From the human T2T-CHM13v2.0 reference genome, Homo sapiens, in the NCBI RefSeq assembly GCF_009914755.1, contig NC_060931.1: a DNA stretch of 64,000 bases, one strand, 5' to 3'. Position 1 is the stretch's first letter, and the number at the start of each line of letters is the position of its first letter. This document shows, piece by piece, positions 1 through 64,000 of this stretch. The translations under genes and the position numbers were made by a program. A model generated the notes under the pieces. That model saw only the letters and a list, made by a program, of their open reading frames with translations, ran no database searches and was not told the DNA's origin.

Positions 1-2566
1 CTACGGATGGAGAGGAAGCTTCCTAATTCTTGGGGGCTTCCCTGCTAAACTGCTGCGTAGCTGGAGACCCGATGTGACCAATAAGGTCCAAGCCAACAAA
101 GGCAGGGAAAGAGGTCTAAAGAATTCCTTCAGGAAGCTGAAAAATCAGATGCAAAAAAGGTGCAGGTGATACAATACAGATCTTATTGGAGGACACCCAA
201 AAGAAGGGAAATGATTAATCTTCCAAACAATTAATACATTCTTGTACTCATCCCTGTTTACTCAGAGAGATTTTTTTTGCTGTACCTCTCTGGAAATGTG
301 CTCACATTTTTCTGGACTCTTTACACCTTTGGCCTTTCTCAGTAATGATGGCAAGAGTCAGTATCACTCCAGGAGAAGTCTGCCTTCCTTCTTTCCCTTC
401 TGGCTTTTGTTGACACACAGCAAGGCCTTCTATGGGACTTGCAGCCAACACAAAGCAGATAAGGCCTCAAGTTCTCAAGTTCAGTATTTCTTTGCTGCTT
501 CCATTATCATGAACGGAATGTGCCATTTGCTAGCACCTTTATCCACCAGCTATATTGAGTTCTGTGTCTCTGTGGGATTCTTTGGATTTACCTTAGTGGC
601 TCAGTTCCATATTGTTTGAAATACTGATGGACCTCATTGGACCCAGAGGTCCTCCAGCACTGTGGGTTTGGTTTACCATTGTGGGATGCTGCTGTGTGGG
701 ATGCTGCTGTGTCCCCCTGGGGCCACCATTTTTAGGTAATCTCAATGACTTATTGAAATTACAAATAGACATATGGGCATATGGCATAATCTTAATTATT
801 GCAGGTGTCTAGCTCTTCATTGTTAGGTGATAGGTATCAATTATCAACTTTTGGTAAAAGAATAGAAAGCAGAAGAGAAACAGGAAAAGGAAAGTAAAAA
901 GAGAAGAACAGCATAGATGTTACTGAGAAGTCCAAAGTAGTTACTAAAGAAGAGGACTCCCCTAACTAGAAAGGTACAGAAGATGGCCCCAGTGAAGAGG
1001 AGAGTCCAGGCTGTACCCATTCAGCTAAAGGGTAAATGGAGCAGTTCATGACCCAAGATATCTGAAAATATTCTCCTGGCCTGGGATCTACCAGTGGTGC
1101 TCAATGCAGATAACAGACATTTGTGTGGAAACCATACCAGGTGTTCATTGATGGAATTTTTGTTTCACTCCTTACCAATAGCTTAAATTTAAAATGCCAT
1201 ATGCTTTGGGGAGGGGGTGGTTGATGGTAAAGGATGAGGGAAGGAAGTAGGTTTTGTTTTAATCTTAGCTTTTAACAGTGTCATGAAGATTTTAACATGT
1301 GCCTTACAGTTTAGTCTTTAGAAATCTTCAGAGAACTTTTAAAATAATTCTGCTGAATTCATGTATTTTGAGTGTTGTGTTAAAAAGAAAAACCATAACT
1401 AACTTGAGATGAATTTAAAATTTAAAAGTAATCTTGCTTCTTTGGCATTTGTAATGTATTGTCAGATATGGTCACTGGAAGATTTATGAATAGAAACGTT
1501 GGTTGAAAGTTGGAGATTTTATAAAATGCTGATGAATATGTTTTTCCAGCATCAGTAGTTTTTCTGGCATATGGTTCTGCTATCTATATATTTAGGAAAT
1601 TTGAAGCATAAAACTTTGGAAGCATCTTGGCTGTTCTAGCCAGATTGTACTTGTCGACACTTCTTGGGTACCATTTCTTGGGATACTTATTAGAAGTCAA
1701 ATAAGTACTTAAGGGTTGTTTTTATTAAAATACTACTTTGCTCCCCTGTTTAAAGACAGATTTTGAATGGTTATAAATTATTGCCCCTGCTCAAATCACT
1801 TGGTATTATTTTTCTCACTGTAAAGGTTAGTATTAAAAATTTCAAAACTATGTATTTGTGACTTCTTAGTAAATACAGCACATCCAATTAAATGTAGACA
1901 TATTTCAAACATCAGTTGAATTCAGTTTAGGTTTTCCCAAAGCCTTGGTTAAATCATGAGACTATTGGATCTTTTTTGTGAAAGTTTTCTCCTTTGATTC
2001 ACAGAGGTCTCATTTATATCTGATTCTAGCTTAGTGCTGTGTGTGAGATATACTCTCTGTGTGTTTGGTGGGGTTTTTCTTGTTTTGTTTTGCTTACTTT
2101 CACTTTTAGTTTGAATCTTTGCAAATTAAAGAGGGCCAGAAAAATGTGGCACCAAGCAAGCAGATAAGGATAAGGTTATGAGAGAAATTGCTAAGTGTGC
2201 CTAGTTTTAATGACTATTTTTTTTTCTTTTTTCTGAGAAGGCCTTAAAGAAAATCATGGTATACTTAGAATTATTGGACACATACTTACTCTCCACACAA
2301 AGCTAAAAATTATGTGACCCATTTCACTGACCTGAAAAGTAGAGAAGTAGAAGTAGATTCTACATCAGGATAAAAGAGGGGGTGGACCAAAACAAAAACT
2401 AAATATTTCTTATATTCAATGCATTTAATTGACAGAATGAACATATTAGATACAAAACCTTGTGTAAGAGGCTGACTTTTCCAAATAAACTTCTTTTATG
2501 GAAAAATAAAAAGCTGTACATTTCTCTCTGTTGAAAGGAAAGAAATAAAAGCCAAAGTGATAACTT
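1..2566 (+). pseudogene. SLC16A1P1: Processed pseudogene of monocarboxylate transporter 1 (SLC16A1/MCT1); 3' part of CDS (to ~1014) plus 3' UTR, 5' part outside window
   Basis: Frame-shifting translation gives MCT1 segments YGWRGSFLILGG/LLNCCVAG, QYFFAAS..NGMCHLLAPLST, FEILMDLIGP, LGPP.LG.LND and a C-terminal EEESP at ~994-1008. Disablements: TGA at 75-77, several frameshifts, 15-bp tandem duplication 680-709. Homology is continuous with no introns and runs through an AT-rich 3' UTR to AATAAA signals at 2484, 2505 and 2544. Confidence 0.92.
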
Positions 2567-3309
2567 AAAAATGAAGCTGCCACCCACAGGGGATGAGGAC
2601 TTGGATGGAGCCCAGCATCAACAAGTAAGTTTTAATTAGGTCTGATTAAGCACTTCCCTCTAGGAGGCCATCCTAAACAATTTCTTCCTGCATCACAACC
2701 CTGTTTATTTGAACTCAGCAGGAAGTTCATACTTTACAGGTGGTCTTTCTTCGTCTTGGTTTTTATCTCCATTTGGCTTACACATCTGAGCAAATTACTC
2801 ACCTCCTGTGATTCCAAAATCAACCCGAAAGTGATATTACAAAGTTATTGTCATGAAAATGTGATCAAATAATAGGTAGCCAAAACATAGGGAGCAGAGA
2901 TTTAGAGAGTTGTGTCAGACATCTAATAGATAAAAATATTTTATTTTTATAAACTTTTGATGTTTAAGGTATTTTCTACCTTATAAAACTTAGTTATCCA
3001 TCATTTTACACTCTAAATAAATGTTTATTTTCATACAATCTTTGTTTATTATTTTATGTTCCTTTCCCTAAAGGGTACCTCGTAAATTATCTGTTTCATA
3101 CCCCACAAAACCTGAATGTATTTTTACCTGAATTATTTAAATCATAAATTTTTCATTTTCTCCTGCATCATTTCCATAAGCACAAATTTCATATGCCTTT
3201 GCCATCTGAAGGAAAAATGAACCTCCTTAAGACCACATCACACCTACCACTTGAGAATAAATCATTTTTAGATTTAAAAAAATAGATCACATTATGTATC
3301 ACCTTACAG

Positions 3310-4680
3310 ACATGGTCCCATTTCACTATGCTCCTTTACATAGAGATTCCCTGAAGGAACTAACTGCACCTTTCATTCCCATGTTCTCCCCTTCAATCAC
3401 TGCCCATGAGGTGGAAATTAAAGAAGAAAAAATAAAATTAAAAAGAAAAAGAAACAAACTTTCCTGTATTCAGCTGACTTATCCCAGAGGCAGCAACAGA
3501 CATGGCCCAGACCCAGGAAAAGCCTCAATAAACACTATCTGAGAAACTAGGACACAAAGGAATGTGCTCTGGAGACTCTCCCAGCACTCCCTCAACATAG
3601 GAAGGAGAAAAACAAATTTTCTTTTCTCTTATGGTATGAGTTTATAGATTTCTGTTCTCTGCAACTAGTAACTTCAAATTTTCTGTTTTATCTAAGCAGT
3701 ACAGTGAAGGTCATGAGCTGTTTGAGCAGGCCTGAGCAACAGCCACCTGGGTGTCATAGCGAAGGTTATGAGATAAGCCCATGCAAGATGCTAGAGCAAA
3801 GCCTAGATAACAGCCATCTGGGCTGTGCATCAAGGGTCATGTGTAATTCTGGGTTATGCACCTGTCACAATTTGATTAACTGCCTTTGTTCTGCCTCTGT
3901 ATCCTTGCTTTCATGCCTTTACGCTTCATGCTACTGTACGCTTGTTTCAAGCTAGCCCACTCCCTTTCAAAGGTGTGTATGTAAGTCAAGTGCTGTCTTT
4001 GTTCTTGGCCCAGTTTTTGGATGTTAAGTCTGCTGGGTCTGCGTGCACTCAATAAGGATCCTCTGGTATTCACCCCGTGGTCTCTCTTGTCCTCCTGATT
4101 CCTGCAACACTCAGTCTAAACTAAGATTTTGATCCCACCATTCGTCCAAAATAGCTAGTGTATAAATCACTAGAATTTTTCATGTTGCTAAAACCAATGG
4201 TCAATTTCAGTCCTCATCTCACTCGGCCTCTCTAGCAGCATATGACACAGTGGATCCCACATTCTCCTTGAATTCCTGTTACCTCATCAGAAAGTTCTCA
4301 GACTCCTGTGCAGAAGCCACATTCTCTTCTAGATGTCTATATATTAGATGATTAAGGATTCAAATACAATCTCAAATCCAAGTACACTAATACCCAAGTT
4401 GATCTCATCTAATTTTATAATATCAGTAAACACTAAGGACTCCCAAATTATACACATCCAGCGCTGCTCCAGTATCCAACTGCCTACTTGATAACTCTAT
4501 TTAGATTTTCACATATGCAAGCAAGTCTCTACTTTTACTCCCCTCACCAAAATATTCCTCTTTCTTATCTTAATATATGGCATCATAATTTTTATACTCT
4601 TGTTTCCTCCATTTTCCTCATTACATATTCAATCCATAATAAGCAAATCCTATTGTCTCCACATTCAAAATATTGATTTT
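3310..4680 (+). mobile_element. L2 LINE fragment split by an LTR
   Basis: L2-type text 'ggtcaatttcagtcctcatctcactcggcctctctagcagcatatgacacag' at ~4200-4250; L2-like sequence flanks both sides of the 3407-4109 LTR. Confidence 0.65.
3407..4109 (+). mobile_element. Solo ERV LTR (ERV1-class likely; family not assigned)
   Basis: TG...CA termini (tgaggtgg / cctgcaaca), ~700 bp, degenerate polyA signal (aataag ~4051), probable 4-bp TSD ccca/ctca. Confidence 0.7.
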
Positions 4681-4769
4681 AGAAGCCATGTAGAATTATG
4701 CAAAGATTACCTGCCATGAAAAATTAAAGAGCTTCCTAAGCAAAAAAAAAAAAAAAAAAAACATAAATA

Positions 4770-6090
<1,321 letters not shown>

Positions 6091-8096
6091 ACAATTTTTC
6101 TTTTTAAAGTATTCAGAGAAAGAAATAAAATTATCTTTAAAGAACCAAGATAGAAGCAAAATGTTTTCTTCCCTGAAGGAGGATGGGAAATCTCTCAGCT
6201 CCTACCATAAGCCTTGCAAACAAAATCAACATTTGTTTACCTCTGGAGAAAGGTCAGAAAGCCTTCTTGCCACTTGTCCAGACAAAAGTGAGTTGCTACT
6301 GAGGGAAAAGTAGAAGTAAAAGCAGTTTGCTCTTAGGGAAGAGGTAGAAATCCATTCAAGCTAGGATCCTGCCCTGCTACTAGGAGTCCACTAGGATAAG
6401 GGCAGAAACTCCCACCCATGACCAGTCACAAATAAAAAGTAGAGTCTGGCTGCCATGACTGGTGAGATGAGGTAGGAACACCACTTCCCAAGTCTCAGGT
6501 TTATAGGGGCTGACTAGGATGGAGGCTGGATCAGGGAAAACAAGGATATCTTTGCCCCTGTCACAAGCCTTGCACCAAGAAAAAATCAACAGCACCTATT
6601 TCCGGGAAAGAAGCCAAAGTATGGAGATACCTTGTATTACAAAGGCAATGCTACGCTTGGTAAAATTTGGGTAGAGCAGGAACACTGATTAAAATCTCCT
6701 ATTTAGGTTCAACAAAGCATCATTCTTCATGGTCAGAAGAATTTGAAATCTGTGGAGCACTGCAAGTAATTATAGTAACAATACCCAAAACACCTCAACC
6801 ACTTACACACATAGTCTGACAGAAGGACCAGCACCCCATTTTTAAGTATAAATACTCTATAGCCTAGTCTCTACTGTTCTTTTACCAACAATTTCCAGCA
6901 TTTAATAAAAATTATATTTCAAAAGCAGCAAGAAAATACTTACTCATTGTTAAGTGAAAGCATTCAAAAGAATCAGAACCAGGAATGATCTAGACTGGAT
7001 CTATCTATCAAACAGGAATTTTACCCTAACTATAATTAGGATATAGCAGAAAACATAAGCAATGTGCATGAGAACATGAGAAATTTTAGTAGAGCAATAA
7101 AACTGTTTCTTAAAGTAAAATAGAAATGCTAGAAACAAAAAAAAACAACATAAAAATAGATTATTTCTTTGATGGAGTTAAGACTATCACACAGGGAAGA
7201 GTCAGTGAACATGAGGTTATGGAAACAGAAATTATCCCAACTGGAATAAAAAGAGAAGAGTGAGTGGATAAAAATAGAACAAGCTGTACAACAACATAAA
7301 ACAATCTAACAGATGTTTAATTTGAGTCTAAGAAGAAGACAGAGTAACAAGGCAAATGAAATATTTTCAGATATCATGGCTAAAAGTTTTGCAAAATCAA
7401 TGAAATAAATCCCAGATTCAAGAAGCTCAGAGAATCCTAAGCAGGATAGAGAAAAAAATCATATTCAAATTGCCAAAACTCAGATACCAAAATAAAATCT
7501 TGAAGATGTGTATAGAAAAAGAAATATTATACACACATACAAAGATAAAATTACAACCCATTTATCATCAGAAATGAGGCACAGCATAAGACAAAGGAGG
7601 GCACCTTTAAAATGCTGACAAGAAAAAAACTCTCATCTAGAAATCTATACACAGTGAGAATTTCTTTCAAATATAAGCATGGAATACTTTTTCAGATAAA
7701 CAAAACTGACGTACTTTATCACATGTGAGTACACTGCAAGAAATATTAAATAAAGTTCTTCAGGAAGAAGAAATGTGATACCAAATGGAAATTTGAACCT
7801 ACAAAAGAAATGAAGAGTGCCAGAGATGGCAAAAATAATGAAGGCAAAAAAGATTTATTTTTATTAATTGTAAATAAGAACTGACTGAATAAAGTAAAAG
7901 TAGTAACTGTATTGTGGAGTAAAAGTAAATGTATTGTGAAGTTTATAACACACTTAGAAATAAATGCCAACAACCATAGCACAAAGATGAGAGGGAAAAA
8001 AATGGAAGTGAACCGTTGTAATATTTTTACATGTTTTGTAAAGGACTATAATATTATTTAAAATTGGACTATGATAGACTAAATATTTATGTTTTA

Positions 8097-8414
<318 letters not shown>

Positions 8415-9797
8415 TTAAAATTTAGAGCAACTAGTAAACACATTTAAACAAAGGTATAACTAATAAGCCAATATTAGGTATAAGATGAAATTATTAAAAT
8501 TAATTAATAAAAAGGCAAAAGTGTAGAAAAAGAAAACAAAAGCAAAAGCAACAACAACAAAAAAAACAAATAGCAAAATGGTACACCTAAATACACCTTC
8601 ATCCTCTAATAGCAGTAAAGGTAAATAATCTAAAACACAATGATTAAAAAGCAGAGAACAACATATAGAATTGAATAGAAAGACCCAACTGTGTGCTCTC
8701 TACAATCAATGAACTCATTTTTAATATAAAATAATAAATTGATTAAATGTAAAAAGATAGTGAAGATCTACCATGCAACACTATGTCAGAAAGCTGGAGT
8801 GACTATAATAATTTCTAATAAATTCCCATAAGAAGGTATATTACCAGAATTAACATAGGATATTGTATAATAAGGGAGTTGATTTTTCAAGACAATATAA
8901 TAATTTTAACAATTTAATAATAGCACTAAAAATACAGAAAGAATAGACAAACCCATCATTATTAGTGAAGATGTTAACATAATTTTCTCAGTATTTGATA
9001 GATCAAGTAAACGATAAGAAAGTCAGCAAATATGGACGACCTGAACAACACCATCAACTAGATTAACCTAATTGACATTTTTATAAAATTCTACTCAGCA
9101 ATAGAAGACTACAAATGTCAACATATTTGAAATTGAAATTATACAAATATTTTCTTTTAACATAATGATATTAAATTAGAAATAAGGAAGTGATATTAAA
9201 TAAGAAATAAGGAATAAACCAAAACCTCTGGAAAAATCCCCAAATGTATGAAAATTAAACTCTATACTTCTAACTAATCAATAAGTCAAGGAAATCACAA
9301 AGAAAATTAGAAAACATATTTCAAATTGAACAAAAAACAGAGCCTAGAGAAAAATGTGAAGCACTAAACGCTTTTGTTAGAAGTGTCTCAAATCAATGAC
9401 TCAGAGTTTTACCTTATGAAACTAGACTGAAAAGATAAAACTAAAGACAGAAGATGCAGAAGAAACAAAATAAAATATAAAATGATGCAGAAAAACAGAA
9501 AAATAGTAGAGAAGTTCAATGAAATCAAAAGCAAGCTTTGAAAAGATCAATAACGTTGAAAAATCCGTAGTCAGACTGATCAAAACAAAGAGAGAAAACA
9601 CAAATAAAGACACATACAATTAAAGAGAACACATCTCTACAGATCCTGCAGACATTAGAAACAACACTAAGGTAATAGTTTAATAGCTTTATACCAAAAA
9701 TTCAAAGAACTTGAGTGAAATAGTTAAATTCCTGAAAAATCAAAAGCTGCCAAAGCCCACATAAGAGAAAATAGGTAGCCTGACTCCCTATCTATGA

Positions 9798-10093
<296 letters not shown>

Positions 10094-10292
10094 GGCAATT
10101 GATTTTATGGTTAAAAATCTTCCTTGTGGAAAAATCCAGGTCCAGATGCCTCCACTAATGAATTCTACCACATATAAAAAGATAATATAGTGCTACTTCT
10201 ACACAAGTCTTTCAGAAAATAGAAAAGAATACTGACTATTATTTTATGAACCCAGATTTACCTGATAACAAAACCAAATATATAAGAAAAGA

Positions 10293-11610
10293 GGCTGGCC
10301 ACAGCGGCTCACACCTGTAATCCCAACATTTTGTGAGACCAAAGTAGGCAGATGCTTGAGCCCAGGAGTTCAAGACCAGCCTGGGCAACATGGCAAACCC
10401 CATCTCTACAAAAATACAAAAAAGTTAGCCAAGTGTGGTGGGGTGCACCTGTAGTTTCAGCTACTCAGGAGGCTGAGATGGGGGGTGAAGGGGTGGCCTG
10501 CCCCTCCACACCTGTGGGTATATCTCAGCAGGTGGGATGAGAGACTGAGAAAAGAGATAAGACACAGAGACAAACTATAGAGAAACAACAGTGGGCCCAG
10601 GAGACCGGCCCTCTGTTCCCTCAGCACCGGTCTCTGAGTTCCCTCAGTTTTTATTGATTATTATTTTCACTATCTCAGCAGGAGGAATGCAGTAGGAGAG
10701 CAGGGTGATAATAGAGAGAAGGTCAGCAAGAAAACATGTGAGCAAAGGAATCTGCTTCACAATTAAGTTCAAGGGGAGGTACTATGCCTGGATGTACACG
10801 TTGGCCAGATTTATGTTTCTCTCCGTCCAAACATCTCAGTGGAGTAAAGAATAACAAAGCAGCATTGCTGCCAACATGTCTCGTCTCCTGCCATAGGGTG
10901 GGTTTTCTCCTATATCAGAACTGAACAAATGTACAATCGGGTTTTATACCGAGACATTCAGTTCCCAGGGGCAGGCAGGAGGCAGTGGCCTTCCTCTATC
11001 TCAACTACAAGAGGCTTTCCTCTTTTACTAATCCTCCTCAGCACAGACCCTTCATGGGTGTCGAGCTGGGGGACGGTCAGGTCTTTCTCATCCCACGAGG
11101 CCATATTTCAGACTATCACATGGGCAGAAACTTTGGACAATACCTGGCTTTCCAGGGCAGAGGTCCCTGTGGCTTTCCGCAGTGCACTGTGCCCCTGGTT
11201 TATCGAGACTAGAGAATGGCGATGACTTTTACCAAGCATACTGCTTGCAAACATTTTGTTAACAAGGCACATCCTGCACAGCCCTAGATCCCTTAAACCT
11301 TTATTCCGTACAACACATGTTTTAGTGAGCTCAATGTTGGGGCAAAGAGGCTAGGGTAAAGAGGTTAGGGCAAAGTTACAGATTAACAGCATCTCAGGGC
11401 AAAGCAATTGTTCAGGGTACAGGTCAAAATGGAATTTCTTATGTCTTCCCTTTCTACATAGACACAGTAACAGTCTGATCTCTCTTTCTTTTCCCTACAG
11501 GGCGGATCACTTGAGCCTGGGAGTTTGAGGCTGCAGTGAGCCATGATTGTGTCACTGCACTTCAGCCTGGGAACAGAGCAAGACCCTGTCTCAAAACAAA
11601 CAAACAAAAA
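10293..11610 (+). mobile_element. AluJ element split by LTR5 insertion
   Basis: AluJ-type text (gcttgagcccaggagttcaagaccagcctgggcaac) 10293-10485 resumes at 11500 (gggcggatcacttgagcctgggagtttgaggctgcagtgag) with an (aaac)n tail. Confidence 0.88.
10486..11499 (-). mobile_element. HERV-K (HML-2) solo LTR, LTR5A-type
   Basis: Minus strand begins TGTAGGGAAAAGAAAGAGAGATCAGACTGTTACTGTGTC and ends GGCCACCCCTTCA; 1014 bp; 6-bp TSD gggggg/gggcgg. Confidence 0.9.
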
Positions 11611-12326
11611 CAAAAGAGTCCAATAACCTTCATGGACACACAACCATTCTTAATAAAATGTTAGCCAATCAAGTCCATCAAGTTACAAAAATATAATAGA
11701 TTGTGACCATGGGGAGTTTATGCAGGAAATGCAATGTTGATTCAACATCCAAAACTAATTCTAATCAATGTTATTTCATTTATCAACAGACTAAAAGGAA
11801 AAACCAATTCATCATCTTAATAGATGCAGAAAAGACAGTAAATATAATTCAATACTCATTAATGACAAGGACTGTAAAAACTAGTTATAGAAGATACTTC
11901 TTAACCAAGGATGGTGTCTAATGAATAACTTGCAGCTAACAACAGCTAACATTATGAAAGATTAATTTTCCTCTAACATTGAAAAAATGACCTGTATGTT
12001 TATACTCATCATTTCTCTTCAACTGAGAGTCCTAGCCAAAATCATAAGGTCAGGAAAAAATAAATAATAGGGATACAAATGAGAAAGAAACAAAATAAAA
12101 CAATTTTAAACTTCAGGCAATGTTATTATATACATAAAACATAAAGACTCTACGATAAAGCTTGTAGACATAAAGGAGTTTGGCAAGGTTGCAAGTGGCA
12201 AAGACAATATATAAAGTAAATATATACACACACACACACATATACATATAAGTATAAAAAACACACCATTAAAAAAATGAAGTAAGGAATTCCATTTCTT
12301 CATAGCTCCATAAAAACAACTAACAA

Positions 12327-13330
<1,004 letters not shown>

Positions 13331-14499
13331 CTAGTGTCAACCCCAACAGAGAACAATAATAAAGAATAAAATGCTCCTTACAATAAAAACAAACAACAAC
13401 AAAAAAAGTGGACATAACAACAAATATACGTGGACTCCGAAAGAAGAAGGCAGATAGCCAAGGGACCTCAGGCACAACACACAGGTTCTTGGAGTTTCCC
13501 TATTGCCTCCCGTATATATTGAACAGGAATCTGCAGAAGACTTCAACCTGAAACCAATTGGTATAGGAAAAAAAAAAAACTCCAAGGAAAGCCTGTACAG
13601 CTGAATTCTAGGATAAGATCGTGTCAACATGTCCCAGAATACAGCCAATGTTTATCTGCTAAATATCTCCATTCTAGAATTGCTTGTATAAAATGTTGAC
13701 TCCAGGAGTCAAAAATGATTGTCACAGTAACTCACAGAATCTTCTCACAGTAGATGGACATTTTCTATCTTTGGAGGAGAAATGTGGTCCCCCTCAGTGA
13801 CAACCATATCACAGCAGCTTAAAACCATGTTGAAAAATTGTGGTTAATATCAAATAATACATTTTAGAGAAGTCAGTTTTTCTGAGACTTGGAGATAAAT
13901 CAAGGCCAGAGACTTGAAAGAGATGCCTTACTTTTATTTGCTACTACTTGGTTTTCATACTTCAGTCCTGTAAGAGAAATTGTACTGAAGGCTGCTTGCT
14001 TAATTACCATAAACATGTGTGGCTCTCCACACTGAACTGTTTATAACTTTTAATATATTCATCTACCATTGCATCAAATCACAGTGAATCTGATAGCTTT
14101 TCTTTGTGAGAGGGCAACTTAAGAGTTCTGCCGGCTACAGAAGAAGTGATTTTTAGTACACTAGAGCTTTGTACCAGAATGTGAACTATTGGTCAAATGG
14201 TACCCATGGGCAGCTGACAAAGTGACAATAATTCCATCAGGATAAATTTACTTAGTGAACAAGTTGACATAAGTATCTAAAACAAAAACTGTCATTTAAA
14301 CTTGTACTAAAATGTACTAATATCAGTCTCCTTTGGGCATCAATATCACATTTGGAGCACTTGCATGATCATCCTGTTTCAAGTAAGCCAAAGATGGAAG
14401 AATATTCGAAAGTCTGTATATAGAGATTTCACTGCAGTACATTTTTCTCTTCATCTGTCAAAAAATATGGTTCTTTCCAAAGTGCGTGGTCATAAGTGG

Positions 14500-14700
14500 A
14501 CCTTTTTTTCCTATGGAACTAATAACATATAAAACAATTAAGATCACCACAATGGGCAAATGGAAATTTCTCTTGGATCCCACAAGAGAACTGAACTGCC
14601 ATTGTCAAGGTTCTTTTCTCCTGGGTCTTGGCAGATATGTAGGGAAAGTCTTGGTACTCTATAAAGCCCTCAGAATCCAAAGGTCTTCACAGCTCAGTGT
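14500..14700 (+). promoter_or_regulatory. Candidate OR6B1 promoter
   Basis: TATAAA at 14660-14665; homeodomain site CAATTA (TAATTG on -) at 14535-14540; O/E(Ebf)-like sites near 14578-14588 and 14617-14626; unique sequence followed by a consensus splice donor. HD plus O/E sites are the known OR promoter signature. Confidence 0.6.
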
Positions 14701-15009
14701 GCCTAAAATCACTGCCGTGTTCACCAGGAAGGTGATGGGCACCCTAGTCCCAGGGTGCTGGACGAAGCAGCCTCGTGCCACATCAGATGCAGATGTGGTC
14801 CTAGTGCCTAGGGCTCTCCTGTCATCTTATCCTGGCTTTCAGCTTGAAAGCAGTGGGGCAATCTGTACCCAGTCACTCTTTCTAGGTTTAGAAAGTGGGT
14901 TCCTCACATCTATTCAATACCTGAATCTTTTTCTTCTGCATCTTCCTATTTTAGAATCGGTGAAGGCTTTGTTTTCACATTTTATCCTATCAGAGGCTGC
15001 TGTGCCAAG
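14690..15009 (+). other. OR6B1: Inferred upstream exon of OR6B1 (intron 15010-18342)
   Basis: Perfect donor AAG|GTAAGT at 15009/15010; acceptor tttttcctccccAG|G at 18342/18343 with branch-like CTGAT ~18317, 25 nt before the OR ATG. 5' boundary inferred from the TATA position. Confidence 0.6.
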
Positions 15010-15899
15010 GTAAGTGCTCCCTCTCAGAGCATTACTTTCTCACTATGCAGGCAGCCCTGTTTCAGGCTCCTACAGCGCAGCAACATTTAAACTCTAAAAT
15101 GTTTAATGCCTCTCTGTTCTATCCACTCTCAATTCCTAGCAATCGGTCCGGATAATATTCTTGTCTCCTGAAATCTAAGTGCAGCCAGTTATGCAGTGAG
15201 CTGAGGGAGCAGGCTCCTCTTGCCACTTTGGAGACATCTCTCTGTGTGGGATCAAAAATTAGTGCCCCAGATTATGATCCCAAACTTTAGATCCCTACCA
15301 TTGACCCGATGACCTGATATCCCTGTGCTGCAACCACCACATCTTCCTGGCAACTTGTTTCTGGTGGTGGCTACAAAAACTGCTGCTATCTTGGCAGGGG
15401 CGGAGGTTAAATGTTCATCAAATTCAAATTACTTGGAACCTACGTATGTATAGAACCCTGACAAAGTTGGGGAAAAGTGCATAGCAGCAGACATAAGAAA
15501 CAAAGATGTTTGATTCTAGACCAGTGGTAAATCTGCTATGAGGGGTAACATGTTTGAGTATGCTTAATGGAGTAAAAACTATTATAAGTAAAAAGGCTGT
15601 ACATATTTTGCAGTAAGGTGATACATAAAAATACCAGTATGCAATAATTAGTGCCAGTGCACCTTCATTCAGTTAATGAGAAATAAGGAATTCTTTGTTT
15701 TTCTTGTAGAGCTTCCTCTAGAAGTGAAAACTTATGTAACTTGTGAACAAGTATAGCTAAATATGTCCATCTTTGTTTCTTTGACAAATGTTATAAGCTA
15801 GAATGATTTTTCTCTTCTTTGTGTGTATCTTTAAGTGTCTGCTATGAGGGTGCTTTCTAACGGGTCTATGAATCTCTGGTTTGGCAACCTTGTCCCATC

Positions 15900-16320
15900 C
15901 TAACCCATCCTCCCACATCAAAAACAAGAATATAATAAGAGGATGTTGTCATCCTGCTGACAAACAGTGATTACTTATTGTCTATACTTCAGGATAATTC
16001 TTAAATGCCTCACTATTCCATGATCTGGTCCGTGACAACAGAGTCTCTCTCTTTCTCTTTCCATCCATCTCTTTTCTGCTCATTCACTCACTCACAACTT
16101 GCCCACTCACGCAGCAATTATGAGTTGAGTTCCTGAAAATTTCAAACTGTTTCAGATCTCCGTGCCTTTGTTCACTCTGATTCATCTGCCAAAAATGCCT
16201 TTTCCTCCTCCTAATTTATATTTCAAAACATATCCAATCATTATCTATTCTCAGATACATTTACCAAGCATTTCTATACATTCATTTCTGTTATGTGTGT
16301 CTGATTGAATATGTACTTGT
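15900..16320 (+). mobile_element. L2 fragment
   Basis: L2 3' text (ctccgtgcctttgttcactctg...aaatgccttttcctc). Confidence 0.5.
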
Positions 16321-16484
16321 ATCATGTTGCTTTCTTTTTAACATTTGGGTTCATCTCTAATAGTCTCAGCTTATAATAAAATTTCAGCAGGATTAAAGAA
16401 CACTTCCTAAAATAGTCAGGAATTTTAAATGTAAAATACATTGGTAAGTCCAAAATGTGATATTCTTCATCAGTGTGTTTCACT

Positions 16485-16700
16485 CTAGTGGTTAAGGACA
16501 TGCCTTTGTAGTCGGACCTGGGCTTTATGATTCTGATTTTATCACTGTCTAACTTGGAAATATTATTTAATCTATCTAAACCACAGTGTCTTCTTTGAAA
16601 TTAGAATAGCAATGTCTAATTAACATTATTTTGTGGATTAAATGGGATATTGCATGAAAAGAACTTCCCAGCACCTATTAAATACTCAATAAATTATTAT
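16485..16700 (+). mobile_element. MIR
   Basis: tagtggttaaggacatg...ttatttaatctatctaaaccacagtgtcttc...aatactcaataaat. Confidence 0.65.
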
Positions 16701-16809
16701 TAGAAGATTTTCTGAACTGATAGTAAGACAGTTAGTAAAGATAGTAAGATAGTTAGTAAATGATGCCATCTAACTACCTTAGTAAATGGCATCACCTCTA
16801 GGTAATAAG

Positions 16810-17520
16810 CTCTATATTTGGGGTTCCTCCGTGATTTCTTTCTTTCTCTCACCTTCCATATCCAAGTCACCAATTACTGTTAAAGATTCTGCTTCTAACG
16901 TGTATCTTAAATCTGCTTCTCTGGAACCACAGTATTTAAGTTCACTGTCACCTATTCTGAGTAGCCTCCAACTAGTTTCATAGCTCACAGCTCATGCTCT
17001 TGCCTCCAAGGAGTCCGTTTTGCAATGACAGAGTTATCTTTCCATTGCGTAAATCATATCATGTCCCATTCACCTTTAATCTTTTGCTTGTTTCCGACTG
17101 CTTTTAGACCACTGTTCAGATCCCTGATTGTTATAACCTCTGGGGTCCTGCACCTTCTGGCCCTGGCTTCCTGCCTTCTTCCTTGGCTCCTTTCCCATCC
17201 ATCACAGCATGGCAATCATATCTCCTTCAGCACAGCTCCCTACAACCTCAGCCCTTCAAAGAGCTGGGGTCCTAGAATCCTTCCCAGCCTTAATATTACC
17301 TCCTCAAAGGTCAGAGGGACCTTTCCTGATTACCTTAGTATTATGTTGTGTCTGTTAACCTTCATAGAAAATATTTCAAATTTTATAATGCATCTCTATC
17401 TTTGTTTGCTTGTCTTTAAAAATCTCCACTCAGTGATCCCCATTTTCACTCTCAAGAATGTCAAATTCCCTGAATGAGCCCATGTTTACTTTGCTCATGG
17501 CTTTGCCTTGGATCACAGCA
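16810..17520 (+). mobile_element. L2 fragment
   Basis: Pyrimidine-rich L2 3' region text (atccaagtcaccaat..., agtagcctccaactagt..., acctcctcaaaggtcagagggacctttcctga). Confidence 0.55.
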
Positions 17521-17589
17521 GATCCTCCCCTCCCTCCAGTTAGTGTATTCCTACCTTCATCACTGCTCTAATATGGGGGAAAATCCCCT

Positions 17590-17810
17590 TTCACGATTAT
17601 TGCCATTAGTTTATATAAAATTTCATTTACATTAACTCATTTGGATTTTGATCCTCAATGAAATAAGCTGAATAAATATTAATATTCACATTGACGGAAG
17701 AGAAAACTCAATCTCAGAGAGGGTAAGATTTCAAGGTCATAGCAAATCGGTGGCAGACCTTAGACTTGAATGAGGTCCAGGAGGTCTTTAATACTGAAAA
17801 GCCCAAATCT
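17590..17810 (-). mobile_element. MIR
   Basis: gaagagaaaactcaatctcagagagggtaag...caaggtcatagc core in reverse orientation. Confidence 0.55.
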
Positions 17811-18135
17811 CCGCTACTCACTTTCTCATGTACCTCATAGGTGATGACAGCTACTCTCTATCTCCAGGGATGGTAGATGAAAATAATAGCATGTGAAGGA
17901 TAAAGGAGTTGTAAGGAAGAACTTCCAGAGCTCTGGGTAGGTGGAGAGACAGGAAGGTCAGGTGTATCTTTTGGAATTGGCAATTGTTAGGTGTCAGATG
18001 GTGCAAGATATTAGAAGGAGCGTGGGCTTTAGACTGAGACTTGAATGTGATTCCTGCCCTGCTACCAGTGACAACGTGGTCAGTTACTTAATTCCTCTCC
18101 AAGACACGATTTCTTCATCTTTAAAACAGATACAA

Positions 18136-18136
<1 letters not shown>

Positions 18137-18181
<45 letters not shown>
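18137..18181 (+). repeat. (CA)22 microsatellite within a MIR, ~160 bp upstream of the OR6B1 acceptor
   Basis: Uninterrupted CA run read directly. Confidence 0.95.
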
Positions 18182-18183
<2 letters not shown>

Positions 18184-18367
18184 CTATGTGGAAATTAAAT
18201 TACGTTGTGTGCCTCACGTACCCAGTTCATGGTCTGACCTGTAATATGTATTAATAAATGATAACTATTACTGATAGAGAAGACAAGTATGGAAAAATAT
18301 AGCTGGGCCATGGAGTCTGATCAAATGATTTTTCCTCCCCAGGAGAGCTAAGCCCTGTGTCTCCAAT

Positions 18368-19303
18368 ATGGAGTTGGAGAACCAGACACGAGTCACCAAG
18401 TTCATTCTGGTGGGATTCCCTGGGAGCTTGAGTATGCGGGCAGCCATGTTTCTGATATTCCTTGTGGCCTATATTCTGACAGTGGCTGAAAACGTGATCA
18501 TCATCCTATTGGTGCTGCAAAATCGGCCACTGCACAAGCCTATGTACTTCTTCCTGGCCAACCTGTCCTTCTTGGAGACCTGGTACATCTCTGTGACTGT
18601 GCCCAAGTTACTGTTTAGTTTTTGGTCTGTGAACAACAGCATCTCTTTCACACTCTGTATGATACAACTGTACTTCTTCATTGCTCTCATGTGCACAGAA
18701 TGTGTGCTTCTGGCCGCCATGGCCTATGACCGGTATGTGGCCATCTGTCGCCCACTCCACTACCCAACCATAATGAGCCATGGGCTCTGCTTCCGCCTCG
18801 CTCTTGGTTCCTGGGCCATTGGCTTTGGCATCTCCCTGGCGAAGATCTACTTCATCTCCTGCCTCAGCTTCTGTGGTCCCAATGTCATCAACCACTTCTT
18901 CTGTGACATCTCTCCAGTACTTAATCTCTCCTGCACAGACATGTCCATAACTGAGTTGGTAGACTTTATCCTGGCACTGGTCATCTTCCTATTCCCACTC
19001 TTTATTACTGTCCTGTCCTACGGATGCATTCTGGCCACCATATTATGCATGCCCACAGGAAAGCAGAAAGCGTTCTCCACTTGTGCCTCCCATCTTGTGG
19101 TGGTCACCATTTTCTATTCAGCCATTATTTTCATGTATGCTCGACCTCGAGTTATCCATGCTTTCAACATGAACAAAATTATTTCCATCTTCTATGCCAT
19201 TGTCACTCCTTCTCTCAACCCTTTCATTTATTGCCTAAGAAACCGAGAGGTCAAGGAAGCTCTGAAGAAACTGGCATATTGCCAGGCCAGCAGATCTGAC
19301 TAG
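18368..19303 (+). CDS. OR6B1: Olfactory receptor 6B1 (class II OR, 7TM GPCR), 311 aa, intact
   Basis: OR motifs [52 protein letters not shown]; N-glycosylation site NQT at 5; family-6 AEN in TM1; sequence [22 protein letters not shown]...CQASRSD recognised as OR6B1. Confidence 0.96.
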
Positions 19304-19479
19304 TCAATTACAGCTGATTAGAAAGAAAGGTCTGAGTGGGTGCCTGTATGTCTTCCTCCATCCTTTCTCCTTTAACGACTCAGTTAGGACACTGCCCATG
19401 TTAATATGACATCACCATGTCTACTTCGATCTCAGGCGCTTGGGTATCTGCATCTGTGCATATGGTCAGTGCTCTAAGG

Positions 19480-19873
19480 CCATACACCTTCTAGAGAGCT
19501 AGAGAAAACAGTTCTCAATGGTTGTGACCCCAAATGGGGTTTCTAAGACTGTGAGTAAATTTATAACTGAGTTAAGTAGGAAGAGAGATGGTGATGGGTG
19601 AGTTAGCTGTTTTTGGATCTGCCATACACTAATAGCTCTGGGGCCAACAAAATAGGTGGTAGCTTCCTGATTTCCCATCTTTCTAAGACAGAGGTAGCAA
19701 CTCCCTCAACAGTCTCATTCTTGATGTTCTGGGAGTGAATTTTGGTGGCAGAGACTGCTTCCTGAGTTTTTGCAACACTTTTTGCAAGCACTTACTAACC
19801 TGTATTAAATCCCTTTCTGCTTAAACTAGTTAGAGTGCTTTCTTTTATCTGTAAGTGAATTGTACCTTACACA
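19480..19873 (+). mobile_element. Old ERVL-class LTR fragment
   Basis: Typical LTR 3' end 'cctgtATTAAAtccctttctgcttaaactagttagagtg...' with polyA signal at 19804-19809. Confidence 0.55.
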
Positions 19874-22047
19874 ATTGTGTTTTGTCTTCTGATATAACTC
19901 ACACAGTTGCCTTTTATTGAATTTTATATTTCCCTTCTAGGTGCCACAATGTATCCTTTAGTGGATGAACATAAAATAGATGATAAATAAATATCATCAA
20001 ATATATGAATTGCCAAACAATAATTGCCCTCATTACTTCTCTTTTCTTTTGATCTTGATATCCTCTTGTTCCCGCCCCGCACCCCCCTTCCCGCCCTCTC
20101 TTTTATCTTCTCTTGGTTTTCCACTTTCTCCACACTCAACTCAGAGATAAGTAACAGGTTTCAGGAATTGACAGAGATTTTCATTCCATGCCATAGTGAT
20201 TCTCAACTTTCCTTACCTATATATCTAACACCCTCTACACACACGCTAGAACCTCATTGATCAAATGTGCTTTACACCCATAGAAGGTACACAGATATGC
20301 TTGCTCTTGGTTCATAGTTTTGCCATTGGCAAAGGGAGATATATTTTTAAGCTGTATTCAACATAGTGGGCCAACATCAGTGGGAATTTAATTCTTTTAT
20401 TGTAACAGTTTTAAACAGGAGAGTTTCTTGCATTAATAACATCTTTTAGCTAAGAACAAACCACACTTTCAAGAATGCTTTCTCTTTCTTCTTAATTAAG
20501 AAACGTGAGGCAGAATTATTTGTTCCATTTTATAAACTTCCAGAACAGATGTTCAAGGAAGTAAATAACATACAACCACAGACAGTGGGAGAGCAGAGGT
20601 CAAAGTCCCAGTTCCCTGAATCCAAACCCTGGGTCTTTCTCTAGTGAATGGGCTCTCCCTAGAGAGAAAACATACTTCTTTAGAAGCCAAGTATGAAAGC
20701 TAGTTGTAAAGGAATATAGTTGGAATTATGAATTACTATACCTGCAGAACAGTAATAAAATAAAAATGAAAACATGTGAATTATAGGTCCCAGAGGAAAA
20801 AAGAAACAAAAATAAAATGCAAGCACAACTTGCTTTAGGGAATAAATGTGCAAAAGAGAACAATGCTTAAAATGGAAAGGATTTAATGTTTGCTTCTGGA
20901 ATGTAGTTTGTTCCCTTGATGCAATAAGTAAGTTGTGATGAATATATTTCTATTTAAAATCTAGACACACAAAAAAGAGATTATTTTCTGAAAACTTCAA
21001 ATGAATCAAAATATAATTGCATAGTCATATAGGGATATTAAATGTGTGCATTAAGAAAGGAAAAGACATGTTCAGTAGGGATTAGGAAATGAAAGATAAA
21101 AAAACTCTGGCAATAACTTGAATTTTAGCCCTGGATATATATTCACCATGTGACCTTGGCCAAACCATCTATACTTTTGGAAACACTGAGTCTTTATGTG
21201 TAAAACAGGAGTAATAATAGTTGCTTGGTGTTTCTTACGCAATGGTTATGAGGATCAACTACCATGATGGAAAAGACATTGATTGTTAAATATCTTGGGC
21301 AGTGCATGATCTAAGCAAGCTGCCACTAGATTAGGGTTTGCATGGGAAAACTGTTTGGGAAGGCTATGCTCTCTGGACCTGTCTAAAACAATTCCACACC
21401 TAGTTGACTCCACATACTATAGTTATAGTTAACCTGGGAGGCTACAACTATCAGAGGCAGTTTATTTCTTTATTATTTCTCATGAATATCTTGGAAAGGG
21501 AGAATGTAGAAGTAGGGTTTCTTGGGGAATTCTATTAAATTTTTTTTTCAAATAACAGATGGAACATTGAGCTCCTTCCCCTTTGTGGAAGGAATACCTA
21601 AGTGCACAGGCTCAGCAAAGTAAGGACACAGACCAATGTAGAAATCTGCCTCAACAGAGAAAATAATGTATAGTGGATTACTGGTTAAATTCATATAGAA
21701 ACAAGCTATTTCTAAGGTGACACACAAAGCAAGCCGGAAGTTTCAGGGCATTTGGTGATCTTGTTGGGGTAACCATCATAAAAGGCTGGTAGTCAGTTTC
21801 AGTAGTTTATCCAGAGAACACGCCCTGAAGATTTGATTATCACCAGCCAAACTCATAAGGAACCCCACAAAGTAAAATATAAATATATATTAATTACACA
21901 TGCAGTATATATTTTAAATCACTATATTTATTCATTCATTTAACTAATATATATTAAGGATCTATTATGTACGTGTAGGGATACAATAGCAAAATATTAA
22001 AACTTGTTACCTTTGTGAGCAGAAACAGATAGCAGATAATACCTTTC

Positions 22048-22072
22048 TGTGTGTGTGTGTGTGTGTGTGTGT
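22048..22072 (+). repeat. (TG)n microsatellite
   Basis: Read directly. Confidence 0.9.
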
Positions 22073-22103
22073 ATACATATATATATCTAACATACATACA
22101 TAT

Positions 22104-22553
22104 TGTAATGGGTTGAATGGTGGCTCCCAAAAATATATTTTCACACTTTCAACCTGGAACTTGTGATTGGGAACTTATTTGAAAAAAAAAGAGTCTTTGA
22201 AATATAATAAAGTTAAGGACCTCAAACTGAGACCATTCTGGATTATCCGAGTGGACTCAATGTCCAATGACAAGTTCCTTATATGAGAGAGAAGAGAAAA
22301 CAGAGAAGGTGATGTGAAGGTAGAGATAGAGATTGGAGTTCTGCATCCACAAGCCAAGAAATACCTTGGGCCACCAGAAGCTGGAAGATATAAGTAATGA
22401 TTCTCCCCCCCTAGAGCTGTCAAAGGAAGAGAGCCCTGATGACAGCTTGATTTTGGACTCCTGGCCTCCAGAACTATAAGACAATATATTTCTGTTGTTT
22501 TAAGCTACCAAGTTTGTGGTAATTTGTTATAAAAACCCTGGGAAATAAATACA
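22104..22553 (+). mobile_element. MLT1B/C-type MaLR solo LTR
   Basis: tgtaatgggttgaatggtggctccc ... aagtttgtggtaatttgttat...ggaaataaataca. Confidence 0.82.
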
Positions 22554-22850
22554 CATCCCAATTTGGGTGGCAATAAGTGCTATGGATGGGGAGGAAGAAA
22601 GCATGAAAGTATAATAGGAAGTGCTGCTGGAGATGAGAAATTTTAAATAAGATGGTCACAGAATCACCAAGTGAGGAAGAAATGTTTGAGCAAAAACCTG
22701 GAGAAGCTGTGAGAGTAAGATATATGGCTACTTTGGCAAAGAACATTCCAGGTAGAGAAACAGCAAGGGAAGATATGGAGTCTTGTGTAGTATGTTTGAG
22801 GGACATTGAAGAGACCGAGCAGCCAGAGCAGTGAGAAAAGGGTAAGCAGG

Positions 22851-25800
22851 TGATATGGTCTGGCTCTGTTTCCCTACCCAAATCTCATCTTGATTGTAAT
22901 CCCCACATATCAAAAGGGGAACCTGGTGGGAAGTGATTGCATCATGGGGGTGGTTCCCCCATGCTGTTCTCATGATAGTGAGTGAGTTCTCACAAGATCC
23001 GATGGTTTTAAAAGTGTTTGGCAGTTCCCCTCCCACTTTCTCTCTCTCTCTCTTGCCGCCATGTTAGATGTGCCTTCCTTCCCCTTCGCCTCCTGCCATG
23101 ATTGTAAGTTTCCTGAGGCCTCCCCAACCATGTGGAACTGTAAGTCAATTAAACGTTTTTAAAGTAAATTACCCAGTCTTGGGTAGTTCTTTATAGTTGT
23201 GTGAAAATGAACTAATACAGAAAATTCATACCAGGAGTGGGGCACTGCTATAAAGATACCTAAAAATGTGGAAGCAACTTTGGAACTGGGTAATGGGCAG
23301 AGGTTGGAACAGCTTGGAGGGCTCAGAAAAACACAGGAAGATGTGGAAAAGTTTGGAACTTTCTAGAGACTTGTTGAATGGTTTTGACCAAAATGCTGAT
23401 AGTGATACAGACAATGAAGTCCAGGCTGAGGTGGTCTCAGGTGGAGATAAGGAATTTCTTGGGAACTAGAGCAAAGGTCACTCTTCCTATGCTTTAGCAA
23501 AGAGATTGGCAGCATTTTGCCCCTGCTCTAGAGACCTGTGGAACTTTAAACTTGGGAGAGATAATTTTCTGGTACCTGGCAGAAGAAATTTCTAAGCAGC
23601 AAAGCATTCAAGATGCAACCTGGCTTTTTCTGAAAGCATATAGTCATATGCTTTCATAAAGTGATGATCTGAAATCTGAACTTACATACAAAAGAGAAGC
23701 AGAGGATAAAAGTTTGGAAAATTTGCAGCCTGACTATATGGTAGGAAAGAAACAGGCATTTTCTGGGGAGAAATATAAGCCTGCTGCAGAAATTTGCATA
23801 AGTAACAGGGAGATGAATTTTAATCACAAAAACAGTGGGAAAAATGTCTCCAGGGCATCTCAGAAATTTTCACAGTTGCCCCTCCCATCACAGGCCCAGA
23901 GGCTTAGGAGGGATAAATGGTTTCCTGGGCCGGGTCCAGGGCCCAACTACTCTGTGCAGCCTTAGGACATGGAGCCCTGTGTCCCAGTCACTCCAGCCAT
24001 GGCTAAATGGGGCCAACCTATGGTTCAGGCTATTGCTTCAGAGGATGTAAGCCTAAGCCTTACTGGTTTCCACATGGTGTTGGGCCTGCGGGTGTGCAGA
24101 AGACAAGATTTGAACTTTGGGAGCCTCTGTCTAGATTTAAGAGGATGTATGAAAGTGCCTGGATGTCCAGGCAAAAGTCTGCTGTAAAGGTGGAACCCTC
24201 ATGGAGAACCTCTACTAGGGCAAATGCAGAGAGAAAATGTGGAGTGGAGCTGTAAGAAAAGGGCCATCATCCTCCAGCCCCCAGAATAGTAGCTCCACAG
24301 CTTGCACTGTGCACCTGGAAAAGCCACAGCACTCAATGCCAGCCCATGACTATTGGGGGAACCCTCCCCCAATATTTCAACGTAGGTTCTTTCTATTTTC
24401 CATAAGTGTCAGCCATCTGAGAAATAAAGAGAAAGAGTACAAAGAGAGGAATTTTACAGCTGGGCCTCCAGGGGTGACATCATATATCAGTAGGACTGTG
24501 ATGCCCACCTGAGCTGCAAAACCAGCAAGTTTTATTAAGGATTTCAAAAGGGGAGGTGGTGTAAGAACAGGGAGTAGGTCACAAAGATCACATGCTTCAA
24601 AGGGCAAAAAGGAGAACAAAGATCACACACTTCTGAGGAAACAGGACAAGGGCAAAAGCAGAACTCCTGATAAGGGTCTATATTTAGCAGTGCACATGTT
24701 GTCTTGATAAACATCTTAAACAACAGAAAGCAGGGTTCAAGAGTAGTTTGGTCTGACCAGAAATTTACCAGGGCAGAGTTTTTTCCCCACCCTAATAAGC
24801 CTGAGGGTACTGCAGTACATCAGGGCATATTTCAGTCCTTATCTCAACCACATAAGACAGACACTCGCAGAGGGGCCATTTGTAGACCTCCCCCCAGGAA
24901 TGCATTCCTTCCCCAAGGTATTAATTATTAATATTCCTTGCTAGGAAAAGAATTTAGCGATATCTTCCCTACTTGCACGTCTGTTTATTGGCTCTCTGCA
25001 AGAAGAAAAATATGGCCCTATTTTTCCCGACCCCGCAAGCAGACAGACCTTATGATTGTCTTCCCTTGCTCCCTGAAAACCGCTGTTATTCTCTTCTTTT
25101 CCAAGGTGCACTGATTTCTTATTGTTCAAACACACATGTTTTACAATCAATTTGTACAATAGTGGTTCTGAGGTGATGTACATCCTCAGCTACAAAGATA
25201 ATAGGATTAAGAGATTAAAGTAAGACAGGCATAAGAAATTATAAGAGTGTTATTTGGGAACTGATAAATGCCCATGAAATCTTCACAATTTATGTTCCTC
25301 TGCCACAGCTCCAGCTGGTCCCTCCGTTCAGGGTCCCTGACTTCCTGCAACACATGAAAGCAGCCACAAGGGCTGTACCCTGCAGAGCCACTGGGGTAGA
25401 GCTGCCCAAGGCCTTGGGAGACCACCTGTTGCATAAGCATGCCCTGGACATGAGACACAGAGTCAAAGGAGATCATTTTGGAGCCTTAAGATTTAATGGG
25501 TGGCCTGCCAGGTTTCAGACTTGCATGGGGCCTATAGCCCTTTGCTTTGGCCAATTTTTCCCATTGGGCATGGGGGCATTTGCCAAATGCCTGTACTCCC
25601 ATTGTATCTTGGACATAACTAACTTGTTGTTGATTTTACAGACTTATTGGCAGAAGGGACTTGCCTTGTCTCAGATGAGACTTTGGACTTGGACTTTTGA
25701 GTTAATGCTGGAGTGAGTTAAGACTTTGGGGTACTGTTGGGAAGGCATACTTGTGTTTTGAAATGTGAAAAGGACATGAAATTTGGGAGACTCCAGGGGT

Positions 25801-26170
25801 GTAATAATATGGTTTCACTCTGTGTCTGCACCAAAATCTCATCTTGATTGTAATCCCCATTTTGTCGAGGGAGGGACCTGGTGAGAGGTGATTGGATCAT
25901 GGAAGCAGCTTCCTCCATGCTGTTCTTATAATAGTGAGTGAGTTTTCACAAGATCTGATGGTTTTAAAAGTGTTTGGCAGTTCCTTCCTCACTTTCTCTT
26001 TCTCCTGCTGCCATGTAAGACGTGCCTTGCTTCTTCTTCACCTTTTTGCCGTGATGGTAAGTTTCCTGAGGCCTTCCCAGGCATGTGGAACTGAGTCAAT
26101 TAAGCCTTTTTAAAATGAATTACCCAGTGTCAGGTAGTTCTTTATAGCAGTGTAAAAACAGACTAATACA
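22851..26170 (+). mobile_element. Full-length THE1D MaLR element (LTR 22851-23219, internal region, LTR 25805-26170)
   Basis: Two similar ~370-bp LTRs starting t(g/a)atatggt and ending actaataca; MaLR internal sequence; perfect 5-bp TSD GCAGG (22846-22850 / 26171-26175). Confidence 0.9.
24351..25352 (-). mobile_element. MER11 (HERV-K HML-8) solo LTR nested in THE1D-int
   Basis: Minus strand starts TGTTGCAGGAAGTCAGGGACCCTGAACGGAGGGACC and ends TCCCCCAATA; 6-bp TSD catgac/catgaa. Confidence 0.88.
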
Positions 26171-26574
26171 GCAGGGTAGGAGATAAGATAAGAGAGACAA
26201 GAATAGGCCAGACACTGTTGAACCTGTAGCCACTGTGAGAAAATATTGGGTTTTACTCTGAATGAGATGGGAAACCATTGGTAGGTTTAGAGCAGTGGGG
26301 TGATATGATCTTTTTGCTTTAAAAGGATCACCCTAGCTTTTGGTGAAGAACAGGCTTGCATAAGGCAAGGGCAGGAGAAGAAAGAATATTTATGAGTCCA
26401 TTATGGTATCATGGTGACACACAGCGGTGGATATGATGAACAGTAGTTGTGGAAATGGGGTGAAATGGTCTGATTTTAGATGTATTTTGAAGATGGAGAC
26501 AATGCAGCATGTATATTCATGTCCATGTGGACCAGCTTGATAAAATATTCAGAGCACACTTTGCAAAGAGCTCT

Positions 26575-26976
26575 CATTAGTTAGATTTTGCTGCAAACAA
26601 ACCACCCCAAAACTTAGCAGCTTAAAATTATTAAGTTTAAGTCTGTAGTTTGAAGTCTGTAGATTTGCTGGGCAGGTCTACTGATTATGTCTGGGCTTGC
26701 TCATCTGCCTGCAGTCAACTAGCAGGTCACTGGGAACATGCCTGTGAGGTCTTCCCTCCACCTGGTCTCTTATCCTCCAGCAGGCTGTCCTGACCTTGTC
26801 ACATGGAGATCAAAGTGCTCTAAGAGAGGAGAAGCTTGACAAACCTCTTAACATCTATACTCAGCATTCACATTCTATTGGCCCAAGCAAGCCCATATTC
26901 AAGAGGTAGAGCAATAGACTCCACTTTTTGATGAAAACACCTGAAAAGAATTGTGGCCTATTTGTAGTCTGTCACA
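26575..26976 (-). mobile_element. Old MLT1 (H/J-like) LTR
   Basis: aaaccaccccaaaacttagcagcttaaa ... cacattctattggcccaagcaag ... tagactccact. Confidence 0.65.
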
Positions 26977-27189
26977 GCTTTTTCCCTGAAACAAAAATAA
27001 ATTTTAAAAACGACCTTTTCCAAACTATTTTTCCACTGCTTTTTTATAGCTGTTAACAGATGCAACTCATTTTATACATGTCACTATGAATTTTTATAAG
27101 AGGCAACTACAAATATGAAAAACAGTACCTCTATAACACTGATGGAAAGAGACAGTAAACCTGAGGAAGCACAAAAGATAGGATCATTT

Positions 27190-28530
27190 AAATTTTTTTA
27201 GAAGTTTTCATTTAAGTAAAAGTACTAATATCCTAAGTCTACAGCTCAAAGCATTTTCACAAATTGAACACAGCCCATGAAACCAGCACCTGCATCAGAA
27301 GAAAAAGAATCACCAGAAACTACACCCCCATGTGCATTTCCAGTCATAATTCTAAGAGTAACTTTTGTCCTACTTCAAACAGCAGAGGTGGATTTTGCCA
27401 GATATTTTAGTTAAAAAAATGAATTAGACAATATGCAATTCTCTGTGTATAGCTTCTTTCACTCAATTTTATGTTTCTGAGATCTTTCCTGTTGTTCCAT
27501 GTAGTTGTAGATAACACATTCTTATCATAGTATAGTATTTCACTGTGTGAAAATACTATTATTAGTCAGAATGGTGATTATTGAAAAGTCAAGAAACAGC
27601 AGATGCTCGTGAGGCTGTGGACAAATAGGAATGCTTTTACATTGTTGGTGGGAATGTAAATTAGTGCAACCATTGTGGAAGATATTGTGGTGATTCCTCA
27701 AGGATCTAGAACCAGAAATACTATTTGACCCAGCAATCCCATCACTGGGTATATACCTAAAGGAATATAAATAATTTCTTTATAAAGATACATGCATGCA
27801 CACTTATGTTCGTTGCAGCACTATTCGCAATAGCAAAGACATGGAATCAACCCAAATGTCCATCAATGATAGACTGGATAAAGAAAATGTGGTAAATATG
27901 CATTACGGAATACTATGCAGCCATAAAAATAAGTGAGATCATATCCTTTGCAGGGACGTGGATGAAGCTGGAAGCCATCATCCTTACCAAACTAACACAG
28001 GAACAGAAAACCAAACACTGCATGTTCTCACTCATAAGTGGGAGTTGAACAAGGAGAATACATGGGCACAGGGAGGGGAACATCACACACCAGGGCCTGT
28101 CGGGGATGGGGAGGGGAAGGGAGAGCATCAGGATAAATAGCTAAGGCATGTGGGGCTTAATACCTAGGTGATGGGTTGATAGGTGCAGCAAACCACCATG
28201 TAACACATCTACCTACGTAACAAACCTGCATGCTCTGCACATGTATCCCAAAACTTAAAATAAAATTTTAAAAAAGAGAAAATACTATAATTTATTTATC
28301 CTTCTCACTCTTTTTGTATAGTGTCCAGTTTGGGACCATCAGGAATAGCATTGCATGGATATTCTAGTACATATCTTTGCTGAACCTATAGATGTATTTC
28401 TGTTGGGCATATAACTAAGACTGGAATTGCTAAATCACAGGATATGAATATGCCCAGCCTGATAACATATTGTGAAATAGTTTTTCAAAGTGGGCTGTAC
28501 CAATTTACACTCCCATCAGCACTGTATGAG
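27190..28530 (-). mobile_element. Old L1M 3' end interrupted by an L1PA
   Basis: Reverse L1 3' text (cttctttcactcaa..., gtgtccagtttggga..., taccaatttacactcccatcagc) on both sides of the L1PA insertion. Confidence 0.7.
27563..28277 (+). mobile_element. 5'-truncated L1PA (older primate subfamily)
   Basis: ORF2 end plus 3' UTR and A tail; TSD gaaaatactat (27549 / 28278). Confidence 0.88.
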
Positions 28531-28574
28531 CAGTTGAGAAGGTAGTTTTAAATGATTAAAACTTCTAAATTAAG

Positions 28575-29073
28575 TGGAAACGTTCTATTATAAAGAGACA
28601 TGCATGCATATGTTCACTGCAGCACTATTCGCAATAGCAAAGACAGGCAATCAATCTAAATGCCCATCAATGATAGGCTGGATAAAGAAAATGTTGTATA
28701 TATACACCATGGAATACTATTTAGCCATAGAAAGAATGAGATCATGTCCTTTGTGGGAACATAGATGGAGCTGGAGGCCATTATCCTTAGCAAGGTAACA
28801 CAAGAACAGAAAACCAACTACCACATGTTCTCATTTATAAGTGGGAGTTAAATGATAAGAACACATGAATGCATAGAGGGGAATAACACACACTGGGGCC
28901 TATCAGAGGGTGGAGGGTGGGAGAAGGAAGAGGATCAGGAAAAACAACTAATGGGTACCAGGCTTAATACGTGGGTGATGAAATAATCTCCACAACAAAC
29001 CTCCATAACACAAGTTTACCTATGTAACAAACCTGAATTTGTATTCCTGAACTTAAAATAAAAGTTAAAAAAA
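28575..29073 (+). mobile_element. 5'-truncated L1PA/L1PB 3' end
   Basis: ORF2 C-terminus (MFTAALFAIAK..CPSM..WIKKM) and 3' UTR ending aacttaaaataaaagttaaaaaa. Confidence 0.85.
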
Positions 29074-29094
29074 TCAAATGAAAAGTTTTTTTCC

Positions 29095-30760
29095 AAATGG
29101 AAAAAAATTCCATGCTCATGGATAGGAAGAATCAATATTGTGAAAATGGCCATACTGCCCAAAGTAATTTATAGATTCAAAGCTATTCTCATCAAGCTAC
29201 CATTGACTTTTTTCACAGAATTAGAAAAAACTGCTTTAAATTTCATATGGAACCAAAAAAGAGCCTGTATAGCCAAGACAATCCTAAGCAAAAAAACAAA
29301 GCTGGAGGCATCACACTACCTGACTTCAAACTATACTGCAAGTCTACAGTAACCAAAACAGCATGGTACTGGTACCAAAACAGATATACAGACAAATGGA
29401 ACAGAACAGAGACCTCATAAATAACACCTACACATCTACAACCATCTGAACTTCAACAAACCTGAAAAAAGCAAGCAATGGGGAAAGGACTCTCTATTTC
29501 ATAAATGGTGCTGGGAAAACTGGCTAGCCATATGCAGAAAAGTGAAACTGGATGCCTTTCTTACACCTTATACCAAAATTATCTCAAGATGGATTAAAGG
29601 CTTACGTGTAAGACCTAAAACCATAAAAACCCGAGCATAAAACCTAGGCAATACCATTCAGGACATAGGCATGGGCAAAGACTTCATGACTAAAACACTG
29701 AAAGCAATTGCAACAAAAGCCAAAGCAGACAAATGGGATCCAATTAAACTAAAGAGCTTCTGCACAGCAAAAGAAACTATCAGCAGAGTGAACAGGCAAC
29801 CTACAGAATGGAAGAAAACTTTTGCAATCTATCCATCTGACAAAGGGCTAATATCCAGAATCTACAAGGAACATAAACAAATTTACAAGAAAAAAAAACC
29901 CCATCAAAAAGTGGGCAAATGATATGAACAGACACTTCTCAAAATAAGACATTTATGGAGCCAACAGACATATGAAAAAAAGCTTATCAACACTGGTCAT
30001 TAGAGAAATGCAAATCAAAACCACAATGAGATACCATCTCACGCCAGTTAGAATGGTGATCACTAAAACGTCAGGAAACAACAGATGCTGGCGAGGATGT
30101 GGAGACATAGGAACACTTTTACACTGTTGGTGGGAGTGTAAATTAGTTCAACCCTTGTGAAAGACAGTGTGGCGATTCCTCAAGGATCTAGAACTAGAAA
30201 TACCATTGACCCAGCAATCCCATTACTGGGTATATATCGAAAGGATTATAAATCATTCTACTATAAAGACACATGCAAACATATGTTTATTACAGCACTA
30301 TTTACAATAGCAAAGCCTTGGAACCAACCCAAATGCCCATCAATGATAGGCTTGATAAAGAAAATGTGGCACATATATACCATGGAATACTATGCAGCCA
30401 TAAAATAGAATGAGTTCTTGTCCTTTGCAGGGATGTGGATGAAGCTGGAAACCATCATTCTCAGCAAACTAACACAGGAACAGAAAACCAAACACCACAT
30501 GCTCTCACTTATAAATGGAAGTTGAACATTGAGAACACATGGACACAGGGAGGGGAACATCACATACCTGTGCCTGCCAGGGGGTGGGGGTGCAAGGGGA
30601 GGGAGAGCATTAGGACAAATACCTAATGCATGCGGGGCCTAAAACCTAGATGATGGGTTGATGGGTGCAGCAAACCACCATGGCACATGTATACCTATGT
30701 AACAAACCTGCATGTTCTGCACATGTATCCCAGAACTTAAAGTATAATTTAAAAAAAAGA
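29095..30760 (+). mobile_element. L1PA 3' ~1.7 kb (broken ORF2 C-terminal part + 3' UTR)
   Basis: ORF-track peptides [47 protein letters not shown] match L1 ORF2; 3' UTR and A tail; probable TSD gaaaagttt. Confidence 0.92.
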
Positions 30761-31631
30761 AAGAAAAGTTTATTTTCATAATGAGAAATTCATATCACAT
30801 TAAAATATAATAATATAATAAAATATTTTAAAAGTAATTATAATGTAGATACTTTATATTTACACATGAATACAAACAACTGGGACTAAGAGTTATTATT
30901 ATAATCTTATTTTTATGTTTATTTAGGAAGTTACAGGATAGTTACCTCTGTACCCATTAGGAAGAAAAATTGGGGGATATAGATAAATACCTTTATGCTT
31001 GAGTTTGGAAACCACTTGGAAGAAGTTGTAACATCCAAGGATTGTGAATATTCAAACACAGTATATCTAGTCTAATCTATCTAAAATTACAACTCTGGAA
31101 ATTTAGATTGCAAATAATACCCAATTAACACTCCTGAAAAAGCCTCTCACACATAGAAAGACAAAAATTTACAGGTATATTGATAATTAGCTATATAAAG
31201 GAGCTCTTAACATTTAGTTTGTGCTTGTCTCGCAAACTGGGAAAAGAGAGCTGATGAGAATCCTCAGCACAGTCAGTACAACAAACTTAAGATGAGCAAC
31301 ACGGTCAATGGCTGTGATGCTGCTCTAAGAAAAGACATAGAACTTTCCATGTGTCCTTGCTGCCCCAAATATGTAGAGATATGTTCATTTCCAATAATGT
31401 TTTACACTCTAAGAAAATCAGAAGCAGTTGGGCCAATGAAAAGTAACTTCCTACCTCTGGTGACAGTGACAGCATGGCACGTGGGGTTATTATAGGTATA
31501 AGTAAGCTGAGCCCTGGTCACAGGAAGGGAAACTGTGAGAACTATCCTGCTTGCCCAGATAATGTTTTGAGATCCAACACTTGAATAGACATCTAAAGTC
31601 AGGGCCAAGAATGGTTAAAACACAGCCAAGA

Positions 31632-31957
<326 letters not shown>

Positions 31958-32614
31958 TTATTCTCTCTAATCACCTGTACCCTGAGAGTATGAGCAGACT
32001 GCATCCTTCCTAGGAACCAAGAGTGGGAAATTGGGGACTGCTTTCCTATTTTGTCCACTATAACTTAATTAACTGTTTTTTTTTTTTCTTAAATAGATCC
32101 CTATGTTAACAATCTACTACCTTGTATATAGTGGGTTTCTCTAACCAGATCCCTCTAATCTGGGAATGATCACCAGACCGAAGCCCAAGACTGGCACTGC
32201 CTAATGCCATAGTCTGGGCTGAATGAAACAATTATAAGGAAGGAAACTGGTCCTGTTAAAACTTATTTTGATTTGATTTCATGAAAGAAAAGATCTGGAA
32301 AAAGATAGGAAGATGCTTTGAACCTCTGTATTGAATCTTGGCAAATTTCACCTTAGTTAAAGATGAGCTAGAGCAATGACAACAGCACATACCTATGGAC
32401 ACGAGGAAGCCACAGCGTGTAAAGACCCAGGGAAAGAGTGTATTTCTGAAAATGGCATATGGCAGAATCTACAGGAAATTCAAGGAAACTGTTTTGCATT
32501 CTCCCAAGAGTCCAAGGATTTATGGCTTTTATCATTAAAGTACATAGTCAGGGAAAAAATAACATGACATATATGAGATGAAGAGTCTAGTGTATAAACA
32601 GGAAACAGATTATT

Positions 32615-33560
32615 AAGAAATGTTTTAGATGCAAGCAGTGGAGGTTTGACTCAAGCTGGATTAAACAGTAAGGAGAATGTATTGTCTTGAGTAACCTAAC
32701 AAAGGATGGACACATTTTAGGCGAGCCTTGATCCTCAGGTCAGTTGTATCTCCAACATCCCGTTTCCTTTTATCTGTCTTTCTGCCTTCCACGTAGTTTG
32801 GTTCCACTTGGAACTGACTTCTTTGTGGTCATAATATGTCTGTCAGCATCTTCTGGGACCCCAGACTTCTTCTAGTAGGAAGAGAATGCCTCTCCTGGCA
32901 CTTATTTCAAACAAACAGACATTTCTTTCCTAGAAACCCTTATAAAATTTCTCCTCAGGTGTTATGGGTTAGAATTTAGTCATATGTCCATGCCTTCCCC
33001 TGAAACCATCTCTATGCCCAAGAGACTGAAACATGCTAATGGGCTTAAGCGAGTCAGGGATTACACCTGGGACCAGAAATGGAATCGACCTCCAAAGCTC
33101 ATGGGCTACACAAAGGAGAGTACATACCTGAATTAAAATTGTGATTCTGTTACCAACAGGAGTGTGTTAGTCCGTTTTCACGCTGCTGATGGGAAATTTA
33201 CAAAAGAAAGAGGCTTATTGGACTCACAGTTCCACATGGCTGGGGAGGCCTCACAATCATGGCAGAAGGCAAGGAGGAGCAAGTCACATCTTACGTGGAT
33301 GGCAGCAGGCAAAGAGAGAGCTTGTGCAGAAAAACTCTCGTTTTCAAAACCATCAGATCTCATGAAACCCATTCACTATCATGAGAACAACATGAGAAAG
33401 ACCCAACCCCATGATTCAATCATCTCCCACAGGGTCCCTCCCACAACACGTGGGAATTATGGGAGCTACAAGATGAGATTTGGGTGGGGACACAGAGCTA
33501 AACCATATCAAGGAGGGAGCAGTTGATGCTGAATGGCTCAAAACAGTACATACCCACTAT
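32615..33560 (-). mobile_element. Old MLT1 (J/K-like) LTR interrupted by THE1
   Basis: gactcaagctggattaaac..., tcatatgtccatgcc..., aaattgtgattctgttacca; resumes after 33515. Confidence 0.55.
33163..33510 (-). mobile_element. THE1A/B solo LTR
   Basis: tgtgttagtccgttttcacgctgctgat ... aaaccatatca; perfect TSD AGGAG (33158-33162 / 33511-33515). Confidence 0.88.
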
Positions 33561-36315
33561 ACTACTTCATTTTGGTTGTGTAAAACCCTCATTTATTTTA
33601 CTTCCCAAGATGAATGGGGAATTTCTAAAATGCTCATGCTAAAAAAACAGAAACAAAACAGAATAAAACCAAACACACACACACACACTCACAACTTCTC
33701 ACACTACTGCTGAATGGAGATAACATAGAGTCCCATCGATCACATCAAGCTCCAGGTCTAAAATAAAATATCAAGCAGTCCTGTTCATATGTGCAGATAA
33801 AATTGTTGGTTTTTTTTTCCTTTTAAAATGTCTTAAACTTGGAAACAGACAAAATAATCTTTGATTGCCTCTTTTTGTTTCTGGGAGGATCTCCTGTTCA
33901 TTGTCTCCCATGGTTACATGTGAGTTACACAACAGGGAAATTTGTTTTTCTAAGCATGCTCTGCTCACCAAGGGCATCTTCACTGGTTTATTTAAGTATT
34001 CAAACTCAAAAGACTCCCGAAGGCCACATTAGCCACCAATGACTCAGAAGGATATCAGATAAGAACAGCTGCTATTTAGTAAGACAATGTCAGGCATTTC
34101 TCTCAGCAGAAGCTTTTGCATCAGCAATCTGTGTACTGGTCCACATAGCCGCCCACAGGCTGTCCTCTTCATAGGTGACAATTTAGATCAAAGGTTGAGA
34201 TTCACATTGGAGGGTGCAGCGATTTTCCTAACTTAAAAGCCACATGATCCATAGGAACCAGTATGTCCTATAAGAACTGCAGGGACATAGATTGCAGGAT
34301 TCTCATAACAGGGACGTGCCCCTTATAAGAATCACCACACACACCAAAAAATTGCCATGCCTATTAGAATAACTATTTATAATTATTTTATTGTTACTCC
34401 AAGTCCAGATGTAACTTAACAATCAAGAGTCCTTTTTTGTTTTGTTTTGTTTTTTCAAAATCATTGTGAACCAACCATACAGTTGACACATTCCATCTTA
34501 GCTAGTTTCCAGGTTAACAGAGTCAAAATCACATAACTAAACAGTCCAGAGCACTTAAATGAAGGTGCTTCCTCGCTGATCTACAAGGGACCATGGTGTT
34601 TTAGAAACCCACTTCTCAGTTCACTTTTAGCATTCTGCAGACACTTTAGAAGTTGAGTTAAGCAGAGGCTATTAGCAATCTGGCGTGGAATTTCTCTGTC
34701 AATACTACCACACATTTCTCTGTCAAAACTCCCACAAATGTATAGTGGGGTTTTATTCTCTTTGGTCCCATCAATTTGGGCTAGTGACCAAAGTGAAATA
34801 CTTGATTCTAAAATTAGGTTTGGGAATTTCTGCATGGCCTAGAAATGGGCCTTCAATGTTCATTCCCCTGTTTCTCTTCAATGACGTACACTTTGTCTTC
34901 TACCCCTGAAAAAGAAGAAATAATGATCCCATGAGGACTCACTAATAAGCTGCACTTGGCCCCGGGGCTGTATGTCTGTGAATAAATGACCTTCTATAAC
35001 AGGAATAACAACTTTGTGTCAGGAATAACATGTATTTCAGAAGTTCCCTGAATGGAGTTACTTTGGGCTACAACTAGAGAGTTTAGCTTTTTTCTTCATG
35101 CCAGCTCAAGACTACCGGGGTCTTTGACAGTTTGGATTGCTGGTTAAAGGCAAAAAAAAAAAAGCTTCATTTGGACAAGGGAGACCTATGTGCCATCCCC
35201 CTCTGCCTTCAGACACTGACAGTCGAAGGTCATTTCTTTCTATCGGAACCACAAGAAGTACTTAATGTACTCTGATAGTCTAAAATTTTCCTATCAAGTC
35301 TATTTTCCTATCTATCCTATCTATCAAGCTAGTTTCATAGTCTGACTCACAAGACAGCATAGGTGGCATTTTAACCAGCTGTTTTGCAAACACGTAATGA
35401 AGATCACTAACGTCCCAGCATGGGAAAGAGACATGCCCACGACCCTCCATCCTATCTCATTGTAGCCGATCTCACCTCTTAGGGCCTCCTTGCCTCACGC
35501 ATCTCTGGTACCAGATTAATTATCAGTTAGGAACCTTTCCAATATAAGTAACAGAAAATTCAGCTCAAAGTGGCTAAAACAATAGACTGTATTCGTTCAC
35601 ATAACTAAACAGTTCTGATGCCACAGGTGAAGAGGCTAACTCACTGATCCTCAGTGCACAAGGTCAGCGGTTACATTCCAGCTGGCTTTCTGTGCTGTGT
35701 ATCATATAAAGGAAGTCCCTCAAGGGCTTGGCCCCTTGCGAGGAGGGGACTCCATGGCTTTTCCTCACTCTTGTGCTGAGTCTTCTCCCTCTGTCTTTAT
35801 TTCTCTTCCCAAAGCCATCCCCCTTATCAAAACTCTCCGCTAAACCCCAGTTCCCCCGCCCACCCCATCTTCCAATTCCTCTTGGTGAAAATGCAGCCCC
35901 TTCTACCGGGAGGTCTTGCTGCTCCTCAGATCTTTTCTTGCCCAAAGCTTCAGCCAGACAAGCCTTAGTATTCACTGCCATTCAATCCCTGAGGATGAAC
36001 GTGGGTTCTCTAATTAAAATTCAATTTTTTTACCAGTGCTAACCTCCAGCCTGCTTGTTCCATTTCTAGATTGCCTGTTAAATAACAACAATTTTCAAAG
36101 AAAAATGTTGACTTTAATCAGAGAAAATACAGGACACTGATTGTTGGGCTCCAGCCATGGCCTTCAATCAGCGGCTATTAGTAAGTGTTTTGAGAGGCAC
36201 CTTTGAATTGGTCTCCCTGGAACTCAATGTCTATTTTATAGACTGTTTGTTTGTTTCAGGATGCATCTAACAAAAATATTTTGACTTAAGGCCACTCTTT
36301 GACAGAAACACAGAC

Positions 36316-36316
36316 A

Positions 36317-36353
<37 letters not shown>
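36316..36353 (+). repeat. (TA)n-(T)n compound microsatellite
   Basis: Read directly. Confidence 0.9.
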
Positions 36354-36569
36354 CCTGGAGGGCAATTTAATATGTAGACCCTTTAATAAATAAACACATA
36401 GATAAGTAAGTATGACAAATATTTATTGCATGCTGAGGAAACAGAGTAATGGAATTCATAAATTCCATTTATGAATTTTAAACTTGAAGCTAGAGAAACA
36501 CAATATACACATGTTGACTTCAGATTATAAAAAAGTAGCATGAAGAAAATAAAGAGAATATATTGATTC

Positions 36570-36990
36570 TATTAGTCAGGTTCTTGCCAGGAAACAGAGT
36601 TTATCTCAGATGATTCCAATGAAGAGATTTTAGTGAAGGCACCACTTACAGAGATGTGAACTGGGATACAGGAACAAACAAGGGATGCTGAGGCACCCAG
36701 AGACCAGCAACATTAGGAAGCCATTAACATCTCTAAGAGCTGGCAGAACAGGCAGCTCTTCTAAGAGCTGGAGGGATTCAGTTATGCTAGAGACATAGTA
36801 TAAAGCACAGGGAGAATTGGAAGGAAATCCTGCTATCTCAGTCTCCTTTTGTTCTTTTATCTCCAAAGGGAGACTGAGATAGCAGGATTTCCTTCTAATT
36901 CTCCCCATGCTTATTCTGTTGGCTGAATCTATCCAGAAACCAGGCAGCAAAAAAAAAGTTGGGAGATGTAAATGATAGGACCCAGTCTCT
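36570..36990 (-). mobile_element. Old LTR fragment (LTR78-like)
   Basis: attagtcaggttcttgccaggaaacagag...aagggatgctgaggcacccagagaccagcaac resembles the reverse of an old eutherian LTR 3' end. Confidence 0.5.
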
Positions 36991-37149
36991 TGGGGAAAGA
37001 AAAAGTCAGAGAGCAGATTTGGGGTAGTGGGGCAGGGCAGGTCAGGGTAAGCATAGACTGCTTTAGGAACAATGATCAAGGGAAGGACAGGAGGAGGTAG
37101 CATTGTACACAAAGCCCAAATGATGAGCCGGAGCCAGCTGTGGGAAGTA

Positions 37150-37380
37150 TAGGGCAGTGGCTGCAAAAACCTGTCTCTGGGCTAGACTTCTGATTTGAAG
37201 CTAGTTCCTGGTGTGTAAACTTGGATGACTTTACCCTCTCTGTGCCTCAGTTTCCTCATAATTGAAACAAAGCTAATAATCACACCGATTCCATTGCATT
37301 GTTTTGAAAACTCCATTAAATACAGATAAAGTACTTAGACCCATGCTTGGTATATAGTCAGCGCTCAATGAAATATTATT
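37150..37380 (+). mobile_element. MIR
   Basis: ttaccctctctgtgcctcagtttcctcat core. Confidence 0.75.
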
Positions 37381-37812
37381 TTATTTGTATTTGGGCAAAT
37401 GTTTATGAGCAGAGCAAGTACTGAGTGTAAAAGTTTGTAGTGAGAACTAGAGTAGCATGTCCCATGAATAAGGCTGATAATGATGTGGTTAAAGTAAAAC
37501 TTGCAGTATAGGAATTCCAATTAGAAACTTATACTAAGAAAATGAAGTTATGTAAAAGTAAAAATGGGATGCTCATTGCAATGTTGTTTATAACAGAAAA
37601 ATCAGGGAATGGGACAGCATTTCAAAAAATATAGTTCAATGGAGTAAAATGTAGCATATTCTTATATTGGAAAAGGTAGCTAATGACATGGAAAGTGGCG
37701 TATAGTGATGATATATTATTGTTAGCTCAGCAATAATATAAATTACATATTTAGATTTAATATTATAAATTTAATGATTTATATTTAATAATATGAATTA
37801 AATATAATTTAA

Positions 37813-37880
37813 TTGCACTGCACTCCAGCCTGGGTGACAAAGTGAGATCTTGTCTCCAAAAGAAAACAAACAAACAAAAA
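37813..37880 (+). mobile_element. Short 3' Alu fragment
   Basis: cactgcactccagcctgggtgacaaagtgagatcttgtctc plus A-rich tail. Confidence 0.85.
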
Positions 37881-38329
37881 GATGTCTGGTGTAAAACATG
37901 GCTTTTGTAGGAGGAGGCTGGCCATGATTTACTTGATATTAAAAATTATCAGAGATCTTCTGGATCAGAGCAGCTTCATCAATCTTTCCTTTTGTTATGT
38001 TGTCATGGTAACAATAGGGCTCAGGCTAAAGCAGCCCTTATAGTTCAGTGTAAATCATATTTAACATTTGAGAAGTTTCCCCTTTTGACTCATGCTTTGA
38101 CTGAGACGTTGAAAGATCCGCATGGTGTGCTGAGACAATATGGTCAATAACGATCTTGATCCTAAAATCTAGATATACTAAAATTTAAAAGGTGTTTGTC
38201 TAGGAGTGGATGGCTTGCCGGGTTTTTGTATCTCTTCCTCTTCACCCTGACCTTCCTTCTTCTTCACTACATTGTATTTTCTACTTTTTTTCCTGTTTAA
38301 AAATGCTGTATCACTTGTTTTTAAGATAA

Positions 38330-39200
38330 AATAATTCCCTGTCCCCTCCACCCTGCAGATTAAAATGCTAATCTGATGCTGTTGGCCTCCTCTTCAGAAC
38401 ACCTGTGTTTCTCTCCACCACCTGCAGTCAGAGGCAGGGTCCTGTGCTTCGCAGCATCGCTGTACCTCTCAGCGTCACCTGTACCTCTCAGCATCGCCTG
38501 TACCTCTCATCATTGCCTGTACCTCTCAGCATCGCCTGTACCTCTCATCATCGCCTGTACCTCTCAGCATCGCCTGTACCTCTCATCATCGCCTGAACCT
38601 CTCATTATTGCCTGAACCTCTCATCATCGCTTGTACCTCTCAGTACTGCCTGTACCTCTCATCATCGCCTGTACCTCTCAGCATTGCCTGTACCTCTCAT
38701 CATCGCCTGAACCTCTCATTATCGCCTGAACCTCTCATCATCGCCTGTACCTCTCAGTACTGCCTGTACCTCTCATCATCGCCTGTACCTCTCAGCATTG
38801 CCTGTACCTCTCAGCATCACCTGTACCTCTCAGCACCGTCACCTGATACTCCCAACTAGCACTTGATGTTCTCAATCTTCCTGTAGTTTCCAAAACACAA
38901 CTTGCTGTTTCAGGCCTCCTTGTCTTTGTTCAGGCTGTTCACTGGGCCTAAAGTATCACTTCCTCTTCAGCTATTCGTATTTTTTATTCTTCTAGTTTAT
39001 TTAGGCATCACCTCCTCCAAGAACCTTACTCACTAGCAACCCCTCTTCCCACCCAAGCCACTCAGCTGTCCTATCATCTATTCTCTGAACTCAAAGAAGC
39101 AGGAATCTTGTGTCATTCATCATTGTGTCCCTAGAGCCTAGCATAGCACCTGGGATATAGTTGATGCTCAAGTAACATTGTTAAACTAAGCTGAACTGAA
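38330..39200 (+). mobile_element. L2 3' region hosting a minisatellite
   Basis: L2 text (caggcctccttgtctttgttcaggctg..., cctagcatagcacctgggatatag..., gctgaactgaat). Confidence 0.6.
38454..38832 (+). repeat. 19-bp minisatellite (VNTR), 20 copies, consensus KCATCGCCTGTACCTCTCA
   Basis: Units counted directly; units 8-13 and 14-19 form a 114-bp higher-order duplication. Confidence 0.95.
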
Positions 39201-40624
39201 TCAAGGGGGATTTGTGCTTCCTACAAGAGAGAAAAAGACAAAACATTTTTCTGGGGCCATGTACAGGTATTTTTCTGATACGATTCTAAATGTCTTGAAA
39301 ATTTCCTTAAGAGAAGCATCCAGAAGGTCACACAAGCTGTTTCTAACTGACTCCACAAAGACTCAGCTATGAGTTGTTTGCTTTAGACAGACTGCAATCA
39401 TAACATGGGCTCAACAGATCTAGAGGCTTTTTAAGGCATCAGCAAACATGTAGCATGCCACAAAAGCAGCAGGTGGGTTTATTGAGGGAGAGAAGCCAGA
39501 GTGTCAGCTTCTCAAACTCAAGATGTTAAAAACTCATCATTTTTTGATTCCTTCATCACTCACAAAAACAAAACAGACTCCAGTTTTCTCCAAGGTATCC
39601 AGTTTATTGTTCGTTCCCATTTTCCTTGCCCCCCACTTCAATTTATCTTCCCTACATTTTTTGATGCTGTGTGTCCTCCATCACCGTGTCCATCATCCAC
39701 CTTCAGGCCACCATCATCTCACGTGAACGTGATGTCACATCCCTTCAACCTGCAGCCCTGTTTCTTTCCTATCATTCTCATCAAATAGCCTCACTACCAG
39801 CAGACATATCTTTCTAGAACACAGGTCTGATAATGAGTCTATGTGTGAAGAAGTCTTCAGTGTTTTCCCTGTTACCTACTGAATGAAATCTAAAGACCTG
39901 AGTTTGACATTCAATGTCCTCTACTATCCTCCACTATTTGCTTTTTTATGCGACTAAGCAAAATTGAGCCCATAACCCGAAATTCATCTAAAATACCCCA
40001 ATTTCCATGAATATCAGTGATGATTTCTGCAACTGAAGGTCATATCGGACCCCTGAATGTTCTCATTTTTAAGTTTTTTTATGGTTTTAAGCCTTTTTGT
40101 TTCCTTTTTCTTTAACAGCATCCATACATGATTTATCATTGTGTATCCTCAAACAACTATCCTATTTTTTGTGTATACAGAGTAAGCCATCTATAAATAT
40201 TTGTTAAATAAGGCATTTGGGGCTAATTTCATAAACATTACTCCAAATAATATTTTTTGAGGCTACACATTAAATTATTTATAGTCAACTTCCCAATTGA
40301 AAAACTCTGTGGTTCTCTATAATTATTTAGCTTTATTGTGATATAATTGATATGTGAAATTTACATATTATATCTCAATAAAGCTAAAAATGTTAGATAA
40401 TCGGAGTTTTTCTGCAATGTACAATTTAGAAAATGTACACAATGTACAACTAAAGACAAAATGTGCAATTTAATGTACACATTTCATTGAGCTTTGACAT
40501 ATGCATACACCAATTATACCATCCTTTACAAGGTATCTAAAGTAGTAAAAGTCATAGAAACAGAGAAGAGAGTGGTGGTTTTTAGGGGCGGGCTGAAGAG
40601 GGAAACAGGGAGTTGTTGCTTAAA

Positions 40625-41163
40625 TGCTTAATTTTAGGTATCGACTAGGCAGGATTATGGAATATCTAGAGAACGGGTAAAGCACTGTTTCTGGGTGTGT
40701 CTCTAAGGATGTTTCCAGAGGACAGTAGTGTGCGAGTCAGTGGACTGAGTGGGGAATATCTGTCTTTAATGTGGGTAGGCACCATGCAATCTGCTAAGGG
40801 CCAATTTGATAGAATAAAGAGGGAGAAAAGGATTGTCCTCTCTCTCTCTTTCCTAGAGCTGGGACACTCTCCGCACCCTGCCCTTCCACATCAAAACTCC
40901 ATGTGCTCTGGCCTGGGACCCTGAGACTGCAGCACTTACACCAGCGCCCCCTGGACCCCCAGGTTCTCAGGCCTTCAGACTTGAACTAAAGATTAAACAT
41001 TCTGCTTCCCTGATTCTGAGGTTTTTGGACTTAGACTGAGCCACAGTGCTGGCATCCCAGCAAGTCTGCAGCTTGATGGCTTGTTACCATACTCCTCAGC
41101 CTCCATAATTGTGTGAGCCAATTCTCCTAACAAATCCCCTCTCAAATTATCTATCTATCTATC

Positions 41164-41206
<43 letters not shown>

Positions 41207-41268
41207 ATCTATCTATCTATCCTCACACATATCCTATTGGTTCTGTCTCTTTGGAGAACCCTAACACA
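40625..41268 (+). mobile_element. MLT2 (HERV-L) LTR inserted in an L1M 3' end
   Basis: ttctgggtgtgtctctaaggatgtttccagagg..., ctcagcctccataattgtgtgagccaattc, end tcctattggttctgtctctttggagaaccctaacaca; L1M 3' text flanks it at 40530-40624 and 41269-41400. Confidence 0.82.
41148..41221 (+). repeat. Compound (TATC)n tetranucleotide STR
   Basis: TATC run with two 3-bp ATC interruptions, inside the MLT2. Confidence 0.92.
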
Positions 41269-43936
41269 TGGGCATAAAGTTTCACTTATGCAAGATGAAT
41301 ATGACATAGAGATCTGCTATATACAATACAATATTGTGCACTTTAAAATATGTTAAAAGGACAGATCTCATGTTAAGTGGTCTTACAAAAAAACACACAC
41401 TCAAAAGAATACAAGTACGTTTTTAGAAGTAATAAGATATGTTTGGTTCCTTGATTGGTTTGATGGTACCACGGTTGAATGTATATGTCTCTAATGTATT
41501 TTTCCAATTAGAACTGTTGTACATAACAGGCTACCCATCCTGATTATTCATCTCTGCCACTCAAAAATATTATCGATTTTCTTGAAACATAATAATGCAT
41601 CTCATGCTGTAGCTATTAGTTTATGTTCAGCTATACCAACAGTAGACTGTTGTATAGTATCAGAAAAAAACGTGTATTTTGTCTTATGTACACGATAAAT
41701 AATTAGTCCAGGACAAATAAAATAGTGCAGTGACCTTCTGGGGAAAAATACTATCAATTTTCTCAAGTAGTGTTTGTTTGGTGTTAGTACCATCTAGTGG
41801 GAAATGTGAATAGTGTTCAAGAATTAAATCGGCATTGGAGAGTTAGTATTGAGACAGGCCTTGAACATTCACCTGGTCCAATATTCTCCATTATTCAAAG
41901 GAATAAACTGAGATTTAGAAACTTCAAGGACTTTCTCAAGATTTAGGTAAGGCTGAGCACCTATTATGTGAAATAAACTGTTAGGTGAAATGCAAAGAAT
42001 TGTGTTTACCACCAACATGGAGATATAAGATATTAGTAAGTAAAATGTGATGATAAAATATTTGAATTATTCAATATGAGTAAAAAACTACTAATAAAAT
42101 GAACACAAATTTCTATAAGAACTCAGAAGAGTAAGAAAAACATGCTAAACGTGCCGTGAGTAAAAATGCAGTTTTAGAGGAAGCGTAATTTGTGTTAAAT
42201 CTTGAAAGCTGTGTAGGATTTGGATAGCTAGAGAAGCAAGGAAGGAATATTTAATGCAATGGAAAGGAGAGAAAAGGAGATATTCAAGGAACAAAAAGCA
42301 AAAGAGTAAGATGAGAAAGTAAAAGGGCATTAACTAATTTAAGTGAAATAGCTATGAGTAAATCAATTTGGTATGAGAAGATAAAGAATAAATCACAAAC
42401 TCTAATCACTAAATTGGGTCAGTGTAATGAAGGACTTTTGTAATTCAAAGGCACAAAGCTTGGAATTGGTAATTCAAGTTCTTAAAGTAGCAGTGGTTAC
42501 AGTTTCAAATTATGACTACATATCAATAATTTTTTAAAAGGCAAATATCTTAATGGTTTATGAAAGAGTACTTCTGGCTTGAAATAAGATTTCCACTAAA
42601 GGATCACACATTGATTCAAAAGGTGTTATATTTCAAATAACTTAAAGGGAAGTGAAAATGATGTGCTTTGGAAAATTGTGTTGGATGATTCATAAAGTAG
42701 CTCTGATGACAAAGACACTAAGGTCAAAGACGTAGGTGAAAAGTTAGAATGAAATTGTGGCATGAAGTCCAGCTGAAAAAAGATTCTGACTAAATCATTC
42801 AACTTTATTAAGTATTACATGTGACTTAAGTGTGGAATAAAATGAATAAATGAAATAGAAACATAAAAAGAAGTGTAGTAATAACTGCCATTTATTGCTT
42901 TTTGGCATTATTGGGATTGTGCTTTACTCTGTCTCAGTTATTTTTGATATGTTCTGCATTCCTCACATTTTTATAACATATTTTTTGTATAATCAGAAAA
43001 ATATATTTTTTAAAACTGAATAAACAAAGAAGCTTTTTGCATTTAATTTTTCTTTAAAAGTTATACATTGACATGGTTTAACATTCTCAGGAGTATATAG
43101 TGAAGGAGTTTTTCTTGCTTGCCCGTGTCTTGGGAATGGATCTTGACTCCTGGGAGAAACAGCGTAAAGGGAAAGCCATAAATCCAACATTATTATTTTT
43201 CTAGCACTTTTAGTGGTTTCGGTATATTTATTGAGTAATCAAACTTTGCCTTACTGATTTGTGATGTCATAATCATCATAAACAAAATTTCAACATATAT
43301 TGAAAATTATGTGCTTTATAATTCAACATATATTGAAAATATGTGCTTTACTTAAAATCTTTTTATTCTGATCCATTGATGTGTCTCTCTAACCATGCAC
43401 CAGTAACAGTCTTCAAATCACTCTGATTTTATAATGTTTGAAAATACAAAAGACCAGGATTCCTCATAACTCTTCTCTTATAGAAGTGTCCTGCTGTTCA
43501 TTCTTTTTTCTTTTCCATGTGATTTCAGCATCATCCTGTCTACAGTTAAAACAAATCCAGTTGCGACTTTCACTGGGTTTGCATTATAATTATTAAATTG
43601 CTTAGGGGAAATTGGCATATTTATAATGTTCAGTCTTATTCAAGAACATGGTCAAGTTTGTTGCTTTAGTAAGCACTGTTACTAAGCTTTTTTCAGATAG
43701 TATTTACATGTTTTGTTAAATTTTGGAAATTTAATTTTCTTATTTTATTAGTAATTTGATTTTTTTGAATTGTGTTTAGAAAATAATGCAGGCATTCATT
43801 TTACTTTTGGAAATTAGGTTTATTTTAGGCTTGATATGTGGCCCTTCCTTCCTTCCTTCCTTCTTTCTTTCTTTTCTTTCCTTTCTTTCTTTCCCTTTCC
43901 TTATGAGTTTTCTACTGGCATTTAAAAAGAAGGTTC

Positions 43937-44235
<299 letters not shown>

Positions 44236-44600
44236 AAGAAGAAGAAGGTTCATTGTCTGTTTTCAGGTTTCAGAGACTGTGAAGTATTAATTATATCTAT
44301 TTTGTTAATTATGCTATTTAGACCTCTATGTGTTTTTTCCCATAATCTGATACAGAGTGAAAACAGTTGAATTCCTCACTCCTGCTAGTTCTATGTTCCT
44401 ATTACCTCTTGAGTCACTTCTAGATTTTGCTTTATAAAGGTTGACTTTATTTCATTTGAAGTTTATGTAGTTATAACTATAATATCTGCTGTGTTAATTA
44501 TATTATTTGGTCTTATTACATGCTCTTACATGACATTAACTTTTTTGTCTGATATTAAGATTACAATTCTTGCTTTACTCTGATATTAAGATTACAATTC

Positions 44601-44770
44601 ATAATTTTACTGTTTAAAAGTGTAATACTAAAGTATTGCATAGTGTCCCTAAGTACAAGAAAGCTGTGATATGCTTTTACAGAGAAAATATAGGTGTTAA
44701 ATAACCTTTGGCACACCATGAGTTCAATGTTAACAAGTCAACAATGTAGTACTTCCAAAAACAGAAACAC
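44601..44770 (+). mobile_element. Internal Tigger (MER82/Tigger17-like) fragment
   Basis: Aligns by eye to 47340-47505 (ataattttactgtttaaaa...aagaaagctgt...cagagaaaata...taacctttgg...aatgttaacaagt...agtacttcca). Confidence 0.75.
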
Positions 44771-46020
44771 AAAAAAAAGAAAAAGTATGCCACTACTCAT
44801 GCTTTTCTTTTTAAATATTATAAATCTCTTTGCTTTAACTCTGTTTCTTGTGAACAGAGTAAAATTGAACTTTGTTATTTATATCGAAACTCTAAGTTAC
44901 TTTAATAAGTGAGTTTGTCTATTTATAACTGAAATGTTTATTTTAGGATAGAGCATTGGATTTTATGTTAAGCTTGGTGGATTTGTAGCTTTAAAAAACA
45001 TGTGTTGTATGTTTTATTTTTTGTGTCATTCTAACATTGAAGATTTAAGATCATTCTAACTTAAGATTTAAGTTTCATTCTGGAGGTTATGTTTTAGATC
45101 TCTAATTTTGTGCAATATCCTTAATCTTCTGTTTCTTTACATTGAATTAATTACTTCCCACATGAATGTAATTACCTGTTATGGACAATAATGGAATTTG
45201 TCTATATACTCTTTATCCTGCCTTCCTGTCTCTCCTCTCTCATCTGATTTTAGTTGGGCATATTACCATTCTTAGTATTTATTCTTATCAATTAAATGTA
45301 CTTATATCTGTTTTACTTGATTTGCCAGATTTAAGTGAAATACTTTTGCTCTCAGACATTAAAGATGAGGAAGTCAGCATTACACAATCTCCTATCTTCT
45401 TTTCTTCCATTTTTTGTCATTTGTACTTATTTCTATATTTTCAAGTCATGTTTTTGGCATTTGCATTCTGCCCTGCCAGCTAAGTCCTCATATTTACTTT
45501 CATCACAGTCCTACAAATAAAAAGATTCAATGCTCACTGCCACTTCTGTCACTGATTTTCTGGGACTGATATTCTTTGGTTTCTGTTATGTTCTATACTA
45601 TTTGTGTCTTTTCATTTGTACAAACATTTGGCTGGGTAAAAAACTTGTGTGATACTTTCTTTCCTGGAGGATTTTTGTAAATGTTCCTTCACAAACTTTA
45701 GCTATGCTATTGGATATTGCTATGAAAATGTACAAATCTAGACTGACTCTATAAGTAGCTTTACTTTTGCCTAGCTAACCACATGATTCTCTCTTTATAT
45801 TTTAAATTTAGTAACATTACTAGGATGTATCATTATACTTCCATTCTGTGTCAATTTCCCAAGGACATAGTTTGCCTTTTCAATATCTAGATTCATGTCT
45901 AATTTTTACTTCAGAAGAATATTCTTGAATTATAACTTAAACTACTTTTACTTTATGACTTAAATTTTCTAGAAAATGAACATATCAGCACTCTTACACC
46001 TATCTTCCACATTTTTCATG

Positions 46021-46400
46021 TGTCAATTTAAGAAAAAAAGACACCAGAGAAGATTATCTCCCAACAAAACAAATGTATTTGGGAGTAAATAAAGAGAATT
46101 ATAATCTGGGATGTACTATGGCAAATACAGTGAGGGAAGAGTAAAGGAAAACTTTTATTGCCAATGGTTGAAGTTTACGTAAACTGCTCATAAATAGAGT
46201 TCATTGGATTCATTGGCTCAAAGCCAGAGATATTGGTTCATTGGTGGAGATGCTATTACTTGGCAAGTGTTAAGGGAACATCTTATCGGAATTGCTGCAA
46301 TCCTAAAGAATGTTTAGTGATAAACCTTATCATAAAAGTATGTGTATATATGAGAAACATGCAAGAATTTCTCGTGGAGTTATTTTTTAAAGTCCTTTAG

Positions 46401-46435
<35 letters not shown>

Positions 46436-46535
46436 CTCAGACAAGTAAGCATGAGTTCCTTTCCTTCATGCCCTCCTGACCCCAATTTGTGTGTGTTTGA
46501 CTGGTTACTTCATCCTGGTATCGGCAGCTTTCACA
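46021..46535 (-). mobile_element. ERV1-class solo LTR (family not assigned) containing (TG)n at 46404-46433
   Basis: Minus strand starts TGTGAAAGCTGCCGATACCAGGATGAAG and ends TTGACA; ~515 bp. Confidence 0.55.
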
Positions 46536-46769
46536 TTTCCCCATTCTGATCAAGATCTTTCTCCAAAAGCATTGCTAATTCATTTTCATTCTCTATTTCA
46601 ATTTGGGTATACTTGCTTTTATTATTTATATGCTCAATATTCCTTTGTGTGTTTCCAGCAATGTCTCTATTCTCCTTATACCTGTTCCAATTTCAACTTT
46701 ATTTCTGAAGTATTTTTGTATAAAATTTCATTTCTACTTTAAAATTTGTGTGATCATACTTTATTTCTT

Positions 46770-46848
46770 TTTTATTATACTTTAAGTTTTAGGGTACATG
46801 TGCACAACGTGAAGATTAGTTACATATGTATACACGTGCCATGTTGGT
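46770..46848 (-). mobile_element. Very short 5'-truncated L1PA 3' tip
   Basis: ttattatactttaagttttagggtacatgtgcacaacgtg...; TSD tttatttct. Confidence 0.85.
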
Positions 46849-47064
46849 ATTTATTTCTACTACATCAAGATATTTGAGTATTTTTGAGTCTCTGCAAAGT
46901 CTTGAGTCTCTGAAAGCTCTTCTTATTTTGTAAAGAAAAGGACTTCCTTTCAGAAGTGTTTGCCTACCACATTCATCTGTATTGTAAAACAAAATTCTCT
47001 TGTGATTTTTTTTAATCAGCCATTAAGTTTTCCAGCTTTTTCCTTGTAGAATAATTTGTAGATG

Positions 47065-48152
47065 CAGATATTCTCTTTATTTACAGATTCCGTATTTGTA
47101 AATATGCCTACTTGCTAAAATGTGTTTGTAGCCCCAAATCAATACTCAGGCTACTTTTGTGGTTATTCAAGGACGTGTCCAGTGTGGCAAACATTTGAGT
47201 CCCCAGATGTGCATGTTTCCGGCTGAGATCAAACAGGACAACGCTCTGTCTTCTTGGTTCAGCTCTCAAACTGTAAACTAGTGTTCTTTCTGCAGGCTAC
47301 CCCGGTGCCACATTTTCCATGTTCTTGTGCTTTTTGTTGATAATTTTACTGTTTAAAATGGCCCTCAAGTGTAATATTGAAGTGTTATACAGTGTTCCTA
47401 AGCACAAGAAAGCTGTAATGTGACTTTACAGAGAAAATAAATGTGTTAGATAACCTTTGGTACCGATTTAATGTTAACAAGTGAAAAATACAGTACTTCC
47501 AGAAAAAAAATAAAGAGAAAATTTACCAATCTGTATGTGAGACTACTCAAGAAAGTGCTAAAGTAGCAACTATAGTGTGCTATGAAGCTATGGCAGAGAT
47601 GAGTGACTAAATGTGTGTATGCATAAAATAACAGCTAATAAAAAGAAAACAAATAGCAGTCACAACAGCAAAACCACAGTGGGCAGCACTATTGTGAGGT
47701 TGAAAGCCAAAGAAATTTATGATCATATTATCTAAGATCAAGAAAATCTTAAACCCTTCTCAGCTAGTGCTGGCTGGGTCACATGTTACCAAAGGAAATG
47801 CAGCATGGAAAATGTTAAACTTGCAGGAAAGATAGGTTCTGCAGGTAAGAAAGCTGGAGAAGAATTTTTAAAATAAAGGCTAAGTGTTATACAGAAAAAG
47901 GATTACATGGACGAGTTGTTTTTCAACACTGATGAAACCAGCTTGTTTTACAAGGATATTGGCAAAGGAACTCATATAATGTGAATGCAAATTGTATTTA
48001 AGTTGATGAAATGCTGCTGTGAAAGGTTTGCAGGACTGTAACCCTGTATTTATTTCCCCTAGGAGCAATAGCTGAGGTTTTGTTAATTCCCCTCAGAGCA
48101 ATAGCTGAGGTGATTGTATAGAACATAATCCCTGTAAATAACAAGAATTACA
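47065..48152 (+). mobile_element. Tigger/pogo-family DNA transposon (MER82/Tigger17-like), internally deleted, with transposase remnant
   Basis: Degenerate TIRs (ctctttatttacag.. / ctgtaaataacaagaat); translation near 47755-47960 gives PFSASAGW...KLAG..GSA...EEF and FFNTDETSLFYK, pogo DDE-type motifs. Confidence 0.82.
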
Positions 48153-48659
48153 TTATTCTGGTTTTCTTTATTTTTAAAGCAGATGACTTTATTCCCCAGA
48201 CAAGCATGTTTCCAGGGATTTGTATGATGGAAGAGCCAAAACCAACAGAACATTTCCTTATGATCCAGGGTTTTCAGTGTGTTTGAGCTTTACTTTCTCA
48301 CAGCCAGGGAGAGTGTGCAACTTCAGGTTTTGTTGTTGTTGTTGTTTTTAACAATAAAGAATATCTTCTTTTAGCCTTTTCTACAAAGATAATCCTTTTC
48401 ATGCAAATGACACTTGCGGCATGGCTCCATATTTAGTCCATCTCTTCTACTTTCTGATCCAAGCCAGGTCCCTGGATGATCTTCCAAGAAACATTCCAAG
48501 CCAAATTCAGTAATTGCTTTAGCTTACTGCGTAGAGAGAGGTAGAGAGAACTCACCCTGTGGTCTCATGAAGTTCAGGAGAAACAGTTCAACTTCCTAAA
48601 TGCTAAGCTGATTAGTATTAACATGGCAAGGTACCAGAGGAGAAAGACATCTCAGAGAG

Positions 48660-48740
48660 ATCGAGTTAGAGATAGAGAGAGACAGACAGAGAGAGAGAGA
48701 GAGAGAGAACTTTGACAGAGAGACAGAGAGAGAGAGAGAA
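48660..48740 (+). repeat. (GA)n-rich simple repeat in an old L1M 5' region
   Basis: Read directly. Confidence 0.8.
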
Positions 48741-50007
48741 CTCCAGATATCTTCAGAGAGTTCTCCTCAAACCTGTGGCTGAATACTGATCAGCATATCT
48801 CTATAAGAAAACAAATGTGGCTGGGGAAAAACCATCAGAAACAAACAGGGAACAGTTATTCTCAGAGCTCACACCAGGCCAGGAAGAGTTCATGTTCCCA
48901 TCAGCTACAGTGAAACACCTCTTAACATATGGCCATTGAATAGAGTCCTGGAAAGTGGCAATAAACAATGGCATCAATAGTTGGATTCAATGGTGGTAAT
49001 AAGAATAACCCCAGATTAAAGACTGCTGTGGGCTTAACAAGGATTGCTAGCAAGCCCCAAAGGTCATTCTTAATGGGAAATTATTAAGTCTTTCACTTTC
49101 ACCATGTGAAGGGGTTGCTGCTTATTCCTAGTTTGATGGAAGTTTTATTATGAGTAGATTAATTCAATTTTTTTTCCTTTCTATTGTGAAATTTTTAAAT
49201 ATATAGAATTTTAATAGAATAATATAATGAACACCCATATCTCCTTCTACATTAACTAATTCTTAATTGTTAATATTTTGACATTTTCTATATATTTATT
49301 ATCCATTTATATTGCTTCCTCTTGATACAGATATAGATGTAGATATAAGATATAAATACATCAGTGGATATATATATTATGTATATGCTGAATCACTTAA
49401 AAGTACGTTTTAGACATTGTGAGTAAATCTTAATAGAATATATGTACACGTACATGCACACACACACACCCCTATATACCACGGAATAATTTAGCAAGTA
49501 TTTTCTAAGAACAAATATTAAATACAATATCATTATCACACTCATGAGTTTAACATTAATATGATAACACTATCTAAAAATGCCTCTTTGGGTTTCTATC
49601 TTGTTATTCAATTCAGGATCTAATCAAAGATTGTTTCAGAGCATTTAGTTTCTTACCTGTTTAGTCTAATTTTATCTCAAACCATTCTCTTACTCTTTGT
49701 CTTTCATGTCATTGGGATTCTTTGAAGAGTGCAGTCTACTTGTTTTGTAGAAGGTCCTGAAATTTGGAATCCTCATATCCAGATTCAGATAAAGCTTTTT
49801 TGGAAGTAATTCTACATAGACATGTTGTATGCTTCTCAGTGCATCACATCAGGAGACATATGATGTCAGTGTGCCCCATTATTGATAATGCTATTTGGTG
49901 ATTTGTTTAAGTGTTTTCCACCATATTTCTTCATTGTAAGGGTATCTTCTCCTTTGGGAATTCATAAGTACTCTACAGCATGAATCTGGGAGACTACCTG
50001 AAGATCC

Positions 50008-50549
50008 TGTCAGAGGTGTTTAAACCAGAGAAACTCTATCTTGAATAGGGGCTGTGTAAAATAAGGCTGAGACCTACTGGGCTGCATTCCCAGGAGGTGA
50101 AGGCATTCTTAGTCACAGGATAAGACAGAAGGTCAGCATAAGATACAGGTCATAAAGACCTTGCTTATAAAACAGGTTGCAGTAAATTAACAAGCTAAAA
50201 CCCACCAAAACCAAGATGGCTACCACCTCTGGTCATCCTCACTACTACACTCCCACCAGCACCATGACAGTTTACAAACGCCATAGCAACGTCAGGAAGT
50301 TACCCTATTTGGTCTAAAAAGGGGAGGCATGAATGATCCACCCCTTGTTTAGAATATAATTAAGAAAGAAACACAAAAATGGGCAACTAGCAGCCCTCGG
50401 GGCAGCTTTGTCTAAGGAGTAGCCATTCTTTATTCCTTTACTGTCCTAATAAACTTGCTTTCATTTTATGGACTTTTCCTGAATTCTTTCTTGCATGAGA
50501 TCCAAAAACCCTCTCTTGTGGTCTGGATTGGGATCTGTTTCCGGTAAAA
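50008..50549 (+). mobile_element. MER41A solo LTR
   Basis: tgtcagaggtgtttaaaccagag ... aataaacttgctttca ... tttccggtaaaa; 4-bp TSD ATCC; ggggaggcatgaat junction lacks the MER41B segment. Confidence 0.88.
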
Positions 50550-50689
50550 ATCCTATCTCCTAAGATATTTTCAGTCAATTATTTTAGCATCCACTGTTTG
50601 CTTGAATAAATTATTAAGTTGGCTCCAAGGTAGTAATTTCATAATTCTTTCAATTCTTTTTACATTTATTAGTTGGCATTCTTTTCTCC

Positions 50690-51147
50690 ATATCCACCCT
50701 CCATCTTTACCTTGCTCTCTGCCCTGTAAGACTGATCTGTAAAAACTACGGCTCTGCAGCCCTCTGGCTTCCTAAGTCTGGCTTATTGGAAGCAAAGACA
50801 AGAGAAACAGGAAAGAGGGAGAACTGTGAGGTCAAGAATTTATTCACTTCCTGCAGGGTAAATATGGACTGAACCAACTGACTCTGATTCAAGTTCCTAT
50901 TTAGCCAACCCTTCTACATAGTCATCCTTGTCTCCAGGTTCTAATAACAGCCATCCTCTCTTCTCATTTAGGCCTAGAGGTTGTATAGGAGTTTTATTAC
51001 AAGCTCAGAATCCTGCACTATCCTGGTATCTTGCACCCTTGCTTGTGGTTTTCCCATATTCCTCTCATACCTTTGTAAATAGTCCTTTTATTAAACTTTT
51101 CTCAAATGGCATAACTTGTGTCATTGTTTTCCTGCTATGACCCTTGG
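50690..51147 (+). mobile_element. LTR33-like ERVL LTR
   Basis: ccctctggcttcc..., cctttgtaaatagtccttttattaaac...tttcctgctatgaccct. Confidence 0.6.
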
Positions 51148-52029
51148 TGTTTCATTTGCTTTGCTCACTTCCTTTTATTTCTCTTTCACAAGAATCACAG
51201 CTGCATTCAATGGCTCTTCCAAACTTCTCTGGATTCCTGCTCATTTTTCCTCATGATGTTTTTACAACAAATCTTTTGGACATCTAGTCTATCTTGGCAT
51301 TTGCTGCTTGGAGGACCTAGACAAACATTGTAGTTTATTAACTTCAAGCATTCCCATGCCGTAGACTTTAGTTAAAGCTTATAGAAGAATTGAAAGAGCT
51401 GAATATGTTGCCATCAATTTAGTATCTATCAAGAAAGATTCTCTTGTACTAGCCTTTCAATAAAGGTGCCTGAATTGAGTGTGTGTCAAGGGGGTGGTTA
51501 GACTTGGGGTTAAAAACAACTGGGAAAGATATAAGCTAGCAGCATATGTTAAAATCAGAACCGTATTAACTTGAAGAAGTTCTAACTCATATCCTTTACT
51601 CTTATGTCTTCAGTTAATGTTGCCCTGTTTTTGTCTTCCTTGCTGTTTCCAGGGAAAGAATATTCAAGGCATTTGTTTGGATGGTGGAACTAGGGTCTAT
51701 GTGTAGGTCTAGAGATGGCACATGCACCTTCATGCTAAACTCTCCATCAGCAGAAAAGTGGAAAAGACTTTAGAATGAATTTTAATTTCTGGGGCTGTCA
51801 CTTATATGACCTTGGAAGAGTTCTTTAGCTTCGATGAACTTGTCTCTTATTTTATGAACAGGGAGGTAATAAATATTCACTTTTAAACATTTTTTTGAGG
51901 ATTGGTGAAACTGCCTATAAAGGACTTAGCACTGTGCCTAGAATATTGTAGGATATTTGGTCTATTATTTTTGTCTACATGTGTGAATTAGAAAAAAGCC
52001 CAATCTATTGATAAGATGTTTGGATCTCC

Positions 52030-52450
52030 AGTCTCCAAGGAGAGTGTCTCCTCACTCCACTTAAACACCAATGCTGGTGCCCCACAGCTGTGTAACCAGG
52101 ACTTGTTCCCAAAGGCCAAATGCCTGTGGTCTCTGGAGCAGTTGCCTGAAGAGTGCTGCTGCTGTAATTAATTGTGGTAAAGTTTTAATGAACCCCATAA
52201 GGATATTTTTTTCTGACACTTACTTTGTAAAACCTAAAATAGTTTCTATTCCTATGAGATCAATTATAAAGTTTTTTTTTTATCTTTGCCAAGATGCCTG
52301 AGACAACTTTCCAGCTGTGTCTTTTTAATGAGTTCTCCACATGGCTCCTGGGCCATTGGTTCTTCCTACACTGAGACGGCAGGAGCTCCCGGGGAGCAAG
52401 GCATGGAAACTTCTGAGATCCAGAAGATGATTTCCCTGGGAAGGCTCAGA
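52030..52450. promoter_or_regulatory. Candidate olfactory-receptor enhancer (Greek-island type Lhx2/Ebf cluster)
   Basis: Unique sequence with TAATTAATTG (52165), composite TAATGA-A-CCCCATAAGG (52186-52202), reverse composite TAATTG-A-TCTCATAGGA (52250-52266), CTTTTTAATGA (52321-52331) and O/E sites CTCCCGGGGAG (52386) and TTCCCTGGGA (52432). Confidence 0.72.
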
Positions 52451-53974
52451 AGTGCACATTCCTTTCAACTTAGAATCTCTCTAGATTCATTCACAGCCAC
52501 TGAGGGAGGGAGGAAGTGATGGAGAGTACTCCAGAAGGCCTTAATATGTCTCTTATAGATCAGGCCTTTCTCATTAGTTTTATATTTGAGTCTAGACTTT
52601 AGGCCTCTCAGCTCTGTCTTGTTGACTAGCAACTAGAGGAGGTGTACTATAGATCAAATCCTCAATATAGATATGAAAAGCATATCTATACTCTTACTAA
52701 CCCCAACCCCAGACTCAGGCTACCTCTGGTCTTTAATTAACCTGATGGATGTGCCAAATGATCCCTCACTCCCAGGAAATGTGCTTATCCACATACAGGC
52801 CAGTTTGGACATTCAATTGAACGAATTACTCAATTTGTGATGAAAAACATTTAATTTAAGCTACTTTGGAGAAATAAGTTTAGGTCTATAAGGCCAATTT
52901 ATGAAATAGACTGACATTTATTGCTGAAGTAACCAATTCTTTTGAGCTTTCATTCACATTGGTTTTTACACTTACCATCTGTCTGACATCTCAGCAGCAT
53001 TGAGATTAAGGTAATTGAAAAAAGAAGCCAGGGTGGATTCGATTTAATATAGACAGTCCAGTCAGTAGAGGTATTGCCAAGATATATCTGATGGAATTTT
53101 ATAAAGAGGCTTCAGCTCATTATTGAAAGGTAAACAATACTGACACTTATAAAATACTTCCTGGAAAAAAGTAAGCCAGCAAGGTACTAATAGTCAAAAA
53201 AGTTTCCTGGATATGTTAGGCAATTTTGTTTAGATAAATTCAATTTAATTTATATAGGGTGATCAGATGGTCAGAGGTTTTAGAGAGAAAGTTCTTAGAG
53301 TGAAGAATTAGTTAACAGAAATATACAATTTTAGGTGATTATAAGTGGTCTCTTAGAGCAGAGAACATTTATCATACATGTTTATCTCTTTTTCCTCCCC
53401 AGCTACCACTAAAATGGCAAAAAAGCAAAGGTATAATCCACAGAAAAATATAAAATTAGAGGGAAGACAGAAGCAGACCAGAGAAACTGCAGATTTCTTT
53501 TTCAATACAGAAAGGCACAAGGGGAGTAGTAACCAACTTATCAGATAAGAAGCTACCAGCTAACAAGCATGCAAAAGAGAAACCACTTAGAAGCACAGTG
53601 CATTCCTTTCAAGTGTCCCCAGGAAACTTCAGACTAGCAATAGTTGAAAACGAGAATACAAAAAGGGTGAAAACAGGGGTGTAAGCTGAAAGTCTATTAT
53701 TACAGCAGCTGAATCCTCTGACCTCTTTACCACCACCACTCGGTTAGGCAAAAACGTGCCCTAAGCAGGAGCCTAGAGGTTATTCTATGGAAAAATTGAA
53801 GATAAGGCTTAGATTGCAAAATCTTAGAGCAGAAGACAGTGAGGCTTGGGACTGAACTCAGAGAAATCAATAACCAATGTGAAGACCCAGGGAGGAGAGT
53901 ATGCCCCATGATGCTCCCTGCCTCTCAGTCTTTCATACTCAGGTACATTCTCTTCTTTCTCATTTTATAAATTA

Positions 53975-54370
53975 ACAATATGTTAGAAAGATCATTCATC
54001 ATGACCAGTGGGATTTATCCCTGTGATGCAAGGATGGTTCAACACACAAAAATCAATCAGTGGAATACATCATATCAACAGAATGAAGGACAAAAACCAT
54101 ATGATTATTGCAGTTGATGCTGAAAATACATTTGATAAAATTCAACATCCCTTCATGATAAAAAACCCTAAAAAAAAAGGAACATACCTCAACATAATGA
54201 AAGCCATCTATGACAGACCCACAGCTAGTATCACAACAAATGGAGAAAAACTGAAAGCCCTTCCATTAAAATGTGGAACACGACAAGGATGCCCTCTTTC
54301 ACCACTGTTATTTGACGTAATACTGAAGGTCCTAGCTAGAGCAATCAGACAAAAGAAGGAAATACAGGAA
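53975..54370 (+). mobile_element. L1 ORF2 reverse-transcriptase fragment
   Basis: ORF 54008-54403: [54 protein letters not shown]. Confidence 0.9.
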
Positions 54371-55173
54371 TCTGAATTAGGGAGATACAGTAGCTGTCAG
54401 TAGTATATTTGCAAATTTTTGTAAAATTATTTTAAAATAAATTATTTGTAAAAATTACATAATATTATGACAAAGAGAAGAAATTTTATTCTTAAAACAA
54501 AGTCATCCTTTGAAACTATTAAACTTATAGTAAATTTTTTAGATGTCAACTTAAAATAATGCAAGGGAGTTTGGAAGTTTTCAAAATTCTTTCAATGCCA
54601 ATGACTTATATCATGCTTGAATTTTCTACCTAAACATAAACTCATTTCTCTAATTCTAATTCCAATTAGATATCTTAACCTATTTCTATTTGAAAACAAA
54701 GGAATTAATAATCATATAATCCATTGGATGAATTTGTAAAATTTAAAATCAATGAAAAATCTAAAAGAATTACAGTTTCTCCATATAAAAACCCAAACAT
54801 TAAATGGAAACATATTTGTAGCAAACAAAAACGCAGAATCCATAACTCTAATGAATAAAAAGTGCATGTAAATTAATAACAAATATTGTTATATGCACGG
54901 TTTGCTGATATTAACTACTTTTTTCATTCATTCATTCAGCAAGCATTTATTGAGTGCTTTCCATTGGCCAGGTCCTGAGCCAGGCACTCTGGATAGGAAA
55001 TGCAAATGCCCAATAATACAATAATGTTACATTCAAATTTCCTAGTAATCAGACATATCCAAATTAGAAAGTTGTAGTTTTAGACTATCAAATTGTTGAA
55101 GACAGTTTAGAAATTATATGCAGGCACACTGAGAGAAACATGAAAGCAGGGAGTTGTTTAAAAAATTAGTTGG

Positions 55174-55442
<269 letters not shown>

Positions 55443-55454
55443 AAAAAATTAGTT

Positions 55455-55620
55455 GGGAGGGAGTGCATCAGGATAAATAGCTCATGCCTGCAGGGCTTAA
55501 TACGTAGATGATGGGTTGATAGTTGCAGCAAACCATCATGGCATATATTTACCTATATAACAAAACTGCACATTCTGCACATGTATCCCAGAACATAAAA
55601 TAAAATAAAATAAAATTTTA
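55455..55620 (+). mobile_element. Short 5'-truncated L1PA 3' UTR
   Basis: gcatcaggataaatagct...gcagcaaaccatcatggca...catgtatcccagaac, (taaaa)n tail; TSD AAAAAATTAGTT. Confidence 0.85.
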
Positions 55621-58009
55621 AAAAAATTAGTTAAAAATGGAAAAATTAATTGAATCAATCTTTTTAAAGAATAACTTTATAATATTATAATAACTACCTC
55701 TTTATTTTTCAACTTAGCTCTAATGAGAACTCTGCAATATTACTTTATACCCAATTTACAGATGGAAAAACAATTTGGAGATGTTAGTTATCTTGTCCAA
55801 AGCCACAAAGATAATCATCAGTTAAAATTATATTGATTGATAGATTGCCTAGATTATCATGGTAAGTGGCAAACAGCATCAGAAATTTTATGTATAATGT
55901 GAGGTCTATTAAGCTAAAAATATATGAAAATTGGGGAAAAGAAACCACCAAATGTCAACAAATCTACCTTTGAGGTGTGGCCTGATGGGTGAATTTCATT
56001 TTCTTCCATGATGAGCACAGGTGGTATTTTAAAATAAAAGAAAGACAAAAGCATTTTAAAAGTTGTTCTGCATAAGAAGCACTAAGGCCCGTGAAACTCA
56101 ATCAGACAGCAAGACCATCTTTCCATGTGACACTAATGTGCCTCCTAACGCTTCCCAAAGGCAACGTAATAGACATGGAATAGGGCAGTGGTTAACAGCA
56201 TGGAATTTGATGTGCATTTAAGGTTACTTAAGCTCTTGGATTTTTAATTTTCTTATTCATATAAAGTCATTTCATTTTGGGTATGCTGCATGAGAGTATA
56301 TATACAAGGTTCCTGCCACATATCAATAATAGAACCAATGTTTCAATTATGGTTACTAGTAAAGCTTAGAAGGTGGGTGTTGTTTTTCTAGAGATAAATG
56401 TGTACTCAATTCAAGCCTTTCAGATACAGTTAACAACTAAACATATAAAGAATACATCTAAGAAGAATATACAAATTTAAGTTAGATAATTTTTATTTAT
56501 TTCAAGTGAATTCAAAGGGAGGCTGACTGATAAGTAATTCACTGTAATGGATAATTCCAACTCCTCTGTAGTTGTTCAAATACTGAGAACTGAGCAAGAT
56601 ACACCAAATCTCAAACCTCTAAACTCCTCTGAGTGACGAAGAGGAGATATCTTATGGCCTGGAGCCCTTGGGGATATTGAACATTCTGTACGTGGGTCCT
56701 TTCCATATCAGTAATCATTAAATCTTATGATTTGCAACCAGATATCAATCTAGAAAACTGAAGAAAAAACTTGCTTTGAACTCCAGTTTCCAGGCACTCT
56801 TGAATTCTCTTTGACTTATGCCCATTCTAATTATTAAAATATGAAACTCCTCTTACTCTCTTGATCAATGATAAATCAATAATCTTTGATTAATATACAG
56901 GCATTTCAGATTTTTATACAGTTATGCAGGTTGTTGTTAAGAACAGAAAAGACATTTATATTGCTACTTTCCGTGACAATAATGTGTCCAGACTTGAAAA
57001 CATGAAACAACTTAAAAATTAAAAAGCCTTGGGAGTGGTGGCTGCTATCCCACAATAACACTGGGTCACAAATGAGCCCTCCTGGATACGGGTACATGGC
57101 TTATGCCCAGCCAACATTTAATGTGGAATGTTGGTATAAATGTGAGGAATTCAGCATTAGACTTTTGCAAAAGATCTATTGGTTAATTATGTTATTAAAG
57201 ATTAATCTATAAGCTATTTGTCAAGAAAGAGGGAAGGACAAATTAAAATTATATTTTTCTTGAAATGAAGAATCAGGCTACCTGTGAGAGAAGGAATCAC
57301 TGAGTCAGTGGGATTTCTGCCTAAGGTAGCCTACGCATGGTCTCACATTTGTGCCTTCCTAGGGATAGGTAGACTGGGGAGGTAGAGGACATGTGTACAA
57401 AACATTAGTTAACACCGGAGCTTTGGGATCTGAGGCTGCTGATAAGTTTTTGTTGTTGATATTCTGGGTGGGGGTCATTCATTTATTTTTGCTATTTGTT
57501 ATCTCATTACCTCAAATCCCTTGTTTGAGATTCTTCATTAAATTATGATCTCAATTAAATCTGGAAACAATTTACATTCAGAAGAGAGAAGATACCCTGC
57601 TGTGGAGACAGGACGCGAGAGAATATATGGAAGAAAAGTGACAATGAGGAAAGGTTAAAGATAAAAGTAAGAGAGGGAGGTGAGAAGGCAAGCATGCAAA
57701 GAAAACGACAAGGGAGATGGGAGAAAATGATGGAGAAGAAAGAAGTCAAAGGGAGATCAGGAGAAAGAAACAGGATAGAACGTAGGCAGAGGAAGAAGCT
57801 CTGCAACTGAGTTTCTTGCAAGTCATTTTAATAGCAGTGGCAATTCATGAGCAAAAAGATATGAGTACAGTCTGCTTTTCTAAGGCCATAAAAACAAGAT
57901 TTTTAAATAAAAGTGCATATTTCATGAAAAACGTAAAGAAAGTGACTAACATATAATGATCTTGATGTTTTTCAATTAGTCACTATGAAATAAAACTAAG
58001 CATCATTTA

Positions 58010-59240
58010 TTTTTTCACTTATTTATTCAGCAAGTCAATTGAGCATCTAACTACTGTGACAAGCTAGTGGGACTTCAGTATAATGGACAAGCAGACATAG
58101 TCCTTGCCCATAATGAACTTCGCTTCTAGTAGAAGAGGCAAAGAAGCAAATAATGAAAAGACACACAAATTCTAGTTTACTGTATGTGCCGCTCTGCTAG
58201 ATAATAGCAATGTGGTTGGGGGAGGAAGGGATAAGAGCTAATTAAAGTGATAACTCTTGACACAGGGACCAGCATATGTAAAAACACTGATGCTGGAAAT
58301 AGGTTAACGTGACCTAGAATTTGTTCTAGGTTCGGTGTGGCAATGACACACTGATCAAAGATGAGAACAACCGGAGTTATGATTTAAGAAGCAGGGAGGG
58401 CCAGATCATTTAGTGCTTTTAAAGCATTCAAAGGGAATTTGGATTGTACATTGCTCAAAGAGAGGGCACTGAAGATTTCTAAGCAGGAGAGATAATATAC
58501 TATATACTAGTATATACTGTACTACATATACTATATACTAGTATATACTGTACTACATATACTATATACTAGTATATACTGTACTACATATACTATATAC
58601 TAGTATATACTATACTACATATACTATATACTAATATATATTTTACCAGATATACTATACTTTGCATTTTAAAATACTAATAGGATACTTTTATTAGTTT
58701 AGTGGATTTTGTCAAGTTTGCCCAGAATGAAACCTCACAGAGGTTAAGAAAGGCACAGATCAAGTGTTCTCATTTAACCAATAATGATTTTAAGACAAAG
58801 GTTCCATTTATTTCTGTTACTTATAAGATAATTATGTAAATAATAAAACATTATGTATAGTACACTACAGGCTGTGCGGTCCAGAACGGGAACCAAATCT
58901 AAGGTTATACAATAAAATTTTATTTTGTATAGTGAATCTGTATCTGCTTACATCATTCAATTTGGAAATAGTATGAAATATATAAATTATAAATATGAAG
59001 GTCAACCCTCTCTCTTTTTTTATCCATGCACCCCAGGAGACTGTAGATTGTGGTGGTGGCATTAAAGAGCAGGTGAACAGACTTCAACTTTGGAGAGTAA
59101 GATGAATCAAGAATGACTCAGTTTTTCATTTGAGTAACTTGCAGGTGGCAGTGATGCAACTTATCATGATAGGTAAGACAAGGAAAAGAAAATTATGCAT
59201 TCCGTTTTGAATACACTAGCTTCAAGATGCCTGGGTTCTC
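58010..59240 (-). mobile_element. L2 fragments
   Basis: ttattcagcaagtcaattgagcatct..., gagggccagatcatt..., tcaagaatgactcagtttttca. Confidence 0.55.
58495..58640. repeat. 31-bp AT-rich minisatellite (~4.5 copies), each unit with a 16-bp palindrome
   Basis: Unit TATATACTAGTATATACTGTACTACATATAC at 58501, 58532, 58563, 58594 and partial at 58625. Confidence 0.93.
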
Positions 59241-59561
59241 ATCTTAAATCTGCCCTTAGTCTTAATGAAGTCATATCTTCTCTAGCTTCAGAGTTACCTT
59301 TAAAATGACATCTGTGGATAGAATCGTCTTTAAGATTCTTTGCATGCCTAAAAGTTTCTTAAGTAGCACTTTACATTTATGCTGAGCTTTAGCATTTGCA
59401 AGGTACATTTTGATGCCTCATAAAAGGTATAGTACTCTTTTTATGCTGGTAGCGCATGAGCCATGCTTTCAGAAACATTTCTTCATTATCTACGGTGTCA
59501 ACCAAATGCTTAGCAGTTAGAGGCAAAGATTGATAATTGAGTGGTTTTCAAAAAAACAAGA

Positions 59562-60083
59562 GATTTATAATCCTTTGGGTGTATACCCAGTAATGCTGCT
59601 ATAAAGACACATGCACACGTATGTTTATTGCGGCATTATTCACAATAGCAAAGACTTGGAACCAACCCAAATGTCCAACAATGATAGACTGGATTAAGAA
59701 AATGTGGCACATATACACCATGGAATACTATGCAGCCATAAAAAATGATGAGTTCATGTCCTTTGTAGAGACATGGATGAAGCTGGAAACCATCATTCTC
59801 AGCAAACTATCGCAAGGACAAAAAACCAAACACCGCATGTTCTCACTCATACGTGGGAATTAAACAATGAGAACACATGGACACAGGAAGGGGAACATCA
59901 CACACCGGAGACTGTTGTGGGGTGGGGGGAGGGGGGAGGGATAGCATTAGGAGATATACCTAATGCTAAATGATGAGCTAATGGGTGCAGCACACCAACA
60001 TGGCACATGTGTACATATGTAACAACCTGCACGTTGTGCACATGTACCCTAAAACTTAAAGTATAATAATAATAAAATTAAAA
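59562..60083 (+). mobile_element. 5'-truncated L1PA with short 5' inversion
   Basis: ORF2 end (MFIAALFTIAKTWNQPKCPTMIDWIKKMW) and 3' UTR on +; 59562-59595 is the adjacent L1 segment in reverse; TSD ending acaaga. Confidence 0.88.
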
Positions 60084-60869
60084 AGAAGACAAGAAATTAA
60101 CAGACATACAATTTATCTTTGTGAATTATATTTACTAATGCACTCAATATCTAATACTGTTTTTTCTGCATTTGAAGGTGTTATTGGTCTTTAAGTCCAT
60201 ACTGTGGTCCCAGGAAATATGAGATTGTGTTGACTTTTGTCCTATAATTGGAGAAGAAGCAAAAAGGTGCGAAATTCCATTAGTCTCCCAATCATCAGCC
60301 TTTCTGAGTGTGTTGTGGAATTAAGAATAATGTTTATGGGTTGCCAGAGTATAAGATGTGCTCCCAAGGTACTGTTAAAAGCTCTTTTGAGCACAGTGGA
60401 TTTCTGCCTCTGAATTATCGATGAGCCTCACTTCGGAAATCTTTGGTCATCTGCCATCTCTGCCCTTGGAATGACATTCTTTCAGTTGAGCCCTCATTTC
60501 ATTTATAGAATAACAATTACTTTTAATTTTCACAATGAAGTTGCTGCAGATTTGTATTGTATTTCTGATTAACAGCCTTGTACCCCTTGTAAGGGTCAAT
60601 GAAATTGGGAAATTATGCTAAAAAGCTGCTATATTTTTCTTGAAGGATAGCAACAGCTTTCTGTTAGTAACTTTGATTTTATTTTATGTTTACTATAAGT
60701 ATTAACTTAAATGTAGCTTTTTACAGAAAAATATTCTTGTTTCTAAAAAATAGAGTTAGCATTATTGATATGGTTAAAATGAGTACCTTAGTTTGCCTCC
60801 TGGGATAACATAGAGCATAGCTTGTTGATTTTCTTTATTTTTATTTTTTTAGTTTCCCACCTATCTCTC

Positions 60870-62140
60870 TGATCTTTCTTCTTGTTCCCTTTTGGAGATG
60901 TATCTTTCTCTGTCCATCTTTAAAATATTGGTTATTCTTAAGATACTGTTCTTGACCTTCTTTTTTTTCTCGCTAAAACTGCTTTGCTCTCCTTGAATAC
61001 TCTTATCCATTATCATGACTTTAACTATCTGTTAAATCTGTACTTTGACCCGGATGTCTCTAATAAACTCCAAAACTATTTAGTTAATTCTTTATTTTTC
61101 GTCCACCTAAATATCCATCATGTTCAAAATTATATTCTTTTTTTAACTTTTGCTATTAAATAATATCTTCCTTAGTTATTCCTCATATAATTGAGTGAAA
61201 ACACTTTATATACAGCCACACAAAACAGAAGCCTGGGGAGCACACAAACCAGAAACCTGGGGAGCACCCCAGCTCTGCTTGGCTTCCTCACCACACACCA
61301 AGTCACTGAATGCTGATAATTACATTTCCTTCACATGTTCCATACCCATTCCCTCCAGCCTGTCCCCATGGATACCATCTCAATTCAGGTACTCACTGTC
61401 ACTTGAAAATGCAGACTCTACAGATAGCTTGGGCTCACAGTATCCAATCTCATTCTTTTAAACCATCCTTCACATTAACCAAACATTAATCTTTGTAATA
61501 ACATATCTTAGTCAAATCGTTCTACTCTTTATTTCCAATGAAGCCCAACAGAAGCTCATTTTTGAACCTCTTTCCCAGTATTATTATTGGTTTTATTGCT
61601 GTGCCCTCCTTATACCTTAAGGTGCATCCTGGTGTGTCTTTTTTTCTTGTGGTTACTTCTTTATTATTCTTACACAGTTTTACAATTTTCACTGAAATCT
61701 CTTAACTCCTCCATGCAAAGTCAAAGCCTTCCTAGATTGGACCTAATTCCTCCGGTACCAATGGGAAAATAACTTATAATCTTCTAAATCTCCAGACTCA
61801 GATGTCACTTCAGGCATAATTGAATAGGTGAGGTCCAGCCTGGCATGTCTTCCTGAAGAGTGTCTAAACTTTCCATCCACAGCAAAGCCTTTCCCTATCC
61901 ACTTTCAGAAGGATCTACCCCACCTTTCCTTGCTGCCTGCAGTATACTGTGCACACGTGTATCCCAGGTCCTACACCGCTTATTTGCATGGCTCACTTGT
62001 AGGCAGACCGTAAACTCTTGGAAGATGGAGACAGTATCTCACTAGTGTTTGCTTTTCCAGTGTCTAGGATGATCCCACACAGAGCAGATGCTCAATAAAT
62101 GTAAATTGAATGAGCGAATTAATAAATGAATGATTAATTA
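60870..62140 (+). mobile_element. L2 element (3' portion)
   Basis: Pyrimidine-rich L2 text ending gctcaataaatgtaaattgaatgagcgaat...tgaatga; contains a 24-bp tandem duplication at 61217-61264. Confidence 0.65.
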
Positions 62141-62560
62141 TTCAGTATCTACACATGGATAATTGTGGATATAAAATATCTATATGTAGATAATATATGA
62201 ATAATTGAAAAGCATCCTGGCAATATTTTATTTAGTCCTCCAGTTTTAGGTAGTTAGTAAGCTTACTTTATTTTTGTTAAGTGCTTCAGCTATTTTTTCT
62301 AACCACTGTCCATAGTTACAAAACTTTTCTTGTTATTCTTCCAGAGATTTCAGGACAAATATTCATTGAGCTTCTTTATTCTGTGCATAGAAATACACCT
62401 GCTTTGAAACCTTTATAGTCTGTGAGCCAAAATGATAGGCATATTTCCGAGTCTCCCCTGTTAGCTCACACATTAACAACCTACATCTCTCTGGAGTAAA
62501 GAACCCAGTGTGTTCTGACAAACGAGATTTGGATGTTTCTCTCTAAAATGTTGCCCAACC

Positions 62561-62566
<6 letters not shown>

Positions 62567-62598
<32 letters not shown>
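62567..62598 (+). repeat. (CA)n microsatellite
   Basis: Read directly. Confidence 0.9.
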
Positions 62599-62600
<2 letters not shown>

Positions 62601-63049
62601 TATATACATAATACATATACACATAAGAGACGTACACATAAAGGGGATAATCAGAAACATTTTCAAGGCATCCTCTGTCTATGCTTTATTATGTGAATAT
62701 AAACACAGCCCTTACACCTGAGGCATCATTATATCAAAAGTTTTGTTGAACTTTAGGAGTATATCATAGTAAAGGTGAAGGTGTGAGTTACACATTTGCT
62801 GCCCTTGAAACACCAGGGCTTCTACCATGACACCTCTTCAAGGCCAGCCTTACTCTGGCTTCTGTCTTCTCTTATTTCCTACACCCTATATCAAATCTCA
62901 GGTACTATGTGGAAAGGCCTCAATCTTTCTCACCACAGTGTGGGAGGGTTGATAGAAGTATTTTTTTTCTAATCTATCAATACCAAGTTAGAATTAACTA
63001 AGAAGGAGAAGATTTTCAAGCATTTATGACAGAAGCATGATGCTCTGCC

Positions 63050-63626
63050 TCCTCCAAGCTCCATTTAATCCATCCAGGGCAAGACTGAGATCCACGAACT
63101 TATCACAATCCAAATACTTACGGGGTGTAATTTGCAACGTGGCCCCTGGAGAATGCATGCTCTTGTTACTACAAGAGTTTTATGTGTAGAGATCCAGCTG
63201 GTTATTAAGCCATCACCTGCCAGCTTTTTTTTTTCTGAATGCCCATCCCCAGGGCCCAGAGAAATGGAGACAGGAGGATAAACTACTTTTGTTTGTTCTG
63301 GTAGACACAGAGTCTGACTGCTGTGTATCCTGTTTCCCTTAGGGACTCTACCTTGTCCTCAGGGACAATCCGTGAAGGCTTGAGTGGAGATAACCCCACC
63401 ATAAAACCTATACTGCTGGTGTTCCCAGAGAGCAGGCTGCAGTCTGCATCAGCCTATGCTAAGAAAAGAGAGACAACTCCTGCATCTGGAAATTCCTTCT
63501 CTCAGGGGCTGCTGGTGGGAGCAAGATCCTCAGCTCTGGCCTTCAAAAGCTCCTGTGATCTCTGCACAATTTCTCTAAATAGAATTATATTTCTGAGACA
63601 AGACCAGGCCTGATACCACAGTGAGT
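63050..63626 (+). promoter_or_regulatory. Candidate promoter / first non-coding exon of a downstream OR gene
   Basis: Six O/E-like sites within ~370 bp (63143, 63246, 63336, 63356, 63423, ~63499), TAAT cores at ~63066 and ~63128, and donor ACA|GTGAGT at 63620/63621; no OR CDS follows inside the window. Confidence 0.5.
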
Positions 63627-64000
63627 AAAGGGTCTTTTGCAAAGTCTGGTAGTTTAGAGAAGCTAGGGTCTGGATGAAGGCAGGGCTCCAGAAATCAGTA
63701 CATTGAATGGGAGATACAGAGGTAATTTATTGGCAGACAGTTTCCTGGGCTAAAGGTGGAGTTAGCATTTGCAGAGGTGGAGTCATAAGCTGCACATTGA
63801 GAATGACGCATTGATCATTTAACATTTGTGTACTTCTATGAAACATCCTGGTTTCCCCTTTCTATAGCCCCTGTGGCTATGTGGTTGGGGGAATGACAAG
63901 CAGAGAAAATTTAAGAAGAGTCTGAAGACTTGATTGAAATCTAGGATATGCTCTTTGAATGTTATTCCTAACGTAATGCCTTTCATTCATCCATCCATCC

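What the first reader, a model, noticed from the sequence alone, without database searches (positions are those of the whole stretch)
52030..52450. Probable human OR 'Greek island' enhancer: dense Lhx2/Ebf composite motifs in repeat-free DNA
Seen in sequence: about 300 bp of unique DNA holds two homeodomain+O/E composites with a 1-bp spacer in opposite orientations (TAATGA-A-CCCCATAAGG 52186-52202; minus-strand TAATTG-A-TCTCATAGGA 52250-52266). It also has CTTTTTAATGA (52321), a reverse AACTTTATAATTG (52261-52273), TAATTAATTG (52165), two strong O/E sites (52386, 52432) and two CAGCTG E-boxes. Established: AACTTTTTAATGA is the extended HD motif of the mouse H and P elements, and Lhx2/Ebf composites define Greek islands, which form trans-chromosomal hubs for single-OR choice. 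Inference: this is the cluster enhancer, ~33 kb from OR6B1 and not attached to any CDS. It may be orthologous to the mouse chr6 island Sfaktiria (orthology from memory, unverified).
Basis: partly seen in the sequence, partly recalled or inferred. Interest (0 to 1): 0.85.

Follow-up and report, generated by a model that had tools for sequence, protein, structure and literature searches.

The report
Human counterpart of mouse enhancer Sfaktiria
This 280-base stretch between two human smell-receptor genes looks like the human version of a mouse enhancer called Sfaktiria, which helps each olfactory neuron switch on a single receptor gene, though nobody has yet tested whether it is active in human neurons.

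Summary
Motif statistics alone are only moderate. The only two tight Lhx2+Ebf composites in 64 kb, and the only such pair in 260 kb of the cluster, lie 47 nt apart here. Two within 100 bp occurred in 0 of 200 shuffles, but that pattern was tightened after seeing the motifs. Homeodomain density is not above chance, no site fits the strict O/E consensus, and a published loose composite pattern does not single the site out.

The decisive evidence is orthology. A 27-nt piece of mouse Sfaktiria, printed in a paper supplement, matches window 52255-52281 at 25 of 27. This is the only match in the window (0 of 100 shuffles) and in the whole 3.1-Gb human genome (reversed control 0). Two of the three human-mouse differences across the aligned composite and extended homeodomain motif fall in the unspecified NN of the O/E half-site.

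Mouse Sfaktiria binds Lhx2 and Ebf, overlaps GERP-constrained sequence, and its deletion abolishes trans contacts. It is an ortholog of a known enhancer and of moderate interest.

The parts
52160..52445 (.). Candidate enhancer core, the proposed human counterpart of mouse Sfaktiria (T2T chr7:145318160-145318445)
   Evidence: All motifs below fall within it. It is single copy in the window and the genome. GC is 0.40-0.46, against 0.35 to 0.39 in the windows on either side (51700-51999 and 52600-53049). Its size is similar to the 396-bp mouse ChIP peak and the roughly 320-bp GERP block.
52165..52174 (+). TAATTAATTG, overlapping homeodomain cores
52179..52202 (+). AAAGTTTTAATGA (extended-homeodomain-like), then A, then CCCCATAAGG: Lhx2/Ebf composite 1 with a 1-bp spacer
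   Evidence: Matches the tight pattern and the published Fuzznuc pattern. It is within 2 mismatches of the H/P 13-mer.
52250..52274 (-). AACTTTATAATTG, then A, then TCTCATAGGA: extended homeodomain motif plus composite 2, pointing towards composite 1
   Evidence: (the only AACTTTWTAATKR in 260 kb). It is the part shared with mouse Sfaktiria.
52255..52281 (+). 27-nt match (25 of 27) to the printed piece of mouse Sfaktiria, including a T10 run
   Evidence: unique in the window, 0 of 100 shuffles; unique in the 3.1-Gb genome, reversed control 0.
52319..52331 (+). GTCTTTTTAATGA, containing the exact extended homeodomain 11-mer CTTTTTAATGA of the H, P and J-core enhancers
   Evidence: the motif is named in PMC8213819 and PMC7804114. 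The O/E-like part that follows fails the purine tract, read by eye.
52386..52396 (.). CTCCCGGGGAG, a palindromic O/E-like site with a 1-nt spacer (weak)
   Evidence: It is not among the hits at up to 1 mismatch, nor among the YCCCNNGGGR hits.
52432..52442 (.). TTCCCTGGGAA, an O/E-like site (1 mismatch to TCCCNNGGGA)
52085..52090 (.). CAGCTG E-box; a second lies at 52312-52317; not distinctive
   Evidence: 19 such sites in the 64 kb.

Best explanation
Window 52160-52445 is the human ortholog of the mouse olfactory-receptor enhancer Sfaktiria, a 'Greek Island'. It lies between genes: 33 kb past the OR6B1 coding sequence and 11 kb before OR2A5 exon 1.

Shown here:
- Sequence identity with a printed piece of the mouse element.
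- Two convergent homeodomain + 1 bp + O/E composites 47 nt apart.
- Three extended homeodomain motifs.
- Single-copy status.

Inferred from mouse work: in olfactory sensory neurons LHX2 and EBF sit side by side on the composites and recruit LDB1. This keeps the element open inside the H3K9me3-covered receptor cluster. The element joins the multi-chromosome enhancer hub and raises the chance that a nearby receptor gene (OR6B1, OR2A5, OR2A25, OR2F1/2) is the one chosen.
For: Orthology:
- The 27-mer from mouse Sfaktiria matches 25 of 27 at 52255-52281. It is the only hit in the window (0 of 100 shuffles) and in the human genome (control 0).
- By eye against the print, two of the three human-mouse differences across the aligned composite and extended homeodomain motif (52254, 52255) sit in the unspecified NN of the O/E site. 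The third (52267) sits in the T tract of the extended homeodomain motif.
- The gene lists are collinear in the two species.

Motifs:
- This is the only pair of tight composites in 64 kb and in 260 kb.
- Both composites fit the published Fuzznuc composite pattern.
- There is an exact CTTTTTAATGA.
- Mouse Sfaktiria has 1 composite scoring above 10 and 3 above 5.

Mouse function:
- Ebf, Lhx2 and H3K9me3 are all 'Yes'.
- It overlaps GERP-constrained sequence.
- It has reporter-mouse support.
- With H, Lipsi and Sfaktiria (0.6 kb) deleted together, the sequences around the deleted enhancers can no longer recruit Greek Islands in trans in Hi-C.
- The triple deletion lowers expression of neighbouring receptors.
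- Conserved homeodomain and O/E sites are reported across mammals.

Human context:
- LHX2 is enriched in immature OSNs and EBF1 is expressed in them in human fetal olfactory epithelium.
- No receptor coding remnant lies nearby.
Against: - Only 27-40 nt of mouse sequence was available; the rest of the element is not aligned.
- No human chromatin, binding or contact data could be consulted.
- The stand-alone O/E sites are weak.
- Homeodomain density is at chance level.
- The tight composite pattern was fixed after seeing the two motifs. With the loose published pattern plus a TAAT core, pairs within 150 bp start at 9 positions (about 7 places) in 260 kb.
- A published motif-and-conservation pipeline that recovered mouse Sfaktiria predicted only chr7:97037911-97038720 in human, not this locus.
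- The human copy has A-to-T in the 13-mer core (AACTTTATAATTG against mouse AACTTTTTAATTG).
Confidence: 0.68

Rival explanations
1. It is orthologous to Sfaktiria but is a decaying relic in humans. The sequence is inherited but no longer binds LHX2/EBF well enough to act as an enhancer.
For: - Weak O/E sites.
- An A-to-T change in the extended homeodomain core.
- The published human scan did not flag it.
- About half of the human receptor repertoire is pseudogenised (passage).
Against: - The specified positions of composite 2 are identical in human and mouse; the differences fall in NN.
- OR6B1 has an intact frame. The hub's RefSeq table lists its neighbours OR2A5, OR2A25 and OR2F1/2 as protein-coding.
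- OR6B1 is one of 3 of 781 orthologous groups with strict one-to-one orthology in 13 placental mammals.
Confidence: 0.2
2. It is a promoter or upstream non-coding exon of a receptor gene (for example an unannotated OR2A5 start), not a distal enhancer. Receptor promoters also carry homeodomain and O/E sites.
For: The P element resembles a nearby promoter (passage). Single tight composites lie near annotated receptor gene starts in the cluster, for example about 200 bp before OR2A14 exon 1.
Against: - RefSeq places the nearest starts 11 kb (OR2A5) and 37 kb (OR6B1) away.
- Mouse Sfaktiria is marked 'Within 500bp of OR TSS? No'.
- Composites are depleted from receptor promoters.
- No coding remnant lies nearby.
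Confidence: 0.05
3. It is a chance cluster of AT-rich motifs in neutral DNA.
For: Homeodomain density, E-boxes, near-matches to the 13-mer and the loose composite pattern are all at background level.
Against: The match to mouse Sfaktiria is unique genome-wide. Two tight composites within 100 bp occurred in 0 of 200 shuffles.
Confidence: 0.03

Closest known systems
Mouse Greek Island Sfaktiria (mm10 chr6:42869730-42870125)
   Same: - 25 of 27 identity over the extended homeodomain, composite and T10 block.
- It sits in the corresponding receptor cluster.
- It is intergenic and similar in size.
- It carries several composites (1 above score 10, 3 above score 5; here two tight and one partial).
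   Different: The human copy has AACTTTATAATTG instead of AACTTTTTAATTG, different NN bases in the O/E half-site, and, by eye, a small indel after the T run. Binding, reporter and deletion data exist only for mouse. Rat has two copies; human has one.
H and P elements (class II receptor enhancers) and the J-element core (class I)
   Same: It carries the extended homeodomain motif: CTTTTTAATGA exact at 52321, and AAAGTTTTAATGA, which is 1 mismatch from J HD1 AAACTTTTAATGA. It has several homeodomain sites with neighbouring O/E-like sites.
   Different: It is not homologous in sequence to them. A 28-nt piece of mouse H found no human match at up to 3 mismatches, so the Sfaktiria block is conserved more tightly than that piece of H.
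Olfactory receptor gene promoters
   Same: Homeodomain and O/E motifs within a few hundred bases.
   Different: Promoters lack juxtaposed composites. This element has two and is 11 kb or more from any annotated start.

Membership tests
Greek Island enhancer (definition of Monahan et al. 2017) | Intergenic position inside an olfactory receptor gene cluster | tested here: met
   It lies between OR6B1 and OR2A5 in the hub's RefSeq table. tblastn with OR6B1 finds no coding remnant nearby.
Greek Island enhancer (definition of Monahan et al. 2017) | Lhx2 and Ebf co-binding (ChIP-seq) in mature olfactory neurons | not testable with these tools
   No human data were at hand. The mouse ortholog is 'Yes' for both.
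Greek Island enhancer (definition of Monahan et al. 2017) | An ATAC-seq peak within flanking H3K9me3 heterochromatin | not testable with these tools
   H3K9me3 is 'Yes' for mouse Sfaktiria. There are no human data.
Greek Island enhancer (definition of Monahan et al. 2017) | Lhx2/Ebf composite motif (1-bp spacing); present above score 5 in 55 of 63 islands | tested here: inconclusive
   Two sites fit the published Fuzznuc pattern and a tighter Y4-N2-R4 form. The HOMER matrix was not available, so no score was computed. The loose pattern is non-specific.
Greek Island enhancer (definition of Monahan et al. 2017) | Specific trans contacts with other islands (Hi-C) | not testable with these tools
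   Shown for mouse, and lost with H, Lipsi and Sfaktiria deleted together.
Ortholog of mouse Sfaktiria | Sequence homology to the mouse element | tested here: met
   25 of 27 over the only mouse stretch in print, and unique in the genome. The full-length alignment was not possible.
Ortholog of mouse Sfaktiria | Conserved synteny (same flanking receptor genes) | tested here: inconclusive
   The cluster gene lists are collinear. The pairing Olfr449 = OR6B1 is recalled, not from a call. The mouse gene coordinates flanking 42.87 Mb were not obtained.

The most novel reading that the evidence does not exclude
This is a working human Greek Island. Its convergent pair of LHX2/EBF composites has been held fixed since the human-mouse ancestor, together with OR6B1, one of only three receptor groups with strict one-to-one orthology in placental mammals. 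That would give a defined, 280-bp human enhancer in which receptor choice, hub formation and their disturbance in disease could be tested directly.
Probability: 0.55. Interest if true: 0.5.

Novelty: new member of a known kind. Interest (0 to 1): 0.4.

Why it matters
Greek Islands have been defined and tested almost only in mouse. In the texts I could search, the human counterparts appear only as liftOver coordinates in one supplementary table, which I could not open. In the human fetal atlas, Greek Islands are mentioned only as a rodent-based model. A sequence-verified human ortholog with its composite motifs mapped gives a concrete target for human olfactory ATAC, CUT&RUN and Hi-C data and for reporter assays. 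For a specialist it is expected rather than surprising.

Tried and rejected
- Loose published composite pattern: 262 hits in 64 kb and 1191 in 260 kb; it does not discriminate.
- First degenerate composite pattern: 3 hits against 1.0 expected, with 8 of 100 shuffles reaching 3. One of them is an isolated site at 34921.
- Homeodomain density test: at chance.
- Mouse H-element 28-mer as a positive control for the cross-species search: no human hit at up to 3 mismatches. The method is therefore specific but not sensitive.
- Full-text search for the composite strings: 13 papers, 12 listed, none on olfaction.
- Markenscoff-Papadimitriou 2014 and Monahan 2019: not held.
- Figs S3 and S4 of PMC8213819 (Sfaktiria alignments): PDF only, unreadable.
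Only 260 kb was scanned, and the cluster's distal part was not.
- Bacterial promoter/terminator scan: not applicable to human DNA and ignored.
- Tandem repeats: none.
- Second loose-composite pair, about 155.6 kb in window coordinates (L019:1601): AT-rich DNA without O/E-like cores, judged by eye; not pursued.

Full report
WHAT IS IN THE SEQUENCE

- TAATTAATTG at 52165-52174.
- TAATGA-A-CCCCATAAGG at 52186-52202 on the plus strand.
- TAATTG-A-TCTCATAGGA at 52250-52266 on the minus strand. It is preceded there by AACTTTA, so the minus strand reads AACTTTATAATTG through 52273.
- CTTTTTAATGA at 52321-52331.
- CAGCTG at 52085 and 52312.

The stretch is single copy in the window and in the whole genome. 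It holds no tandem repeat. tblastn with OR6B1 finds no receptor-like coding remnant between OR6B1 and the window's end. GC rises to 0.40-0.46 here, against 0.35 to 0.39 in the windows on either side (51700-51999 and 52600-53049).

IS IT MORE THAN CHANCE?

The answer is mixed.

In favour:
- A tight composite form (TAATKR, one base, four pyrimidines, two free bases, four purines) occurs twice in 64 kb, both times here. The total equals expectation (1.9; 1.7), but two within 100 bp occurred in 0 of 200 shuffles.
- I added 196 kb of flanking cluster DNA, for 260 kb in all, window coordinates -66000 to +194000. That gives 10 tight composites, and this is the only pair within 200 bp. It is also the only AACTTTWTAATKR.
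- CTTTTTAATGA is unique in the window; 15 of 100 shuffles had at least one.

Against:
- I fixed the tight form after seeing the two motifs. It follows Monahan's description of pyrimidine and purine runs at fixed spacing.
- The pattern actually published for composites (PMC11643329 Methods) is very loose. It gives 262 hits in 64 kb against 218.5 expected and 1191 in 260 kb.
- Even when a TAAT core is required, pairs within 150 bp start at 9 positions (about 7 places) in the 260 kb.
- Homeodomain density (5 per 200 bp) is reached in 108 of 200 shuffles.
- Near-matches to the 13-mer AACTTTTTAATGA number 5 against 8.5 expected.
- The 'two strong O/E sites' are overstated. No YCCCNNGGGR lies in 52000-52500.
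- 52433-52442 has one mismatch to TCCCNNGGGA.
- By eye (no call scored it), 52387-52396 has two.
- Both read as TCCC-N-GGGA with one spacer base.

ORTHOLOGY, THE DECISIVE EVIDENCE

Monahan et al. 2017 (PMC5608512; passages; Supplementary files 1 and 2 read whole) list Sfaktiria at mm10 chr6:42869730-42870125. It is Ebf, Lhx2 and H3K9me3 positive and is not at a receptor gene start. Its best composite score is 10.18, with 1 composite above 10 and 3 above 5.

Degl'Innocenti et al. 2019 (PMC6744719; passages, section 6) report three relevant things:
- Sfaktiria overlaps GERP-constrained elements (chr6:42869789-42870110).
- It is duplicated in rat.
- It is supported by a reporter mouse strain.

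A MEME output in that paper's supplement prints a 40-nt piece of mouse Sfaktiria. Its central 27 nt match window 52255-52281 at 25 of 27. That is the only hit in the window at up to 3 mismatches (0 of 100 shuffles). It is also the only hit in the 3.1-Gb human genome at up to 2 mismatches (reversed-pattern control 0).

Read on the minus strand, by eye, mouse has AACTTTTTAATTG-A-TCTC-CA-A... and human has AACTTTATAATTG-A-TCTC-AT-AGGA. Two of the three differences fall in the unspecified NN of the O/E half-site and one in the T tract. The T10 run is the same length in both species. After it the two sequences align only with a small indel.

The supplement's cluster lists are collinear: Olfr452, 451-ps1, 450, 449, 448, 447 in mouse and OR2F2, OR2F1, OR6B1, OR2A5, OR2A25 in human. 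The pairing Olfr449 = OR6B1 is recalled and comes from no call.

As a control I searched a 28-nt piece of mouse H from the same print. It found no human match at up to 3 mismatches. So such cross-species hits are not automatic, and the method misses diverged orthologs.

HOW IT MOST LIKELY WORKS

Shown here: the anatomy and the orthology. The rest is inferred from mouse work:
- Lhx2 and Ebf occupy the composite, whose two sites are 1 bp apart. Inserting 2 bases impairs recognition by a fusion protein, and 5-bp insertions abolish condensate formation with Ldb1 in vitro.
- The Sfaktiria composite was among those assayed by EMSA.
- With H, Lipsi and Sfaktiria (0.6 kb) deleted together, the sequences around the deleted enhancers can no longer recruit Greek Islands in trans in Hi-C (10.1101/287532, passages).
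- A triple deletion of H, Lipsi and Sfaktiria mainly lowers neighbouring receptor genes without abolishing them (10.64898/2026.09.23.753647, passages).
- Shah et al. 2021 (PMC8213819, passages) state that Sfaktiria has conserved homeodomain and O/E sites. Their Figs S3 and S4 are in a PDF I could not read.
- LHX2 is enriched in immature OSNs and EBF1 is expressed in them in human fetal olfactory epithelium (PMC13090377, passages).

The likely target genes are the intact neighbours: OR6B1 (33 kb away), OR2A5 (start 11 kb away), OR2A25 and OR2F1/2. OR6B1 is one of 3 of 781 orthologous groups with strict one-to-one orthology in 13 placental mammals (PMC4158756, passages).

WHAT SPEAKS AGAINST

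- Only 27-40 nt of mouse DNA could be compared.
- No human chromatin data were available.
- The stand-alone O/E sites are weak.
- The pipeline that rediscovered mouse Sfaktiria predicted a single human element elsewhere, chr7:97037911-97038720.

IS IT IN PRINT?

- A search for 'Sfaktiria' found 7 papers. In the passages I opened from five of them, none describes a human counterpart. The bioRxiv preprint of Monahan 2017 was not opened, and in Monahan 2017 itself only 12 of 28 places were shown.
- PMC10088727 (passages) lifted 35 mouse islands to hg38. Of these, 25 mapped and 15 lay within 1 Mb of receptor genes.
- Further searches turned up no functional study of human islands.
- Markenscoff-Papadimitriou 2014 and Monahan 2019 are not held.

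VERDICT

This is the human ortholog of a known mouse enhancer: a new member of a known kind, of moderate interest, with clear tests available.

Noticed in passing
window 34920-34936: An isolated strong composite-like site, ATAATGA-T-CCCATGAGG. No other homeodomain cluster lies around it.
   Followed up: partly
L017:3436 (window coordinate 137436), L014:7796 (111796), L006:3354 (-32647): Single tight composites (TAATTG-T-CTCTGGAGAG and similar). One lies about 200 bp before OR2A14 exon 1, a look-alike lies within the OR2A12 span, and one lies about 1.8 kb before OR2F1. They are probably promoter-type homeodomain/O-E sites of paralogous genes.
   Followed up: no
window 57954-58160: The second place in the window with 5 homeodomain cores per 200 bp (several ATAATGA). 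It has no adjoining O/E-like tract and lies about 5.5 kb before OR2A5 exon 1.
   Followed up: partly
whole genome G000: A 28-nt piece of the mouse H element, including its extended homeodomain motif, has no human match at up to 3 mismatches. The Sfaktiria piece has exactly one at up to 2.
   Followed up: no
window 18368-19303: OR6B1 reads as an intact 311-residue frame. It is one of three receptor groups with strict one-to-one orthology in 13 placental mammals.
   Followed up: no
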